A stretch of 64,000 bases of DNA from a virus: positions 1-64,000 of IMG/VR virus record IMGVR_UViG_3300045119_000157; one strand, given 5' to 3'. Shown one piece after another: positions 1-64,000 of this stretch. How positions within the stretch are numbered: position 1 is the stretch's first letter; every line of letters starts with the position of its first letter. The position numbers were made by a program, and so were the translations under genes. The notes under the pieces are model-generated. The model was not told the DNA's origin. It did not search any database and saw only the letters and a list, made by a program, of their open reading frames with translations.

Positions 1-279
1 CGCGAAGCTCAGTTCCCCGACCTCGTCGCTGCCGCGTCCGGCCCGAAACCACCACCTACACCCGTCCCGGCACCGCCGGTCAACCTAGAGGACTACCCCG
101 TGAACTTCATTCTCAGCGACAGCGGTGCCCTGTACCTCGTCGACACGATCTCAGGGTTCTTCGCGCAGAACGTCCCGAACGTCGATGCGCCCGCACCGCA
201 GCTTCCCGTGATCACTCACAACGGCGCAGCCGCGTCCATCGCCGTCGCGTGCGGCCAGGTCCGCGCCCGCACCGCCTAA
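1..279 (+). CDS. 3' end of a gene truncated by the window edge; possibly endolysin (Pro/Thr linker plus C-terminal domain)
   Basis: Frame 1 is open from base 1 to TAA at 277-279: REAQFPDLVAAASGPKPTPTPVPAPPVNLEDYPV... The PTPTP linker resembles actinophage endolysin C-termini; the catalytic part is not visible. Confidence 0.4.
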   Translation, partial: REAQFPDLVAAASGPKPPPTPVPAPPVNLEDYPVNFILSDSGALYLVDTISGFFAQNVPNVDAPAPQLPVITHNGAAASIAVACGQVRARTA

Positions 280-282
280 CCC

Positions 283-348
283 ATGCTCGGCATCCTCATC
301 CTGATCCTCGTCGTCCTACTCATCATCGCCATCGCCCGAAGGATCTAA
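283..348 (+). CDS. 21-aa single-transmembrane peptide
   Basis: MLGILILILVVLLIIAIARRI*; fills the gap exactly and both junctions read TAACCCATG. Confidence 0.55.
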   Translation: MLGILILILVVLLIIAIARRI

Positions 349-351
349 CCC

Positions 352-1014
352 ATGCCACGACTCCCCGGCGCAGGCGCACCCCTCGCGCTCAACAAACGCA
401 TCACCATCCCCGACGGCGAAGGCGGCAGCATCCGCACCACCACCAGCCAAGCCATCATCCGCCACATCGAAACCACAGGACTCCGCCCCACCCTCTGCTC
501 CGCCGCAGGCCAAGTCACCCGCGAACAAATCGTCAAATGGATCAACGACGCCAACCGCTACACACAACGAGCAGAACGCGGCCAACACCTAACCGAAAAC
601 GAACGAACCATCCTCAGATTCGCCACCGACTGCCACGCAGCCAAAGAACGCTGGATCACCCGCCAACTCGACACACACCGCTCCATCGCCGCCGGAGGCC
701 TAACCACAGCCGAAGTCGTCGAAACCGTCGACCCCACCCAGCAAGGCCCGGACGGGCGCCCTCTCGTCGTGTCCCGACGGGTGAAGACGACCCGGCTGCT
801 GCCCGACGCGCGAGCGATCGAATGGGAGCTTGCCCGGTTGGCGAAGGACGAAGGGTTCGCTGAGCGGACTGAGGTGACGGGCGCTGACGGCGGTCCTGTG
901 GAGACGGAGTCACGCGAGGATCGCGAGGCCCGGTTGGAGGCGGAACTGACCGCTTTCCAGCAGGGCGTCGCCGCGGCGGAGGCGGAAGCTGCACGGTCGA
1001 ACGGGTCGTCGTAG
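352..1014 (+). CDS. terS: terminase small subunit-like protein
   Basis: 220 aa; PDARAIEWELAR and ERTEVTGADGGPVE motifs typical of phage small terminases; lies upstream of terL. Confidence 0.6.
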   Translation: MPRLPGAGAPLALNKRITIPDGEGGSIRTTTSQAIIRHIETTGLRPTLCSAAGQVTREQIVKWINDANRYTQRAERGQHLTENERTILRFATDCHAAKERWITRQLDTHRSIAAGGLTTAEVVETVDPTQQGPDGRPLVVSRRVKTTRLLPDARAIEWELARLAKDEGFAERTEVTGADGGPVETESREDREARLEAELTAFQQGVAAAEAEAARSNGSS

Positions 1015-1041
1015 CTGTATACGAAACTCTGCCGGGCCGGG

Positions 1042-1055
1042 TAACGTATACGTTA
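1042..1055 (+). promoter_or_regulatory. perfect 14-bp palindrome TAACGTATACGTTA over a putative -10 and the start of the RHH gene
   Basis: Seen directly; TAACGT then 7 nt then ATG 1055; an extra GTATAC at 1017-1022. Confidence 0.55.
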
Positions 1056-1333
1056 TGGGTAGGCCGAAGAAGACGGGCGAGGAACGTCAGGTCGTGTCGG
1101 TCCGGCTGCCGGTACGGGTCGTCGAGGAGATCGACGCTGCGGCGGCTCGGGCGGGGATGACCCGGACCGGGTACGTCGAGTCGAAGCTGTCGTTGGAGCA
1201 CCGTCCGCGTGACCCGCTGCCGCTGATCGAAGTCCTCGCCGACGATCCGGGGACGTGTCCGCATCCGAAGAAGGACCGGAAGGTGTTCGGCTGGGGATCA
1301 AAGTGCGAGGCGTGCGGCGCCGTCGTCCGATAG
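1055..1333 (+). CDS. ribbon-helix-helix (CopG/Arc-like) DNA-binding protein with C-terminal Cys/His motif
   Basis: GRPKK...VVSVRLPVRVVEEIDAAAARAGMTRTGYVE fits the RHH pattern; CPH...CEAC tail. Confidence 0.75.
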   Translation: MGRPKKTGEERQVVSVRLPVRVVEEIDAAAARAGMTRTGYVESKLSLEHRPRDPLPLIEVLADDPGTCPHPKKDRKVFGWGSKCEACGAVVR

Positions 1334-1337
1334 GTAC

Positions 1338-1372
1338 TGGACAGCCACGTACACCGGGTGTATGTTGGCGGT
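1338..1372 (+). promoter_or_regulatory. class I promoter/operator repeat copy 1
   Basis: TGGACA-N17-TATGTT-N6-ATG, containing GTACACCGGGTGTAT. Confidence 0.8.
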
Positions 1373-1651
1373 ATGGAGAAGCCGATGAGCGCCGAAGCTG
1401 AAACCGAAACCGTGTCCGCCGAGTTCGCTGCCGTATGGCAGGCCGCGCTCGACGATCTCACAGCGACGCTCGACCTGACCGACCCCGACGACCGGGCACT
1501 CCTCCGCTCGTTCGTTGAGCGGATCACGAAGCGAGCGACGCTCGCCGCGATGAACGAGATCGCCGACCTGATCAGCGCGCCGCGGAGCCGGAGCCGCGCT
1601 GACGCGGTCCGCTCGATCTCCGGCCGGATCATCGAACGGAGCACACCGTGA
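1373..1651 (+). CDS. hypothetical protein (MEKPM start)
   Basis: ORF directly after the class I promoter. Confidence 0.7.
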   Translation: MEKPMSAEAETETVSAEFAAVWQAALDDLTATLDLTDPDDRALLRSFVERITKRATLAAMNEIADLISAPRSRSRADAVRSISGRIIERSTP

Positions 1652-1878
1652 GCCGTGCACCGGAACCGAAGTGGATGACCACGGCCCGCGTCTGGCGTGT
1701 CCCGAACCGCGAGCAGCACGGCTGTGACTGGTGCGGCGAGGACCGGCCGACAGTCTTCTCGTTCTTCGACACACAGGCCGACGCGAGGGACGCCGTGGTC
1801 TACGACCACCTCTTTGCAGCGGAGGCGTTCTGCTCGCTTCACTGCTGGGGCCAGGCGAACGGACGGACAGACCTGTGA
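1648..1878 (+). CDS. small Cys-rich hypothetical protein
   Basis: CDWC...FCSLHC; GTGA overlap with the previous gene. Confidence 0.6.
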   Translation: MSRAPEPKWMTTARVWRVPNREQHGCDWCGEDRPTVFSFFDTQADARDAVVYDHLFAAEAFCSLHCWGQANGRTDL

Positions 1879-2090
1879 ACCGGCCGGGCGACTACTCGAA
1901 ACAGCCGCGCCGCGGCGACACGATCGAAACCGGCCGCTACGGCGACGTCATCGTCCTAGCCGTCCACGACCGGGGACAGACACTCGAAGTCCAGTCTGTT
2001 CACGGGTACGTGACGATCACTCGCGCGCCGAACGGCTGCTGGTGGCGCGTCGGCCGTACTCAACAACCCAGCAAGGAGAACCATGACTGA
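1875..2090 (+). CDS. hypothetical protein
   Basis: GTGA-coupled ORF in an operon-like chain. Confidence 0.5.
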   Translation: MNRPGDYSKQPRRGDTIETGRYGDVIVLAVHDRGQTLEVQSVHGYVTITRAPNGCWWRVGRTQQPSKENHD

Positions 2091-2586
2091 CGAGTCCTAT
2101 CCCGCGAACCTCGCTGTCCCCGCGAGCCTCGCCGTCGTCGCGCAACGCATGACAGCGGACCCGCTCTACCCCGACATCGTCGTGACACCCGACTTCACGG
2201 TCACGGTACGAGCGAACCTCGACCCGGCAGTCGACGTCATCGCGGAAGGCGCAGCACCCGGCCCCGCCGTCGAAACCGACTACGACCATGTCCGAAACTG
2301 GGTGTACGGCATGATCCAGAACATCGGCGGCGCGCTCCCCGCAGGATGGTACATCGACGTCGAAGCTCTCCGCGAGACACGCGGCCAGACGCTGACACCG
2401 ACAGTGGACCCGTCGCGGCCGGTCCCGAAGCCTGTGCTGGCACCGGACCGGATGGCCGCAGTCGAGCAGGCTGAATGCCAGTCGTGCGGGATGACGTTGC
2501 GGCGCGAGTCGGCGGACGGGATCTGGTATCACGTCCCCGACTGCGCCGACCCTCGCCCACCGAAGACACCGGAGGACGCACCGTGA
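2083..2586 (+). CDS. hypothetical protein with C-terminal Cys motif
   Basis: AAGGAG RBS; CQSC...HVPDC. Confidence 0.65.
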   Translation: MTDESYPANLAVPASLAVVAQRMTADPLYPDIVVTPDFTVTVRANLDPAVDVIAEGAAPGPAVETDYDHVRNWVYGMIQNIGGALPAGWYIDVEALRETRGQTLTPTVDPSRPVPKPVLAPDRMAAVEQAECQSCGMTLRRESADGIWYHVPDCADPRPPKTPEDAP

Positions 2587-3077
2587 AAGGCACGGTCATC
2601 ACAAAGGTGGCGGGCATGATCGGCGTCAGGCTCACGGAGCCAGCGTCGAGTACGTGGCCCGGCGAATGGCCGGTCGAGGAGGGCGACACTGTCATCTTCG
2701 AAGTCGAGCCGGATGACGTTCGCATACCTCCTGCCGGTCAGGCGCAGACGTTGCCGCTGATTGACGGTGTGGTGTGGAAGCAGGTCCGCGACCTGAAAGA
2801 GGACGACGAGATCCCCAAGGTTGGCGTGATGAGGGCTGTGCGAGCGGGCGTTAGTAAGGGCGGCTGGACCATCATCAATTACGAGGATGCCGGTGGCCGC
2901 TTATGTGACGCCTGGCCTTCGGCCGCGTGGGTTCCTGTGCTGAAGCCTGTCGTGTACGAGCAGACACGACGGACCGCGAACTCGTTCATTGCTCACGATT
3001 GGCGGGAATCGACGCAGGGATGTGTCATTCAAGACGTCGAGTACGGCGAGGTTGTCGAACTGCGAGACGACCAGTGA
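2583..3077 (+). CDS. hypothetical protein ending VELRDDQ
   Basis: GGAGG RBS, GTGA overlap; ends in the junction repeat. Confidence 0.6.
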   Translation: MKGTVITKVAGMIGVRLTEPASSTWPGEWPVEEGDTVIFEVEPDDVRIPPAGQAQTLPLIDGVVWKQVRDLKEDDEIPKVGVMRAVRAGVSKGGWTIINYEDAGGRLCDAWPSAAWVPVLKPVVYEQTRRTANSFIAHDWRESTQGCVIQDVEYGEVVELRDDQ

Positions 3078-3750
3078 GCGCCCGCGTTGCTCGCCTGTGT
3101 CCTCCCGGCAACTGGTATTACATCGCCGTTTGCGAACACTGCCGTTGGTCTGGCTTCTCATGGAAGCACCGAGCGTGGGCTAAAGGGGACGCCGACATGC
3201 ATAACGATCACGGTCATCCCATGACCGAACAGAACGACGGTTCCCCTGTCGAACTGCGAGACGACCAGTGAGCCGCCTCATGTCCTGCTCACTTACTGCG
3301 GACGCGGTGATCGAACGTCGCAAGACGGTGACACGTCGTCTCGGCTGGAAGTTCTTGAAGCCGGGAGACACGCTCACGCTCTGCCGCAAAGTGATGGGCC
3401 GCAAGAAAGGCGAACCTCTCGACCGCTTGGCAGAGGTCGAGATCGTGAATGTTCGCAGAGAGAACTTATGGAACATCACCGACGAGGACATCGCCCGCGA
3501 ATGCGTTCCCGTCGAACTGTTCGATGAGCATTACACGGACACCGGACTGCCATCTGTCGGTGCGTGGGTGCGATGGTTCGCGGAGGAAATGGATTGTGCC
3601 GTGGATGATCTTGTGACGCGCATCGAATGGCGCTACGTCGAACTGCGAGACGACCAGGTGAGCGCCCCCACTAACGTCCCGACCGTCAGATGTCTGTCGT
3701 GCGGCGACTGGGCGGAAGTCAGGCCCGATGGGCGACGACCAGTGAGCCGC
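3053..3750 (+). repeat. gene-junction direct repeat (T)GTCGAACTGCGAGACGACCAGTGAGC: two identical copies, one variant and one partial
   Basis: Copies at 3053-3079, 3247-3273, 3637-3663 (one extra G) and a partial GACGACCAGTGAGC at 3734-3747. Confidence 0.85.
3074..3271 (+). CDS. small CxxC protein ending VELRDDQ
   Basis: Starts and ends inside junction repeats; CEHC motif. Confidence 0.55.
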   Translation: MSARVARLCPPGNWYYIAVCEHCRWSGFSWKHRAWAKGDADMHNDHGHPMTEQNDGSPVELRDDQ

Positions 3751-3774
3751 GGTCCGTTTCTCCGCGGCGAGTAG
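3268..3774 (+). CDS. ASCH/PUA-like domain protein
   Basis: RKTVTRRLGWKFLKPGD...VRRENLWNITDEDIARE matches the phage ASCH pattern. Confidence 0.7.
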   Translation: MSRLMSCSLTADAVIERRKTVTRRLGWKFLKPGDTLTLCRKVMGRKKGEPLDRLAEVEIVNVRRENLWNITDEDIARECVPVELFDEHYTDTGLPSVGAWVRWFAEEMDCAVDDLVTRIEWRYVELRDDQVSAPTNVPTVRCLSCGDWAEVRPDGRRPVSRGPFLRGE

Positions 3775-3783
3775 CCTCCGGCC

Positions 3784-4821
3784 GTGCCCGATTATCCGAT
3801 CCCCGCGTCGATCATCGCTGACGGCACCACACCGCAGGGACCACAGATCGCGGACTGGCTCCGCTCGATCCCGCCCGCCACGGCTACCGACCCGGCCGTC
3901 ATCCGGTTCGCACCATACGGCACGTACTGCACCGACCAGACCGTCAACGGTGCACGGGAGCCGTACACGATCGAGGTGAAGGGACTCTCACGGTTCGAGA
4001 TCCACGGGCAGGCATCAAGCCTGAACCGCATCGCTGCGGGCGGCGCACGCGACGACGCTCATCTCCGGTTCATTCACTGCAACTGGTTCTCGGTCCTCCA
4101 CGTCACCGTCAACGGCGCCGCGCCGCGCACAGCCGGGTACATGTCGACGCTGGAAGCGCAGCACGGCCTCGACATCCAGTCGTCGCATCACGGCACGTTC
4201 ACCGCCGTCACCATCGACGACGTATGGGGCGACAAGGCGTACCTCGGGTTCGACCGTCCTGGTGACACGCCGTGCGACACGATCGAGTTCGACTCCTGCG
4301 TCGGCGGCTACTCGCACCGCCATTCCGTCGCAATCACTGCCGCCGAGAACGTCCTGTCGCACGGCTGCGACTGGGGACGCTCCGCACGGTCCGGCGTCGA
4401 CCTCGAACCGAACAGCACCCACGGCACGATCATCAACGTCCAGTTCGTCGGGGACACATGGGGCGCGCATCGTCTCAACTGGCTGGCGTGCGCGCCCGCT
4501 CACGGCAAGATCGACGGTGTCACGTTCACACGCTGCGCGAGCCACGGGTCACCGCTGTCCGTCGCGGTCCTCCAACGCGACGACACGATCCTCGGCGCGT
4601 TCACTGTCGAAGACTGCACGTCGGACACGTCGGGCGGCGGCAACTCGGGTGCGGTCATGAACTTCGGTGGCGTGACCGGCCCGATCCGGGTCGTCGGGAA
4701 CCGTCAGCCGTTACAGACCGGCCGGGTGACGGGTAACCCGTACATGCACTGCGCCCGGTTCACGGGCTGCACCGGCCCGATCGTGTACTCCGGGAACATG
4801 CCACCCGACCAGAACCCATAG
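3784..4821 (+). CDS. right-handed beta-helix (pectin lyase-like) protein
   Basis: HGLDIQSS, DDVWGD, GVDLEPN and alternating beta-strand repeats. Confidence 0.6.
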   Translation: MPDYPIPASIIADGTTPQGPQIADWLRSIPPATATDPAVIRFAPYGTYCTDQTVNGAREPYTIEVKGLSRFEIHGQASSLNRIAAGGARDDAHLRFIHCNWFSVLHVTVNGAAPRTAGYMSTLEAQHGLDIQSSHHGTFTAVTIDDVWGDKAYLGFDRPGDTPCDTIEFDSCVGGYSHRHSVAITAAENVLSHGCDWGRSARSGVDLEPNSTHGTIINVQFVGDTWGAHRLNWLACAPAHGKIDGVTFTRCASHGSPLSVAVLQRDDTILGAFTVEDCTSDTSGGGNSGAVMNFGGVTGPIRVVGNRQPLQTGRVTGNPYMHCARFTGCTGPIVYSGNMPPDQNP

Positions 4822-4882
4822 ACACCCGTCCCGCATACCGCACGGGCCGTACACGGGCACACAGCGACCTCTCCGGGGCGTC

Positions 4883-4903
4883 TAGCCCACTACCCTGCCC
4901 GGC
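4883..4903 (+). promoter_or_regulatory. class II element (TAG-N4-CTACCCT-N7-ATG) before terL
   Basis: Same geometry as copies at 11269, 21224, 23006 and 63774. Confidence 0.6.
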
Positions 4904-6559
4904 ATGGCGCTCAGCGAACGGATAGCGGACCTCGACCCCGCGACGCTCCGCCTGTTCTCCTCGACACTCCCACCCGACGACCTCGCGTTCATCGAGGAGA
5001 AACTCTCCGACGTCACCGGGGAAGGCTGGCGTGTCGACCCGTCCCGCATGGCGGAACACTTCCACGGCGAACCGCTCGACACGTCGTGGCGGACACCGCC
5101 GCATGTCCGCTACCTCGCCGCGAAGTTCCGGCAGCTTGTCCTCCCCCGCACTGACCCGGCCGCGTCGAAACGGCAGATCTGGAATGTCCCCGGCCGCGCC
5201 GGGAAGTCGAGGCTCGGGTCGCAGTGGGGTCCGGCGTGGGCGCTCGACCGTTCCGAGGGCCGCGCCCGGATCATCGGCATCTCGTACGGCGACATGCTCG
5301 CCGATGAGAACGCTGACGCGGTCCGCCAGATCCTGCGTGCTCACCCGGACGAGTTGCGCTGCCAGCTACGCCCCGACCGGCAGCGGTTGGACAGGTTCGT
5401 GACGGATGCGGGCGGCGGGATCCTGTACTCGGGGATCAACTCGACCGTCACCGGCTTCGGCGCCGGGAACGGCGGCGGACTCATCATCGACGACCCGTTC
5501 AAGAACTGGCAGGAAGCCCACAGCGAAGCCCGACGCGACCATGTGTTCAACCAGTACCGCGGCACGCTCCGCAACCGTCTCGACGACGAAGAAGCGTTCA
5601 TTCTCATCGTGCATCACCGTGTCCACGAGGACGACCTGACCGCCCGTCTCGTGGAGGAGATGGACCGCGACGACGAGTACGGCGACCGCTGGGACGTCAC
5701 GGTGCTCCCGTCCCTCGCCGCGGAGAACGACGTGCTGGGACGCGCGCCGGGCGAACCGCTCGACCCGGACCAGTTCCCGCTGTCAGCGGTCATGAACCGG
5801 ATCGCGTCGATGGGCACCTACCTCGCGTCGGGGTTGGAGTTGCAGCGGCCGACACCGGAGGAAGGCAACGACATCAAACGGCACTGGTTCACGATCGACG
5901 CGAACGTGCCGTCCCGGTTCGACGACTCACTGTCGTCGTGGGATACGACGATGAAGGACAAGGAGACAGGCGACTTCACCGTCGGACAACTGTGGGCGCG
6001 TGCCGGGTCGACGTTCTGGTGTCTCGCCGAGTTCCGCGGCCACTTCGACCAGCCGACGACACGGGCAGCGATCGCGCTCATGTCGATACGGTTCCCGTGG
6101 AACCTCCGCCACGTCGTCGAGTCCGCAGCGTCCGGCCCGGAAGTCATCGCGAAACTCGCGGCCGGGTCCGGTCCCGGCTACACGGTGTCCGACGTCGTCG
6201 CTGCTGCCCTGTCGATGACGACCGACGAGCGGGCAGCGGTGCAGGACATCCTCCGGACTGGGCTGCCGGGCGTGCAAGGCCAGACCGTCCGCGGCGACAA
6301 GCGTGTCCGGGCGCGTGCGGTCACACCGATCATCGAGACAGGGAACGTGCATCTCCCGGAGCACGCCCCGTTCGCCGCCGGGTTCCTCGACGAGGTGTCA
6401 GCGTTCCCGCGTGGCACGCACGACGACCGTGTCGACGCCATGTCGCAGGCGCTGTCGCGGCTGTGGGGGACGGAAGCGACGATCGTGGAACCGGAGATCC
6501 TGATCTCGACTCGGCTGCCGGGCATGACGTCCCGGTTCGCCAGCCCGGACTACGTCTGA
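4904..6559 (+). CDS. terL: terminase large subunit
   Basis: Walker A-like PGRAGKS, Walker B LIIDDP, C-terminal nuclease SWD...FPRGTHDDRVDA. Confidence 0.93.
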   Translation: MALSERIADLDPATLRLFSSTLPPDDLAFIEEKLSDVTGEGWRVDPSRMAEHFHGEPLDTSWRTPPHVRYLAAKFRQLVLPRTDPAASKRQIWNVPGRAGKSRLGSQWGPAWALDRSEGRARIIGISYGDMLADENADAVRQILRAHPDELRCQLRPDRQRLDRFVTDAGGGILYSGINSTVTGFGAGNGGGLIIDDPFKNWQEAHSEARRDHVFNQYRGTLRNRLDDEEAFILIVHHRVHEDDLTARLVEEMDRDDEYGDRWDVTVLPSLAAENDVLGRAPGEPLDPDQFPLSAVMNRIASMGTYLASGLELQRPTPEEGNDIKRHWFTIDANVPSRFDDSLSSWDTTMKDKETGDFTVGQLWARAGSTFWCLAEFRGHFDQPTTRAAIALMSIRFPWNLRHVVESAASGPEVIAKLAAGSGPGYTVSDVVAAALSMTTDERAAVQDILRTGLPGVQGQTVRGDKRVRARAVTPIIETGNVHLPEHAPFAAGFLDEVSAFPRGTHDDRVDAMSQALSRLWGTEATIVEPEILISTRLPGMTSRFASPDYV

Positions 6560-6567
6560 AGAACCCC

Positions 6568-6602
6568 TGGACAGATGTGTGCACCGGGTGTACGGTGACG
6601 GT
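6568..6602 (+). promoter_or_regulatory. class I promoter/operator copy 2
   Basis: TGGACA-N17-TACGGT-N6-ATG; GTGCACCGGGTGTAC. Confidence 0.8.
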
Positions 6603-6899
6603 ATGGAAACGCCGATGAGCACCGACATCAGGATCGAAGCGTGGAACCTCGGGCGGACGAACACCGCCGCTGAGTGCTACACGCGGCTAGAGCGAGGTGA
6701 CACGGTCGCTGAGCGAGTGTTCGCAGCGATGCGCCGCAACGAGTGGGGCGTCGAGGCAGCGTGGAAGGACGGCCTACGGGGCGTCAACATCGAGACGACC
6801 GATTCCCGCACGGGCATCACCACAGCCCGCACGGGTCGCCGGGCACCGATGCCGGTCCGCCGCACGGTCAACGTCGCAGCGAACGGCGGGTCGATCTGA
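6603..6899 (+). CDS. hypothetical protein (METPM start)
   Basis: Follows the class I promoter. Confidence 0.65.
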   Translation: METPMSTDIRIEAWNLGRTNTAAECYTRLERGDTVAERVFAAMRRNEWGVEAAWKDGLRGVNIETTDSRTGITTARTGRRAPMPVRRTVNVAANGGSI

Positions 6900-7111
6900 T
6901 GAGCATGACCTTCGCTCAGGCCGAGTCCGGCAAGATCACGACGTGGTCGACCGTCGGCCGCACAGGCAAGACCCGCTGGGCGTACAGCCTCGACTTCACT
7001 GGCTGGTGGCCGTACGTGTCCGAGGCCCGCTACGGGTCGCAGCGCACCGCGCAGGCGGCAGCGGAGCGTGACCTGGCCGACACGATCTCGTACTGCCGTG
7101 AGGGCGCCTGA
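6899..7111 (+). CDS. hypothetical protein
   Basis: TGATG-coupled ORF. Confidence 0.55.
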   Translation: MSMTFAQAESGKITTWSTVGRTGKTRWAYSLDFTGWWPYVSEARYGSQRTAQAAAERDLADTISYCREGA

Positions 7112-7120
7112 AAGAACCCC

Positions 7121-7155
7121 TAGACAGGAACGTACACCGGGTGTATGTTGAGTAC
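7121..7155 (+). promoter_or_regulatory. class I promoter/operator copy 3
   Basis: TAGACA-N17-TATGTT-N6-ATG. Confidence 0.8.
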
Positions 7156-7425
7156 ATGGAGACGCCGATGGCACACCAGCACAACACGGATCCCGCAGCA
7201 GGCCCGGTCTATAGAGGTATGGAAGAGACAGGAACCCCGGAGGCAGAGGCGAGGTACACGCTGGATGCCACGAAGGACGGGCGTTACTTCGAGGATCACG
7301 GGCTCACCGCCGACCAGGTCGACGCAGCCCGGACCAACGCCGACCAGCTCGGGATCACGATCCTGAGCATCACCGAAGAGCGAGAGGTCGACCTGACCGA
7401 TCTCGCACCGTTCAAGGGAGAATGA
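7156..7425 (+). CDS. hypothetical protein (METPM start)
   Basis: Follows the class I promoter. Confidence 0.6.
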   Translation: METPMAHQHNTDPAAGPVYRGMEETGTPEAEARYTLDATKDGRYFEDHGLTADQVDAARTNADQLGITILSITEEREVDLTDLAPFKGE

Positions 7426-7437
7426 AGATGCTCGCAC

Positions 7438-7680
7438 ATGGTCACCGACGACCAGATGGTCGCCTGGGGGATCGTCACGGAGAAGACCGACAAGGTCGTC
7501 GGCACGAAGATCATCATCCGGCCCGGTATGCACTGGGGCCAAGCGGTCCATGCAGCCTGGTGCGCCGGTCACGTCCGGATCTGCTCGCCTGAGCCTGCTG
7601 TCCGAGCGAACCGTCGGATGAGCGACGCTGCCCGCGCCGAGTCGATCGCATGGGTCGCAGCGCACCGCCGGGCAGCCTGA
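7438..7680 (+). CDS. hypothetical protein
   Basis: Gap-filling ORF that ends just before the next promoter. Confidence 0.45.
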   Translation: MVTDDQMVAWGIVTEKTDKVVGTKIIIRPGMHWGQAVHAAWCAGHVRICSPEPAVRANRRMSDAARAESIAWVAAHRRAA

Positions 7681-7688
7681 ACTTCCAC

Positions 7689-7723
7689 TGGACACACCCG
7701 TACACCGGGTGTATGTTGAGTAC
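7689..7723 (+). promoter_or_regulatory. class I promoter/operator copy 4
   Basis: TGGACA-N17-TATGTT-N6-ATG. Confidence 0.8.
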
Positions 7724-8077
7724 ATGGAGAAGCCGATGAGCACCACCGAGACCAAGACCTGCACCGTCCGTGACAGTGAGTTCCCTGGTGACTGCGGCCA
7801 GCCCGCCGTCGCCAGTGGCACGAGCCGCACCGGGTTCAAGTGGGCCGAGTGCGCTGAGCACGCCGACGATCCCCGTTCTATGACCGCTAGCTCGGCGTCG
7901 TCCGCAGCGGCCTTCATGATCGGTGACACGGTCATCGTCCGACACGCCGGAGTAACCAAGCCTGCGACGGTCACGCATGTCGGCCGGACCCGGATCACGG
8001 TTGAGGTCGCAACGCCGCACTCGCGGAGCGGTCGCCCGACGATGCGGATCACGGTCCCGATGACCGAGGTGAAGTGA
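7724..8077 (+). CDS. hypothetical protein (MEKPM start), Cys motif plus SH3-like C-terminus
   Basis: C...CGQPA...CAEH then IGDTVIV...ATVTHVGRTRITV. Confidence 0.6.
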   Translation: MEKPMSTTETKTCTVRDSEFPGDCGQPAVASGTSRTGFKWAECAEHADDPRSMTASSASSAAAFMIGDTVIVRHAGVTKPATVTHVGRTRITVEVATPHSRSGRPTMRITVPMTEVK

Positions 8078-8262
8078 TGACCACGGACGAGACGGGCGAG
8101 CAGTTGTACGTCGATGACCCGATCATCGACGTCGCGACCGGCAAGCATGTCCACGTCATCTCGCTCGACGAGGCACGCGGGAAGGTGCTCATGTCGACGG
8201 GTGTGACGACCCGCTGTAACCGTGTCCGCTACAACCCTCTCGGCCGACAGCGGCCGAGCTAA
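8074..8262 (+). CDS. hypothetical protein
   Basis: Coupled ORF. Confidence 0.5.
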   Translation: MMTTDETGEQLYVDDPIIDVATGKHVHVISLDEARGKVLMSTGVTTRCNRVRYNPLGRQRPS

Positions 8263-8277
8263 CCGAAGGAGAACCCG

Positions 8278-8478
8278 ATGGGAACCACGAAGCACCCCGA
8301 CATCAAGGTCGTGCTGGTAGGCACGGACGGGAACGCGTTCAGCGTTCTCGGGAAGGTCGCGGCGGCGCTCCGACGCGCTGGCCACGGCGACGAGGTCGAA
8401 GCGTTCACGGCCGAGGCCATGAGCGGCGACTACGACCATCTCCTGCGGACAGCGATGCGCTGGGTGACCGTCTCATGA
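8278..8478 (+). CDS. conserved small phage hypothetical protein
   Basis: GAAGGAG RBS; DGNAFSVLG...SGDYDHLL motif common in phages. Confidence 0.7.
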   Translation: MGTTKHPDIKVVLVGTDGNAFSVLGKVAAALRRAGHGDEVEAFTAEAMSGDYDHLLRTAMRWVTVS

Positions 8479-8690
8479 TGATCAGCCGCTACGAGGCAGA
8501 ACGGTGGCGCCAGCTATCCGACGAACTGCGCGGGCAGCGGGAACGGCTCGCAAGCCTGAACCCGCGGACCCGAGCGGAGTGGCAAGCCATCGACGCGATC
8601 GGCGGGGCGGAGCGTGCGCTGTTCAGCGCGTTCGCGAACGTCGAGCGTGAGTACGTCCCCGAACTCCCACTGGACAGCCACGTACACTAG
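8475..8690 (+). CDS. hypothetical protein
   Basis: ATGA-coupled ORF. Confidence 0.5.
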   Translation: MMISRYEAERWRQLSDELRGQRERLASLNPRTRAEWQAIDAIGGAERALFSAFANVEREYVPELPLDSHVH

Positions 8691-8706
8691 GTGTACGGTT
8701 GGCGGT
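8671..8706 (+). promoter_or_regulatory. class I promoter/operator copy 5
   Basis: TGGACA-N17-TACGGT-N7-ATG; GTACAC-TAG-GTGTAC. Confidence 0.78.
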
Positions 8707-8874
8707 ATGGAGACACCGATGAGTGACTACGACGAGGACCTGACCGACGAGGAGTGCATGGCCCGCTGGACCGCGGACCGGCGTTGCACGATGAATGGCG
8801 GCTGGGGTCGGCACATCATGGACCCGGCCGTGCGGATCGGACCGTGCCACTGCTTCGATGATGCGGGCGCATGA
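8707..8874 (+). CDS. hypothetical protein (METPM start)
   Basis: Follows the class I promoter. Confidence 0.55.
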   Translation: METPMSDYDEDLTDEECMARWTADRRCTMNGGWGRHIMDPAVRIGPCHCFDDAGA

Positions 8875-9167
8875 ACACCACCCGTCCTGCACCGAAGAAC
8901 GATGGTCGCTGGCACGGTGTTCAGCCCGTGGAAGCCCGCGAGGCTGGCCTGCGGTGGACGGGACATCTACCGGGCGACTTGAACACGGTGCATGTGTCCC
9001 GGCGCGGCTGGCGCGGAAGGTGGGCGCGATTCAATGCTGACGCCCGCGGCGGACGCGGCGGCTGGGAGTACGAGACCTGCGTGGACTTGCATCGCAAGCG
9101 GAGCGCGGCGATCACCTGCGGTGAGAAGTTGGCGCGCCGCTGGAACGCGAAAGAGTGTCTGAAGTGA
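8871..9167 (+). CDS. hypothetical protein
   Basis: ATGA-coupled ORF. Confidence 0.5.
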   Translation: MNTTRPAPKNDGRWHGVQPVEAREAGLRWTGHLPGDLNTVHVSRRGWRGRWARFNADARGGRGGWEYETCVDLHRKRSAAITCGEKLARRWNAKECLK

Positions 9168-10078
9168 GCCTCACCGACGAGGCTCTCGACGTGCAGGTCG
9201 AGCTTCTCCGCTGGTTCCACTCGGAACCCGGTGTGCGGTACGCGCAAGCGGAGTGCGACCTCCTGACCGGCGGAACGTTCGAGGCGTACCGCGACGGCCG
9301 AGGTAACCCTGTCGGCGGCGGCGAGTTCTTCCGGGCGATCCTCCGGCAAGGCGCTGCCTACGCGGTGTCCAGCGACGTGGTCGCGGTGATCGACGCGGCC
9401 CGCGAGACGGTCCCGCCGTTCCCGCTGCACGCTACGGACCTCCCGACCGAGGACGGGTTCGTGTGGTTCGAGCAGGCGATCGTGATGTGCGACGACACGC
9501 CGGACGCGAAGCCGATCGTGACGCACGGCTTGTCGTGGTTCACGATCCGGGACATGCACGGCGAGAGCGGACTGGTGATGCTCGGGTGGACGAACCCGAC
9601 CGATCCCCGCGACCACGCCGCGCAGTCATGGACCGGCGACGATGTTCTGACCGCCGCGGGGATCCGGCCTCCCCGCGGGATATGGGCGATGATCATCGGG
9701 ATCTGGCATTTCGATGAGGAGCCGCAGCCGTCGCAGGCGTTCCGGCTGCTGTCCACGTTCCTCCGGTTCATCAACGAACCGTGGCTCTCGGATGAGACAG
9801 AACGCCCGTCCCGTGCGACGGGGCGGAGAGCGGCCAGGGAGCAGCTAGACAGCCCGGTGCGGGTGATCCGCCTGCGGCGTAGCGGGAACCACTCGGAGGG
9901 CGGCACAGGCGATTCCAGCGTGGAATGGTCGCACCGCTGGATGGTGACCGGCCACTGGCGGAACCAGTGGTACGCGACGACCGGGCAGCACCGCCCGAAG
10001 TGGATCCCCGCTCACGTCAAGGGACCGGCAGATAAGCCGCTCGTCGTGAAGGAGACAGTGTTCCGGGTGGACCGTTAG
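9164..10078 (+). CDS. conserved phage hypothetical protein
   Basis: C-terminal WSHRWMVTGHWRNQWY...WIPAHVKGP motif seen in actinophage proteins. Confidence 0.7.
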   Translation: MSLTDEALDVQVELLRWFHSEPGVRYAQAECDLLTGGTFEAYRDGRGNPVGGGEFFRAILRQGAAYAVSSDVVAVIDAARETVPPFPLHATDLPTEDGFVWFEQAIVMCDDTPDAKPIVTHGLSWFTIRDMHGESGLVMLGWTNPTDPRDHAAQSWTGDDVLTAAGIRPPRGIWAMIIGIWHFDEEPQPSQAFRLLSTFLRFINEPWLSDETERPSRATGRRAAREQLDSPVRVIRLRRSGNHSEGGTGDSSVEWSHRWMVTGHWRNQWYATTGQHRPKWIPAHVKGPADKPLVVKETVFRVDR

Positions 10079-10797
10079 ATCCTGCGCCGGGAGATCACGT
10101 ACAGGAGCAGCCCGAGCGCGAACACCGCGAGGCCGAGTCCGATCAGCGGCGCGACGTCGAGGCCAGTCCGAGCGAGCGGGACGGTCGTGACAGTCGGGGG
10201 CGTGGTGGGCGGCTGAGTGCCGATCGTGGTCGCCGCGAGCGTGGTGCTCGTGGTCGTGCTGCCCGGCTGCGTGGTCGTCGTCGGCGCGCTGGTCGTCGTG
10301 TCCGGCTGAGTGGTGGTCGTGTCACAGGCGGGCGGCACGCACTGCGGGTTCGTGACCGGCACCGTCGTCGTCCCCTCCGTCGTCGAGGTAGTCGCCTCCG
10401 TGGTCGACGGCGCGGTCGACGTCGTCGCTTCGCTCGTCGTCGTCGGCTGTGTGGTCGACGTGGTCGCCTCGGTCGTGGACGGCGAGGTCGTGGACGGCTG
10501 CGTCGTCTCCGTCGTCGCCTCCGTGGTCGAGGTCACCTCAGACGTCGTACTGGCCTCTGTGGTGCTCGTAGGCGCGCTCGTCGTCGTTGACGGCTGCGTA
10601 GTGCCTGTCGTGCCTGTCGTGGACGTGGACGGCTGTGTCGTGGACGGGTACGTCGTCGTCGAATGGTGATACGTCGTGGTCGTCGTGCCGTACACGCCGC
10701 GGCACCACGCGAACGCAGGCCCGGCACCGCCGATGAGGATCACGGCCGCGACCGCGAACGCTGCGAGTACGAGGAGGCTCCGACGGCGTTCTGTCAT
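10075..10797 (-). CDS. Thr/Ser-rich (mucin-like) secreted protein with LAXTG sortase sorting signal
   Basis: N-terminal signal peptide (..GAGPAFA), T-rich body, then LARTG, a hydrophobic helix and RRR. Only convincing minus-strand gene. Confidence 0.8.
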   Translation of the reverse strand: MTERRRSLLVLAAFAVAAVILIGGAGPAFAWCRGVYGTTTTTYHHSTTTYPSTTQPSTSTTGTTGTTQPSTTTSAPTSTTEASTTSEVTSTTEATTETTQPSTTSPSTTEATTSTTQPTTTSEATTSTAPSTTEATTSTTEGTTTVPVTNPQCVPPACDTTTTQPDTTTSAPTTTTQPGSTTTSTTLAATTIGTQPPTTPPTVTTVPLARTGLDVAPLIGLGLAVFALGLLLYVISRRRI

Positions 10798-10861
10798 GCC
10801 GCCACGGTACTCCCGCCGGGTAGCCGCCTAAACTTTCCGCGTAATCCCTGGTCAAAGGGGC

Positions 10862-10896
10862 TGGACAGGATCGTGCACCGGGTGTACGTTGTTGTT
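10862..10896 (+). promoter_or_regulatory. class I promoter/operator copy 6 (no ATG at +1)
   Basis: TGGACA-N17-TACGTT; GTGCACCGGGTGTAC. Confidence 0.8.
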
Positions 10897-10897
10897 T

Positions 10898-11250
10898 GTA
10901 AGCGCATAGCAGCCACCGGGTGCGGGTCGCAGTGACGTCCGCAGCAGCCCCGGAGGCAGCGAACAAGGACTTCGGACCCGTGAGGTGCCCTCGCGAGTAC
11001 GCCAGTGAAACGCCCTACGGCGAGATAGCTCCGGTCAGGAACATCGACCGGATGAGCCTCGACTCATGAAGGTGGTGGAGGCCGAAAGGTAAGGGGAGCG
11101 AAGCGGGAGAACGTCCGAAAGTGTGTACGCGGCGAGAACCGGGGAGTGGCCACGATCCGGGGGAGGAAGCGGAAAGCGAGTACGGCGGCCGGACTAGGCG
11201 ACGGCGCCAGCAGCGGGTAGCTCCCGAGGCTGGCGCCTCGCCGCGTTTAC
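10898..11250 (+). ncRNA. candidate large structured ncRNA (~350 nt), family unknown
   Basis: Starts at the predicted TSS; 5' GTAAGCGC pairs with 3' GCGTTTAC; several nested helices; no plausible CDS. Confidence 0.7.
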
Positions 11251-11268
11251 GGGTCATACACACCGTCG

Positions 11269-11292
11269 GGGTAGTGGGCTACCCTGTCGGTC
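11269..11292 (+). promoter_or_regulatory. class II element GGGTAG-TGGG-CTACCCT-N7-ATG
   Basis: Palindrome overlapping a TACCCT -10-like hexamer. Confidence 0.65.
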
Positions 11293-11592
11293 ATGCGACA
11301 GATCCTCAGCAAAGGCGTCGTCGACTCTCCCGGCTTTCTCCACTCGAACGTCACCGTCGAAGTCATCAGCGACGACGACGTCAACATGGAAGCCACGGTC
11401 AGGTCGAAGCAGGGCGTCATCCTCGAAATACTGAACGGCCCGTGGACCCGCGAGGGCGACGCGTTCGTGATCCAGACTGACGCCGGGCAGGCTGTGATCA
11501 GCGTGCAGGTCGGCGGCTGCGGCTGCGGCGGGTCACTGTCGACACCGAAAGCGATGGACGGCGCGGCACCCGGCCAGGGCTACCTTCCGTGA
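11293..11592 (+). CDS. hypothetical protein (GCGCGG motif)
   Basis: ORF after the class II element. Confidence 0.6.
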   Translation: MRQILSKGVVDSPGFLHSNVTVEVISDDDVNMEATVRSKQGVILEILNGPWTREGDAFVIQTDAGQAVISVQVGGCGCGGSLSTPKAMDGAAPGQGYLP

Positions 11593-11882
11593 CCGACAAC
11601 GGCGACGTCCCCGACCTCGGCGCTATCCGTCGTGCCCGCCAGGACGCCGGACTGTCCGCGGACCCGCCGATGCAGCCGCTGTCCGCGCTCATGGGCGCAG
11701 CGTTCAACCCGGCACCGTTCACGTACCGCGTCGTGAAAGGCGCGACGGCGGTGTCGCCGTGCGTGTACCTGATCGTCGAGACAGCGGTCGGCCGGTTCGC
11801 GGTCGCGATGGACCGCGATGAGGCGGTAAAGATGGGCGGACTGCTGATCGAGGAGGCGTCCGGCCTCGTGGTGCAGCCGTGA
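11589..11882 (+). CDS. hypothetical protein
   Basis: GTGA-coupled. Confidence 0.6.
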   Translation: MTDNGDVPDLGAIRRARQDAGLSADPPMQPLSALMGAAFNPAPFTYRVVKGATAVSPCVYLIVETAVGRFAVAMDRDEAVKMGGLLIEEASGLVVQP

Positions 11883-12322
11883 GCACGTACACGGCGGTCA
11901 TGGTGACAACCCCGATGACCGTGGATCCCACAGTGGCCGGGCAGTTGGACACGTTCGATGAGGTGTGGGCGTGCCAGGTGGTGACACCGTCGGGGACGTG
12001 GAAGTTCACGCTCGACGGCGCGGTCATCCCGCCACGCGATGACAGCGACGTCACGGATCTCGTCAACCTGCTCACGCCCGTGACTCCCGCGCCGAGGTAC
12101 GAGTACCAGTGGTGCAACGTCGCGGCGATGAGTCTCATGGAGGAAGGCGCTTCGGGCTGGCGTGTCGTGCCCGGCATCTACCGCAGTGGGGACTACGTCG
12201 ACACGGTCCTGATGGAACGCGTTGTCGCACCGGAGCCGTACGTCGCGCCGGGCGTAGCACCGCCGCTCACGGCCGCTGACCTTCGCGAGGAAGCCGCCCG
12301 AAAGAACAAGTGGCAGCCATGA
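11879..12322 (+). CDS. hypothetical protein
   Basis: GTGA-coupled. Confidence 0.6.
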   Translation: MSTYTAVMVTTPMTVDPTVAGQLDTFDEVWACQVVTPSGTWKFTLDGAVIPPRDDSDVTDLVNLLTPVTPAPRYEYQWCNVAAMSLMEEGASGWRVVPGIYRSGDYVDTVLMERVVAPEPYVAPGVAPPLTAADLREEAARKNKWQP

Positions 12323-13293
12323 GCGCCGTGACGTACATCGGGAACTTCAAGCCTCAGCACAGCACCGAGAACGAGATCCTCCGCGCGCTGAACGCTCTCG
12401 GCCATGACGTAACGATCGTGCAGGAGGACGACGAACTCGGCTGGCGGACACTCATCTCCCGAGTCCACAGCACCACGTCCCTGCCGGATGTGGTGCTGTG
12501 GACTCGTACTCGTTCCCTGTCCGACCAGATCGACGAACGGTTGCGCTGGGACACGCTCTACGCGTGCTCTGAACGGGGCATCCCGACGGTCGGCTACCAC
12601 TTGGACCGCTGGTGGGGCTTGGACCGCGAAGCCGAGATCGCGTCGGACCCGTTCTTCCGGGTGTCGCTGCTGTGCACCGCCGACGGCGGACACGACGAGC
12701 AGTGGAAGGACGCGGGGATCACGCACGCATGGTTCCCGCCCGCCATCAGTGAGTTCGAGGTCGGCTGCGGCACGCCGGTCGACGAGTACGCGTGCGACGT
12801 CGCGTTCGTCGGGTCATGGCAGGGCTACGGGCACGCCGAATGGTGGCCGCATCGGGAACGGATGCTCGACGCAGTGTCCGGCTGGTACGGTGACACGTTC
12901 CGCTGCTTCCCTGAGCCGGGCTGCCCGCGTGTCACGGGCATGGACCTCGCGGACCTGTACGCGTCAGCGAAGGTCGTCGTCGGAGATTCGTGTCTCGTGC
13001 CGGGCGTGGACGGCGTGCCGGTCGGGCGGTACTGGTCGGATCGTGTACCGGAGACACTCGGCCGCGGCGGTCTGCTCGTCCACCCGTGGGTCGAGGGGAT
13101 CTCGTCGATCCTGCCGACGTACTTCAACTATCCGCTCAGTGACATGGACGCGCTGCACGAACGGATCGAGATGGTTCTCGGTTGGACGGAGGATCAGCGA
13201 TCAGGCGTGCGGGCTGCGTGCGCGCAGCGGGTAGCGGAGCGGGACACGTACACGGTGAGGATGAAGCAACTGTGGAACCTCCTCGGCCTGTGA
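12319..13293 (+). CDS. glycosyltransferase (GT-B, CgeB-like)
   Basis: ALNALGHDV, DVAFVGS, LYASAKVVVGDS, YWSDRVPETLGRGG, HTY-like C-terminus. Confidence 0.8.
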   Translation: MSAVTYIGNFKPQHSTENEILRALNALGHDVTIVQEDDELGWRTLISRVHSTTSLPDVVLWTRTRSLSDQIDERLRWDTLYACSERGIPTVGYHLDRWWGLDREAEIASDPFFRVSLLCTADGGHDEQWKDAGITHAWFPPAISEFEVGCGTPVDEYACDVAFVGSWQGYGHAEWWPHRERMLDAVSGWYGDTFRCFPEPGCPRVTGMDLADLYASAKVVVGDSCLVPGVDGVPVGRYWSDRVPETLGRGGLLVHPWVEGISSILPTYFNYPLSDMDALHERIEMVLGWTEDQRSGVRAACAQRVAERDTYTVRMKQLWNLLGL

Positions 13294-13502
13294 AGCATGA
13301 GCGGCTGACGTGCAGGGACTGTGCGTACTTCTACGACCGGGCTGTCGCCGCCGGGCCGATGACGACAGCGGGTGAGTGCCGCCTGAACCCGCCGATCATC
13401 GACCGTTCGTCGTCGGTGTGGCCGGAAGTCGAGAGCAACGACTGGTGCGGCCAGCTTGTACTCACCCTTCGGAATCGCGAGGCGAGGCCAGGACCGCCGT
13501 GA
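13290..13502 (+). CDS. small Cys-rich protein
   Basis: CRDC...GECRLNPP...WPEV...DWCGQ, a phage motif. Confidence 0.6.
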   Translation: MKHERLTCRDCAYFYDRAVAAGPMTTAGECRLNPPIIDRSSSVWPEVESNDWCGQLVLTLRNREARPGPP

Positions 13503-14170
13503 CTGACCGGCCGATCCGCTACGTCGCGGACGCAGCGTCACCCGCAGCGCAACGCGAACGCGACTGGTGGGACACCCACACGTCCGACGAGTTCGTGTGG
13601 GGCGCAGACGGCGACGGTGTCGCGGCGTGCTGCGCGCTCATCGCCGCCGGGCTACACATCGAACCGGGACACGAAATATTCGACCTCGGCTGCGGACCGG
13701 GACGGCTGCTGGTACCGATGGGCCGCGCGTACCCGGAGGTCGCGTTCACCGGGTTCGACTCGTCGCAGGCGATGATCCACCGCGCATGGTCCGGCTGTTA
13801 CAGCCCGACCCGTAAAGCGGAACTCACCGACGGCCGCTCCATCCCCGCCGGAAACGAATCGTTCGACGGCGGCTGGTGCGTGCTCGTGTTCCAGCACATC
13901 GACACGCTGACGCAGTACGGGTACATCTCCGAGGTCGCGCGGGTGCTGAAGCCGGGCGGCAGGTTCGTAGTGCAGGTCGACGCGTCACCGACGCCGGAGC
14001 ACGGCGACGCGTTCCTGTCGCACACGACCGACGTGGACCGTCTCGCTGACTGGGGTGTCGGCGTCGGGCTGGACACGGTCGACGTGCTGACCGGCGAGAA
14101 AGCGTGGCAGCACGGCCAGCCGGGCGTGTTCGAGCAGTGGGCGTGGATCTACCTTCAGAAGGAGAACTAG
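13499..14170 (+). CDS. class I SAM-dependent methyltransferase
   Basis: DLGCGPG, GFDSSQAMI, RVLKPGG. Confidence 0.85.
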   Translation: MTDRPIRYVADAASPAAQRERDWWDTHTSDEFVWGADGDGVAACCALIAAGLHIEPGHEIFDLGCGPGRLLVPMGRAYPEVAFTGFDSSQAMIHRAWSGCYSPTRKAELTDGRSIPAGNESFDGGWCVLVFQHIDTLTQYGYISEVARVLKPGGRFVVQVDASPTPEHGDAFLSHTTDVDRLADWGVGVGLDTVDVLTGEKAWQHGQPGVFEQWAWIYLQKEN

Positions 14171-14172
14171 CG

Positions 14173-14733
14173 ATGACTGATGACCCGATCCCGATCGCAG
14201 AGATCCAGGCGACAGCCGGTCCTGTGCACGGCTGGCCTGCACCGCCGGTCGCGTACACGCCGTACGAGCCGCCGGTAGGCGAGATCCCGCCGATCTCGAA
14301 ACCGCCGAAGCCGAACTGGTCGGTCGTCTCGCTCGTCGTCCTGTCGGTCGCTCTCGTCGCGGCGTTCGCCGTCATAGCCGTCGAGCACGGCAACACGGCA
14401 ACGCAACACGACCACGCCGTCTCGCTCTCATCGTCGCTCTCCGATACACAGTCGAGCCTCTCAGCGACGTCCGATGATCTGACGTCCACGAAGCATGACC
14501 TCACCGGGGCGCTCGCTCAGGCCGACGCCGCGCAGCGGAACTCGACGCAGGCGCACGCAGCGGGACAGCTACTCGACCAGTGCGTGCAGGACGTCGGCGT
14601 GTTCCTTCAGGACATCTCCGTCGAACTGTCGACGTACACGGAGGATCCGGCGGTGACGGCGGAGAGCACGCGTGTCGGGAACGAATGCTCGGAGGCGCGG
14701 CAGGCGTTCGCGTCGCTCGGATACGGCTCGTGA
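14173..14733 (+). CDS. single-pass membrane protein with coiled-coil
   Basis: Pro-rich N-terminus, hydrophobic helix, heptad-rich tail; AAGGAG RBS. Confidence 0.65.
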   Translation: MTDDPIPIAEIQATAGPVHGWPAPPVAYTPYEPPVGEIPPISKPPKPNWSVVSLVVLSVALVAAFAVIAVEHGNTATQHDHAVSLSSSLSDTQSSLSATSDDLTSTKHDLTGALAQADAAQRNSTQAHAAGQLLDQCVQDVGVFLQDISVELSTYTEDPAVTAESTRVGNECSEARQAFASLGYGS

Positions 14734-15281
14734 GCGAACGGATCATCAAGTCGAGCGACGGGACACTGTGCCTACTCCACGACCAGATCATCGGGTTCCG
14801 CCTCGACATGTTGCCCGGCACGTTCCGGATCATGGCGGTCACGAACGGCGGCGCGGACGTGTACGTCGAGCACTTCAACCCGGTGCATGTGACGCCTTAC
14901 GATCCGGCGGGGACGAAGCCGCTGCCGCGTTCGCCCGAGGAAATATGGGCGCAGCGGGAAGCGGAGACGACGCTGGCACGCGAACTCGCCGAAGGGCGGC
15001 TCCGCGAACTGACGGACATGCTCGCTGCTGTGCCGGACCCGGAGCCGATGCTGATCCGTGGTAGCCAGGCCGCGCATCTCGCGTCGAAGGCCGTCGGCTA
15101 CGAGTACCACTTCCGTGATGTCGACTCGATCATCGTGGACGCCGTGTTCGAGTCCGGCTACAAGATGGAAGTCGCGCGCATCGACCACATCCCGCCTGGC
15201 ATGGACGATCCCGCTGCGACCGCTGCTGCTGCTGCTGCCATCTTCGAGGCGGCGTACGTCGAGAGGATCAGAGAGCCGTGA
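14730..15281 (+). CDS. hypothetical protein
   Basis: GTGA-coupled. Confidence 0.55.
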   Translation: MSERIIKSSDGTLCLLHDQIIGFRLDMLPGTFRIMAVTNGGADVYVEHFNPVHVTPYDPAGTKPLPRSPEEIWAQREAETTLARELAEGRLRELTDMLAAVPDPEPMLIRGSQAAHLASKAVGYEYHFRDVDSIIVDAVFESGYKMEVARIDHIPPGMDDPAATAAAAAAIFEAAYVERIREP

Positions 15282-16114
15282 CTGAGATGCTGCCCACAAC
15301 GATCAACGATCGGTGGACGCTGCTGCTACCAGAGCACCGTCACGCGCGAACCGAATGGCCAGTGTGGGAGAAGGAACGGCTCGCCGCTATGCACGACGTG
15401 ATCGCTCCGCAGACGATGCGTGAGCAGTTGTACAGGTTCTGTTACGACGCTGAAGGGCCGGTCGTGGATCCGCCGGAACTGCCGCGGCATGTCGTGTTCG
15501 ACATCGGTGCCGAGGAGGGCGACTTCCCGGCACTATGGGCGTCATGGGGCGCTGACGTCGTGATGGTCGAACCGAACCCGAAGGTGTGGCCGAACATTCG
15601 TGCCATCTTTGACGCGAACGGTCTACGGGACCGGGTGCGCGGCTGCCATGTCGGGTTCGCTGGCGACGAGTGGCGTGCGGGTAGCTGGAATCCGCAGCCG
15701 GGCGGGAACGACGACCGGCCCGACGACGTGTGCGGTGACTGCGGGTGGCCGCGCTGCGCTCACGGCCCGGTGATCGGCGATCACGGGTTCCTCGTGCTAC
15801 CGGAACGGCCGGAGGTGCCAGTCACCACGATCGACACGCTGGCAGCGGACTACGGCGACCCGACGGTCATCACCATCGACGTCGAGGGCGCCGAACTGAC
15901 GGTCCTCCGCGGCGCGCATGTGACGCTGAAGGAGGCACGGCCAGTCGTGTTCGTGTCCATCCACTTGGATTTGCCGTGGATCGACGAGAAGTACCCCGGC
16001 GACACGGAGGAACGGGTGTACGCGTACATGAACGGTCTCGGGTATGTCGGCACGGAGTTGGCGGTCGACCATGAGAAGCACGTTGAGTTCCGTCACGTCA
16101 CGGTCGGCCAGTGA
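15278..16114 (+). CDS. FkbM-family methyltransferase
   Basis: VFDIGAEEG, VEPNP, TTIDTL, IDVEGAELTVLRG. Confidence 0.85.
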   Translation: MTEMLPTTINDRWTLLLPEHRHARTEWPVWEKERLAAMHDVIAPQTMREQLYRFCYDAEGPVVDPPELPRHVVFDIGAEEGDFPALWASWGADVVMVEPNPKVWPNIRAIFDANGLRDRVRGCHVGFAGDEWRAGSWNPQPGGNDDRPDDVCGDCGWPRCAHGPVIGDHGFLVLPERPEVPVTTIDTLAADYGDPTVITIDVEGAELTVLRGAHVTLKEARPVVFVSIHLDLPWIDEKYPGDTEERVYAYMNGLGYVGTELAVDHEKHVEFRHVTVGQ

Positions 16115-16233
16115 TCCTGCTGCTGCTGTTCGGGGTCGGCGTGTGGATGATGGTCCACAACGGCCGCAAGATGCGACGGCAGCGCCACAAGCGGTGACCG
16201 CCATCCACGCCTGACCGACGCGGCAATGCCACG

Positions 16234-16440
16234 ATGCGGACCGTGGACGAGGACGAAGCAGCAGCGCGGGACTACTTCGACCGGGACAACGTGTCACCGC
16301 TCAGACCCCGCTCGCTGCACCCGGCAGGCACGGCTCGACGTGAACCGTCACCGTCGCCCGTCTCGTACGCAGTGTTCTTCGCCGGATGCGTCGCGGCGGG
16401 CGTCGTCGGCGCTGTCGTCGTGCACCGGATCATGCGGTGA
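16234..16440 (+). CDS. small membrane protein
   Basis: C-terminal hydrophobic helix. Confidence 0.45.
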   Translation: MRTVDEDEAAARDYFDRDNVSPLRPRSLHPAGTARREPSPSPVSYAVFFAGCVAAGVVGAVVVHRIMR

Positions 16441-17108
16441 AGTTCGTCGCGATCCTCCCGTCGATCTACGAGCCGTGGACGGACGTGTGCATCGCGAGCA
16501 TGGGCCGCCCGTTCCGCGACAACCTCGAAGTGTGGGACAACACCGGACACAACCGCGGCGTCGCGGTCGCGTGGAACCACGGTGTGACGATCATGCGGGC
16601 ACGGGAAGCGGACTGGCTGGTGATCGTGTCAGCAGGAATGCGGTTCGGTCTCCCCGGCGGCACGGACTTCCTCGTCCACCTGTCGGAGGCGGGGAAGGGG
16701 ACGTGGGCGGCGGAGGCAGGGTTGCAGCCGCACCGGCCCGGCCACGGCTTCGGGTGGCATCTGATCGGGATCCGGTCCACGACGTTCGACCGGGTCGGCG
16801 TGTTCGACGAGAACTTCTTCGCGTACTACGAGGACAACGACTTCGGGCATCGGGTGCGGTGCGCGACACCGGAGTGGGAGCCTGGCCCGGATCCGTTGTG
16901 GCCGAAGGTCGACCCGGTCGACGCGACGCTGGCGGGGTACGCGCACGGGATCCGGCTCGGCGGCGCAGTGTCGGACCCGAACATCGGCGCCGGTTACTAC
17001 AGGCGAAAGTGGGGTGGACCTCCGTCGTGTGAGGAGTACATGACTCCGTTCGGCGGATCGCACGGGTTGGACTGGTGGCCGGACCCGTACCGGCAGCCCG
17101 CCCGCTAA
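16437..17108 (+). CDS. GT2-like glycosyltransferase
   Basis: DNTGHNRGVAVAWNHG; VGVFDENFFAYYEDND; YYRRKWGG. Confidence 0.8.
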   Translation: MKFVAILPSIYEPWTDVCIASMGRPFRDNLEVWDNTGHNRGVAVAWNHGVTIMRAREADWLVIVSAGMRFGLPGGTDFLVHLSEAGKGTWAAEAGLQPHRPGHGFGWHLIGIRSTTFDRVGVFDENFFAYYEDNDFGHRVRCATPEWEPGPDPLWPKVDPVDATLAGYAHGIRLGGAVSDPNIGAGYYRRKWGGPPSCEEYMTPFGGSHGLDWWPDPYRQPAR

Positions 17109-17126
17109 CAAATCCGGGGTTCCCTC

Positions 17127-17161
17127 TGGACAGAGGCGTACACCGGGTGTACGTTGAGTAC
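17127..17161 (+). promoter_or_regulatory. class I promoter/operator copy 7
   Basis: TGGACA-N17-TACGTT-N6-ATG. Confidence 0.8.
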
Positions 17162-17428
17162 ATGGAAAAGCCGATGAGCACGCAAGCGATCGACGGGAAG
17201 ACCCTCACGCCGATCACCGCTGACAGCCTCCGCCCGCTGGTGGGCCAGAAGGTCACCCTGCTGATCGACGGTGAGATCACGGTGCGGACGATCACGGTGG
17301 ACTCGACGCCGGACTCGCTCGGCTACCCGATGGAGCAGTTCCTCGGGCTGGCGATCAGCCGGTCACGGCTCCTGGCGACCTCGACGGCGAAGCGGGACTT
17401 CAGCCTCGGCGGAGCGATCGTCGGATGA
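17162..17428 (+). CDS. hypothetical protein (MEKPM start)
   Basis: Follows the class I promoter. Confidence 0.6.
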   Translation: MEKPMSTQAIDGKTLTPITADSLRPLVGQKVTLLIDGEITVRTITVDSTPDSLGYPMEQFLGLAISRSRLLATSTAKRDFSLGGAIVG

Positions 17429-17658
17429 GTGCGAACGAGCCGATCGACGCTGTGCTGGACGCCGTCGCTGAGGCGCTGTCCGATCAGCCTGCCAGCCCGT
17501 CACGGATCGCCCGGAAGGCATCCACAGCGGACGCGAAGATCTCGACGACCGACGCTCACGCCGCGCTCCGCTGGCTCGTCGAGCACCAGATGGCCGTCGC
17601 CGTCGGTAACGGCGCGTGGGCCAACTACCGGGAGCGCCGCTTCGGTGAGCGCACCTGA
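17425..17658 (+). CDS. possible winged-HTH protein
   Basis: SPSRIARKA...AHAALRWLVEHQMAVAVG. Confidence 0.45.
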   Translation: MSANEPIDAVLDAVAEALSDQPASPSRIARKASTADAKISTTDAHAALRWLVEHQMAVAVGNGAWANYRERRFGERT

Positions 17659-17666
17659 GATTCCCC

Positions 17667-17701
17667 TGGACAGACCCGTACACCGGGTGTATGTTGTGGA
17701 T
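17667..17701 (+). promoter_or_regulatory. class I promoter/operator copy 8
   Basis: TGGACA-N17-TATGTT-N6-ATG. Confidence 0.8.
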
Positions 17702-18463
17702 ATGGAGACACCGATGAGTGATCAGACACCCGCCGAGATCGACGCCGAACTCGCCCGCCTCTGGCAGGACGAGCAGAAGGCCAAGGCGTACGCAGCGTCC
17801 TACCGGGGACATGCCACCAAGCTGAAGGACGCCAAGTACGCGGTCATGGCCGACGAGTACGACGCCAAGGCAGCGGACCTCCGCAGCCAAGCGGCACCGT
17901 TCGAGGCCGAGTTCCGCCGCCGCGGCGGCTGGCTCCGTTACTTCCTCGTGCAGAACGGGAACGGCCACGTCCACCGCGGCATGGACTGCTCGACCTGCTA
18001 CATGAGCACTCAGTTCTCGTGGCTGATCGAACTGGCCGACTGTGACGAGGCCGAGATGATCGTCGAGTTCGGCGAGAAGGCGTGCACGGTCTGCTTCCCC
18101 GACGCTCCGGCGAATCCGGCGTTCCACGCTCCCGGCCGACGCGACGCCGGAGCGATCGCAGCCCGCCAGGCCGAGAAGGCGGAGAAGGCGGCAGCGAAGG
18201 CAGCGAAGGCGCTCCCCGGCGGTCCGGTGGAGGGCAGCTACTCGACGGTGACCACGAAGGTCGCAGCCCGGAACGAACTCAGTAGCGCAGTCCAGTCGTA
18301 CGGTTTCTACGGTGCGTCGAGGGATTACGAGGGGATCGCCCGCCGGATGATCGAGGCGCTCGCCGGGACCGAGATCGACACGGCCACGGTGATCGAGCGG
18401 GCAGCGAAGAAGGCGCTGAAGGACGGCGGGACGCACGACATCCGGAAGGCGCTCGCAGCATGA
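17702..18463 (+). CDS. conserved actinophage hypothetical, metal-binding motif (METPM start)
   Basis: GHVHRGMDCSTC...ACTVCFPDAP. Confidence 0.7.
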   Translation: METPMSDQTPAEIDAELARLWQDEQKAKAYAASYRGHATKLKDAKYAVMADEYDAKAADLRSQAAPFEAEFRRRGGWLRYFLVQNGNGHVHRGMDCSTCYMSTQFSWLIELADCDEAEMIVEFGEKACTVCFPDAPANPAFHAPGRRDAGAIAARQAEKAEKAAAKAAKALPGGPVEGSYSTVTTKVAARNELSSAVQSYGFYGASRDYEGIARRMIEALAGTEIDTATVIERAAKKALKDGGTHDIRKALAA

Positions 18464-18639
18464 GCGCCGCTGACCGGCTCTCGGCGCTCCGTGCGGCGAT
18501 CCAGACGGCGGAGGACCGGGCGGAAGCGTGGGAGGCGAAGGGCGGACCGATCCGGCTCCGCAAGGCAGCCGCCGAACGCGAGCACGCCCGCCTGTGGCGG
18601 ATCGAGCTAGCAGCCGCCGAGGGCACGGAAGCCTCGTAG
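18460..18639 (+). CDS. small helical hypothetical protein
   Basis: ATGA-coupled 59-aa ORF, below the ORF-track cutoff. Confidence 0.5.
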   Translation: MSAADRLSALRAAIQTAEDRAEAWEAKGGPIRLRKAAAEREHARLWRIELAAAEGTEAS

Positions 18640-18672
18640 GGGCGCCTAGATCGCCGTGTAACGCCCTGCGGG

Positions 18673-18712
18673 CTGGCGTGCGGGTATCCGTCGGCGGGAA
18701 CCCGCACCCGGC
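18673..18712 (+). terminator. GC-rich hairpin closing the class I cassette
   Basis: GTGCGGGT...ACCCGCAC inverted repeat. Confidence 0.5.
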
Positions 18713-18724
18713 AAACATGGCGAT

Positions 18725-20767
18725 ATGAGAGTCAGCCGCCGTTCCGCCCTCCTCGCCGCTGTAGCCGTTCTCGCCGCGGCGGTCGCGGTCGGGTCGCTCA
18801 CGGAAGGCACCGCTGGTGCCACGCCCGCCTACGTGCAGGGCACCGCAGTCGAAGCCCGCACAGGGACGACCGCGTCCGTGTCCTTCGGCGCGCCGGTCAC
18901 ACCCGGCGATCTCGTCGTGGTCTACTCGACGTGGGACAACAGCGGCGCAGCGGCAGTGTCCGACTCGCAGCACGACACGTTCCCCGTCGCCGCCGCACAG
19001 CAGCCGTGGGCGCACGGCTCCGGGCAGGTCTGGTACACGATCGCTCACGGCGGCACGACCGCAGTGACGGCCACGTTCGCGACCCCGGTGACGCAGTTCG
19101 GTCTGGTGTACGTGATGGAGTACAGCGGCGTCGACCAGGCGGTCCCGTTCGACACGTCCCGGTCAGCGTCAGGCGGAGGCGCGGCGATGTCGTCCGGTGT
19201 CGCGACGACGACCGGCCCGGACCTCGTCGTCGGCGCTGGCGCATCCGACAACACCGTCACCGCGAAGGCGTCCAGCTACACGTCCCGGTCGCTGGCGTTC
19301 GGGAACATCATCGAGGACACCCGCCTCAACAACGCGGGGACGCCCGTCGCGACCGCGACGCAGAACGGGTCGTCATGGGTCATGCAGCTAGCCGCGTTCC
19401 ATGCCGCACCGGCAGGCACGACCACGAGCACAGCGACGACGCAACCGTCCACGACGTCCACGACGGCCACGACGCTGCCGACGACTACCACCACGCAGCC
19501 GGGCAGCTTCACGCCGGACTCCTGCGCGTTCACGACGTTCTGCGATGCGTTCCAGACACTGAACCCCGGCGGACGGAGCGGCGACCTCGACGAGACGAAG
19601 TGGTCGTTCTCCCGTGTCCAGCAGAACACGAACCCGACGCAGGGACTCGTCAACAACTACGCCCCTGTCAACGCCGACTTCTGCATCACGAAACAGGTCC
19701 GCCTCGCGGACAACGACAGCTTCATCTGCGGCGCCCAGTTCGGTGAATCGAATCACTGGATGGAGGCGATGAACGACAACGAGCAGTACGCCTCGCAGGG
19801 CGCACGGATCCTTCAGCCGTTCGACTTCGCCAACCGCACCGGGACCATCGACTTCAGCGTTGACGCCAAGAGCGAGGGGACGCACTCGTCGTGGCCTGAC
19901 ATCTTCATCGCCGCCGACCCGGTCCAGCAGCCGCACGAAGACTTCCCCGGCACGCACATCTACCCGCGTGAGGGCGTCCAGATCTCGCTCAACGCCGACT
20001 GGTGTCCCGGCCAGTACACCGGCAACAAGGCGACACAGACCTTCACGTCGAACGCCGTCCGAGACATCAACGTGTACGACAACTATCAGGAGAGCCAGTC
20101 GAACGATCACTCGTCGTCGTGCTTCTCGACGGCGCCGGACATGGCGAACCACTTCCAGATCCGCATCTCACAGACACGCGTCGAGGTGTGGGCCTCGAAC
20201 GACGACGGCTCGAACTTCTCGCTCCGGCTCGCCCGCAACGTCAACCTCGGGTTCACCCGCGGCTACGTGTCCTTCGAACACGCGCAGTACAACGCCGACA
20301 AGTTCAACGACATGAACCCGACGACGTACCACTGGCACGCCATCAGCTTCGACGGTCCCGTGCTTCCGCTGGATCGTGACTATCAGGTCCCCGACGCGCT
20401 GGTGCCACGCCCGGACGGGACAGTGAACCTCGGCTACCAGACGCCGACGCAGACGTTCTCGCTGCCGGGCGGTAACCCGTCGGGCGCGTCGAAGGCGTAC
20501 GTCACCGCGAACGTGTACTGGTACTCGTCGCCGCTCGCGCTCACCGTCACCGTGAACGGTCACGCGTACACGGCTCCCGCGCCTGATCCGAACACGAATC
20601 AGGATCCGTTCGGGGTCAGTCACCGTTACCAGTGGAGCTACATCCTGCTGCCCGTGAACCTGGCGGATCTGGCGGCGGGGACGAACACGGTGCAGATCGC
20701 GAACACGGGCTGCTCGGATCAGTGCCCGACGGTCGCGAACGTCGACTTGGAGGTCGTCCCCGGATAA
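18725..20767 (+). CDS. secreted multi-domain beta-rich protein with Thr-rich linker
   Basis: SRR plus hydrophobic signal peptide, N-terminal beta domain, TTTTT linker, lectin/glucanase-like C-terminal part. Confidence 0.7.
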   Translation: MRVSRRSALLAAVAVLAAAVAVGSLTEGTAGATPAYVQGTAVEARTGTTASVSFGAPVTPGDLVVVYSTWDNSGAAAVSDSQHDTFPVAAAQQPWAHGSGQVWYTIAHGGTTAVTATFATPVTQFGLVYVMEYSGVDQAVPFDTSRSASGGGAAMSSGVATTTGPDLVVGAGASDNTVTAKASSYTSRSLAFGNIIEDTRLNNAGTPVATATQNGSSWVMQLAAFHAAPAGTTTSTATTQPSTTSTTATTLPTTTTTQPGSFTPDSCAFTTFCDAFQTLNPGGRSGDLDETKWSFSRVQQNTNPTQGLVNNYAPVNADFCITKQVRLADNDSFICGAQFGESNHWMEAMNDNEQYASQGARILQPFDFANRTGTIDFSVDAKSEGTHSSWPDIFIAADPVQQPHEDFPGTHIYPREGVQISLNADWCPGQYTGNKATQTFTSNAVRDINVYDNYQESQSNDHSSSCFSTAPDMANHFQIRISQTRVEVWASNDDGSNFSLRLARNVNLGFTRGYVSFEHAQYNADKFNDMNPTTYHWHAISFDGPVLPLDRDYQVPDALVPRPDGTVNLGYQTPTQTFSLPGGNPSGASKAYVTANVYWYSSPLALTVTVNGHAYTAPAPDPNTNQDPFGVSHRYQWSYILLPVNLADLAAGTNTVQIANTGCSDQCPTVANVDLEVVPG

Positions 20768-20772
20768 GGGAC

Positions 20773-20807
20773 TGGACAACGGTGTGCACCGGGTGTACGT
20801 TGTGGGC
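20773..20807 (+). promoter_or_regulatory. class I promoter/operator copy 9
   Basis: TGGACA-N17-TACGTT-N6-ATG. Confidence 0.78.
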
Positions 20808-21095
20808 ATGGAGCGCACAGCCAACACCAGCAGCGGGAACTTCCCGCAGAAAGGGGACACCATGTCCTTCTCAGTGCAGGCCGCTTGCCCCATCTGCCGC
20901 GAGGCGGTCGTCGAGACGACCGATCCCGGCTTCCACGCCTGCCAGGTCGAAGTCCCGACCTGTCCCGGCTGCCGGTTCGAGTCCGGCATCACGTCGGCCA
21001 CTGTCCGCCGGACAGCGTTCATGGCGCTGATCGGCATGGCAGCGAAGCCGGAGACGGTGCTCATGCACCGTGACGGTCTGGTGGCGTTCGGATGA
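20808..21095 (+). CDS. Zn-ribbon hypothetical protein
   Basis: CPIC...CPGC; alternative start 20862 with AAAGGGG RBS. Confidence 0.55.
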   Translation: MERTANTSSGNFPQKGDTMSFSVQAACPICREAVVETTDPGFHACQVEVPTCPGCRFESGITSATVRRTAFMALIGMAAKPETVLMHRDGLVAFG

Positions 21096-21223
21096 GCGCC
21101 AAGTTCATCGTCGTGTGCGACGACTACCGCATCGAGTGCTCGACGTTGGAGCAGGCGGAACGGCGGCTCGCCGAGATCGAGCGCGCCGGTCACTGCCGCA
21201 ACGAGCATCAGATCAAGCCGGTC

Positions 21224-21247
21224 GGGTAGGCGGCTACCCTGCCCGGC
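21224..21247 (+). promoter_or_regulatory. class II element GGGTAG-GCGG-CTACCCT-N7-GTG
   Basis: Seen directly. Confidence 0.65.
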
Positions 21248-22987
21248 GTGATCCCGGTCCTGTGGACGACGTTCCATCCCGACGCGCCGTGCCGCGGCTA
21301 CTGGGATCAGGGTTGGCTTGAACGTGTCCTATCTGGCCGGGTGCGGCGCACACGCCACGAGTTCGAGTCGGTCGAGGTGCGTTCGCCTGCACACTGGCCG
21401 CATCCAGAGATCGGCGCTGTCGTGGTGCTCCCTGGCAGCTACAACGCTGACCGGATCGCTGAGGTCAACGCGTTCATCGACCGCCTGTCGTGGGCGGTCC
21501 TGTTCATCACTTCTGATGAGGAGTCGCTGTTCCCGGTCGAGCAGCTACGTCACCCGCGGCTCATCGTGTACGTCGAGCCGGACATGGAGCGCCTGTACGA
21601 CGACGGCGTCCGGTTCCTCGGGATGCAGTGCAAGGCCGACACGCATGACCTGCTCGCTGAACGGCAGCCGGAGATGGCGTACCGGAAGGTCGACGTGTTC
21701 TTCGCCGGGCAGGTGACGCACGCACGCCGGGAGCGGTGCGCTGACGCGGTGCTGGACGCACGCCGGTACGGGCTGTCCGTGGATCAGGTGTTCACCGAGT
21801 CGTTCACGGCGGGACTGCCACGCGAGGAGTACCTGACTGCGCTGGCGGGCGCACGGGTCGCGCCGTGCCCGTCCGGTCCCGCGATCGTGGACTCGTTCCG
21901 GCTGTGGGAAGCGTTAGAGGCCGGGTGCGTGCCGGTCGCTGACGCCCGGAGGGAAGGGTCGAAGGAGGGCTACTGGCAGCGTGCGTTCGGTGACCCGGCG
22001 TTCCCGATCCTCGATGACTGGTCAGAGTTCCCGCTGGTGGCGCGCCGGATCGTGGACAACTGGCCGTCGGACGCGAACCGGGTGCAGGCGTGGTGGCAGC
22101 GGTGGCAGCGTGACTTCACCGTCTCGTTGGACGACACGATCGACCGTCTGTCGGGTGTGGGCACGCCGGTCGCGCTGGCTGACCTGTTGACGGTGATGGT
22201 GCCGTCGTCACCGATCGAGTCGCACCCGTCGACTGCGGTGCTGGACGAAACGCTCGACTCAATCGAGGAGCGCCTGCCGGGTGTCGAGGTGATCGTCGGG
22301 TTCGACGGTGTCCGCCCGGAGCAGGCCAAGTTCGTAGGCGTGTACGGCGAGTACGTGAACCGTGCGCTCACCGGGTTCTCGTTCGGCCGCGGGAACGTGA
22401 CGCCGGTCGTGCTGCCGGAGTGGGGTCACCAGGCGAACGTGACGAGGGCGATGCTCGATCTGGTGCGGACGCCCGTGGTGCTGTTCGTAGAGCATGACTG
22501 CCCGTTACAGGGCGACATCCCGTTCGACGCGCTCACGGGCCTTGTGGCGGCCGGAGAAGCGAACGTGGTGCGCCTTCTGCACGAGGCGAACATTCTGGAA
22601 CCGCACCGGCATCTGATGCTCGACGACGAGCCACGCGACGTGGCCGGTGTCCCGCTGGTCGGGACGATCCAGTGGTCACAGCGCCCGCATCTGGCGTCGA
22701 CCGCGTACTACCGGCACATCTTGCACCGCTACTTCGGGCGTGAGAGCCGAACGATGATCGAGGACGTCATGCACGGTGTCGTCCAGCGGGCAGCGGAGGA
22801 CGGCGGCTGGGGAATGGACCGGATCTTCATTTACGCGCCGCCGGGTGACATGAAACGGTCGACGACGTCGGACGGGCGCGGGTCGGAACCGAAGTTCGAC
22901 ATGCTCGTCGCGTACGACGGGGATCAGCCGGAGTGGGCGCCACGGCCGACGGTCGAGACGGACGAGTACCGGCAGCCCGCGTCGTGA
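21248..22987 (+). CDS. two-domain glycosyltransferase (exostosin/GT47-like plus GT-A-like)
   Basis: FFAGQV, PCPSG...DSFRLWEALEAGCVPV; second half with VGFDG, LFVEHD, WSQRPH. Confidence 0.8.
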   Translation: MIPVLWTTFHPDAPCRGYWDQGWLERVLSGRVRRTRHEFESVEVRSPAHWPHPEIGAVVVLPGSYNADRIAEVNAFIDRLSWAVLFITSDEESLFPVEQLRHPRLIVYVEPDMERLYDDGVRFLGMQCKADTHDLLAERQPEMAYRKVDVFFAGQVTHARRERCADAVLDARRYGLSVDQVFTESFTAGLPREEYLTALAGARVAPCPSGPAIVDSFRLWEALEAGCVPVADARREGSKEGYWQRAFGDPAFPILDDWSEFPLVARRIVDNWPSDANRVQAWWQRWQRDFTVSLDDTIDRLSGVGTPVALADLLTVMVPSSPIESHPSTAVLDETLDSIEERLPGVEVIVGFDGVRPEQAKFVGVYGEYVNRALTGFSFGRGNVTPVVLPEWGHQANVTRAMLDLVRTPVVLFVEHDCPLQGDIPFDALTGLVAAGEANVVRLLHEANILEPHRHLMLDDEPRDVAGVPLVGTIQWSQRPHLASTAYYRHILHRYFGRESRTMIEDVMHGVVQRAAEDGGWGMDRIFIYAPPGDMKRSTTSDGRGSEPKFDMLVAYDGDQPEWAPRPTVETDEYRQPAS

Positions 22988-23005
22988 ACGTCCACCCGGC
23001 CTGAC

Positions 23006-23029
23006 AGGTAGCGGGCTACCCTCCCGGTC
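23006..23029 (+). promoter_or_regulatory. class II element AGGTAG-CGGG-CTACCCT-N7-GTG
   Basis: Seen directly. Confidence 0.65.
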
Positions 23030-23806
23030 GTGAACATCGCGGTCATCAACGAGTCAACCCTGCTCGAAGAAGCATCCGTCCAGTTGATTGTCGACGCGCT
23101 CCGTACGTCGCTGCGGGTGTTCTCGTACGACTGGGATCTGGTCATGCCGAACGTCGAGCACGGCCACCGCGGTCAGGAACAGATCGAACTCGCGGAACGG
23201 CATCCGTGCATCATCGTGCTCCTCGATGACGCTGATCAGGCTGGCGCGCTCGGGTATCACGCGACGACACCGGACGGGAAGCCGTACGCCGCAGTGTTCG
23301 TGCGTGACTCCGTCCATGACCTCGGGAACGTGTCCGCTGTGCCGTCCCCGGTGCCGGTGCAGATGGTCGCTGACTACGTCGTGCAGGTCGTCGACCACGA
23401 GGCGAAGGAAGCACTCCTCGACCCTGACGCGGCGGACTTCGTGGACGCTGGCGACGGTTCGCTGTGGGCGAAGGAGGCGTGCGACGCGGTCGAGTCGGAG
23501 GTGCTGTACGTGACCGCGTCGGCGACGGAGACACGATGCGTCGTGTCGGACTATGTGATGCCGTCGTTCTTCATGGTCGGGTCGCCGGGTCCGTATGACC
23601 GGGCGGGCGTGTTGAAGGCTCCGTTCACGTTGGCGCCGGGCGGGTACACGATCGTCGAGCAGGGCGGCACGGTGTCGCAACGGTTCGGTGACATGGCGGA
23701 CGGGTGGCGGCGCGCGAAGCATGAGGCAGCGTTCACAGCGGACCCGACGGCGACGGCGACGGCGTCTCGTACGGGCTGGCGGGTCGTGCGCGCAGCCATC
23801 CAGTGA
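23030..23806 (+). CDS. putative zincin-like metallopeptidase
   Basis: GALGYH, HEAKEALLDP, EACDAVE. Confidence 0.55.
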   Translation: MNIAVINESTLLEEASVQLIVDALRTSLRVFSYDWDLVMPNVEHGHRGQEQIELAERHPCIIVLLDDADQAGALGYHATTPDGKPYAAVFVRDSVHDLGNVSAVPSPVPVQMVADYVVQVVDHEAKEALLDPDAADFVDAGDGSLWAKEACDAVESEVLYVTASATETRCVVSDYVMPSFFMVGSPGPYDRAGVLKAPFTLAPGGYTIVEQGGTVSQRFGDMADGWRRAKHEAAFTADPTATATASRTGWRVVRAAIQ

Positions 23807-23997
23807 TCCGCTACTACGTCCGCTGCGCTACATGCGCCGTCGAGTACGAGTTGACGCGGGAGATCATCCACGGGCCGTTCCCGCTCGAAGATGGCGGTGT
23901 GTTACGTGAGGCCGTCTGCCCGCGGGACAAGACGATGATGTGGCGGCAGGTCGACTATCCCGACGTGGAACCTGAGATCCATCGGCGGGTCCAGTGA
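23803..23997 (+). CDS. small Cys protein
   Basis: CATC...CPRD. Confidence 0.5.
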   Translation: MIRYYVRCATCAVEYELTREIIHGPFPLEDGGVLREAVCPRDKTMMWRQVDYPDVEPEIHRRVQ

Positions 23998-24395
23998 CGG
24001 AGTGCAACGGCTGCGGGTCATGCTGCGACCCGGTCACGATCCCGTATACGAAACTCGACGCTGCGACGGACTACACGCTCGACGACCGGACGCGGCGCTG
24101 GGTGCTCGACGACCTGACACCCATGTCACGCCGTGACGTGCTGGACCGGGAGCCGTGGCTGCTCGACAAGTCGACCCGTCTCTCCGCCGCTGTCGACGGC
24201 GGCGACCTGTTCGTCCCGTACTTCTATTCGTGCCGCTGGTTCGATGAGACGGAGCGGCGGTGCACGAACTGGGATGACCGTCCGGCGCCGTGCCGGATGT
24301 ACCCGTGGCTTGACGAGCCGCAGCCGACGGCTGCGTTGCCGCCGACGTGTTCGTTCCGGGCGGACATCGGGCAGCCCGTCGAGATCCGTGCCTGA
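23994..24395 (+). CDS. YkgJ-family CxxCxxCC Zn/Fe-S cluster protein
   Basis: CNGCGSCC...C...RCTNWDDRPAPCRMYP. Confidence 0.8.
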   Translation: MTECNGCGSCCDPVTIPYTKLDAATDYTLDDRTRRWVLDDLTPMSRRDVLDREPWLLDKSTRLSAAVDGGDLFVPYFYSCRWFDETERRCTNWDDRPAPCRMYPWLDEPQPTAALPPTCSFRADIGQPVEIRA

Positions 24396-24504
24396 TCGTG
24401 ATCGTTCGGGTGTGGTGCCGGGTCCGTGAGCACAAGTGGGGTCCGTGGCAGTTTCTCACCTGCCGAGATCAGTACCGGGACTGTTCGCGTTGCGGGATGC
24501 GCGG

Positions 24505-25509
24505 ATGGAAACGGTGACCCGTCTCGGCGTTATCGCCAGAGCGGACGACGGCGGCCTTGGCCAACAGACTCGTGAGGTCGTAGAGCGGCTTGACGCGGAC
24601 GTGACGCTCGCTGTGCTCCTCGGGCCGAACGCCCGTGGTGTCGAGAACTTCGCCCGGTTCGCCGGACGGGAGACGGTCGTGAACCGTGGGCCACGGTTGG
24701 AGGACGACGTCCTCGACGCGGTCCTGTCGAAGTGCGACGTGCTGTACACGATCGAAGGACCGTACGCGCCGGACCTGTTCGAGCGGTGCTGCGCTGCTGG
24801 TGTGCGGCTCGTGATCCACGCGAACCCGGAACTGTGGCGCGGATGGGACTGCCACAAGCTGATCGTCCCGACCGACTGGCGTGTCCCGCACGACGCTGAA
24901 GTGTTCCCGTTCCCGGTCGACACCGTCCGGCTGCGCCCGTCAGCGCGGGCTGAGATCCCGACGTTCGTGCATGTGACCGGACCGGCGATGCTCGACCGTC
25001 AGGGCACACAGCTAGTCGAGGGAGCGTTCCGCCACATCCGCCACGAGTGCGAAGTCATCCTCCGCTGCGACGGCATCGACGACACGCACGGTGTCGGCAA
25101 CGTCCGGGTCCGCACGATGCCACGGACCCGCGACTACTGGGAAGCGATCCCCGACGGCTGCTGGGCGCTATTGCAGCCACGCCGGTACGGCGGACTTTCG
25201 CTGCCGATACAGGAGGCCGCGGCACGGGGACTGCCGACGATCTGCCTGGACCGGGAGCCGGAGTCGACGTTCTACGGTCTGGTGACGGTCCGCTGCCCGG
25301 TCACGGAGACGCAGCCGCATCACATGGCCGGAGGCACGATCGACGTCGCTGACTGCGACCCGGAGGTGTTGGCTGCGACGGTCGACGAGTTCATCGACCG
25401 GGAACGGGACCGGCCGCTGCTGTCGTACGCGCCGCATGAGCCGCGCTGGTGGGCGGAACGCCACTCATGGGACCGGCTCCTGCCCGTGTACGAGGCGCTC
25501 CTCCGATAG
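24505..25509 (+). CDS. GT-B (GT4-like) glycosyltransferase
   Basis: ADDGGLGQQT, LLQPRRYGGLSLPIQEAAARGLP, HSWDRL; start may instead be 24436. Confidence 0.8.
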   Translation: METVTRLGVIARADDGGLGQQTREVVERLDADVTLAVLLGPNARGVENFARFAGRETVVNRGPRLEDDVLDAVLSKCDVLYTIEGPYAPDLFERCCAAGVRLVIHANPELWRGWDCHKLIVPTDWRVPHDAEVFPFPVDTVRLRPSARAEIPTFVHVTGPAMLDRQGTQLVEGAFRHIRHECEVILRCDGIDDTHGVGNVRVRTMPRTRDYWEAIPDGCWALLQPRRYGGLSLPIQEAAARGLPTICLDREPESTFYGLVTVRCPVTETQPHHMAGGTIDVADCDPEVLAATVDEFIDRERDRPLLSYAPHEPRWWAERHSWDRLLPVYEALLR

Positions 25510-25513
25510 GGGC

Positions 25514-25548
25514 TGGACAGATGCGTACACCGGGTGTACGGTGTCTAC
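25514..25548 (+). promoter_or_regulatory. class I promoter/operator copy 10
   Basis: TGGACA-N17-TACGGT-N6-ATG. Confidence 0.8.
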
Positions 25549-25764
25549 ATGACCCGGAACCACACCCTCCACTTCGAGATCACGACCACCAGCGGCGAGA
25601 TCTTCACCGAGCAGTCCCGGAACAGCCTCGGCGGTCACTTCAACATGATGCGCCGCATCGCTGCCCGCTTCGGTGTGGACAGGGTGACGCCGGTCGATGA
25701 GTCCGGGCGCAACTGGAACGCCGGGAGCACGACCTTCACGATGGCCGAAGTCAACAAGCTGTAA
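25549..25764 (+). CDS. hypothetical protein
   Basis: ATG at the predicted +1, no SD. Confidence 0.6.
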   Translation: MTRNHTLHFEITTTSGEIFTEQSRNSLGGHFNMMRRIAARFGVDRVTPVDESGRNWNAGSTTFTMAEVNKL

Positions 25765-25781
25765 TCCACCACCTGAGAGAC

Positions 25782-26132
25782 ATGGAGAAGCCGATGAGCA
25801 CCATCTGGACGGCAGGCCCGCAGGAGGCCCGTCGCTGCACAGAGACAGTCCTGATGCAGTTCGGGATCTTCGGGCGCCGACCGCACACTGGCATCGGCGT
25901 CCTCGGCGCTCTCATGGAAAACGGCTGGACGTACCGACCCGTCGAGGTCGACGGCGCTGAGTACCGCGGCACTGTCCGACGGTTCTGCCGGGAGCACCCG
26001 ACCGGCCGCTACTACGTGGCGACATCGGGTCATGCGATGGCGGTCATCGACGGTGTCCTCGTCGACTCCGCAGAGCGCGGCCCGGACGGCCGTCGAGTGA
26101 TCGGCGCGTTCGAGGTTTACCCCGCCGCCTGA
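25782..26132 (+). CDS. conserved phage hypothetical (MEKPM start)
   Basis: TVRRFCREHPTGRYYVATSGHAMAVIDG. Confidence 0.65.
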   Translation: MEKPMSTIWTAGPQEARRCTETVLMQFGIFGRRPHTGIGVLGALMENGWTYRPVEVDGAEYRGTVRRFCREHPTGRYYVATSGHAMAVIDGVLVDSAERGPDGRRVIGAFEVYPAA

Positions 26133-26186
26133 CCACTCTCAGCGGTCCGCATAGTCGAGGCGCGTTGTCGGGTACAGTCCCCGGCG

Positions 26187-26540
26187 ATGCGCGATGAGGA
26201 CATCCACGTCCACGTTCACGTCCACGCGGACGACGAAGTGTTGCGTGTCCTCCGCACCCTCGAACAGCAAGGAACCGTCATCATGGCTGACCTGTCCCAA
26301 CTCACCTCCGACGTCACCGCGAACGGGTCGGTCGTCGACTCCGCCGTCACGCTCCTGAACAGCCTGGCGCAGCAGATCCGTGACCTGTCCACCGATCCCG
26401 CCGCGCTCGCTGACCTCGCCGCGTCGCTCGAAGGCCAGTCCGCTGACCTCGCCGCCGCGGTCCAGGCGAACACGCCCGCCGCGCCCGAGCCTGCCCCGGC
26501 ACCGGAACCCGCACCGGCACCCGAGGCTCCTCCCGCCTGA
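26187..26540 (+). CDS. helical phage hypothetical protein
   Basis: DLSQLTSDV...DSAVTLL...AAVQANTP, PAPEP tail. Confidence 0.65.
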   Translation: MRDEDIHVHVHVHADDEVLRVLRTLEQQGTVIMADLSQLTSDVTANGSVVDSAVTLLNSLAQQIRDLSTDPAALADLAASLEGQSADLAAAVQANTPAAPEPAPAPEPAPAPEAPPA

Positions 26541-26547
26541 ACCCCTG

Positions 26548-26588
26548 TCCGGGTCGCGGCTACTTCCCAGGGCGGTCGCGACCCGGAC
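26548..26588 (+). terminator. stem-loop
   Basis: TCCGGGTCGCG...CGCGACCCGGA. Confidence 0.6.
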
Positions 26589-26601
26589 TACCAACAAACA
26601 C

Positions 26602-26637
26602 TGGACAGCATCGGTGCACCGGGTGTACGTTGAGTAC
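26602..26637 (+). promoter_or_regulatory. class I promoter/operator copy 11
   Basis: TGGACA-N18-TACGTT-N6-ATG. Confidence 0.78.
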
Positions 26638-26880
26638 ATGGAAAAGCCGATGAGCACCTACGTCGAGGAGATCCCCGCCGCCGCCGTATGCGCCGGAGAC
26701 TGGATCAAGACCACGGGGCGCCCGTCACCGATGCTCGTGCTCGGCAACCTCCGCCAGCGGACCGCAGACGGTCGCCGTGGTCGCCGTGCTCGTCCGTGGG
26801 CAGCGACTGTCCAGACCGATGACGGTCCGATGGATCTCTACATCGGTGAGACGGTCATCCTCTGCCGCCCGCCTGCGTGA
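26638..26880 (+). CDS. hypothetical protein (MEKPM start)
   Basis: Follows the class I promoter. Confidence 0.6.
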   Translation: MEKPMSTYVEEIPAAAVCAGDWIKTTGRPSPMLVLGNLRQRTADGRRGRRARPWAATVQTDDGPMDLYIGETVILCRPPA

Positions 26881-26894
26881 ACTAGACAGACGTC

Positions 26895-27782
26895 GTGGTC
26901 GACGTCTTCTGCTCAGCGGCTCACTACGCCCGGCAGATACGCCCGATCTACGACCTGCTCCCCGACACGCATCGGGGGACGTGGTACGACGCGCATGAGG
27001 ATCCCGGCGGCGGAGACGTCATCGTCGTCGGCGCATACCGCGACCTCAGATGGGTCCGCGGCCGCTACCGCCGCTGCTGCCTCGTGGAGCACGGCATCGG
27101 CCAGTCCTATGCGACGCAGCCGGATCACCCGGCGTATCCGGGCGGCAACCGCGACGCGTATGATCTACTCCTCGCACCGGGTCCGGCTGTCGTCGATGCG
27201 TCCGCCTGCTCGACGGTGTATGTCGGATCCCCGACGGCACGGCAGGCCGGGTCGGATAGTTCTCCCCGCACCCGGTTCGCCGTGTCGTTTCACTGGGACT
27301 GCGGGATAGCGGTCGAGGCTGGGACCGCGTTTTGGGAGTATCTCCCGCACTTGGCGCGGCAGGCCGAGAAGCTGCCCGGCGGTCTACTGGTGCACGCGCA
27401 CCCGCGGATCGCTGACGAAGTGTTCGGCCAGACGGCACGGGTGGCGGGGTTGGAGCCGTGCCCGTCGTTCGAGCAGGTTGTGGACGAGGCGTGCGTGTAC
27501 GCGGTGGATAACTCATCGACGTTGTACGAGTTCGCTGCGCTTGACCGTCCCGTGGTCGTGTTGAACTCGCAGTTGTGGCGCCGGGACGTGTTTCACGGGA
27601 AACGTTTCTGGCAGTGGGCGGACGTCGGCGAGCAGATCGAGAGCGGCGGACAGTTGGCGGGCGCGATGCTCCGTGCCGTCGAGGTGGACCCGTGGGCTGA
27701 ACGTCGCCGCGTGATCGTCGGTGAGGTGTATGCGGGTGATACGCAGGCTGGCGTCGATGCGCTAGTACGGTTGCCGCCGTGA
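26895..27782 (+). CDS. GT-B fold, CDP-glycerol glycerophosphotransferase (TagB/F)-like protein
   Basis: VEHGIG, LVHAHPR, AVDNSSTLYEFAALDRPVVVL. Confidence 0.7.
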   Translation: MVDVFCSAAHYARQIRPIYDLLPDTHRGTWYDAHEDPGGGDVIVVGAYRDLRWVRGRYRRCCLVEHGIGQSYATQPDHPAYPGGNRDAYDLLLAPGPAVVDASACSTVYVGSPTARQAGSDSSPRTRFAVSFHWDCGIAVEAGTAFWEYLPHLARQAEKLPGGLLVHAHPRIADEVFGQTARVAGLEPCPSFEQVVDEACVYAVDNSSTLYEFAALDRPVVVLNSQLWRRDVFHGKRFWQWADVGEQIESGGQLAGAMLRAVEVDPWAERRRVIVGEVYAGDTQAGVDALVRLPP

Positions 27783-28054
27783 TCGAAGCGGTCGAGGACA
27801 TGTTGGCCGTGTTCCGGCTGACTCGTCTGGCGACTGTGGACACGTTCCCGCCCGTGCAGCGGCTCCGATGGAAGATCCTGCAACGCTGGCCGGAGACGGA
27901 CTGGCGGGTCGAACTCCTCACCTGCCCGTGGTGCCTGTCGTTCTGGTTCGCTCTCGCTGCTGTGATCGTCAGAGACCGGCCTGTGTGGCGTCGTGTGCTC
28001 GCCCCGGCGCTCGCGGGTAGCGCTGTGGCCGGGATCCTGAGCGAGCGAACGTGA
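27779..28054 (+). CDS. DUF1360-like membrane protein
   Basis: FRLTRL..D...ELLTCPWCLSFW. Confidence 0.75.
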   Translation: MIEAVEDMLAVFRLTRLATVDTFPPVQRLRWKILQRWPETDWRVELLTCPWCLSFWFALAAVIVRDRPVWRRVLAPALAGSAVAGILSERT

Positions 28055-30432
28055 CGCTCGTAGAGACGAACGGGCATGGCCCGGTCATGTCGTTCACGTC
28101 GTCGTCGAGTGAGGCGCTCACCGCGTCCGCCCGGAAGATCGACTATGCGTCCACGGAGGAGAAAGCCCGGTACCGGAAACGGCAGAAGGGCTGGCAGGAC
28201 GAGGCGTGGCGGTACTACGACGAATGCCCGGAGATCTGGTACGGCGCGAACTTCGTAGCGAACTGCCTCCGCAAGATCCGTCTCGTACCCGCGACGCAGC
28301 CGGACGTGTCGCAGCCGCCGACACCGATCTACGACCCGGCCGGTGTAGTCAACGAGCAGGGACCGGGCAACGACAGCGACGAGATCACACCGCCGCCGCC
28401 GACCGAGATCGAGATGGAAGCCATCGACCTCGTGAAGCGTCTCGGGCGCGCCGACGGCGGCGTCGGGGGACTCATGGCCGGGTTCGGGTTGAACCTTTCG
28501 ATCCCCGGCGAATGTGTCCTCGTCGCCGCTGACGACGAACTCGGGAACGAACACTGGGCGGTGTACTCGACGGACCAGGTGTTCGTGAACTCGCAGGGTG
28601 TGTGGGCGATCCGCACCGCCGCGGGCGACAAGAAGGGCACGCCGCTCCCCGACAACAGCGTCGCGTATCGTTTCTGGCGTCCGCATCCGCGGTGGTCGGA
28701 GACGGCCGACTCGCCGATGCGTCCCCTGCTGGACGTGGTCGAGGAGTTGATGATCCTGTCCCGCACGATCCGCGCTACGGGCCGGTCGCGGCTAGCGGGC
28801 GCAGGGATGCTCCTGTGGCCCGCCGAAGCGAACCTCGGGTCCGCTACACCGTCGACTGACCCGACGGTGTCCGGGCAGGCTGTCGACCCGGTCCTCGCGG
28901 ACATGATGCAAGCGATGATGACCCCGATCGGTGACGAAGGTGTCGCCGCCGCGGTCGTGCCGCTCCTCATGCGTGTCCCCGACCAGTACATCAAGAGCAT
29001 CCAGCACCTTCACTTCGACCGGCCGATCGACCCGGAGATGGCGAAGCAGCGCGACGAGTTGCGCCGCCGCATCGCGACGGGTCTCGACATTCCCGCTCAG
29101 GTGATCCTCGGTCTCGAAGACCTGAACCACTGGAATGCATGGATGGTCGACGAGCAGACGTTCAAGGCGCACCTCGAACCGCTCGTCGTGCAGATCTGCG
29201 GGAGTCTCACGTCCGCGTATCTGCGGCCGCTGCTCGGCATCAACGACGAACTCGACTCTGACCTGCTCGTCTGGTATGACGCGACGGCGCTGATCGGGCA
29301 CCCGAACCGGGAGCAGTCAGCGAAGGACGCGTTCGACCGTTACCTCATCAGCGAGGACGCGGGACGCCGGTATCTCGGGTTCAGCGACGAGGACGAACCG
29401 TCCGATCAGGAAGTGCAGGAACGCGTCGCCCGGAAGTCGATCGAACGCCTCGGTCCGCTCCGCACTGGCGAGGTGCTCGGCGAGACGACGGAAGTGTCCG
29501 GCGCGGAGACAGTCGAGCCGGGCATCCCCGCTACCGGACCCGACGCAGGCCAGGCGCCGACGCCTGTGACCGCGTCGGCTGGGCGCCGTACGGCACGGTC
29601 CGGGTGGAAACTCGCTCACCGTGACCGGGACATGCGTACACGTCTCACGACCGCCGCTGACGCTGCGGTGTTCCGTGCGTTGGAGCGTGCCGGGGCGACG
29701 CTGCGCCGCCACACGTCGAAGGACGCGACGGTGAAGTCGATCCTCACGGACGTCCCGAACCATCAGGTCGCATCAGTCCTCGGGGCGGAAGCGGTCCTGT
29801 CGTTCGGTGTCGACACGGAGCAGATGCTGGCCGACTCGTTCGATTCGCTGTCGATGCAGTTCGACCGGATCGTGCAACGCGCACAGCAGGACGTGCGGGA
29901 CATGATCGACGAACTCGACGACGACGACGAGATCGACATGGACGCTGTCGCCGCGCAGCAGGGCGAGGACCGCCGCGAAGCCGCCGCGCTGCTCGTCGCT
30001 GCTCTCGCTGCGCTCGCGACGGCCCGGATCTTCGACCCGCACCCGGAGGCCGCACCTCTCGGCGAGCACGACACCGAACTTCTCGTCCCGCCCGGCTACC
30101 TCCGCGAGGCGCTCGCTGTCGCTGGTGGCAGTCCGGCGCCGTCCGCGCTCGACGGGACCGTGGATGCTGCGACGGGCGGCATCTTCACGGGCGACCTGAT
30201 CTCGTCGGTGTGGAACAAGCTCGGTGTCGGTCCCCGCGGGTACGAGTGGTTCGTGGGTGCTCCGGCCCGGCCGTTCGAGCCGCATCAGGATCTCGACGGA
30301 GTCCAGTTCGAGACGTTCTCGGATGACGTGCTGGCCGCTGATGGCGGGGAGTTCCCGTTCGTGGATTTCTACCGGCCCGGCGACCATCTCGGGTGCCAGT
30401 GCGACTTCGCGCCGATCCTGGCGGAGGAATAG
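28051..30432 (+). CDS. portal protein with C-terminal MuF-like domain
   Basis: WQDEAWRYYD, WRPHPR...ADSP, SRLAGAG, AVVP, RRIATGLD, NHWNAW; C-terminal RPFEPH...PGDHLGCQC. Confidence 0.85.
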   Translation: MTLVETNGHGPVMSFTSSSSEALTASARKIDYASTEEKARYRKRQKGWQDEAWRYYDECPEIWYGANFVANCLRKIRLVPATQPDVSQPPTPIYDPAGVVNEQGPGNDSDEITPPPPTEIEMEAIDLVKRLGRADGGVGGLMAGFGLNLSIPGECVLVAADDELGNEHWAVYSTDQVFVNSQGVWAIRTAAGDKKGTPLPDNSVAYRFWRPHPRWSETADSPMRPLLDVVEELMILSRTIRATGRSRLAGAGMLLWPAEANLGSATPSTDPTVSGQAVDPVLADMMQAMMTPIGDEGVAAAVVPLLMRVPDQYIKSIQHLHFDRPIDPEMAKQRDELRRRIATGLDIPAQVILGLEDLNHWNAWMVDEQTFKAHLEPLVVQICGSLTSAYLRPLLGINDELDSDLLVWYDATALIGHPNREQSAKDAFDRYLISEDAGRRYLGFSDEDEPSDQEVQERVARKSIERLGPLRTGEVLGETTEVSGAETVEPGIPATGPDAGQAPTPVTASAGRRTARSGWKLAHRDRDMRTRLTTAADAAVFRALERAGATLRRHTSKDATVKSILTDVPNHQVASVLGAEAVLSFGVDTEQMLADSFDSLSMQFDRIVQRAQQDVRDMIDELDDDDEIDMDAVAAQQGEDRREAAALLVAALAALATARIFDPHPEAAPLGEHDTELLVPPGYLREALAVAGGSPAPSALDGTVDAATGGIFTGDLISSVWNKLGVGPRGYEWFVGAPARPFEPHQDLDGVQFETFSDDVLAADGGEFPFVDFYRPGDHLGCQCDFAPILAEE

Positions 30433-30433
30433 C

Positions 30434-30468
30434 TGGACAGTCAGGTACACCGGGTGTACGGTGCGGGT
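30434..30468 (+). promoter_or_regulatory. class I promoter/operator copy 12
   Basis: TGGACA-N17-TACGGT-N6-ATG right after the portal stop. Confidence 0.8.
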
Positions 30469-30624
30469 ATGGAAAAGCCGATGGCGCAGAAGTTCACAGT
30501 CGAGATCACCCTGAACGAGACCTCACTGCGGCTGACGGGTGCGGCCACCCAAGACGAGATCGAGGAGGCCATCCGCCGCCACTTCGCGTCGTCGCTCGAA
30601 GACGTCACAGTCTCGGGCGGCTGA
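30469..30624 (+). CDS. 51-aa hypothetical protein (MEKPM start)
   Basis: MEKPMAQKFTVEITLNE...VTVSGG*; not in the ORF track. Confidence 0.6.
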   Translation: MEKPMAQKFTVEITLNETSLRLTGAATQDEIEEAIRRHFASSLEDVTVSGG

Positions 30625-30692
30625 CGGGTTCCACGGGCTAGGACCGTCCGAAGGGTACGCTCCCGACCTAGCCGTCAGAGGAGTGGACCGTC

Positions 30693-32624
30693 ATGCTCAT
30701 ACCCGTCCGAGGTATCGCCGTCAACGTGGGAGAGCAGACCGGCGACGGCCGGTACATCGTGCCCGGCGCGGTCACGTTCGCTGACCTGCCGTTGCCGATC
30801 GGCTGGCTTGTCGACGGCGACCAGCACGCACAGATGTCGTTCCGTGACCCGCAGATCGGGAACATCACGTCAATGTCGTACGTGCCCGGCGGTGTCGCGT
30901 TCCAGGGTGTCATCGACGACCAGATCCCTGACGGGGCGGAGGCGTTGCGGCGCATGGCGGCAGGGTCCGCGCCGACGGGGATGACGTTCCCGGTGTCGAT
31001 CGACCCGGACGACTGGGCTGTCCAACTCGTCGACCCGTCCGGTGACAGCTTGGGCGGCGGGATGGTGATGCTGGCGTCATCGGGTGTCGTGAAGCCGGGC
31101 GAACGGTTCGATCCGGCGTGGACGGTGAAGTCACTCCGGTTGGCGTTGCAGCGGTCCGGTGTCCTCGTCGCCGCGTCGGGCGCTGGTGACCCGTCGGTGG
31201 ACGGCAGCGTCGTGTTCGAGGATGCGTCGGATTCGCTGGTGGCACGGTTCACCCGTCTCCGTATCCGCGGGTTGACGATGTGCAGCGTCGCCGCGTTCGC
31301 GGGTTCGTACATGGAGCAGGATCCGGGACCCGACCCGATGGACGGCTCTCTCGCTGACGTGGCCTCTGTGGTCGCCGCTGGCGCCAGGATGTCGGGGTCG
31401 TACGCGAACACGGCTCCGTCAACGTGGGGGAGTCTCACGTCACCCGGTCCGGCCACGGACGGCAACGTCGAAGTGGACACGGAGTTCAAGGCGCTCCCGG
31501 TGCATCACACCGCGACCACGGACGTCGCGTGGGACGGCGGCGCCGCGACCGCGGCCGCGAACGGTGCAGCCGAGTTGAAGTACATGAACGCCTGGCAGGA
31601 CTCCTCCGCGGGCGCCGACCCGGATCTGAAGGGGTCCTACAAGTTCCCGCATCACGCTGCGGGCACGGACACGCCAGCGAACCTGAACGGCGTCCGGAAC
31701 GCCCTGTCTCGGCTCCCGCAGTCGAAGATCCCGGATGGTGACGTCGAGGGCGTGAAGGCACATCTTCAGGCGCACCTCGATGACGGTGACAACGGGAAGG
31801 CTGTCGCCGCGTCGTCGTCCCCGGTGCGGGTGAAGGTGAACCTCGCGGAGCCGCCGCTCGCATGGTTCCAGAATCCGGGTCTCGCTCTCGCGTCGCCGCT
31901 GACGATCACGAACGAGGGACGCATCCTCGGCCACATCGCCCTGAAGTATTCGTGCCACACGGGCTACACGGACCGCTGCGTCGTCCCGCCGATGGGCGGC
32001 TCGTACGACCGTTTTCATGTCGGTGAGACAGTCTGCTCGGACGGGTCGACCGTCGCGTCGGGCGTGTTCGCGTGGGGGATCCCGCACGCTGACCTGTCCG
32101 TGTCACTCCTCGAAGCGTGGGCGCACTACGCGGACGCCCGGTACGGGTTCGGCCGTTCCGTCGTCGGCGAGGACGAGTACGGCATCTGGTTCTCGGGTGC
32201 ACTGTTCCCCGACATCGAAGCGAACGACATCTCGGTCCTCCGTGCCCTGTCCATGTCCGGCGACTGGCGCCGCGACGCGCGCAGCGGGAAGCTGTCCCTC
32301 ATCGCTGCGCTGGCGGTGAACTTCCCCGGCTTCCCTATCCCGCGGACCGCGATCACCGCGTCCGGCGGCGAAGTCATCGACGCCGACTCGTGGGAACTCG
32401 ACTCGCCGGAACCGTTCTTCGATGTCGACGACAACGGTGACGTCCGCTCGCTCGTAGCGTGCGGCCGGGTGGCGCCTCGCGCGCTGACCGCCGGGTGCGG
32501 CTGCGACGACGACCTGTCCGGCGAGGTGGCGCTCCTGAAGGCTCAGGTGACGCGCATGGAGCGTCTCCTGTCGCCGCTGTACCCGACGATCGCTGAGCGG
32601 CTCGACGAGCGCACGGCGCGCTGA
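30693..32624 (+). CDS. capsid maturation protease
   Basis: TGDGR, GRILGHIA, GEDEYGIWFSG, SGDWR, VNFPGFP; lies between portal and capsid. Confidence 0.8.
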   Translation: MLIPVRGIAVNVGEQTGDGRYIVPGAVTFADLPLPIGWLVDGDQHAQMSFRDPQIGNITSMSYVPGGVAFQGVIDDQIPDGAEALRRMAAGSAPTGMTFPVSIDPDDWAVQLVDPSGDSLGGGMVMLASSGVVKPGERFDPAWTVKSLRLALQRSGVLVAASGAGDPSVDGSVVFEDASDSLVARFTRLRIRGLTMCSVAAFAGSYMEQDPGPDPMDGSLADVASVVAAGARMSGSYANTAPSTWGSLTSPGPATDGNVEVDTEFKALPVHHTATTDVAWDGGAATAAANGAAELKYMNAWQDSSAGADPDLKGSYKFPHHAAGTDTPANLNGVRNALSRLPQSKIPDGDVEGVKAHLQAHLDDGDNGKAVAASSSPVRVKVNLAEPPLAWFQNPGLALASPLTITNEGRILGHIALKYSCHTGYTDRCVVPPMGGSYDRFHVGETVCSDGSTVASGVFAWGIPHADLSVSLLEAWAHYADARYGFGRSVVGEDEYGIWFSGALFPDIEANDISVLRALSMSGDWRRDARSGKLSLIAALAVNFPGFPIPRTAITASGGEVIDADSWELDSPEPFFDVDDNGDVRSLVACGRVAPRALTAGCGCDDDLSGEVALLKAQVTRMERLLSPLYPTIAERLDERTAR

Positions 32625-32683
32625 TCCACCTGCCCGTTCTTCGGGCGTGCTACACATTCGGATTCAAGAGCGGTCGATCTAGT

Positions 32684-32771
32684 GAGGTCGGCTGACTACG
32701 AGGTCGTCTGGCAGTCGCCGGGCCATCGGTGCTCGCAAGACGTCAGACACAGCAGGGACCGACCTCGGAGG
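32684..32771 (+). promoter_or_regulatory. structured 5' leader of the major capsid gene
   Basis: GAGGTCGG/CCGACCTC and CTGAC/GTCAG nested stems abutting the GGAGG RBS. Confidence 0.5.
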
Positions 32772-32776
32772 CTCAG

Positions 32777-34585
32777 ATGGACCGCTTGCTCGAACTGCTC
32801 GCTCGGATCGCCGCGCTCGTCGCGGAGGCCGCTGACTCGGAGCGGCCACTGGCCGAAGTGCCGCAGGAGGAGTTGGAGTCGCTCCTGTCGGACCTTCAGG
32901 AGGCGTACGCCGAAGCCCGTGAAGGGTCGCTCACCACGTCGGTCATCGACGCTCTCGAACAGGGTGCGTCCGCGATCCAGACCGTCGTCGCTGAGGACAA
33001 CACCCGCGTCGAGGAGCATGAGGCTCTCGAAGCTCGGGCTGCTGAACTGGACGCTCTCGCGATCCCGGTCGTCGAGGCGGAAGCCGACGAGGCCGAAGCT
33101 GCCGACGGTGAGACCGACCCCATCGACGCCGCCGAGGCGGTCATCGACGTGGCCAGCGAGGAGGCACCGGAGCCGGAGGCGGCGCCGCAGGCTGATGAGC
33201 GTGTCCTCGTGCCCGCCACGGCCGCACCCGCACCCGCACCCGCTGCCCGTGTCCGTGTCCCGCTCGCTCGTATGCGTGAGCGGCAGCCCGCCAGTGCCCG
33301 TCCGACACCGCCCGAGATCCAGCGCCGCCGTGTCATCGCCGCTGCTGGCCTCCCGAACGTCGCTCCCGGCGGCGAGTTCTCGTCACGTCGGGAACTGTCC
33401 GAGACGTTCATCCGGACGTGGGACGCGAACGTCGGCGCAGCCGGTGACGGCGTGCAGGTCGCGGTCGCTCGCATCGAGACGCCGTACCCGGATGACCATC
33501 GCATCGGCCCGGACGCTTCGCCGTTCATGACGACGTCGATCATGGAGCGCGCGGTCACTGACTTCACCGACTCGATCGTCGCTGCTGGCGGTATCTGCGC
33601 TCCGACCGAGCCGTACTACCCGCAGGCGATGATCTCGACGTCGGCTCGTCCGGTGTTCGACGGCCTCCCTCGGATCCAGGCGACCCGCGGTGGCATCAAC
33701 TGGGTCAGCCCGCCGACGCTGTCGTCGATCCTGACATCGCCGTCCGGTCAGACCGCCGGGACCGCGATCTCGCAGGTCACCGCCGCGCAGGACCTCGCGA
33801 ACGCAACGAAGCCGCATCAGCTTGTGACGTGCGGCGCGACGCAGAACGCGCAGATCTACGCGGTCACGAACATTCTGGAGTTCGGCAACATGCAGGGCCG
33901 GACGTACCCGGAACTCGTCGATGCGTGGTCCGGGTTGGCGGAGGCGGCGTGGGCACGGTTCGCTGAGAACCTGCTCCTGTCCGGCATCGTGTCCGGCTCG
34001 ACCGCTGTCACGTCGGTACAGGTCCTCGGTGTCGCCCGCGACATCCTGAACCAGGCGACCGTCGCGGCGGAGGCGTACCGCAACCGGCATCGCATGGACC
34101 CGATGGCGACCATCGTGTGCATGTTCCCCCGCTGGCTGATCGGCGCGATCCAGTCGGACATCTGGTCGGCGTTCAACACGGGCGACGACGAAGCGAACAC
34201 CGTGTCGCAGGCCAGCATCGAAAGCTGGTTCCGTGTCCGGAACATCCGGGTGATCTGGTTCCAGGACGGTGTCGGTCCAGGCAACCCGGCCGCGCAGATC
34301 TTCCCGGCGCAGGCCGCGGGCGCTCTCCTGTCATGGCCGAAGGTGTGCCAGTGGTACATGTTCCACGAGGGCGCATGGCTGATCCTCGACGGTGGCACCC
34401 TCGACCTCGGCATCGTCCGAGACTCGACGCTGAACGCGGCGAACAAGTACCAGATGTTCTTCGAGTCGTTCGAGAACATCGCGTTCGTCGGGATCGAGTC
34501 GCTGCGTATCCGCTCGACGATCTGTGTGAACGGCGCTACCGCCGGGACCATCGATCCGTCCACGATCTGCGACGGCGGCTCCTGA
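32777..34585 (+). CDS. major capsid protein with N-terminal scaffold-like region
   Basis: Acidic helical N-terminus; AAGGICAP, RGGI, GGTLDLGIVRDSTLN..NKY..F.E.FE. Confidence 0.88.
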   Translation: MDRLLELLARIAALVAEAADSERPLAEVPQEELESLLSDLQEAYAEAREGSLTTSVIDALEQGASAIQTVVAEDNTRVEEHEALEARAAELDALAIPVVEAEADEAEAADGETDPIDAAEAVIDVASEEAPEPEAAPQADERVLVPATAAPAPAPAARVRVPLARMRERQPASARPTPPEIQRRRVIAAAGLPNVAPGGEFSSRRELSETFIRTWDANVGAAGDGVQVAVARIETPYPDDHRIGPDASPFMTTSIMERAVTDFTDSIVAAGGICAPTEPYYPQAMISTSARPVFDGLPRIQATRGGINWVSPPTLSSILTSPSGQTAGTAISQVTAAQDLANATKPHQLVTCGATQNAQIYAVTNILEFGNMQGRTYPELVDAWSGLAEAAWARFAENLLLSGIVSGSTAVTSVQVLGVARDILNQATVAAEAYRNRHRMDPMATIVCMFPRWLIGAIQSDIWSAFNTGDDEANTVSQASIESWFRVRNIRVIWFQDGVGPGNPAAQIFPAQAAGALLSWPKVCQWYMFHEGAWLILDGGTLDLGIVRDSTLNAANKYQMFFESFENIAFVGIESLRIRSTICVNGATAGTIDPSTICDGGS

Positions 34586-34587
34586 GT

Positions 34588-34615
34588 CTTCGGACCTCTG
34601 GCCGGGTTCGAGGAA
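34588..34615 (+). terminator. hairpin after the capsid gene
   Basis: TCTTCGGACC...GGTTCGAGGA with GU pairs. Confidence 0.4.
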
Positions 34616-34648
34616 TAGGGGATGGGATGACGAGGGGAGGTGGACTGA

Positions 34649-35551
34649 ATGGCTGATCTGCTGAGAGTGGTAGACCCGACGCCTTACGGTCCGCCTCGCC
34701 TCGGCCTACTCGCCTCGATCGAAGTGATCGAGGAGGCCGACGAGGATCTCCGCACCGGAATCAAGTTCGTACCTGAGCCGTGCGGCGGCGAGGGCGGCGC
34801 ATACGACATCACCTGCGGCGCGACCGTGGACGTGTCCGGCGACAAGTCGACGGTCCCGCCGTACGAGCAGTTCTCCACGTTCGGCGTGTACGAACCGGAG
34901 TCGTGCTCCACGTTCGGCATGGCCGGTGTCAACACGGACCAGCGCGCTCAGCGAGCGATGCTGCTTGACGAGTCGAAGCAGGTCGAGAAAGAGTTCTGGA
35001 CCGGCACGATCGCTCAGGCCCGCGACGGTGGAGCAGCGAACAGCAACGCGCGATGGCTGGCACGCCAGACGGCAGGTCCGCAGAACGGCGCGACGTTCCC
35101 GCCCGCGGTCACCCAGTTGAACGGCGGCGCCGCGACGATCGCGGTCCGCGCTCTCGCTGATCTAGAGCAGGCGATCGCCGCAGCCCGGTCCGGTGGACGG
35201 GGGATGATCCACTGCACCCGTGTCACCGCGTCGTACTGGATCCGCGAGCAGATGCTCTACCGGAGCGGCAACCTGCTCCTCACTCACTGCTCCGACACGA
35301 TCGTCGTCGCGGGCGAGGGCTACCCCGGTTCTTCACCTGCGGGGTCAGGGATGCCCTCTGACCACAACACCGCATGGGCGTACGCGACCGGGCTGATCCG
35401 GGCGCGACGCACACCCGTCGAGGTTTACACGCCAGCGTCGCCGGAACTCACGACCTCGAACCGTCGCACCTCCATCGCCACCCGCACCTACGCACTGGAA
35501 ATCGACCCGTGCGTATACGTCGGGATCAACGTCACCAACAGCACCTCATGA
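34649..35551 (+). CDS. second capsid protein (pentamer-type or minor capsid)
   Basis: Follows MCP; ESKQVEKEFW, GMIH, VVAGEGY, AYATG, like the gene after MCP in cluster-B-like actinophages. Confidence 0.6.
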   Translation: MADLLRVVDPTPYGPPRLGLLASIEVIEEADEDLRTGIKFVPEPCGGEGGAYDITCGATVDVSGDKSTVPPYEQFSTFGVYEPESCSTFGMAGVNTDQRAQRAMLLDESKQVEKEFWTGTIAQARDGGAANSNARWLARQTAGPQNGATFPPAVTQLNGGAATIAVRALADLEQAIAAARSGGRGMIHCTRVTASYWIREQMLYRSGNLLLTHCSDTIVVAGEGYPGSSPAGSGMPSDHNTAWAYATGLIRARRTPVEVYTPASPELTTSNRRTSIATRTYALEIDPCVYVGINVTNSTS

Positions 35552-35564
35552 GGAGATTCACCTA

Positions 35565-36254
35565 ATGGCCGGTACCTGCTTCACGTCTTTGCAGTTGTGC
35601 GCCCTCCGGGTCGCGCAGTTGTCGACCGCCGGGCGCCCACAGGTTCCCGGCACGAACAAGGGTTACGTCACCGACGCGGCGATCAAGCTGCAAGTCGGCG
35701 TGACCCTCACGACCGGCGCGGACTTGGAGCAGCAGAACGGCTGCGGTGCCGTGTGCGCGGCGTTCAAGCAGCCGGACCGCATCAAGCGTGTCGACCTGTC
35801 GATGGACCTCTGCCAGTTCGACGCACAGATCGTGGCGCTTCTCACCGACGGCGGTGTCATCTCGTCCGGCGGTAACGCGGTCGGGTTCCAGTTCCCGTCC
35901 ACGACCGGCGCCGACCCTCGACCCGTGTGCATCGAAGCATGGTCGAAGGCGTGGAACGGATCGCAGCAGGCCAGCCCGACGTTCACCGCACCGAACGCGG
36001 CATACATCCACTGGGTGTTCCCGTTCGTGCAGTTCACGTTCGGCCAGTTCACGATCGACAACACCCTTCAGGTGCTGCCGCTCACCGGGCCGGGCACACC
36101 GAACGCGTTCATCACCGCGAACGGCCCGTTCGACGACTGGCCTGTCAGCGTCGCGAACGCTGGCGGCATCACGCAGGTCGGCGGCTGGTTCCTCGACGGC
36201 AACCTCCCGAACGTGGCCTGCAACTACATCAACACCACCAGCGCAGCGTCATGA
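35565..36254 (+). CDS. major tail protein
   Basis: LRVAQL, NGCGAVC, LCQFD, IEAWS, YIHWVFP; AGGAG RBS. Confidence 0.75.
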   Translation: MAGTCFTSLQLCALRVAQLSTAGRPQVPGTNKGYVTDAAIKLQVGVTLTTGADLEQQNGCGAVCAAFKQPDRIKRVDLSMDLCQFDAQIVALLTDGGVISSGGNAVGFQFPSTTGADPRPVCIEAWSKAWNGSQQASPTFTAPNAAYIHWVFPFVQFTFGQFTIDNTLQVLPLTGPGTPNAFITANGPFDDWPVSVANAGGITQVGGWFLDGNLPNVACNYINTTSAAS

Positions 36255-36298
36255 GGCGGGGCTAGCTATACGGTGAAGGTAGCCGTATCGTTGGCCCT

Positions 36299-36829
36299 AT
36301 GGCACAGAGAACACGGACTCGACCCGGAGATGAGATCGGACCGTTCACAATCCTCGAAGTCGGAGAGCGTCGAGTGCTCCCCGACAACCGGGGAACCGTC
36401 GTCCTCTGGAGAGTGCGCTGTGGACTATGCGGCAGCGATGACTACCAGGGCACGACGGGTGACCTCCGCCGCAACAAGAGTTGCGGCTGCGTCCCGCAGG
36501 GACGGTGGACTGGTCCTCGATCCGACGAGTTCAAGGCGAAGGTGTCGGCATCGCTCAAAGGCAAGCGGTCCGGCGCTGATAACCCGAACTGGCGAGGCGA
36601 TGAAGCTGGCTATTACGCGCTCCACGCCTATGTCAACCGGCACTTCGAAGCGTGTCCATGTGAGAACTGCGGGCGCACCGATGGCCGGTTGGAGTGGGCG
36701 CAGAAACATGACGCCACGCCGACGCGGGAGCGTTCTGGCTGGCTCCGACTGTGCGTCCGATGCCACCGACTGTACGACGAGAACCCGCTCGCGACGGGCG
36801 CGTACTGGGCAGCGCATCGCACGGAGTAG
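36299..36829 (+). CDS. HNH-type homing endonuclease with NUMOD-like motif
   Basis: KSCGC, KVSASLKGK..GADNPNWRG, CENCG, LCVRCH. Confidence 0.7.
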   Translation: MAQRTRTRPGDEIGPFTILEVGERRVLPDNRGTVVLWRVRCGLCGSDDYQGTTGDLRRNKSCGCVPQGRWTGPRSDEFKAKVSASLKGKRSGADNPNWRGDEAGYYALHAYVNRHFEACPCENCGRTDGRLEWAQKHDATPTRERSGWLRLCVRCHRLYDENPLATGAYWAAHRTE

Positions 36830-36850
36830 CTGCCGCTGGGAGGCGGTGGC

Positions 36851-39604
36851 ATGACTTATCCGTACGGTTCGATCGACGCCACGAAGGTCGACGCGACCGT
36901 CCTCCTCGGCGACCATGCGCCGCATCACGACACGCTCGCGTCGGCGCTGAATGATCTGCTCGCTGAGTTAGGCGTCGACCCGTCCGGGGCGTTCGCGTCG
37001 CTGACCGCGCGGCTCACGAACAGTGACAGCCTGATCAACCCGTTGGCGTTGTCGCGTGGCGGTACGGGCACCACGGTCGCACCGGACGCGCTCGTCGCTC
37101 TCGCCGCTGAGGTCCTCGGCGCTGCGGGCGCGCACGCTCTACCTCCGGCGGGCGAGTCATCGACGGTGCAACGGTTCCACCGTGACTTCGTGAACCGTTC
37201 CACGACGCCGCTGAAGATCATGTACATCGGGGACAGCGAGTTCGACTTCTCGCAGTGCAACCGTTCCGCGACGTACCAGATGGGCAAGATCTGTAACCCG
37301 CAGAACCGGCAGTTCTCCGGTCCCGGCGCGCTCCTCGCTGCCGGGTCGACGATGCCGGGAGACGTGGCGTTCGGGCTGGGTGCCGTGTCTCCTTCGACGT
37401 GGGTGTCTGTCGGGTCGCCGACGATCACGTCCGCGGCGGTGCAGAACCATCGCGGCATGGCGGGCTGCGCGTTGAAGATGACCGACGGGCAGGCGTGCCA
37501 GTTGATCTCGGCGGTGTGGGATCACGCGAAGTTCTTCTGGCTGACACCGCTCGCGGGGTCGGGCGCGACGTTGGAGTTCTTCGTGGACGGCGTGTCAGTC
37601 CACACGTCCACGTCCACGGCAGCGGGATCGTTCGACTATTCGACGGGGACGGCGCCCGCGGCGCATGTCATCAAGATCGTGTCGCACGGGGAGAACCTGT
37701 TCGACTTCGTGCAGATGTACAGCGGGAACCATGACGCATGGTTGCAGCCGATCAGCGCGGTGCATTCGGGCTACACGACTGGCGACTTCGCGAACTCGTG
37801 CACTGATCTCGCCGGGTACATCGCGTCGTTCGACCCGTCCGTAGTGGTCCTCGAACCGGGCGTGAACGACGCTGACGCGCCGACGTATTACACGGACATG
37901 ACCACGCTGATCGGGACGGTCCGGGCGAACACGACGGCGACGGTCCTGCTGTTCCTCCCGAACGCGGTCCTCGGGCGCACGACGTGGAACGGGTGGCGTC
38001 AGCGGGCGAAGCGGTTAGAGGCCGAGCAGAACGTTCTCCTGTGCGACGTGTCGAACTGGATGCCGGACCTGTCGGTGTCGGATCCGCTGGGGTACACGTC
38101 CGACGGTGTCCACATGCAGCCGACGGGAGCGAACGGCCGTGACATTTGGGCGAACGCGATTGTCGCTTCGCTGTTCACCGGGCGGGTGCGTGACTTCCCG
38201 CTGTGGGAGTCCGGGTCGACGTTCGGCGGGTTCCCCGGACACGTCCGCGTCTACGACAACAATCAGGGCGGCATCGCGCTCGGGTGGTTCCTTCAGCGTG
38301 CCGACACGCAGCCGTACATCCGGATCTCGTCGGAGCCGAACAATGCGCTGAACGGAATGTTCATGGGTCCGGGCGGCACGTCCGGGGCGGACTGCTACAT
38401 CATCCGGTTGCGTCCCGGTGTCATGGGTGTCGAGGACTCGTTCTCGTTGGGTGCGTCGGGGTCCGGCGCGCTGGTCACGGGCGCACGGCTCGCGACGAAC
38501 GCTCCGCTCCCGGCGTGCACTGCTGCCGGGTCGGGTGCAGGCAAGACGCTGACCGGGAACTCGAACGGCGCTCTCGCGGCGATCGACTTCGTGACGCCAG
38601 CGGCGAACAACCGGATCATCGTGAAGGACCAGGCGAACCAGGCGGACAACGGCCTGTACGCGCTCACACAGCTAGGCGACGTCTCGCATCCGTTCATCCT
38701 CACTCGCACGACCGGCTCTGATTCGTCGAACGACTATGCGTCCGGGATCGTGTGCTTCATCGGTGAGGGCTTGAACTACGGCGGCTCGTACGTCCGCTCC
38801 CGGCCGACGACGGTTACCGTCGACACGACCCCGATCATCTGGACGGGACCGGGCCGGTCGAACACGACACCCGCGGACATCCGCTTCGGGTCGAACCGGG
38901 CGCAGCAGCGGTATGACTCCGATTTCGAGGACACTGACGGCACCGTCTCCGGGGCGGGCGGAAGGTGGGCTGTCGGGCAGCCGACGATCATCTTCCTGTC
39001 GGGCACCACGGGCGCGCAGGCAAGCCAGCAGCAGAACGCCGAGGTCCGCTGCGGTGTCATCGGGTTGGAGACGGGAACGAACGTGGCGGGATGGGCGACG
39101 TTCACAGCGTCAGCGAGGCCGTGCACGTTCAACACTGGGCGCCGTCACAGGTACTTCGCGCTTCAGCGGCTCGACACGAACCTGCCCGTCGTGTCACCCG
39201 GCGACGACTACACGGTATGGCAGGGGTTCCTCGACTCGACGGGACTGTCAGCGGTCACGGACCCGACGGCGGGAATGTTCTTCCGCACCGACCGCGCCAC
39301 AGGCAATTGGTTCGCCGTGTGCCGCCACGCCGGGACCGAAACCGCTACCAACTCCGGCGTCCCGTACTCGTCGGCGTACACGAACCTGCGGATCGACTAC
39401 GACGAGACGGCACAGACGGCGTCGTTCTTCATCAACACGACGGCCATCCCGCCCATCTCGACGAACCTGCCGACGTCCGGTGATGTGCTCCACGCCGGAT
39501 GCAAAGTGAAGAAGCTGTCCGGCACAGCGAACCGGATCATTTACACCGACTACTTCGAGGCGGACATGGTGAACAGCCGGTCCCTGAACCAGAGCATCCC
39601 GTGA
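36851..39604 (+). CDS. virion/tail-associated protein with SGNH hydrolase domain
   Basis: YIGDS, GVND, DGVH blocks; NRIIVKDQANQADNGLY tail-fibre motif. Confidence 0.75.
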   Translation: MTYPYGSIDATKVDATVLLGDHAPHHDTLASALNDLLAELGVDPSGAFASLTARLTNSDSLINPLALSRGGTGTTVAPDALVALAAEVLGAAGAHALPPAGESSTVQRFHRDFVNRSTTPLKIMYIGDSEFDFSQCNRSATYQMGKICNPQNRQFSGPGALLAAGSTMPGDVAFGLGAVSPSTWVSVGSPTITSAAVQNHRGMAGCALKMTDGQACQLISAVWDHAKFFWLTPLAGSGATLEFFVDGVSVHTSTSTAAGSFDYSTGTAPAAHVIKIVSHGENLFDFVQMYSGNHDAWLQPISAVHSGYTTGDFANSCTDLAGYIASFDPSVVVLEPGVNDADAPTYYTDMTTLIGTVRANTTATVLLFLPNAVLGRTTWNGWRQRAKRLEAEQNVLLCDVSNWMPDLSVSDPLGYTSDGVHMQPTGANGRDIWANAIVASLFTGRVRDFPLWESGSTFGGFPGHVRVYDNNQGGIALGWFLQRADTQPYIRISSEPNNALNGMFMGPGGTSGADCYIIRLRPGVMGVEDSFSLGASGSGALVTGARLATNAPLPACTAAGSGAGKTLTGNSNGALAAIDFVTPAANNRIIVKDQANQADNGLYALTQLGDVSHPFILTRTTGSDSSNDYASGIVCFIGEGLNYGGSYVRSRPTTVTVDTTPIIWTGPGRSNTTPADIRFGSNRAQQRYDSDFEDTDGTVSGAGGRWAVGQPTIIFLSGTTGAQASQQQNAEVRCGVIGLETGTNVAGWATFTASARPCTFNTGRRHRYFALQRLDTNLPVVSPGDDYTVWQGFLDSTGLSAVTDPTAGMFFRTDRATGNWFAVCRHAGTETATNSGVPYSSAYTNLRIDYDETAQTASFFINTTAIPPISTNLPTSGDVLHAGCKVKKLSGTANRIIYTDYFEADMVNSRSLNQSIP

Positions 39605-39615
39605 GGGCGTGACCG

Positions 39616-42360
39616 ATGCCTGACGAACCGATCTCATCTCTCGCGGCGCAGACCAGCGGCGCTGTCGCGGCGAACGACCTGTTCGAAACGGTCGACGTCA
39701 GTGACACGTCGCTCGCTCCGACGGGCACGAACAAGAAGCTCGCGTACTCGGATCTTGTCGCGGCGCTCACCACGTCACTCGCGTCGAGCTTCCAGCCGGA
39801 GGACGCGGACCTCACCGCGATCGCTGCGCTCACGACGGCACCGTACGGGCGCAGCCTCCTGACGCTCACCGACCCGACCGGCCTCGCCGGATCACTCAGC
39901 CTCGGCACGCTCGCGTTCCTCGATTCTGTCGACTCCGCGCACATCACCGACGGCACGATCGTCGATGCCGACATCAACGCTGCGGCGGGTATCGCGTACA
40001 CGAAACTCGCGCTCGCTGGGACGATCACGTCCAGTGACATCGTGAACGGCACGATCGTCGATGCGGACATAAACGGTGCCGCCGCCATCGCGCCGTCGAA
40101 GATCAGCGGCACCGCTCTCGTCACGTCCGCTATCGGAACGTCGGTGCAGGGGTTCGACGCGGAACTGTCCGCTCTCGCTGGCCTGGTGTCCGCCGCGAAC
40201 AAGATCCCGTACTTCACCGGGTCGCAGACCGCGGCGCTGCTCACGCTCGACACGGACGGGACACTCGGCGCGAACCTCGACACGAACGTCGCGACGCAGA
40301 AGGCCGTGAAGACCTTCGTGGGCGCTCAGATCACGGCGCTGTCGCTCGGGTCGTTGGCGTTCCTCAGCAGCGTCGACTCCGCGCACATCACGGACGGCAC
40401 CATCGTCAACGGGGACGTGAACGCGGCGGCGGCGGTTGCGTACAGCAAGTTGGCGCTGACCGGGTCGATCGTCAACGCGGACGTGAACGCGGCGGCGGCG
40501 ATCGCGTATTCGAAGCTGAACCTGGCGGGCAGCATCGTGTCAGCGGACATCACGGACGGCACGATCGTGAACGCGGACATCAACGCGTCGGCCGCGATCG
40601 CGCAGTCGAAGATCAGCGGGCTGGGCACGATGGCGTCGCAGAACGCGTCCGCTGTGTCGATCACGGGCGGCTCCATTGCTCTGCCCGCTGGCGGCACGCT
40701 GACCGCTCCGGCGAACGGTGTCGCGATTCAGGATGCCAGCGACGCGACGAGGCAACTGGTGTTCTCGACCAGCCTGATGTCGACGACCGGCGTCACTGTC
40801 ACGGTGCAGGTCCCGAACGTGGGAGTGAGCACCGCTGACGTGCTCGTCCTGAAGGCGCTCTCGGCGGCCCTAACGAACAAGCGGCTCACGACCGCGTCGG
40901 CGTACACGACCGGCGTCACATCGCAGATCGAGGCGCAGGGCAACGCGAACTTCCCGTTCCACGCGACGGGCGGGTTCCTCGGCCTCGACTATGTCGCCAC
41001 CGAGTTCAACGGCGTAGCCGCCTGTGTCGATCTCCGCTCGACCGCCGGGACCGACATGAACAACCTCGCAGCGACGGCGTCGGGGAAAGTCATCGCCGCG
41101 TTCCACGTCGGCGGCTCGCATGACACGACCCGCGGCATGGTCGACTGCGCCGAGATCGACAACGTCGCGTCGGAGGCGTTCTCCTCGACGGACCTGACCG
41201 CGTCCGGGAACCGTTGGACGTTCTGGCAGACACCGAACGGGATGGGCGACACCGCGAAGTATCTGGCGTGGACGCTCGACCATGACGGCCAGATGTATCC
41301 CGGCTCCCCGGATGCCCTTCAGTCCGGTGTCACCGCGACGCGGGAGTACACGACGTCGGGGATGAAGCCGCAGTCCCTGTTCGGGACTAAGAGCGGGCAG
41401 ACGATCAAGGCGTCGTTCTCGACGCCGACGCTGCCGTCAGCGTTCCGCCACTCAGCGACGCAGATCATCAACGCTGCGTTCAGCGGCGCGACGTTCTACC
41501 AGGGCGGCTTCTTCCACAACCCGACGATCACGAACGACCCGACGAATGGGACGGGTGCGTGGGCGAGCGGGCTGACCGTCGGGGCGTACGGGTTCCGTGA
41601 CGCGGTCACACTTCAGGTCGACACGAAGACCGGGATCAGCGTCGGCACGTACCGGGCGTTCTCGTCGCTGACGACGGTCACCGTCGCGAACAGCGGCACC
41701 ATCACGAACGGTCTCATCTACGGGTACGTCGCCGGGTTGACGCTCACGTCCGGCGCGCTGTCCGCGTACTCCGGGTTCGCGACGACGGGTGTCAGTCTCG
41801 CTGCCAGCCAGAGCGTGACCACGATCCGCGGCGTCGACATCGGCCAGATCACACTGAACACGTCCGCTACCGCGACGAGCATCATCGGGTTCAATACGAG
41901 CGGCGTCACCGTCGGCCAGTCCGCGACCGTCACGACGGTCACGGGCTACACGATCGCGGACTCTGCGGTGACGGGATCACCGATCGGTGTGATCACCACG
42001 CAGTACGGCATCGACATTCCGGCTCTGTCCGCGGCGGGCACGAACGTCGGGATCCGGAACAAGTCGACGATGCGTCAGACGGCAGCGGTCACGCTCGGCG
42101 CTGACGCTGCCGCGACGTGGCTGCTCCATATGCAGGGCGGCAACGCGTCGACCGCCGCTATCGGGATGGACACGTCCACGACGGGACCGGCGAACCATCC
42201 GACGTCGAGCGGCGGCGGGTCGATCTCGATCTACCACGGAGCGACGCACTGGTATCTGCTCATCTCGTTCAACAAGGCCGGGACGCAGCAGTACAAGTAT
42301 CTTCTCCTCGACGACAACACGACAGTCGCGTGGGCCACTGGCACCTCACTCCCCGTCTAA
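39616..42360 (+). CDS. tail fibre-like protein with internal repeats
   Basis: Repeated ITDGTIVNADINAxAAIAxSKL units; beta-rich C-terminus. Confidence 0.7.
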   Translation: MPDEPISSLAAQTSGAVAANDLFETVDVSDTSLAPTGTNKKLAYSDLVAALTTSLASSFQPEDADLTAIAALTTAPYGRSLLTLTDPTGLAGSLSLGTLAFLDSVDSAHITDGTIVDADINAAAGIAYTKLALAGTITSSDIVNGTIVDADINGAAAIAPSKISGTALVTSAIGTSVQGFDAELSALAGLVSAANKIPYFTGSQTAALLTLDTDGTLGANLDTNVATQKAVKTFVGAQITALSLGSLAFLSSVDSAHITDGTIVNGDVNAAAAVAYSKLALTGSIVNADVNAAAAIAYSKLNLAGSIVSADITDGTIVNADINASAAIAQSKISGLGTMASQNASAVSITGGSIALPAGGTLTAPANGVAIQDASDATRQLVFSTSLMSTTGVTVTVQVPNVGVSTADVLVLKALSAALTNKRLTTASAYTTGVTSQIEAQGNANFPFHATGGFLGLDYVATEFNGVAACVDLRSTAGTDMNNLAATASGKVIAAFHVGGSHDTTRGMVDCAEIDNVASEAFSSTDLTASGNRWTFWQTPNGMGDTAKYLAWTLDHDGQMYPGSPDALQSGVTATREYTTSGMKPQSLFGTKSGQTIKASFSTPTLPSAFRHSATQIINAAFSGATFYQGGFFHNPTITNDPTNGTGAWASGLTVGAYGFRDAVTLQVDTKTGISVGTYRAFSSLTTVTVANSGTITNGLIYGYVAGLTLTSGALSAYSGFATTGVSLAASQSVTTIRGVDIGQITLNTSATATSIIGFNTSGVTVGQSATVTTVTGYTIADSAVTGSPIGVITTQYGIDIPALSAAGTNVGIRNKSTMRQTAAVTLGADAAATWLLHMQGGNASTAAIGMDTSTTGPANHPTSSGGGSISIYHGATHWYLLISFNKAGTQQYKYLLLDDNTTVAWATGTSLPV

Positions 42361-42377
42361 GGAGAGAACATTCACTC

Positions 42378-42584
42378 ATGACGAATCAGGAAGCGTTGCA
42401 GGTGGTCGTGAACGTGTGCGAGGCGCACCTGTGCAACGGGCAGGACCGGAACATCATCCGCGAGGCGCTGAACACGGTCGCGGCAGCACTCGACGCTCAG
42501 GCTGCTCCGGCACCGGAGCCGGAGGAGGCCGCTGAGACTGCGGCGGCGAACGGACGGAAGCGTGCCTCGGCGTCGACTGCTTGA
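42378..42584 (+). CDS. hypothetical protein
   Basis: AAGGAG RBS. Confidence 0.6.
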   Translation: MTNQEALQVVVNVCEAHLCNGQDRNIIREALNTVAAALDAQAAPAPEPEEAAETAAANGRKRASASTA

Positions 42585-42711
42585 GGACGGCAGCGTCCGG
42601 CTGTTGGAGGACGGGACGGCCCGGCTGCTGGAAGGCGTCGACATCGGCGTGACCGTGGATGAGGTCCGCCGTCTCGTCGGGTCGCTGGACGGGCCAGTCA
42701 CGAACGGATAG
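42562..42711 (+). CDS. small LLEDG-repeat protein
   Basis: RLLEDGSVRLLEDGTARLLEG; 49 aa, not in the ORF track. Confidence 0.45.
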   Translation: MPRRRLLEDGSVRLLEDGTARLLEGVDIGVTVDEVRRLVGSLDGPVTNG

Positions 42712-42755
42712 CTGATCCCGCTAGGCGCACGCTGCGGGAAGTAGCCTCGCCCGTC

Positions 42756-43901
42756 GTGGCGCAGACGTTCTCCATCGGCATCGGTGACACCGGACCGGAC
42801 CTCGTCGAGAACCTGTACGAAGTCCTAGCCGACGGGACCGTCCAGCCCGCGAACCTGACCGGCGTCTCGAACCTCCGGTTCCATCTCCGCGACGCGTCCG
42901 GTACCGAGGTCATCAACGCGGCTGCGACGCTGATCACACCGTTCCCGGCGCAAGTGTCCTACACCTGGTCGCCGGGCGACACGGCTGCCGCTGGGATGTT
43001 CCTGCGCCGCTGGACGTACACCGTCAACGGTGAGGACAAGTCGACCCCGAACGATGTAGACGGCTACCCCGTCGAGATCGTCGACCCGAACGTGACTCCG
43101 GCGACGAACCGGCTGACATGCTCGGCGTGGTGCACGCCCGGCGACGTCGTCGTGTGCGGGCCGTGCAGCGGCACGACGCTGAACCTCGACGCTGTCGACT
43201 TCGCGATTCAGGTGGCGTCGGACCTGCTGTTCTACCTGTCGGGACGCCAGTTCACGGGTGTGTGTCCGGACACGATCCGCCCGATTCGCGATGACGCGAC
43301 GGGGAACTGGTGGCGTGGCATCGGGGAGGTGCAGGTCGACTCGTCGTTCGTGTCGCGCGACTCGAACTACCGCTCCGCTGACTTCGTGAACGACCGGCGG
43401 AACATCTACTCCGAGTTGCGGCTACCGGCCTACCCGATCCGGGCGATCACGCAGGTCCGGATCGACGGGCAGGTCGTCCCGTCGTCGCAGTACCGGATCG
43501 CGGATGACAGGTTCCTGCTCGCGGTGAACGGCCAGTCGTGGCCGTACTGGCAGGACCTCACGAAGGATCCGACGCAGGTCGGGACGTTCGAGGTGCAGTA
43601 CACGTATGGTGTCCCGATCCCGCCGCTCGGTGTCCGCGCCGCCGCGGCGTACGCGTGTCAGGTGGCGTTGGCGTGCGGGACGGGGGCGGGCGATTCGTGT
43701 GCGCTTCCGGTGCGGACGCAGCAGATCGTGCGGCAGGGGTTGACGGTCCGCACGAACACCGCGGACGACTACCTCGACAACGGGAAGACGGGCGTACCGG
43801 AGGCCGACGCGTTCATCCGGGCAGTGAACCCGCACGGGTTGCAGGAACGTGCCGCGGTGATGAGTCCAGATTTCGACTGGCCTGCGTACAGGATCAGGTG
43901 A
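42756..43901 (+). CDS. BppU-like N-terminal domain fused to head-tail adaptor
   Basis: GDTGP...VSYTWSPGDT; ASDLLFYLSGRQF, CALP, RQG, TG.PEAD.FI..VNP. Confidence 0.7.
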   Translation: MAQTFSIGIGDTGPDLVENLYEVLADGTVQPANLTGVSNLRFHLRDASGTEVINAAATLITPFPAQVSYTWSPGDTAAAGMFLRRWTYTVNGEDKSTPNDVDGYPVEIVDPNVTPATNRLTCSAWCTPGDVVVCGPCSGTTLNLDAVDFAIQVASDLLFYLSGRQFTGVCPDTIRPIRDDATGNWWRGIGEVQVDSSFVSRDSNYRSADFVNDRRNIYSELRLPAYPIRAITQVRIDGQVVPSSQYRIADDRFLLAVNGQSWPYWQDLTKDPTQVGTFEVQYTYGVPIPPLGVRAAAAYACQVALACGTGAGDSCALPVRTQQIVRQGLTVRTNTADDYLDNGKTGVPEADAFIRAVNPHGLQERAAVMSPDFDWPAYRIR

Positions 43902-43905
43902 CCCG

Positions 43906-44196
43906 ATGACAGTGTCGAAAGCGAAGCTGGCGGACGAGATCCGAGAGTTGGGCGCGGTGCCGCCTGCTGACGCGACAGCGAACGAACTGGAAGTGCTCCT
44001 CCGGCGCATCAAGGCGCTCCGGAGCGGTGCTAACCCGCAGATGCCGGAGCGGCGCCGTACAGCGCCGTTTAGCGGCCAATCCGGGGATCCTGTGGTCACG
44101 CCCGCACCGTCGCCTGCGGCGGCGTTGGCGTCGGCGCGGATGCCGGGTGTCAGCGACCACAAGCGGCGCCCGTACGACCCGCACGCCGGGTGGTGA
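43906..44196 (+). CDS. hypothetical protein
   Basis: Lies within the structural operon. Confidence 0.5.
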   Translation: MTVSKAKLADEIRELGAVPPADATANELEVLLRRIKALRSGANPQMPERRRTAPFSGQSGDPVVTPAPSPAAALASARMPGVSDHKRRPYDPHAGW

Positions 44197-44636
44197 CCGT
44201 GGCGAACCTCGACGGGCTACGAACCGCGCTCAGCGACAAGGTGTTGGAGATCAGCGCCGCCGCGCTCGCGACGGTCGTGTCCGAGACGCAGGATGCGGCA
44301 CCGGAGAAGACGGGCGCGCTGCGCGCGTCGATTCACGGGTCAGGCCCGGACCTTCAGGGTGACTTCCGGGCGACCGCGACGATCGCTGCCGACGTCGCGT
44401 ACGCGGGCTATACGGACGCGGGGACACCGCCGCACACGATCGAGGGGAAGCCGTGGCTGGCGTTCTTTTGGGATCTGAAGGGCTACTGGGTCATCTCCGC
44501 TGAGCGTGACGGTCACCCACCGATGTACGTGAACCATCCGGGCACGACCGGCACACAATGGTTCAACAGCGGCATCGACGACGGCGAACCGATGGCGTCC
44601 CGATGGGAGTCTGCACTCACCGACGCGGCAGCCTGA
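44190..44636 (+). CDS. HK97 gp10-like neck/tail-completion protein
   Basis: APEKTGALRASI, YAGYTDAGTPPH, VNHPGT. Confidence 0.75.
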   Translation: MVTVANLDGLRTALSDKVLEISAAALATVVSETQDAAPEKTGALRASIHGSGPDLQGDFRATATIAADVAYAGYTDAGTPPHTIEGKPWLAFFWDLKGYWVISAERDGHPPMYVNHPGTTGTQWFNSGIDDGEPMASRWESALTDAAA

Positions 44637-45145
44637 TGCCCGGCCAGCCGCCGGTCCCCGGCACGAACCCGAACTGGCTCGGACAGTTCCTCGAAGCCAT
44701 CCTCGCCGCCGCTGTCACGGTCCTCGGCGCGGACGCACCGCCGCGGCGGTTCGTGTCCGCGGGACGCCCGGTGCCGGACTGCGGCCAGTTGACCGTCAAC
44801 CTCACAGCCATCCGGTCGTCAGGTCAGCCGTTCACCCGCCCCGCGATCCTCCCGCAAGGCAGCCTCGAATACACGCCCGTCGCGACGCTCGACGTGACCC
44901 TGTACGAATGCGTCGCGGTCGCGACGGAGCGGGGCGCACCGACGGTCGCGTCGATGAACGCCGACGGTCTACGGTTCGCTGACCTCGGACAGCGGCTCTG
45001 GTACGGCCTGATCCAGAAGACCGTGGACGGCACCCTGTTCCCGCTTCAACTGAAGCCGTCGATCCTGTGGCGGGACATGACACCGATCGACCCGCAGGCA
45101 GGCTTCGCCGGGTGGCGACTCCCCGGCGAGATCTCGTTGACCTGA
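44636..45145 (+). CDS. tail terminator-like protein
   Basis: Position; DCGQLTV...PQAGFAGW. Confidence 0.55.
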   Translation: MPGQPPVPGTNPNWLGQFLEAILAAAVTVLGADAPPRRFVSAGRPVPDCGQLTVNLTAIRSSGQPFTRPAILPQGSLEYTPVATLDVTLYECVAVATERGAPTVASMNADGLRFADLGQRLWYGLIQKTVDGTLFPLQLKPSILWRDMTPIDPQAGFAGWRLPGEISLT

Positions 45146-45186
45146 GCCGCATCCATCCCCGAATGAAACCCTTGAAGGAGGGCGCA

Positions 45187-45573
45187 GTGACAGTCACAGA
45201 ACCAGAGGTCACCGTCAGTGAGAACGGCACCACGACACCGGCACCGGAAGTGCAGGACGGCATCGACTACCTCCCATCCGGCAAGGCGGTGTTCACCATC
45301 GACGGGAAGCCGTACACGCTCCGGCTCCCGAAGTTCGGCGAGTTCCGGGCGCTCCACACCGCGTGGACGGAAGGCACCGGCCTCGCACCGAAGGACCAGT
45401 TGGCGCATCAGGTCGACTGGGTGTCGAACCTGTTCTCGATGCTGTCGGATCATCCGCTCCCCGAGGGCGAGGATGCATGGCCCGCGTGGCTCGGTGTCGG
45501 CGCCTACCAGGCGAAGCTCATGATCCATTTCCGTGATGTCCCTTTGGCCCGTGGCGGCGGGGGCGTGGGGTAG
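45187..45573 (+). CDS. tail assembly chaperone
   Basis: AAGGAGG RBS; first of two ORFs before the tape measure. Confidence 0.7.
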   Translation: MTVTEPEVTVSENGTTTPAPEVQDGIDYLPSGKAVFTIDGKPYTLRLPKFGEFRALHTAWTEGTGLAPKDQLAHQVDWVSNLFSMLSDHPLPEGEDAWPAWLGVGAYQAKLMIHFRDVPLARGGGGVG

Positions 45574-45929
45574 CGGAGGAGCATCCGCTCGATGCCGTCG
45601 ATCTCACGATGTTCGCCAGCGTGTACCGCGCCATGCGCGGCGCGGGTCTACCCGATCCGCGCCGCGTCGACGCGCTGTACCTGTGGGAGATCGCCGTGCT
45701 GATCGGCGCTGACGGATACGACCGTGACCCGGAAACGGGCACACCGCGCGCCCGGAACGACGAGCACTCCCATCTCCGCGCCGACCTCGAATACCGGCGG
45801 CAGATGGCAGCGTTCGCGGCTGGGATGGGTCCGGAACCGGACCGTGCGACGCATTACACATGGGACGACGACGAACCGGACGACGGCGCCTATCTAGCGT
45901 CCGTGCTCGCTGACGGAAGCAGCCTCTAA
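45540..45929 (+). CDS. tail assembly chaperone, -1 frameshift extension
   Basis: Slippery C CCT TTG at 45540-45546; the -1 frame is open from 45537 to 45929. Confidence 0.65.
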   Translation, partial: PFGPWRRGRGVAEEHPLDAVDLTMFASVYRAMRGAGLPDPRRVDALYLWEIAVLIGADGYDRDPETGTPRARNDEHSHLRADLEYRRQMAAFAAGMGPEPDRATHYTWDDDEPDDGAYLASVLADGSSL

Positions 45930-48900
45930 TGGCGATCGAACAGGAACTCGTACTCGACGCTTCCAGCGCCGAGGACGTCATCGCTCAGATCGACTCGCAG
46001 CTTTCGCAGGTCAGCGAAACGTTCAAGGTCGGGTTGGCCGACGCGCTCAGCGTGCTCGGCCAGCCGATCGTCGCCCCCGTCACCGCTGACGTCACCGAGG
46101 CGCAGGCGCAGCTAGCGGAGATCCAGACTCCGCCGCCGGTCGACATCCCGGTCGTCACCGACCTCGCGACCGTCGCCACGGAGATAGCGGCACTGGACGA
46201 GCAGCCGCCGATCGACCTGGCTGTCGACGCGGTCACCGCCCCGGCGGAGCAGTCCCTCACGGACCTTCACGACCAGCCGGACGTGTCGATCACCGCGGAC
46301 GCGGACACGGCTACCGCCGCGGCGGACATCGCCGCGCTGAGTGATGTTCAAACGGTCGACGTGCTCGTCGATGCGGACACGTCATCGGCGGTCACCTCGA
46401 TCGCGGAGGTCACGGCGGAGACACCGTCGACTTCGGTCACCGTCACCGCTGACACCGCCGACGCGACTGCCGCGATCGAGACGCTCGGGTCGGAGTCCGT
46501 CACCGCGATGGTCACCGCTGAAGCGGACACGTCGTCGGCGCAGGAGCAGCTATCCCTCCTGGACTCGCAGCCCGAGATCGTCGTTCCCGCTACGGCGGAC
46601 ACGTCCGCGGCGGAGACAGAGATCGCAGCGTTGCAGGCGCAACCGGACGTCACTGTCCCGGTCGACGCGAACACGGACGCGGCCGGGTCAGCCGTCGCAC
46701 AGTTCACGTCGGACGTGCCGACCGCGACGATCACGGTCGACGCGAACACCGACGCCGTGTCCGGCGACGTCGCCGCCGCGATCGGGGACATCCCGCAGGC
46801 GAACATCGACATTTCTGCGACGGTCGATGACTCGCAGGCCGTGTCGACGCTCGACTCGTTGCAGTCTCCGCCGCCGGTCGTGGTGCCAGTCGAGGCGGAT
46901 GACACGGCAGCGCAGGCCGCGATCGAGACGCTTCAGGCTCAACCGTCGGTCACGGTCACAGTCGAAGCCGACACGTCAGCGGCGGTCACCACTGTCAGCG
47001 ACTTCCAGTCGCAGCAGCCCGTCGTCATTCCCGTCGAGGCCGACGATTCGGCGGCGCAGACCACCATCGCGGGTCTAGCGGTCCAGCCGACCGTCACCGT
47101 TCCCGTCGAAGCCGACACTGGCACCGCTGCCGCGCAGATCGCTGACGTCGCTGGGAACACACCGTCGGCGTCCATCACGGTCGACGCGGACGTGTCCGCC
47201 GTGCCAGGCGAGATCGCTGACGCGTTCGGGAACCTCCCCGGCGCCGACGTGGTCATCACCGCCACAGCCGACACCGCCGACGCGACCGCCGAGATCAGCG
47301 CGCTCCAAGCGCAGCCGCCCATCACTGTCCCTGTCGAAGCGGACGTGTCCGGTGCCGTCTCCACCATCGACGAACTTCAGTCGCAGGCCACCATCACTGT
47401 CCCGGTCGAGGCGGACACCGCGAACGCTGCGGCGTCGCTCGACGCGTTGCAGGCGCAGCCGACGGTCACCGTCGAGACGACGGTCGATGACGCTGCCGCC
47501 GCCGCGGTCCTCGACTCACTTCAGACGCAGCCGACTGTCATCATTTCTGTTGAAGCGGATGATACGGCCGCCGCCGCGGTGCTGGAAACGTTGCAGTCCG
47601 AGCCGCCGGTCGTGCTCTCCGTCGAAGCCGACGATGCGGCCGCGGCGGCGGTGCTGGCCGGACTCGAACAGCCGCCGACCGTCACCGTCGAAGTCGACGC
47701 GAACATCGACGCGGCGTCGCAGGTCATCGACGGGCTACAAGCGCAGCAGCCCGTGTCGGTGGTGGTCGACGCGGACGTCACACAGGCGTCGTCCGCGATC
47801 GAGTCGCTTCAGGCGGTCACACCCGTCGATGTGCCCGTCATCGCGGACACCGGAGAAGCGTCAGCGTCGCTGGACACGCTTCAGGCGCAGCCGACGATCG
47901 TGGTCCCAGTCGACGCGGACACCGCGCAGATCACCGGAGCGATCGACGGGCTACAAGCGCAGCCTCCCGTCACGGTCCCTGTGGATGCGGACGTGTCCAG
48001 CGCGGACGCCACGATCGCCGGGTTACAGACGCAGGAAGCGGTCACGGTCCCCGTCGAAGCGGACATTGCCGGTGCCGACGCGACGCTCGCTGACCTTGCT
48101 GCGCCGCCGCCGATCGTCGTCACCGCTGACACTTCAGCCGTCCCCGGCGAAGTCGAGGATGTCGTCGGGAACCTTCCGAGCGGCACTGTCGATGTCACCG
48201 CTGTCATCGACGACGCGGAAGCGTCCGCCGCTCTCGACGCGCTCCACACGCAGCCGCCCGTCGACCTGTCCGCCACAGTCGACGACAGCGAAGCCGTCAC
48301 CGTCCTCGACGCGTTGCAGGCGCAGCCGACAGTGCAGGTGCCTGTCGAAGCGGACACGGTCGACGCGACCGCCGCGCTCGACGCCCTTCAGTCACAGCCG
48401 ACCGTCTCGATCACCGCCGACGCGGATACGGCCAGCGCCGTCGCGTCGCTCCACGAACTTGACGCTCAGCCGCCCGTCACCGTCATCGTGGACGCGGACA
48501 CGTCCACCGCGGCCACGACTATCGCGGCGCTCGAAGCGCAGCCGCCGGTCATCATCCAAGTCGAAGCGGACGACGCCGCAGCCGCCGCTTCCATCGCGGC
48601 GCTCGACGTCCAGTCGCCGATCATCATCCCCGTCGAAGCGGACACCGCTGTCGCCGACAGTGAGATCCAGCAGACGCAGTCCGACGCCGGACAGCAGCTA
48701 ACCATCCCGGTCGACGCGGACACGTCCACGGCTGACACCGAGATCGCAGCCGTCGCGGACACGGTGCCGTCGGCCACGATCCCGGTCGACGCGGACGTCA
48801 CCGCCGCCGAATCAGCGATCACCACGACCGCGGACACGGTGCCGTCAGCGGTCATCCCGGTCGACGCGGACACGTCCGCTGCGCTGTCCAGCCTGGACGA

Positions 48901-51900
48901 GGTCCGGTCCGTGGCGGAGCAGACGCTCACCGCTCCCGTCACGGCGGACACTTCCGAAGCCGAACAGCTAATCCTCGGGCTTGATAACCCGGACCCCATC
49001 GTGGTCCCCGTCACGGCGGACACGACCGAAGCGATCACAGAAATCCAGGCCGCGCAGGACGAAGCACAGCAGCCGGTCGACATCCCGGTCACAGCAGACA
49101 CGTCCGGCGCATCATCCGGTGTCGATGCCCTGAAGGGTTCCGTGACCGGCCTCGGTGCCGCAGTCGGGATCGGTGAAGGCTCGGTCAAGGGACTCATCGG
49201 AGCGTTCGGTGACATGGGACCGGCCGCGGAGGCCACGGCGGGCGGTGTCCTCGCGGTCGGCGCGGCGACGGCCGCGTTCTTCAGCCACGGCCTCGACGCC
49301 GTGTCTGCTGGACAGCATTTCGATCTAATCCTCGGTGACCTCGCGGAGTCGGCGCAGCACGTAAACGTCCTCGGGCTGAACACCTCTCTCGACCAGTTGG
49401 GGATCACGTTCGGGTCGACCGGCTCGCAGATGGAGAACGCCACCTCGAAGCTCGTGCAGTTCGCGGTGAACAGCGGCAAGTCGAAGGATCAGGCGCTTCA
49501 GTTCGCGCAGAACATCACGGCACTGTCAGCGCGTGCGATCTCGCTGAACCCGGCACTCGGTGATCTAGCGGACGTTACCGACAGTCTCGGTCTACGAATC
49601 GGTCGAGGCGGACGGTTCGCTCAACAGTTCGGTCTCGACCTTTCGACAGCGGAAATCCAGACCCGAGCGTTCTCGGACACAGGCAAGTCGTCGGCGTCGG
49701 ATCTGACGTTCATGGAGAAGGCGATCGCGGCCACCGAAGTCGCGGCCGAGAAATACGGCGGCACGCTCGCCGGGACCGTCGCTGCTGGATCCCATAACGC
49801 TGCTATCGAACTCGAATCGCTGAAGGCGTCCTTCACGGAAGCGGCCGAGAAGATCGGTGAACCGCTCGTCGCTCCGGTCATCGCGCTCCTTCAGCAGAGC
49901 ATCCCGATCGCGGAGGAGTTCGGGCAGACCCTCGGGTTAGTCGCTGAGGACGTGCTCCCTATCTTGCAGGCCGCGCTCGACGCGATCGGACCGCCGATCG
50001 GGCTGATCGCTGACGCACTCCAACTCGTGAACCCGGCGCTCGAAGCGTTCGCGAACGTGATCGGGAGCATCCCCGCCCCGATCATCGACGCTGGCGTCGC
50101 TATCGCCGCTCTCGTCGTCGGGTCGGACATTCTCGTCGGTGTCTTCCTCTCGATCCCCGAACTGATCGCAGGAGCGTTCGCCGCGATCGGTGGAGTGATC
50201 GACTCGGCCGTGGTCGCGATCGCTGCGGCTAACCCGGTGATCCTCGGGATCGCTGCGGCCATCGCGGTCGTCGTCTCCGCGATCAGCATCTTCGACGGGT
50301 CACTGTTCGGGGAGACGAAGTTCCACGATGACGTCACCGACGCCATCGACAGGCAGGTCACGTCCCTCAGCGATCTGAGCACCGCGACCCGAGACAGCGT
50401 CGAAGCGACCGTGGACACCGCAGCCAAGACCGGCGACTTCGCCGATCGTCTGAACGCGGCAGGCGTGTCCATCGACGACCTCACGAACGCGCTCATCGAC
50501 GGCGGCGACGCGTTCAAGACCTATGCCGACAAGATCCTGATCGCCGCGATCGCTAACGGGGCGAGCTTCGACACCGTCAAGAACCTCGCCGGTGAACTAC
50601 AGCACCTAAAGCAGGAGACGGAAGACACCGCACAGTCGACCCTCGACCATGCTGTCGCGGCTAAGCAGATCACAGCTGAACAGGAAAAGCAGGAGATCGC
50701 CACGCACGGCGTCGTCGGCGCGCTCGCTGATCTTCAGCCGCAGATCGACGCGGCGACGCAAGGCCAGAAGGACCAGGCCGACGCGGCCGCGGCGAACGTG
50801 CAGCAGCAGAACAAGCTCACCGACGCATACAACGCGCTCGGCACCGCAGCCCCGGCGGTAGCCGCATCCCTCGCCGCGATCGCGTCGAGTTCGGCGGACA
50901 CGAGCAGCGCGCTCGGGTTCTTCGCGATCTCGGTGCAGCAAGCGAACCTTTCCACCGATCAGTTGCAGGCCGTGGCGGACCACCTCGGGGTCAGCGTCGA
51001 CCAGCTAAAGGCGTTCGTGAAGGGAGTGAACGACGAACTCGACAACTTCGTGAAGGGCGCCACCTCGAAGCTGCCGACGATCCAGACAGCCATCGACGAC
51101 GCGCTCGATCCGTCGAAGCGCCCGAAGCCGGTGATCGTCGACCCGAAGGCGCTGGAAGCCCAGTTCCAACAGGTGATCGATGACACCAACGCGTTCAATC
51201 TTCGGATCGCGTTCCTTCAGCAGCAGGGGTTCAACAACCTCGCGGGCGCGGCCGCTACCGCGGGACCGGAGTTCACTAAGGGTCTTGTCGATGCGATCCA
51301 GTCGGGCGGACCGGATGTCGGTGCGGCGATGGATAAGACCGTCGGCGCGGCGAATCAGGTGGTGGCGAATGAGCCGGACAAGCTGCGGACGGCCGGGTTC
51401 CAGATCATCGACGCGACGGGTCAGATCTTCTCGACTGCGGCGGCGACGATCGGTCCGAACTTCACGGTCGCGAAGGGTGTCCAGACCGGACTCGATACGG
51501 CAGCGTCGGTCCTGTTCGGTAACACGTCCGTGTCCGGTGCGGCTCAAACGTCAGCGCAGAACACGGCGGCGGCGTACAGCGCCGGGATGACGCTCGACCA
51601 AGCCGTCCAGAACGGACTCGTTCAAGCCGGGAAAGTCTTCGGGGGACCGGACGCCATCGTCGCTGGACAGTCCGCAGAGAAGGCCGCCGAGGCGATGGCG
51701 CAGAGCTTCGGGCAAGGTCTGACGTTGGAGCAGTCCGTCGAACTGGGACTCACGACAGTCGGGACCGTGTTCGGCGGTCCGAGCGCGAACGTGGCGGGCC
51801 AGTCCGCGCAGACCGCTGCGGCGAACGTCGCGGCTAGCTGGGGTGACGGTCTGACGTTGGAGCAGGCGACGGAACTCGGCATCCAGAACGTGCCCGGTGT

Positions 51901-53380
51901 CATCAAGAAGTCGACGGACTCGTCCGTCGCCCCGGCTGCTCAGGCGGCGGGAACGCAGACGGCGGGGAGTTTCAGTACCGGACTCGCCGGGGCGCCCGGC
52001 CAGGCGCAGCAGGTGTTCACTCAGGTCGGTACGGGCATCGTCGGGTCCGCTGAACCTCTGAGCATCCTGGCTGCGACGGCCGGAGGAATCATCGGGAAGG
52101 AGTTCTCGAAGGGTGTCGGGTCCGGCATCTCTGACGCGGACAGTGTGAACACGTCCGGCACGAACCTGATCGACGCGATGGTCGAGATCTTCACTCCGCA
52201 GGCGACCGCGGCGGGCACGTTCATCGGGGCGGTGTTCGATAACGGCATCGGTGCTGGTATCGGTGATGCGGGCACGATCGGCGCGCAGGGGACGACCCTG
52301 TTCGATGCGATGGCGGAGGTGTTCACGCCGGAGGCGGTAGCGGCGGGCACGACGGTCGGAGCGGCGTTCGTTGGCGGCATGTCCCTCGGGATCGCGACGA
52401 CAGGCGATATCGGTCCGCAGGGCATCGCTGTGATCGACGCGACGTCTCAGGTGCTTTCCGTCACGGCTATGGCCGACGGGCGTCTCGTCGGTTTGGCGTT
52501 CGACGCTGGCATCGGTGCGGGACTGATCGAACGGTCCGGTGCCGTGTCGGCCGTCGCTCAGGCTGAGATCGAGATCGCGGCGACGAGCGCTGGGCACACG
52601 GCAGAGGAGGGCGGCGTCCTCGTCGGGAGGATCTACTCCGAAGCGACGGCTGTGGGCATCGAGTCGCAGGGCAACTTCGTGGAACAGGCCGCGCAGGACA
52701 CGATCGGCGCGGCAGCGATCGACGCCGGGAACTTCGCGGGCGCGGCGGGCATCCTCGTCGGCCGCACGTTCGATGAGGGCGTCACCGTCGGAATGGTGCA
52801 GCAGGTCGGGAACATCGCCGGGATCGCGGATGAGGTGACCGCCGCCGCGGCCGGATCCGCGGCCGGGTTCGCGTTCCAGGCGGGACGGTTCGTCGGCGGC
52901 GAGTTCGACCTCGGCCTGGCCGAGGGCATGATCCAGTTCTCGGGCGGCGTGCAGCAGGCCGCGGCGGCAGCGGTGAACGCAGCCGAAGCAGCAGCGCGGG
53001 CGGCGGCGGGCGCTCATTCCCCGTCGCTGCTGTTCGCTGAACTCGGGAAGGACATCAGCGACGGCATCGCCGCCGGGATCACGTCCCGCCAGTCCGCGGT
53101 GACATCCGCCGTGTCCGGTGTCGTGAAGGCCGCAGCGAACACGCCGGTCACGGCGGTCGCGTCAGTGCCGTTCACCGGGCTTCAGGCGGCGGCGGGATCC
53201 GCGGCGACAGGCGACGCGCCGGTCACGATCGGTCCCTTCACCATTGACGTGCAGGCACCGCCGGGGATGACGACACAGCAGGCAGCCGCACTCGGGCAGA
53301 CCATCGGAGACTCGATCGTGGACCGGATCACACCCGCAGCGGCACGCCGGTTGACGACCGCTACACGGGTCGCGTCCTGA
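45929..53380 (+). CDS. tape measure protein
   Basis: 2483 aa, Ala-rich, central hydrophobic segments, C-terminal HSPS motif; follows the chaperones. Confidence 0.88.
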   Translation: MAIEQELVLDASSAEDVIAQIDSQLSQVSETFKVGLADALSVLGQPIVAPVTADVTEAQAQLAEIQTPPPVDIPVVTDLATVATEIAALDEQPPIDLAVDAVTAPAEQSLTDLHDQPDVSITADADTATAAADIAALSDVQTVDVLVDADTSSAVTSIAEVTAETPSTSVTVTADTADATAAIETLGSESVTAMVTAEADTSSAQEQLSLLDSQPEIVVPATADTSAAETEIAALQAQPDVTVPVDANTDAAGSAVAQFTSDVPTATITVDANTDAVSGDVAAAIGDIPQANIDISATVDDSQAVSTLDSLQSPPPVVVPVEADDTAAQAAIETLQAQPSVTVTVEADTSAAVTTVSDFQSQQPVVIPVEADDSAAQTTIAGLAVQPTVTVPVEADTGTAAAQIADVAGNTPSASITVDADVSAVPGEIADAFGNLPGADVVITATADTADATAEISALQAQPPITVPVEADVSGAVSTIDELQSQATITVPVEADTANAAASLDALQAQPTVTVETTVDDAAAAAVLDSLQTQPTVIISVEADDTAAAAVLETLQSEPPVVLSVEADDAAAAAVLAGLEQPPTVTVEVDANIDAASQVIDGLQAQQPVSVVVDADVTQASSAIESLQAVTPVDVPVIADTGEASASLDTLQAQPTIVVPVDADTAQITGAIDGLQAQPPVTVPVDADVSSADATIAGLQTQEAVTVPVEADIAGADATLADLAAPPPIVVTADTSAVPGEVEDVVGNLPSGTVDVTAVIDDAEASAALDALHTQPPVDLSATVDDSEAVTVLDALQAQPTVQVPVEADTVDATAALDALQSQPTVSITADADTASAVASLHELDAQPPVTVIVDADTSTAATTIAALEAQPPVIIQVEADDAAAAASIAALDVQSPIIIPVEADTAVADSEIQQTQSDAGQQLTIPVDADTSTADTEIAAVADTVPSATIPVDADVTAAESAITTTADTVPSAVIPVDADTSAALSSLDEVRSVAEQTLTAPVTADTSEAEQLILGLDNPDPIVVPVTADTTEAITEIQAAQDEAQQPVDIPVTADTSGASSGVDALKGSVTGLGAAVGIGEGSVKGLIGAFGDMGPAAEATAGGVLAVGAATAAFFSHGLDAVSAGQHFDLILGDLAESAQHVNVLGLNTSLDQLGITFGSTGSQMENATSKLVQFAVNSGKSKDQALQFAQNITALSARAISLNPALGDLADVTDSLGLRIGRGGRFAQQFGLDLSTAEIQTRAFSDTGKSSASDLTFMEKAIAATEVAAEKYGGTLAGTVAAGSHNAAIELESLKASFTEAAEKIGEPLVAPVIALLQQSIPIAEEFGQTLGLVAEDVLPILQAALDAIGPPIGLIADALQLVNPALEAFANVIGSIPAPIIDAGVAIAALVVGSDILVGVFLSIPELIAGAFAAIGGVIDSAVVAIAAANPVILGIAAAIAVVVSAISIFDGSLFGETKFHDDVTDAIDRQVTSLSDLSTATRDSVEATVDTAAKTGDFADRLNAAGVSIDDLTNALIDGGDAFKTYADKILIAAIANGASFDTVKNLAGELQHLKQETEDTAQSTLDHAVAAKQITAEQEKQEIATHGVVGALADLQPQIDAATQGQKDQADAAAANVQQQNKLTDAYNALGTAAPAVAASLAAIASSSADTSSALGFFAISVQQANLSTDQLQAVADHLGVSVDQLKAFVKGVNDELDNFVKGATSKLPTIQTAIDDALDPSKRPKPVIVDPKALEAQFQQVIDDTNAFNLRIAFLQQQGFNNLAGAAATAGPEFTKGLVDAIQSGGPDVGAAMDKTVGAANQVVANEPDKLRTAGFQIIDATGQIFSTAAATIGPNFTVAKGVQTGLDTAASVLFGNTSVSGAAQTSAQNTAAAYSAGMTLDQAVQNGLVQAGKVFGGPDAIVAGQSAEKAAEAMAQSFGQGLTLEQSVELGLTTVGTVFGGPSANVAGQSAQTAAANVAASWGDGLTLEQATELGIQNVPGVIKKSTDSSVAPAAQAAGTQTAGSFSTGLAGAPGQAQQVFTQVGTGIVGSAEPLSILAATAGGIIGKEFSKGVGSGISDADSVNTSGTNLIDAMVEIFTPQATAAGTFIGAVFDNGIGAGIGDAGTIGAQGTTLFDAMAEVFTPEAVAAGTTVGAAFVGGMSLGIATTGDIGPQGIAVIDATSQVLSVTAMADGRLVGLAFDAGIGAGLIERSGAVSAVAQAEIEIAATSAGHTAEEGGVLVGRIYSEATAVGIESQGNFVEQAAQDTIGAAAIDAGNFAGAAGILVGRTFDEGVTVGMVQQVGNIAGIADEVTAAAAGSAAGFAFQAGRFVGGEFDLGLAEGMIQFSGGVQQAAAAAVNAAEAAARAAAGAHSPSLLFAELGKDISDGIAAGITSRQSAVTSAVSGVVKAAANTPVTAVASVPFTGLQAAAGSAATGDAPVTIGPFTIDVQAPPGMTTQQAAALGQTIGDSIVDRITPAAARRLTTATRVAS

Positions 53381-53381
53381 C

Positions 53382-55730
53382 ATGCCCGGCAACGTTTGGA
53401 ACCCGGCTGCACCTTCGATCCTCGGGTTCGAATGGCTCGTCGACACGTACGGCACGACGGGTGTCCCGTACGCGCAGCGGATCCGGTCGACGGGAGCGGA
53501 GACGATCAACCGTCTCGACTCGCTCGCCGGTCCGACCGTGTCGGACTCGTCGCGGCTTTTCGCCGAGATCATCACGGCGGGAAACGAGGTCCCGTCCGGC
53601 AGCGTGCAGGTCGCGAAGTACGAGCCGAACAGTGACGTCCTCGTCACGAACTGGACGTCCTCGGGGCTGACGACGACGAACCTGTACACGTTCATCGACG
53701 AGGGCGTCGACACGTACAACGTGGCCGACTGGATCACCGCTCCCGGCTCCCTGGCGAACAGCTACAAGATGTCGTTCGGGTCGGCCGGGTTCTCGTCGTC
53801 GGCGCGGGTGCTGAACGTGACGTTCCGGATGCGTGCCGCGGTGCAGTCCGCGGGCGGCGGCATCGTGGAGGTGTCGTTCATGCAGCGCGCCAGCGGGACA
53901 CGCTGGAAGCCGTTCGGGTGGCAGGCGTCATGCTCCGCGATCTACTCCGCGTCGCAGCTATTCGAAATCGACCTCGGGGAAGTGAACCCGGCGACCGGGC
54001 TGCCGTGGACGCCCGTCGACATTCAGGGGTTCGACAACGGCACGTCGGTCAACTGCATGGAGTTGGAGGCGGCGTCGGGGAACCCGGCGAACGTGATCGT
54101 GATCGCGTGCGAGCTTCAGGTCACCTACCAGACGGTCGAGAACCGGGTCGCGTGCGCGGTGCGGAAGAAGTCGGACACGGTGAACAGGTTCCCGGCGTTC
54201 TGTGCGCTCCCGACGGCGGGCGCGACGTGGGCGAAGCCAGCGTCCGGTGACTTCACGGTCATGTACCGGCAGCCGCACGACACGTTCGGTCCCGTGTCAC
54301 CGCAGCAGTTCACGCTTCAATGGTTGGCGTCAGCGACGCAGGATTGTGTCGTGCCCGGTGTCGTGTCCGCGTATCCGTCCGTCGACATGTACGGGCAGAT
54401 AACCGCGGTCGACTTCACCGGGGCGACGAACTCGCGCACGAACGCTGTGCTGCTGTGGAACAGCGGTCCCGCGATCTCGAACGATTCGCTCCCGTACGCG
54501 CTCGCGACTGACACGGCGCACGGCCCGTACATCGACGCGTTCACCACGATCCAGCAGACCTTCACGGGCGGGACGGGCAGCTACTCGTTCATCAAGCTGA
54601 TCCTCGACCCGCAGGCCGCGACGGCGGCGCTGCTAGTGAAGATCAAACGGGTCAGCGACAACGCACAGTTCGGTTCGACGATCACGATCCAGGCGAACGA
54701 CGTGGCGCTCGACACGCCGACAGCGGGGAACTGGCGGGTGTGGACGGACACGTTCCTCACTCCGGCCACGCTCGTCGCGGGGACGCGGTATTACGTCGAG
54801 TTGTCGACGGCGGACATCAGCCCGTTCGGTACCGGGTGGCACACGGTCCTGTCCGGTGACAGCGGCCTCGCGGGCGGACCGGCGACGTTCCAGGGGACCA
54901 CCGATTTCGCGATCGTGGCGGGCGTGTCGAAGACCGATTTCGACATGCCGTTCAAGCTGATCATCCCGCCCGCCGCGCCGACTGGCCTGCTCGCCGCGAT
55001 CACGCAGACCACGAACCACATCAACGCTCCCATGCAGGGCTGCGTCCCCGGCACCATCTCCGCAGCGGTCGTCGGGTGGACTGGCACTGCGCTCGGCGGC
55101 GGGTTCGGCGCATACCGGCTTCAGCGGGGCGTCGCGTCGGAGGGGATATGGGCCGACATTGCGGTCATCAACGAGGAGTCGACGCACACCTTCACCGACT
55201 ACGAACTGGTCCGCACCGTCGAGCAGCAGTACCGGCTCCGTGTCGAACGGAGCGACGGTGTCACGTCCGCCTGGTCCGCTCCGTCGTCGTCAGTGGTGGC
55301 TCCGGTGACGGGCTGCGAAATGCTGTTCGTGTCGAACGTCGACCCGCTCCTCAACTGCGCGTACGACTACGAGCCAGGGTTGGAGTACACGTTCGTCGCT
55401 CCGCAGCGGGATGAGATCGTCGAGATCTACGGGTCGAACTTCGCGGTCGCGTTCATGGAACCCGAGGACGCTGGCATCACCATCGCGGCACGGCTCGTCG
55501 TGAACTTCGGGGTCGTGCCGAACGTGCGGGACGTGTCGATCTTTGACCCGATCCGGGTCATCAGCCGTGCACCGTTGCCGTACGTGTGCGTCATGGACTA
55601 CGTCGGGAACCAGTTCTTCGCTCACGTCCAGCTAATGAAGGGCGAGTGGGACGCCCCGAACGCGCACTCGTACCACGGCGATATTCAGATAACGCAGGTG
55701 TCAGGCATCCCGTCCCCCGCGGTCATCTGA
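53382..55730 (+). CDS. minor tail protein
   Basis: Directly after TMP; beta-rich with an FN3-like region (PPAAPTGL...YRLRV...SAWS). Confidence 0.7.
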   Translation: MPGNVWNPAAPSILGFEWLVDTYGTTGVPYAQRIRSTGAETINRLDSLAGPTVSDSSRLFAEIITAGNEVPSGSVQVAKYEPNSDVLVTNWTSSGLTTTNLYTFIDEGVDTYNVADWITAPGSLANSYKMSFGSAGFSSSARVLNVTFRMRAAVQSAGGGIVEVSFMQRASGTRWKPFGWQASCSAIYSASQLFEIDLGEVNPATGLPWTPVDIQGFDNGTSVNCMELEAASGNPANVIVIACELQVTYQTVENRVACAVRKKSDTVNRFPAFCALPTAGATWAKPASGDFTVMYRQPHDTFGPVSPQQFTLQWLASATQDCVVPGVVSAYPSVDMYGQITAVDFTGATNSRTNAVLLWNSGPAISNDSLPYALATDTAHGPYIDAFTTIQQTFTGGTGSYSFIKLILDPQAATAALLVKIKRVSDNAQFGSTITIQANDVALDTPTAGNWRVWTDTFLTPATLVAGTRYYVELSTADISPFGTGWHTVLSGDSGLAGGPATFQGTTDFAIVAGVSKTDFDMPFKLIIPPAAPTGLLAAITQTTNHINAPMQGCVPGTISAAVVGWTGTALGGGFGAYRLQRGVASEGIWADIAVINEESTHTFTDYELVRTVEQQYRLRVERSDGVTSAWSAPSSSVVAPVTGCEMLFVSNVDPLLNCAYDYEPGLEYTFVAPQRDEIVEIYGSNFAVAFMEPEDAGITIAARLVVNFGVVPNVRDVSIFDPIRVISRAPLPYVCVMDYVGNQFFAHVQLMKGEWDAPNAHSYHGDIQITQVSGIPSPAVI

Positions 55731-55731
55731 C

Positions 55732-56895
55732 GTGTCGACGTACGGTGAGCCGGGATGGACGTACGGCCAATTGCTCGTCAACTACGGCGGGCAGGCGATC
55801 ATCGACATTCTCCCGATCGTCCCCGGCACGCCGTTCGGTGACGACGAACTCCTCGACTTCCTGAACGGTGTCCGCCAGCGGGTCGACACGTTCCGGTTCG
55901 ACCTCGTGGACGGGCAGGGCAACGCGTACGGGCAGCTACACCCGATCCGCAGCAGCCAGGCCGTGTCGATCGACAACGACACGACGCGTGGGATCTTCCG
56001 GACGATGACGAACTTCAACTTGACCGCATCGGAGGAGTCCGCCGTCGACACGGAACGCGACTTCGTGCGGCCGGTGATGGTGCTTCAGAACGGGAAAGAG
56101 TTCCCGCTCGGGACGTTCCTGTTCACGGATGCGTCGCGGCCGCGAATGTCGTGGGGGTTGGAGTTGGCCGGGACGCTCGGGGATCAGGGCACGATCCTCG
56201 ATCAGGAGATCGGGCGCAGCTACTCGATCCCGGTCGGGTCGCCTGTCATCGCGTCAGCGGTGCAGGTCGCGCGTGAAGTGTTGACGTGCCCGATCTTCGC
56301 TCAGGCCGTCGGGACCACGAACGCGCAGCCGATGGCGTGGAAGCTGAACGACACCCGGCTGAAGATCATCACGGACATCTGCACGCTGTGCGGGTTCCTG
56401 CCGCCGTACTTCGACAACACCGGGAGCCTGATTCTGCGGCCGGTGCCGTACCCGCCGGTCACGTCGAACATCCCGGCGTACGAGGCGGACACCCGGATCA
56501 TCAAGGACTCGATCCTTCAGTCGGAGGAGCAGCTACGCGCACCGAACAGGTACATCGCGTACGACTCGGGGACGTCAGCGACGCCGGTCGTGGCGATCTT
56601 CGACATTCCGGCGTCAGCGCCGAACTCGTACGCGAACCGTGGGTTCCGGGTCACGAAGTCGACCGGCATCCAGGGGCTTGCGACACCGGCCGCGGCGCTG
56701 GCGGCGGCAACGTCGGCGGCGTACCGGGATCCGGATCAGCACACGCAGGTCACGTTCGAGTCGACGCTCGACCCGCGGCATGACACGTTCGAGGTGGTCA
56801 CGTTCCTCGGTGACCTGTACCGCGAGTTCTCGTGGTCGATGGACCTGCAAGCGGGCGGGCACATGAAGCATTCGCTGCGGAGGATCTACGGGTGA
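55732..56895 (+). CDS. minor tail (hub-like) protein
   Basis: EFPLGTF, YFDNTGSLILRP, PNRY, DPRH. Confidence 0.7.
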   Translation: MSTYGEPGWTYGQLLVNYGGQAIIDILPIVPGTPFGDDELLDFLNGVRQRVDTFRFDLVDGQGNAYGQLHPIRSSQAVSIDNDTTRGIFRTMTNFNLTASEESAVDTERDFVRPVMVLQNGKEFPLGTFLFTDASRPRMSWGLELAGTLGDQGTILDQEIGRSYSIPVGSPVIASAVQVAREVLTCPIFAQAVGTTNAQPMAWKLNDTRLKIITDICTLCGFLPPYFDNTGSLILRPVPYPPVTSNIPAYEADTRIIKDSILQSEEQLRAPNRYIAYDSGTSATPVVAIFDIPASAPNSYANRGFRVTKSTGIQGLATPAAALAAATSAAYRDPDQHTQVTFESTLDPRHDTFEVVTFLGDLYREFSWSMDLQAGGHMKHSLRRIYG

Positions 56896-57605
56896 CGCAG
56901 CCAGCCCTCGGGCAGCTTCTCGACCAGTTACGCCCGTACCTGGCGGGCATGATCTCGACGTCGTTCGACGAGTTCAAACGGAAGCTGCCGACGACGACGT
57001 ACGGGCCGGGGACGGTCGTGTCGACCGACGCGAACACCGGGATCTGCCAGGTGATACCGGACGAGTCGACGGCGGGCGAAACGATCCAGGCGCATTCCCT
57101 GACTGGGATCCCGGCGAAGTCGGCGCGGGTGATGCTTCAGTTCTCGCCGCCGAGCGGCGTGTACATCGTCGGGTACCTGTCCTCGATGCGGGGCTGCCAG
57201 CCGATCGGGTTCAGCGTCCGCCTCAACACACCGCAGACGGTCGCGACGGGCGGTTCCGGGGCGACGCTGCTGTGGGACACGACTGTCAGTGACGACTACG
57301 GGTTCCTCTCCGGCGGTGTCGCGACGGTCCCCGCGGCGCTCGGTGGCCGGTACGTGATCTCGCTGACCGGCCAGTACGACACGGCACCGACGGCCGGGCA
57401 GAACGCGTCGCTCGACATTCGTGTCACGACGGGAGCGGCGCTGACCCTGTTCCGTGGCGGCTGCCCGCCTGGCGAGATCGTGTCGTCGCCGTGCGCGGCG
57501 GTGACGTTGTATCCGGGGACGCAGGTCATCCTCGCTGCGTTCCACACGACCGGCGCGCCTCGCACCGTCATCGCGTCAGCCGAGCTATGGCGGCTCGGCG
57601 ACTGA
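56892..57605 (+). CDS. minor tail protein
   Basis: GTVVS OB-like start, C1q-like C-terminus. Confidence 0.6.
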   Translation: MTQPALGQLLDQLRPYLAGMISTSFDEFKRKLPTTTYGPGTVVSTDANTGICQVIPDESTAGETIQAHSLTGIPAKSARVMLQFSPPSGVYIVGYLSSMRGCQPIGFSVRLNTPQTVATGGSGATLLWDTTVSDDYGFLSGGVATVPAALGGRYVISLTGQYDTAPTAGQNASLDIRVTTGAALTLFRGGCPPGEIVSSPCAAVTLYPGTQVILAAFHTTGAPRTVIASAELWRLGD

Positions 57606-57693
57606 TCCCCGACCCGAAAGGGCAGCCTAAGTACCATGCGAACGCATGGGAGCCGATGTCTGTGCGCGGGAACGTCTCCCCGTTTGATGGCCT

Positions 57694-58050
57694 GTGGACC
57701 TCTTTCTCGTATGGGTGCTCGCGCAGTCCGCGCCCGGTCCGCCGGACCTGTCACCGCTCGCGTACTACGGCGTCGCCGGACTGTTCCTCGCGACGCTGCT
57801 GTGGCTGCTCATCTTCCTGCTCATGGCGGAACGACGGGAACACAAGGAGCTTCAGAAGAAGGTGCTCGAAGAGTTCCTCCCCGCGATCATCGCGGCGACA
57901 GCGCAGCAGCGCGAGGCCACGGAGGCGCTCCGGGAGGTAGCGTCGAGACCGACGTTAGAACCTACGGCTATGGCCGAATGGGTGCGGACGATGGACCGAC
58001 TTCAGGATCGTCTCAATGCTGACGAGGTACGACGAAGGCGGGCCGATTGA
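57694..58050 (+). CDS. membrane protein (lysis-module-like)
   Basis: YGVAGLFLATLLWLLIF helix plus coiled-coil. Confidence 0.6.
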   Translation: MDLFLVWVLAQSAPGPPDLSPLAYYGVAGLFLATLLWLLIFLLMAERREHKELQKKVLEEFLPAIIAATAQQREATEALREVASRPTLEPTAMAEWVRTMDRLQDRLNADEVRRRRAD

Positions 58051-58214
58051 CGTGCCCGTGCCGTTCCCGCGTTTTCTCATCAAGGAGACGGTCCTGATCG
58101 ACCTCCTCGACCAGGCGATTGCTGAGTCGCTGGTCGCGACGGAGCACGCGCGCCGGGTGACGGAACGCGTGAAGGTACGATTGCATTCACAGGTGAGGGC
58201 GGCGGACGAATCGA

Positions 58215-58910
58215 GTGAAGGTGGCGGGGGACGACACGATTGACCTCACTGAGCCGGTGTCGAATGAGCGGCTCTATGGGGAGATGGTCACGTTACGTGG
58301 GGCGCTGAACCGTGAACGCTGGCATAAGCGGCTCCTGCTCATCGCCGTCGTCGCGCTGTTCATTCTTGGGTCGGTTGCGGCGTGGAATCGCGCCGAGATC
58401 CAGCGGGAGGTCAACCAGAACGCGACAACGCTGCATCGACTCGATGACACGCAGCGGCTCCTCGATGAGCAGGGTGCCCGGCTGAATGCTCAGAGCGCCA
58501 CGACGAACGTCGCTCTCTGCGGCGCGGTCGAGGGACTCCTGAACGCCGGGATCGACGAGAAGATCCCTCTCACGGTGAAGGACCAGTGGCTGCGGCAGGC
58601 GGAAATCAATCAGCGGCAGGCGGACGTCGAGGCGAATCTCATGTCGATCAACTGCCATCTGAATCTGCATCCGGTTCCGCCGCCGGAGCCGACGGCGAAG
58701 GCGACGCCGGAGCCGAAGACGACGACGCGGTCGCCGACGGCGTTCGTGCCGTCGACCTCGACGCGGTCCGCTCCGGCTGCGACCCCGGAGCCAGCGACCA
58801 CGTTCGCCGTCCCGACCATGACGCTACCGCCGTCCACGGTTCCACCGAGGACCACGACCACGACCACGACCACGACGGCACCGTGTAAACGAAAGAGCGG
58901 GCGCTGCTGA
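58215..58910 (+). CDS. membrane protein with Pro/Thr-rich tail
   Basis: One TM helix, coiled-coil, PT-rich C-terminus; start uncertain. Confidence 0.6.
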   Translation: MKVAGDDTIDLTEPVSNERLYGEMVTLRGALNRERWHKRLLLIAVVALFILGSVAAWNRAEIQREVNQNATTLHRLDDTQRLLDEQGARLNAQSATTNVALCGAVEGLLNAGIDEKIPLTVKDQWLRQAEINQRQADVEANLMSINCHLNLHPVPPPEPTAKATPEPKTTTRSPTAFVPSTSTRSAPAATPEPATTFAVPTMTLPPSTVPPRTTTTTTTTTAPCKRKSGRC

Positions 58911-58951
58911 TCCACGGCAGCCGACCGGGACGCCCGTTAGCATCCGGGGTC

Positions 58952-59296
58952 ATGGAAACAGTCGTGTTCGCGACGCTGGTCTTGCAGGTCACTGACTTCC
59001 TGCGGGAACTGGCGAACTTCAGATCGAACCTGTCGTCCGTGGTGACGCAGGCGACCGCGTGGATCGCGGGGATCATCCTCGTCGTGCTCGGCGCTCACGC
59101 CGCGGTCACGGCGGGACTGGTGCTGCCCGGATCGGGTCAGGCGCTCGGGACACTGGACGGGCCGTCGCAGATCCTTGTCGGGCTGCTCGTCGCGTCGCTC
59201 GGGTCGACGGTCGTGGACGTGAAGCAGGCGCTCGACGGGTCCGACTCGGCCGCGAAGCCGCCGCTGATCGGACCGCCGCCCGCGTCCGGCACCTGA
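58952..59296 (+). CDS. holin-like membrane protein
   Basis: 114 aa, 2-3 hydrophobic helices, end of the late region. Confidence 0.6.
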   Translation: METVVFATLVLQVTDFLRELANFRSNLSSVVTQATAWIAGIILVVLGAHAAVTAGLVLPGSGQALGTLDGPSQILVGLLVASLGSTVVDVKQALDGSDSAAKPPLIGPPPASGT

Positions 59297-59308
59297 CCTG
59301 CCCCGTCT

Positions 59309-59350
59309 GGCCTGCGTGCCCGTAACCCCCACCCGTACGGCACGCAGGCC
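59309..59350 (+). terminator. hairpin ending the late operon
   Basis: GGCCTGCGTGCC...GGCACGCAGGCC. Confidence 0.65.
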
Positions 59351-59363
59351 AGAAACCGCCCTC

Positions 59364-59400
59364 TGGACAGGCGTGCTACACTGAGTGTACGGGTCGGTAG
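59364..59400 (+). promoter_or_regulatory. degenerate class I promoter/operator copy 13
   Basis: TGGACA-N18-TACGGG with TACAC-TGA-GTGTA. Confidence 0.6.
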
Positions 59401-59429
59401 ATGGCCGACTGTGAGTGAAGGAGAACCCG

Positions 59430-60902
59430 ATGGGCAAGACGGATGAGTGGTTCGCGGTGGACCGGAAAGGTCTGGCGCAGATCTTGGAGCGGCGCGGGAA
59501 AGCGTTCGCGGTGCTGGAACTCCTGTCGAATGCGTGGGATCAGAACGTGACGACTGTCGACGTGGCACTGGTCGCGGCGGATAAGCGGGCGACGTACAGG
59601 CTCGTCGTGACCGACGACGACCCGGACGGGTTCGCTGATCTGACGCACGCTTACACGCTGTTCGCGCCGTCGGTGAAGAAGGGTGACGCGGAGAAGCGTG
59701 GCCGGTTCAACCTCGGCGAGAAGCTCGTGTTGGCGCTGTGCGACGAGGCGGTCATCGCCTCCACGAAGGGGACGATCCATTTCTCGGCTGCGGGGCGTAC
59801 CGCTGGGACACGGAGGACGCGTGACGCCGGGTCGGAGTTCCGTGGCGTCGTGCGAATGAACCAGCGGGAGTACACCGAAGTCTGCACCGCGGTCGGGACG
59901 GTCATCCCTCCGGCCGGGATCACCACGACGTTCAATGGGGTCACGATCCCGGTGCGGGTGCCGGTCCACTTCTTCGACGTGTCGCTGCTGACGGAGGTAG
60001 CGGACGACGAGGGGAACCTGCGCCGAGCGACACGGAAGACGCGGGTGACGTTGTACGAGCCGCTCCCCGGTGAGACACCGACGGTGTACGAGATGGGTAT
60101 CCCAGTCGTGGAGCAGGACGACCGCTGGCACATCGACGTCGGCCAGAAGGTCCCGATGAACATGGACCGCGACGGCGTCCCGCCAGCCTGGCTGCGTACC
60201 GTCCGCACCGCCATCCTGAACGAGACGTTCGACCGGCTGTCCGCGGAGGAGGCGAACTCGACGTGGGCGAAGGAAGCAGCGGAGGATCCGAGGGCGTCGA
60301 CCGACGCGGTGTCGGCATGGGTGGAGAAGCGGTTCGGTGACAAGGTCGTCGCCTACGACCCGTCAGACCGGGAGGCGAACAACATCGCCGTCGCTCAGGG
60401 GTACACCGTCGTCCACGGGTCGCAGATGTCGAAGGCCGGATGGCAGAACGTCCGGCGGGCCGAGGCGATCCAGCCTGCGGGGAAGGTGACACCGTCACCG
60501 TCGGCGCTGCTGAACGACCTGTTCGGTCCGAACGGGAAGGACATCACCGTCCCCGACGAGAAGCGCACCGACGGGCAGCACCGGATGATCGCGTACGCCA
60601 GGGACGTATCCCGGCATCTGCTCGGGTTCGAAGTGGCCGTGAACATCGTGTCGGAGATGACCGCCCCGGCGGCAGCGTGGTACGGGAGTCGGACGTTGAC
60701 GTTCAACGTGGGACGCCTCGGGCACGCATGGTTCGACCGGCCGGATCAGGAACGGGTCGACGCCCTGTTGATCCACGAGTTCGCTCACGACCGGGCAGCG
60801 AACCATCTAGACCATTCGTTCCACGACGAGTGCTGCCGGTTGGGTGCCCGGCTGCGGACGTACACGGGGACGGTGCTGTCGATGGCTGTGGACGCGGGGT
60901 AG
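59430..60902 (+). CDS. GHKL (HATPase) ATPase with C-terminal HEXXH motif
   Basis: ELLSNAWD, DDDPDG, RGRFNLGEK; LLIHEFAH...H. Confidence 0.8.
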   Translation: MGKTDEWFAVDRKGLAQILERRGKAFAVLELLSNAWDQNVTTVDVALVAADKRATYRLVVTDDDPDGFADLTHAYTLFAPSVKKGDAEKRGRFNLGEKLVLALCDEAVIASTKGTIHFSAAGRTAGTRRTRDAGSEFRGVVRMNQREYTEVCTAVGTVIPPAGITTTFNGVTIPVRVPVHFFDVSLLTEVADDEGNLRRATRKTRVTLYEPLPGETPTVYEMGIPVVEQDDRWHIDVGQKVPMNMDRDGVPPAWLRTVRTAILNETFDRLSAEEANSTWAKEAAEDPRASTDAVSAWVEKRFGDKVVAYDPSDREANNIAVAQGYTVVHGSQMSKAGWQNVRRAEAIQPAGKVTPSPSALLNDLFGPNGKDITVPDEKRTDGQHRMIAYARDVSRHLLGFEVAVNIVSEMTAPAAAWYGSRTLTFNVGRLGHAWFDRPDQERVDALLIHEFAHDRAANHLDHSFHDECCRLGARLRTYTGTVLSMAVDAG

Positions 60903-61032
60903 GGTCGCCGCCGCGGAGACGGCGAAGTGGTGGACGTCGGGTCCCTTGTTCTCCTGGCCCGGCGTCCGCCACTGTCACACCCCCCGCGTACGATGATGGT
61001 GTAGGGTGCTACCCGTCAGGAAGGAGACGCCG

Positions 61033-61653
61033 ATGGCAACAGACGAGCTAGGTGCTGACCTTGCTGCGTTCGCCGCGGAACCATTCGAGAGCACGGACCC
61101 GTCCGTGCCGCTACCACCACCCGAGGACGCTGACGCTGCGAACCGGATCCTCCGGCGGCTGCGGTCCCATCACGCCCGCCGGGAGGAACTACTCGACCGC
61201 TACCAGGCGGAAGCGGACATGCTGACCGCGTGGCGTGATGACCGGCTCGCCGGGATCGACGCGCAGATCGACCGGCTCGCTCTGTCGCTGGAAGGCTGGA
61301 TGCGGTCCCGTTCCGACGAGGCGGGTGTGGCGACGGAGCATCTGCCCGCCGGGGAACTGTGGCTCCGCACCGGACGCTCGTCGGTCATGGTCACCGACGA
61401 GCAGGCCGCGTTCGAATGGGCAGTCGCGCACGACGTGAACGTCCGGGTCCGCAGCGAGGTCGACAAGCGTGCGCTCGCTGACGTGATCCATCCCGGCCCG
61501 CTGCTCGACGCTGCACCGCATGACCCGCCCGGTTACGACTACGCCGTGGCGCTCACCGCTGACGCTGAGGTCGTGCCCGGTGTCGTGCTCCGCCGTCCGT
61601 CCCGTCCCGCTTTCACTGTCCACCCGTACAAGGAGAACCACGATGAGTCTTGA
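61033..61653 (+). CDS. Gam/Gp157-like host-nuclease inhibitor
   Basis: Coiled-coil N-terminus, LPAGELWLR, EVDKRAL, EVVPGV. Confidence 0.65.
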   Translation: MATDELGADLAAFAAEPFESTDPSVPLPPPEDADAANRILRRLRSHHARREELLDRYQAEADMLTAWRDDRLAGIDAQIDRLALSLEGWMRSRSDEAGVATEHLPAGELWLRTGRSSVMVTDEQAAFEWAVAHDVNVRVRSEVDKRALADVIHPGPLLDAAPHDPPGYDYAVALTADAEVVPGVVLRRPSRPAFTVHPYKENHDES

Positions 61654-63004
61654 CACCGACCCGGTAGCCGCGGCTGCTGCCCACTACGACGGGGAACCCG
61701 TCGCCTCGTTCCACACTGACGCTTTCGACAACGATGACGACCCGGTCGAGGTCGCTGACCGGCTACCTGTCCGGCATGAGGCGGACACGCTGATCCCGCT
61801 CCGCGAGGAACTCGCAGGCACCGCAGCGATGGCGGTCACGCTCGCCCGTGCTCAGGTCGTCCCGGCGGCGCTGCGGAACCAGCCGCACAACGTGTTCGCC
61901 GTCCTCCTCACCGGCCGCGAACTCGGTGTCGCGCCGATGACCGCTGTCCGGAACTTCCATGTGATCGACGGGCAGGTCACGATCCCGCCGAAGTTCAAGA
62001 TGGGCCAGGTCCGGAAGATGGGACTCGGGACGGTGTACCCGCACTCCGGTCCCCGCCGGATGCCGTGCCCGCGGCTCGCGGACCCTGAGCACGGCGGCGA
62101 CTGTGCGGCGTGCCGCGGTGAGGGGTTCGTGGTGAAGGTCTGCCCGTGCGGCAGCAGCGAACCTGACAACGACGGGGAGCGCGCCGTCTGGCACGCCGAA
62201 CGGAAGGACACGCCGGGGATCATCTTCACGTCCGGGTACTCGATCGAGGAAGCCGACTCGGCCGGGCTGATCAGCAAGTCGAACTGGAAGATGTACCCGG
62301 CCCGGATGCTGTCGCACCGTGCCGCCGGATACCTCCTCGATGACGCGTTCAGCGAGGTCGCGACCGGGCTGTACACGCCCGACGAGTTGGGTGCCGTCAC
62401 TGACGAGGACGGGAACGTGATCGACGTCGACTCGACGGAGTCGCTGATCGCCCCGGCGAAGTCGACGGCGCCGCCCGCTCAGCCGGACGTCCTGGCCGAG
62501 TTCAAACGGCGGATCGCGAAGCTCACGCCCGAAGCGAAGGCCCGGCTCGCGGACGAGTGGAAGGCCCGCCCGGACCTCCCGAAGCTGGATGACTTGCGGT
62601 ACACGCAGCAGACGGTCGTCGCCGCGCTCATCGCTGCCGCCGAGAAGGAATCGAAGCCTGCTCTCGAACCCGCCGCGGACGCAGCGCCGCCCGTGACACC
62701 GGAAGCCCCGGAGACACCCCTAGAAGCCGCTGTAACGCCCGACGAGCCGACGCAGGCCGTACCGCCGGTCCCGCCACCCTTCGACGCTGAGGGGCTGACC
62801 GACGAGGACGACGACATGGCATGGGCGGAACGCGCACCGGACGAGTGGGTGAGCGAAACGATCGAGGAGGTCACTGCGCTCGACGCGAAGGAAATGCGGA
62901 GCCGAGCGAAAGCCCTGTCGCTCCCGCTGACGGGCGGCGAAGCGACGATCCGCGTGGCGCTCACGTCCCGGCTGATCCGCCGCCGCATGGAACACGCCCT
63001 GTGA
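61643..63004 (+). CDS. RecT-like single-strand annealing protein
   Basis: VPAALRNQP..V...GRELGV.PM.A...HVIDG; NWKMYPARML..RA......AF...GLYTPDEL. Confidence 0.75.
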   Translation: MSLDTDPVAAAAAHYDGEPVASFHTDAFDNDDDPVEVADRLPVRHEADTLIPLREELAGTAAMAVTLARAQVVPAALRNQPHNVFAVLLTGRELGVAPMTAVRNFHVIDGQVTIPPKFKMGQVRKMGLGTVYPHSGPRRMPCPRLADPEHGGDCAACRGEGFVVKVCPCGSSEPDNDGERAVWHAERKDTPGIIFTSGYSIEEADSAGLISKSNWKMYPARMLSHRAAGYLLDDAFSEVATGLYTPDELGAVTDEDGNVIDVDSTESLIAPAKSTAPPAQPDVLAEFKRRIAKLTPEAKARLADEWKARPDLPKLDDLRYTQQTVVAALIAAAEKESKPALEPAADAAPPVTPEAPETPLEAAVTPDEPTQAVPPVPPPFDAEGLTDEDDDMAWAERAPDEWVSETIEEVTALDAKEMRSRAKALSLPLTGGEATIRVALTSRLIRRRMEHAL

Positions 63005-63801
63005 GCAGACGCCAGACCGGGACGCTGTTCTGGCTGCCGGTCATCCTCGACTGCGAAGACCTCGACCCGACCGAGACGCTCCTGCTGGTCGCGATGGCCG
63101 ACCACATCGACGCCGACGACCAGTGCTGGCCCGGCATCGACACGCTCGCCGCCGCAGCCCGTGTCTCGTACCCGACCGCAAGCCGCCGCCTGAAGGCGCT
63201 CGTCGACCGAGGGTTCATCACACGGGAACGGCGGCACAGCCAGCACGGCCACCTGAGTTCGTACACGTACACGTTCGTCCGTGAAGCGTTCGGCCTAGTG
63301 ATCAAATCGATCACTGGTCCAGCGCGCAAAACCGACCCGCCTAGCGCGCACCCTGATGGTGACTGGTCCAGTGATCACCCTGGTGCGCGAGGAACCACCC
63401 AGTCTTTAGAACCGCGTAAACAGAACCGCCCAACCCCTGCGAACAATGCTGCGAACAATGATGCTGTTCGCAAGGCGGCACGGCGGGTAGTCGATGACTG
63501 GTGGGAGGCACGGAAGGCCGCGGGCGTGTCCCCGGCGCAGCCGTACATCGCGGTCGTGAAGATCGTGGACACGGCACTGCGGAACGGTGTGAGCGTGAAT
63601 GACCTCACGGCCGCGTTGCGGGACACGCCGACGGTGACGGGCGCGTCGTTGGAGTTCACGCTGTCGAAGCTGCGCGGCCGGGTGGGGCGTGCGGCGCCGA
63701 ACGTGTCGTCGGCTGCGGCGGAGCAGATCGTGGCGGACTACGCGGAAACGAACGGGAGTCCACGCAACCGGCCGGGTAGCCCACTACCCTTGCCGCCGTG
63801 A
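63001..63801 (+). CDS. HTH replication initiator-like protein
   Basis: LLLVAMAD...CWPGIDTLA....SYPTASRRLKALVDRGFITR. Confidence 0.75.
   Translation: MSRRQTGTLFWLPVILDCEDLDPTETLLLVAMADHIDADDQCWPGIDTLAAAARVSYPTASRRLKALVDRGFITRERRHSQHGHLSSYTYTFVREAFGLVIKSITGPARKTDPPSAHPDGDWSSDHPGARGTTQSLEPRKQNRPTPANNAANNDAVRKAARRVVDDWWEARKAAGVSPAQPYIAVVKIVDTALRNGVSVNDLTAALRDTPTVTGASLEFTLSKLRGRVGRAAPNVSSAAAEQIVADYAETNGSPRNRPGSPLPLPP
63774..63797 (+). promoter_or_regulatory. class II element GGGTAG-CCCA-CTACCCT-N7-GTG
   Basis: Seen directly. Confidence 0.6.
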
Positions 63802-64000
63802 ACGCGGTCGAGGTCGAAGCTCTGCTGCTGCGGGTCGACGTGACGTACCCGCACGGGCAACTGTCCGAGATCGAAAGGCGGATGCGGATCGAGGAATGGC
63901 TCGACTCGTCCGCCGCGGCGTTCGACTGGCCGGACGTGGGGCGTGCCGCGTGGCGGCGATGGAAGGATCAGCGGGACCGTCCGCCGACTCCTCACCAGTT
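63798..64000 (+). CDS. partial CDS, possible helicase loader/inhibitor
   Basis: VNAVEVEALLLRVDVTYP...EEWLD; follows the initiator and runs off the window. Confidence 0.4.
   Translation, partial: MNAVEVEALLLRVDVTYPHGQLSEIERRMRIEEWLDSSAAAFDWPDVGRAAWRRWKDQRDRPPTPHQ

Follow-up and report, generated by a model that had tools for sequence, protein, structure and literature searches.

What does a promoter drive when no clear gene follows it? A repeated element, class I, occurs in 20 copies in the 83.6-kb genome of this phage, every one on the + strand. One copy, at 10862-10890 (+) within the window, the 64,000-nt stretch of DNA that was analyzed, consists of TGGACA (10862-10867), a 17-nt spacer, and TACGTT (10885-10890), with a near-palindromic operator-like element at 10873-10887 within the spacer. 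This copy is intact, and the region immediately 3' of it, 10898-11250, sits inside a 495-nt gap. A generic sigma-70 scan, which needs four of six matches per hexamer, reports no site at 10862-10890; the copy is regarded as a promoter because of the repeated architecture, in which 20 co-oriented copies stand before gene starts.

Downstream of each of the 19 other class I copies, an ORF of at least 51 aa begins 13-36 nt past the core motif. The start is an ATG at +1 in 16 of the 19, and in the remaining three a leader carries a GGAGA- or AAAGGTGG-type site. The encoded proteins span 51-567 aa, the smallest two being 51 and 55 aa. The +1 ATG is not the mere start of a short leader, since copies 20787, 25528, 74121, and 74585 have a +1 ATG without a downstream GGAGA-ATG. 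Antisense control of the class I leaders was also considered and rejected (complementarity of -43.1 versus -44.1 ± 2.9; 57 of 100 shuffles as good). The 10862 copy is followed by only a 49-codon GTG ORF, without a start at +1. The initial annotation singled it out as the only class I copy lacking an ATG at +1, which holds in substance, given that all 19 siblings have an ORF of at least 51 aa. The unit shares with the siblings the promoter and the operator-like palindrome and, like them, is short and ends before the next promoter, which in some siblings also involves a U-less hairpin. It differs from them in having neither a +1 ATG nor a ribosome-site leader, and in its 127-nt frameless tail. 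The frame of the next gene is interrupted by five stops across the region, and strong codon-position GC bias is absent from 10800-11200.

We tentatively favor the view that 10862-11250 forms an intact and self-contained class I unit and that its product functions as a stand-alone non-coding RNA. The operator-bearing promoter would fire along with its 19 sibling copies, and transcription would begin at about 10897/10898, where this copy is in substance alone in having no start codon. The transcript would stop at a U-less hairpin at 11197-11242, and its first 8 bases would pair with the 8 bases just past that hairpin, such that both ends are clamped. Clamped ends may shield the molecule from end-dependent nucleases, allowing a stable RNA of ~350 nt to accumulate. 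The exposed, poorly paired, purine-rich stretch at 11070-11196 would then serve as the working surface, most likely as a protein-binding platform or decoy. The anatomy of the unit, its lack of a sibling-type gene, its composition, and the pairing of its ends are observed, and transcription, the transcript ends, stability, and any action in trans are what we infer. The predicted transcript (10898-11250, +) is ~353 nt with 137 G, 98 C, 78 A, and 40 U, and G thus makes up 39% of it. Its 5' end was placed by the spacing from the -10 element (7th or 8th base) and by comparison with the ATG of the sibling copies, and its 3' end by the hairpin and closing helix. The earlier proposal of a free-standing ncRNA is borne out in so far as the unit is self-contained on the + strand, with a promoter, no sibling-type ORF, and a terminal hairpin; its structured-RNA component depends on a single-sequence fold.

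The hairpin at 11197-11242 (+), inverted repeat I14, is strong, with stems of 5 + 9 + 4 bp (18 pairs) and arms that begin at 11197 and 11229. It is probably the end of the unit. Comparable U-less hairpins are found at 26547-26588 and 59306-59353, each placed after a stop codon and ahead of the next class I promoter, and in one sibling unit the hairpin lies ~7 nt or less past the stop. A terminator scan finds no T run after the 11197-11242 stem, where there is only the TTT within GCGTTTAC. The hairpin has the GC-rich stem of an intrinsic terminator but not the T run, and is not a textbook terminator. The two ends of the unit are complementary: GTAAGCGC at 10898-10905 (+) pairs with GCGTTTAC at 11243-11250 (+) over 8 bp, including one G-U, to form the closing helix. 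Of 2000 shuffles, 35 have a helix of this kind somewhere in 343 nt, and none has one in a fixed 22-nt zone.

The interior of the unit was initially described as a large structured RNA with several nested stems. Each motif was found, on re-checking of the listed coordinates, exactly where it had been placed: CCGGG at 10916 with CCCGG at 10949 and TGCGG at 10921 with CCGCA at 10939 in the 5' stem, ACTTCGGAC at 10969 opposite GTCCGAAAGT at 11113, TCCGGTC at 11030 with GACCGGA at 11046, GCCGAAAGGT at 11081, and GCGAGTACG at both 10993 and 11176. The partition function backs four of the claimed stems, with P of 0.99 for the closing helix, 0.70-0.90 for the helix of 10969-10981 with 11103-11122, 0.97 for the 11030-11052 hairpin, and 1.00 for the 3' hairpin. 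However, two of the described hairpins, the local 5' one and GCC-GAAA-GGT, are missing from the minimum-energy fold, and forcing them costs +4.3 and +2.0 kcal/mol, respectively. A predicted apical domain at 10969-11122 (+), closed by the 10969-10981/11103-11122 helix and holding hairpins at 11030-11052 and 11056-11082, has z = -1.43 when folded alone, and 8 of 100 shuffles are equally stable. In the minimum-energy fold the transcript forms a rod, interrupted by small loops and one 24-nt one-sided bulge but by no central bubble, although a single-sequence fold of 353 nt is unreliable.

The + strand of the whole region folds at -161.8 kcal/mol (z = -3.0; 0 of 100 shuffles as stable) and ranks second by z-score among 23 windows of the genome. 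However, when the terminal hairpin and closing helix are left out, the remaining body (10906-11196) gives z = -0.15, with 28 of 60 shuffles as stable, and the two halves folded separately give z = -0.22 and -0.69. It is the terminal hairpin and the 8-bp closing helix that produce the z-score of about -3; once these are removed the fold signal is lost, which leaves the claim of a large structured RNA unsupported. Comparison with GC-matched windows of the same genome, where the residual is lower in 223 of 1110, likewise indicates that the fold is ordinary. Ensemble diversity is 49.8 against 81 ± 24, a value as low as which is seen in 4 of 60 shuffles. Arm-to-arm pairing is matched in only 1 of 300 and 0 of 300 shuffles, in a test biased by the choice of arms from the fold itself. 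The reading of GCGAGTACG as an AGUA/loop-E motif is not supported either, as a repeated 9-mer arises in 824 of 2000 shuffles, which is chance level. The case for an ornate ~350-nt structured RNA is weaker than at first sight, and an ornate fold is not claimed.

The interior ends in a purine-rich tract at 11070-11196 (+), which is 127 nt long, frameless, and less structured than its own shuffles (z = +1.8; 97 of 100 fold better). Every frame score across it is negative. The six most purine-rich 200-nt windows of the genome all fall within 10951-11275 (0.64-0.66 versus 0.514 ± 0.037). A ribosome-site sponge acting through GGAG enrichment was rejected, as the GGAG count is reached by 672 of 2000 shuffles. 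A MITE-like insertion was also rejected; the ends match at 7 of 8 positions as DNA, a flanking duplication is absent by eye, and the element is single-copy.

The region belongs to no known RNA family among those searched. Rfam 15 (4227 models, including RNase P, tmRNA, 6S, group I and II introns, riboswitches, GOLLD, ROOL, and HEARO) gave no match in the 64-kb window at gathering thresholds. When the E-value limit was raised to 10 for 10700-11400, eight weak matches of 10-17.6 bits appeared, against cut-offs of 35-145, and are noise of the snoRNA/sRNA type. ARAGORN found no tRNA or tmRNA gene in the window, and the RNase P model found none in the whole record.

Homologues, which the initial annotation hoped to collect from phage and metagenome sets with nhmmer, were not recovered. 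The phage is an orphan, its closest large terminase being 53% identical. The 495-nt gap has no blastn match in 50,697 phage records, and nhmmer and blastn searches of 95 loci that surround relatives of either the large terminase or the 9155 gene gave a best E-value of 0.39. Searched in full, the records of the five nearest terminase relatives yield a single 24-nt match (E 0.044). The class I promoter pattern has two single-copy chance matches each in viral and metagenome contigs. Three RNA-derived patterns match 0, 0, and at least 118 chance loci in viral contigs, none of them similar by nhmmer or blastn, and one such pattern matches nothing in genome contigs. A covariance model of the core, 10969-11122, recovers only itself over 1.05 Mb. 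Near-identical contigs have no differences in the covered parts of the unit, and hence are silent on covariation.

A slightly less favored possibility is that the unit is instead a short mRNA: one more small-gene cassette, encoding an orphan protein of 45-49 aa behind an atypical leader and followed by a 3' untranslated tail, purine-rich and unusually long, with the hairpin at its end. Protein genes do follow every other class I copy. The candidate ORF lies at 10920-11069 (+), with 49 codons from GTG 10920 or 45 from GTG 10932 and a TGA stop at 11067-11069. The codon score of +0.158 per codon falls within the span covered by 17 sibling ORFs (from -0.006 to 0.616), at the low end with two of the 17 lower, and exceeds that of every one of 48 off-frame ORFs 40-60 aa long (maximum -0.06). 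Shuffles seldom reach the same score (6 of 3000 for the whole region and 50 of 5000 for local ones; p ~0.01), and the frame contrast is matched by 147 of 5000. The three frame scores (0.13, -0.54, and -0.71) are similar to those of the 55-aa sibling (0.22, -0.53, and -0.69). GC content at the three codon positions is 0.63/0.55/0.78, and the GC3 of 0.78, although below most siblings, is within their range of 0.71-0.93, which excludes the 74995 row because a wrong start was chosen there. The 45-aa form is also a gene-caller prediction in a protein collection (P0004).

However, the ORF lacks the signals by which its siblings would be translated. There is no ATG or GTG at +1 (10897-10899), nor does a GGAG-type site precede either GTG (10920 or 10932), whereas none of the 19 siblings is without both. 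Eleven of the 49 codons end in A or T, including AGG twice, AGT, CCT, GGA, TCA, and ATA, and the coding signal is patchy, being confined to about 10905-11020 and negative after 11025. The mere existence of a 45-aa ORF is uninformative, since 1575 of 3000 shuffles hold an ORF of at least 45 aa. True homologues of the 45-49-aa ORF were found neither among 5.8 billion clusters nor among 1.84 billion representatives, where only its own record was recovered; three other matches are unrelated repeat proteins with E-values inflated by 5-12 repeated short matches. An 82-aa ORF on the minus strand was set aside with no match at E up to 1. A short mRNA would also leave the 127-nt purine tract between stop codon and hairpin unexplained, in contrast to the sibling with the hairpin within ~7 nt of its stop. 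A translated ORF across the region had been named initially as grounds for abandoning a non-coding RNA. What was found is an ORF with gene-like codon usage over 42% of the region, and it is a candidate only.

The weak, patchy coding signal could also be that of a decaying remnant, a former cassette gene that lost its start and 3' part and is still transcribed but functionless. The low GC3 relative to most siblings, the missing start signal, the absence of a frame signal from the tail, and the failure to find homologues are all consistent with decay. Nevertheless, this explanation is unlikely. The promoter, the operator-like palindrome, the 18-pair terminal hairpin, and the closing helix are all intact, and the tail, far from being average decayed sequence, stands at the genome's compositional extreme. 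A six-frame comparison with the 19 cassette proteins revealed no decayed paralogue (best E-value 0.11). Moreover, useless DNA is quickly purged from phage genomes.

A cis-acting leader, in which the hairpin at 11197-11242 attenuates or gates read-through into the 11293 gene and the glycosyltransferase genes, is very unlikely. The same-strand order of promoter, structured leader, hairpin, and genes fits such a function, as does the long co-directional block downstream. Short terminated transcripts are targets of phage antiterminators, as in lambda PR'/6S and HK022 put. However, the next gene, at 11293-11592 (+), encodes 99 aa, has no upstream ribosome site, and appears to be built for leaderless expression from its own start. 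It is preceded by its own promoter-like class II element at 11265-11284 (+), a short inverted repeat ending in TACCCT that lies 8 nt before the ATG and begins right after the unit, as had been noted. Class II copies number five (11265, 21220, 23007, 63775, and 66538), four of which are followed by an ATG or GTG at a fixed ~8 nt, with ORFs 21248, 23030, and 63798 giving the three other instances of this spacing. With its own class II element and no ribosome site, the 11293 gene would be poorly served by read-through. No cis-regulatory family in Rfam matches the region. The 99-aa protein has two homologues, P0002 and P0003, which are 55% and 48% identical to it and come from short contigs (1050 and 2224 nt), and its profile found nothing in metagenome, genome, or viral collections and no match in cultured phages. 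No reverse transcriptase, nuclease, or recombinase family (Pfam and PHROG), of the sort that would be expected beside a retron-type or other enzyme-associated guide RNA, occurs among the flanking proteins.

It is highly improbable that the region acts as DNA, for example as an R-loop replication origin or a protein-binding site, with the G-rich transcript important only by staying on its template. GC skew is +0.27 to +0.28 just 3' of the promoter, with two windows among the 12 highest in the genome, but other windows equal or exceed it. The region is without iterons, tandem repeats, or an AT-rich stretch (GC 0.60-0.70 throughout), and sits among virion and glycosylation genes.

On the other side of the gap is a divergent Thr-rich gene of 240 aa, 10075-10797 (-), whose codon-position GC fits the minus frame. 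The protein ends in a C-terminal LARTG, a hydrophobic stretch, and RRR, and matches no Pfam family above cut-off. A class II-like element at 10818-10831 (-) lies just 20 nt from its ATG and is identical by eye to the 21220 class II copy at 13 of 17 positions. That the gap is a long 5' leader of this gene is scarcely credible, despite its upstream position and a minus-strand fold below shuffles (-146.9 kcal/mol; z = -2.37; 2 of 100 as stable), given that the gene has its own element and does not need the gap as a leader, that the minus fold is 15 kcal/mol worse than the plus fold, and that no class I copy faces that way.

If the unit does act as an RNA, the nearest precedent for how it may work is found in the actinophages L5, D29, and StarStuff, which produce abundant, stable non-coding RNAs from a repressor-controlled early promoter (PMC5712189). 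As described there, these RNAs were demonstrated by RNA-seq and Northern blots, are encoded at the end of the genome, and prove toxic on cloning (PMC5712189). The likeness is that a repressor-type promoter drives a few hundred bases without an ORF longer than ~30 codons, to which that report assigns no known function (PMC5712189). In contrast, the unit described here is predicted from sequence alone, is surrounded by virion-region genes, and contains an ORF of 45-49 codons. It has no sequence similarity to those RNAs by blastn against the 50,697 phage records.

A second comparison is with Ms1, an RNA of ~300 nt that, like 6S RNA, binds RNA polymerase (PMC9130861). As depicted in that work, Ms1 and 6S resemble the unit in size class, in paired ends, and in a long irregular rod with short hairpins near the 5' and 3' ends (PMC9130861). 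The likely host phylum of this phage is also that of Ms1. However, the large central bubble of Ms1 and 6S is absent from the predicted fold, itself unreliable at this length, no 6S/Ms1-type Rfam match was obtained at E up to 10, and the rod is no more stable than chance. GOLLD and ROOL are likewise large RNAs carried by phages and prophages and, so far as their descriptions go, of no known function. They are 500-800 nt in length. In their descriptions both have many homologues, strong covariation, and Rfam entries, whereas the region here matches neither and no homologue of it was found. It would be a long shot, but the unit could be a new kind of phage RNA: an end-clamped, stable RNA of ~350 nt with an exposed purine-rich tract that serves as a decoy or scaffold for a host factor (such as RNA polymerase, as with Ms1 and 6S, or the translation machinery), co-induced with ~20 leaderless accessory genes and possibly doubling as the mRNA of a 45-49-aa peptide.

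Finally, the analysis carries two lessons of method. A good fold z-score for a whole region can stem entirely from a terminal hairpin, and a high-GC "non-coding" gap may conceal a small ORF with real codon bias. The unit is a singleton in an uncultivated soil phage, and its value hinges on whether the phage or relatives of it can be found. Should the transcript act as an RNA, it would offer a clean genetic handle of one promoter, one hairpin, and 353 nt, and would be an actinophage addition to the very short list of stable phage ncRNAs of unknown function, which includes the L5 and D29 Pleft RNAs.

The predicted transcript at 10898-11250 (plus strand, about 353 nt) and the class I promoter copy preceding it form a real, tidy and ORF-poor predicted transcription unit (10862-11250) in what is, by sequence comparison, an orphan soil phage. 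A stand-alone functional RNA is our tentative reading of the unit. The phage is represented by an IMG/VR record of 83,578 nt, estimated to be 93% complete; the window covers its first 64 kb (66.8% GC). Its large terminase has at most 53% identity to any IMG/VR contig and at most 33% to any cultured phage, relatives of the genes neighbouring the unit are distant or absent, and no homologue of the unit was found in any collection searched. Three soil metagenome runs contain near-identical contigs. In one of them, X3, the phage has one extra nucleotide at 11288 and differs at 11292, 11310 and 11313, all of them positions between the downstream class II element and the opening codons of the following gene (11288-11313); no differences lie inside the unit across the covered parts 10714-10921 and 11037-11207. 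An X3 contig of low depth (2.33x; shorter side 55 nt) connects 10808 and 11246 on opposite strands. Inversion of the entire promoter-plus-RNA segment would produce such a left junction; the contig may instead be a misassembly. No inverted repeat is present at 10808 and 11246; the sole nearby one is 8 nt (10818-10825/11276-11283).

The unit lies in a gap of 495 nt (10798-11292) between the minus-strand gene of a Thr-rich LARTG protein (10075-10797) and a plus-strand gene of 99 aa (11293-11592). The class I element is present 20 times, always on the plus strand, and consists of TGGACA, a spacer holding a near-palindrome of 15 nt, and TAYGKT. ORFs of 51-567 aa lie downstream of all 19 sibling copies; 16 siblings have ATG at the seventh base past the second hexamer, and three have leaders of 36-57 nt bearing a GGAGA- or AAAGGTGG-type site. 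Four copies have a +1 ATG and no downstream GGAGA-ATG, which favors the leaderless starts proposed in the initial annotation over the alternative that the +1 ATG merely begins a short leader. Eleven unrelated cassette proteins share their first five or six residues (MEKPMS, METPMS, MEKPMA or METPMA; for example at 1373, 7724, 17162, 26638 and 30469) because the repeated DNA module reaches about 17 nt into the ORF, and blastp found no mutual similarity past this N-terminus. The copy at the unit (10862-10890) is intact and is followed by TGTAAGC, with no start codon. A generic sigma-70 scan flagged no sites at the unit, so the copy's status as a promoter is deduced from the repeated architecture. 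In this copy only, the operator-like palindrome is followed by TTGTTGTTTG (10872-10897), which leads a scan to call a plus-strand terminator-like site (7-bp stem, 3-nt loop). It could be a coincidence, or it could halt antisense read-through from the plus-strand genes that lie upstream of the minus-strand gene.

The structure signal is real in part only. The plus strand of 10898-11250 folds at -161.8 kcal/mol (ViennaRNA; z = -3.0; 0/100 dinucleotide shuffles as stable) and the reverse strand at -146.9 kcal/mol (z = -2.37; 2/100). The region (z about -2.8) ranks second among 23 genome windows, and after a simple GC correction its raw energy is ordinary, with lower residuals in 223 of 1110 windows. 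When the closing helix and terminal hairpin are removed, the remaining body (10906-11196) has z = -0.15, and 28 of 60 shuffles are as stable. The 5' half, 3' half and apical domain score -0.22, -0.69 and -1.43, respectively, and the tract 11070-11196 scores +1.8, with better folding in 97 of 100 shuffles. The headline z is thus owed to the terminal hairpin and closing helix, and the elaborate structure proposed in the initial annotation is not established. The motifs quoted in that proposal are all in place. Several of its stems are recovered on the plus strand: the 8-bp closing helix (10898-10905/11243-11250; partition function P 0.99), the pairing of 10969 with 11113 (helix 10969-10981/11103-11122; P 0.7-0.9), and the hairpins at 11030-11052 (P 0.97) and 11197-11242 (P 1.00). 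A hairpin at 11056-11082 is also predicted (P 0.99). The proposed local 5' hairpin and GCC-GAAA-GGT hairpin are only alternatives, costing 4.3 and 2.0 kcal/mol.

The closing helix is unlikely to be a chance event. It arises in 35 of 2000 shuffles when any position in the 343 nt is allowed and in 0 of 2000 within a fixed 22-nt zone, and the true p lies between these figures since the position was picked post hoc. Ensemble diversity and positional entropy are both rather low (4/60 and 3/60 shuffles as low). The arm-to-arm duplex 10924-10992/11091-11192 beats shuffles (1/300 and 0/300) but is given little weight because the arms were taken from the fold. The repeated GCGAGTACG, likened in the initial annotation to loop-E/sarcin-ricin motifs, is at chance level (824/2000 shuffles), GGAG is not enriched (672/2000), and GAAAG (87/2000) and GNRA (98/2000) are mildly enriched. 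Among the 23 sampled windows, the most over-stable one (z = -3.19) owes its rank to a hairpin at 12460-12506 (21 bp, 95% complementary, 5-nt loop) inside a glycosyltransferase-like gene (12310-13293).

The hairpin at 11197-11242 has no T run. Strong U-less hairpins with perfect 12- and 15-bp stems, at 26547-26588 and 59306-59353, lie precisely in the interval from a stop codon to the following class I promoter, and all three hairpins are likely U-less ends of transcription units.

Purine content peaks here: the top six 200-nt windows of the 83.6-kb genome all lie inside 10951-11275 (purine fraction 0.64-0.66 versus a genome mean of 0.514, sd 0.037). Any explanation has to account for this strand-specific peculiarity. 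Elsewhere, at the left end, 280-760 is strongly G-depleted and C- and A-rich, with the highest AT skew in the genome; it sits inside apparent coding sequence, and a 353-nt window within it folds at only -66 kcal/mol.

That the unit is instead the mRNA of a small protein is nearly as likely as a stand-alone RNA. Codon-position GC is nearly flat across the region, and the reading frame of the downstream gene is interrupted there by five stops. The candidate ORF runs from GTG 10920 to 11069 (49 codons; 45 from GTG 10932) on the plus strand. An ORF of at least 45 codons occurs in 1575 of 3000 shuffles, so its bare presence is uninformative. Its GC1/2/3 is 0.63/0.55/0.78, and its codon-usage log-odds, +0.158 per codon, exceeds 48/48 off-frame ORFs of 40-60 aa and falls within the range of 17 sibling ORFs (-0.006 to 0.616; 2 lower). 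So high a score arises in 6 of 3000 shuffles and in 50 of 5000 under a local null (p about 0.01), and the frame contrast is matched in 147 of 5000 under the local null; codon usage thus favors a small gene. The coding signal is patchy and limited to about 10905-11020, and no frame is preferred in the tail (11070-11195). The initiation signals speak against a small gene: neither GTG has a good ribosome site before it and there is no start at +1, whereas none of the 19 siblings lacks both. The 45-aa form is a called gene of the phage record (P0004) with no other member in the protein collection. An exhaustive search of 1.84 billion representatives gave three further matches, to mutually unrelated repeat proteins (FN3 repeats, DUF3330-like and an unnamed repeat); aligned via 5-12 short stretches (best pairwise 12/30 identities), they were rejected as repeat-inflated noise.

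In favor of maintained RNA-level features are the purine tail, which has no frame over its 127 nt, an intact promoter and hairpin, and the clamped ends; a transcribed remnant is improbable. A cis-acting leader is less probable still. The class II element, a short inverted repeat ending TACCCT, has five copies (11265-11284, 21220-21245, 23007-23029, 63775-63797 and genome 66538). Upstream of 11293 its end is about 8 nt from the ATG, with equal spacing at 21248, 23030 and 63798, so that four of five copies precede an ATG or GTG start, and it resembles a second class of promoter serving leaderless genes. The Thr-rich gene has, 20 nt from its ATG, a degenerate class II-like element on the minus strand (10831-10818). 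Each neighbour has its own element, and so neither needs the 353 nt. A DNA-level element is very unlikely, and a minus-strand leader is the least credible reading.

With regard to a stand-alone RNA, 10898-11250 is not a known RNA as judged from its sequence. Consistent with the novelty proposed in the initial annotation, Rfam 15 gave no family matches in the whole window at gathering thresholds, and the eight matches over 10700-11400 at E up to 10 were all noise-level. ARAGORN found no tRNA or tmRNA, RNase P is absent from the record, and no antisense target was found among the class I leaders. The unit is not a member of GOLLD or ROOL, which are described as larger, widespread and covarying. 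Ms1/6S polymerase-binding RNAs, as described (PMC9130861), resemble the predicted transcript in size class and rod-with-end-hairpins outline, but the predicted single-sequence fold shows no central bubble and no model matched, and membership in this class is not supported. In behaviour, the closest precedent is a stable and abundant non-coding RNA reported to be transcribed from Pleft in L5, D29 and StarStuff (PMC5712189), to which no sequence link was found. From the observed anatomy we infer a mechanism of four steps. The class I regulon and the unit would fire together, and the hairpin would form the transcript end. The 5' end would pair with the 8 nt past the hairpin, shielding both ends and making the RNA long-lived, and the unpaired purine tract may then be free to bind a partner.
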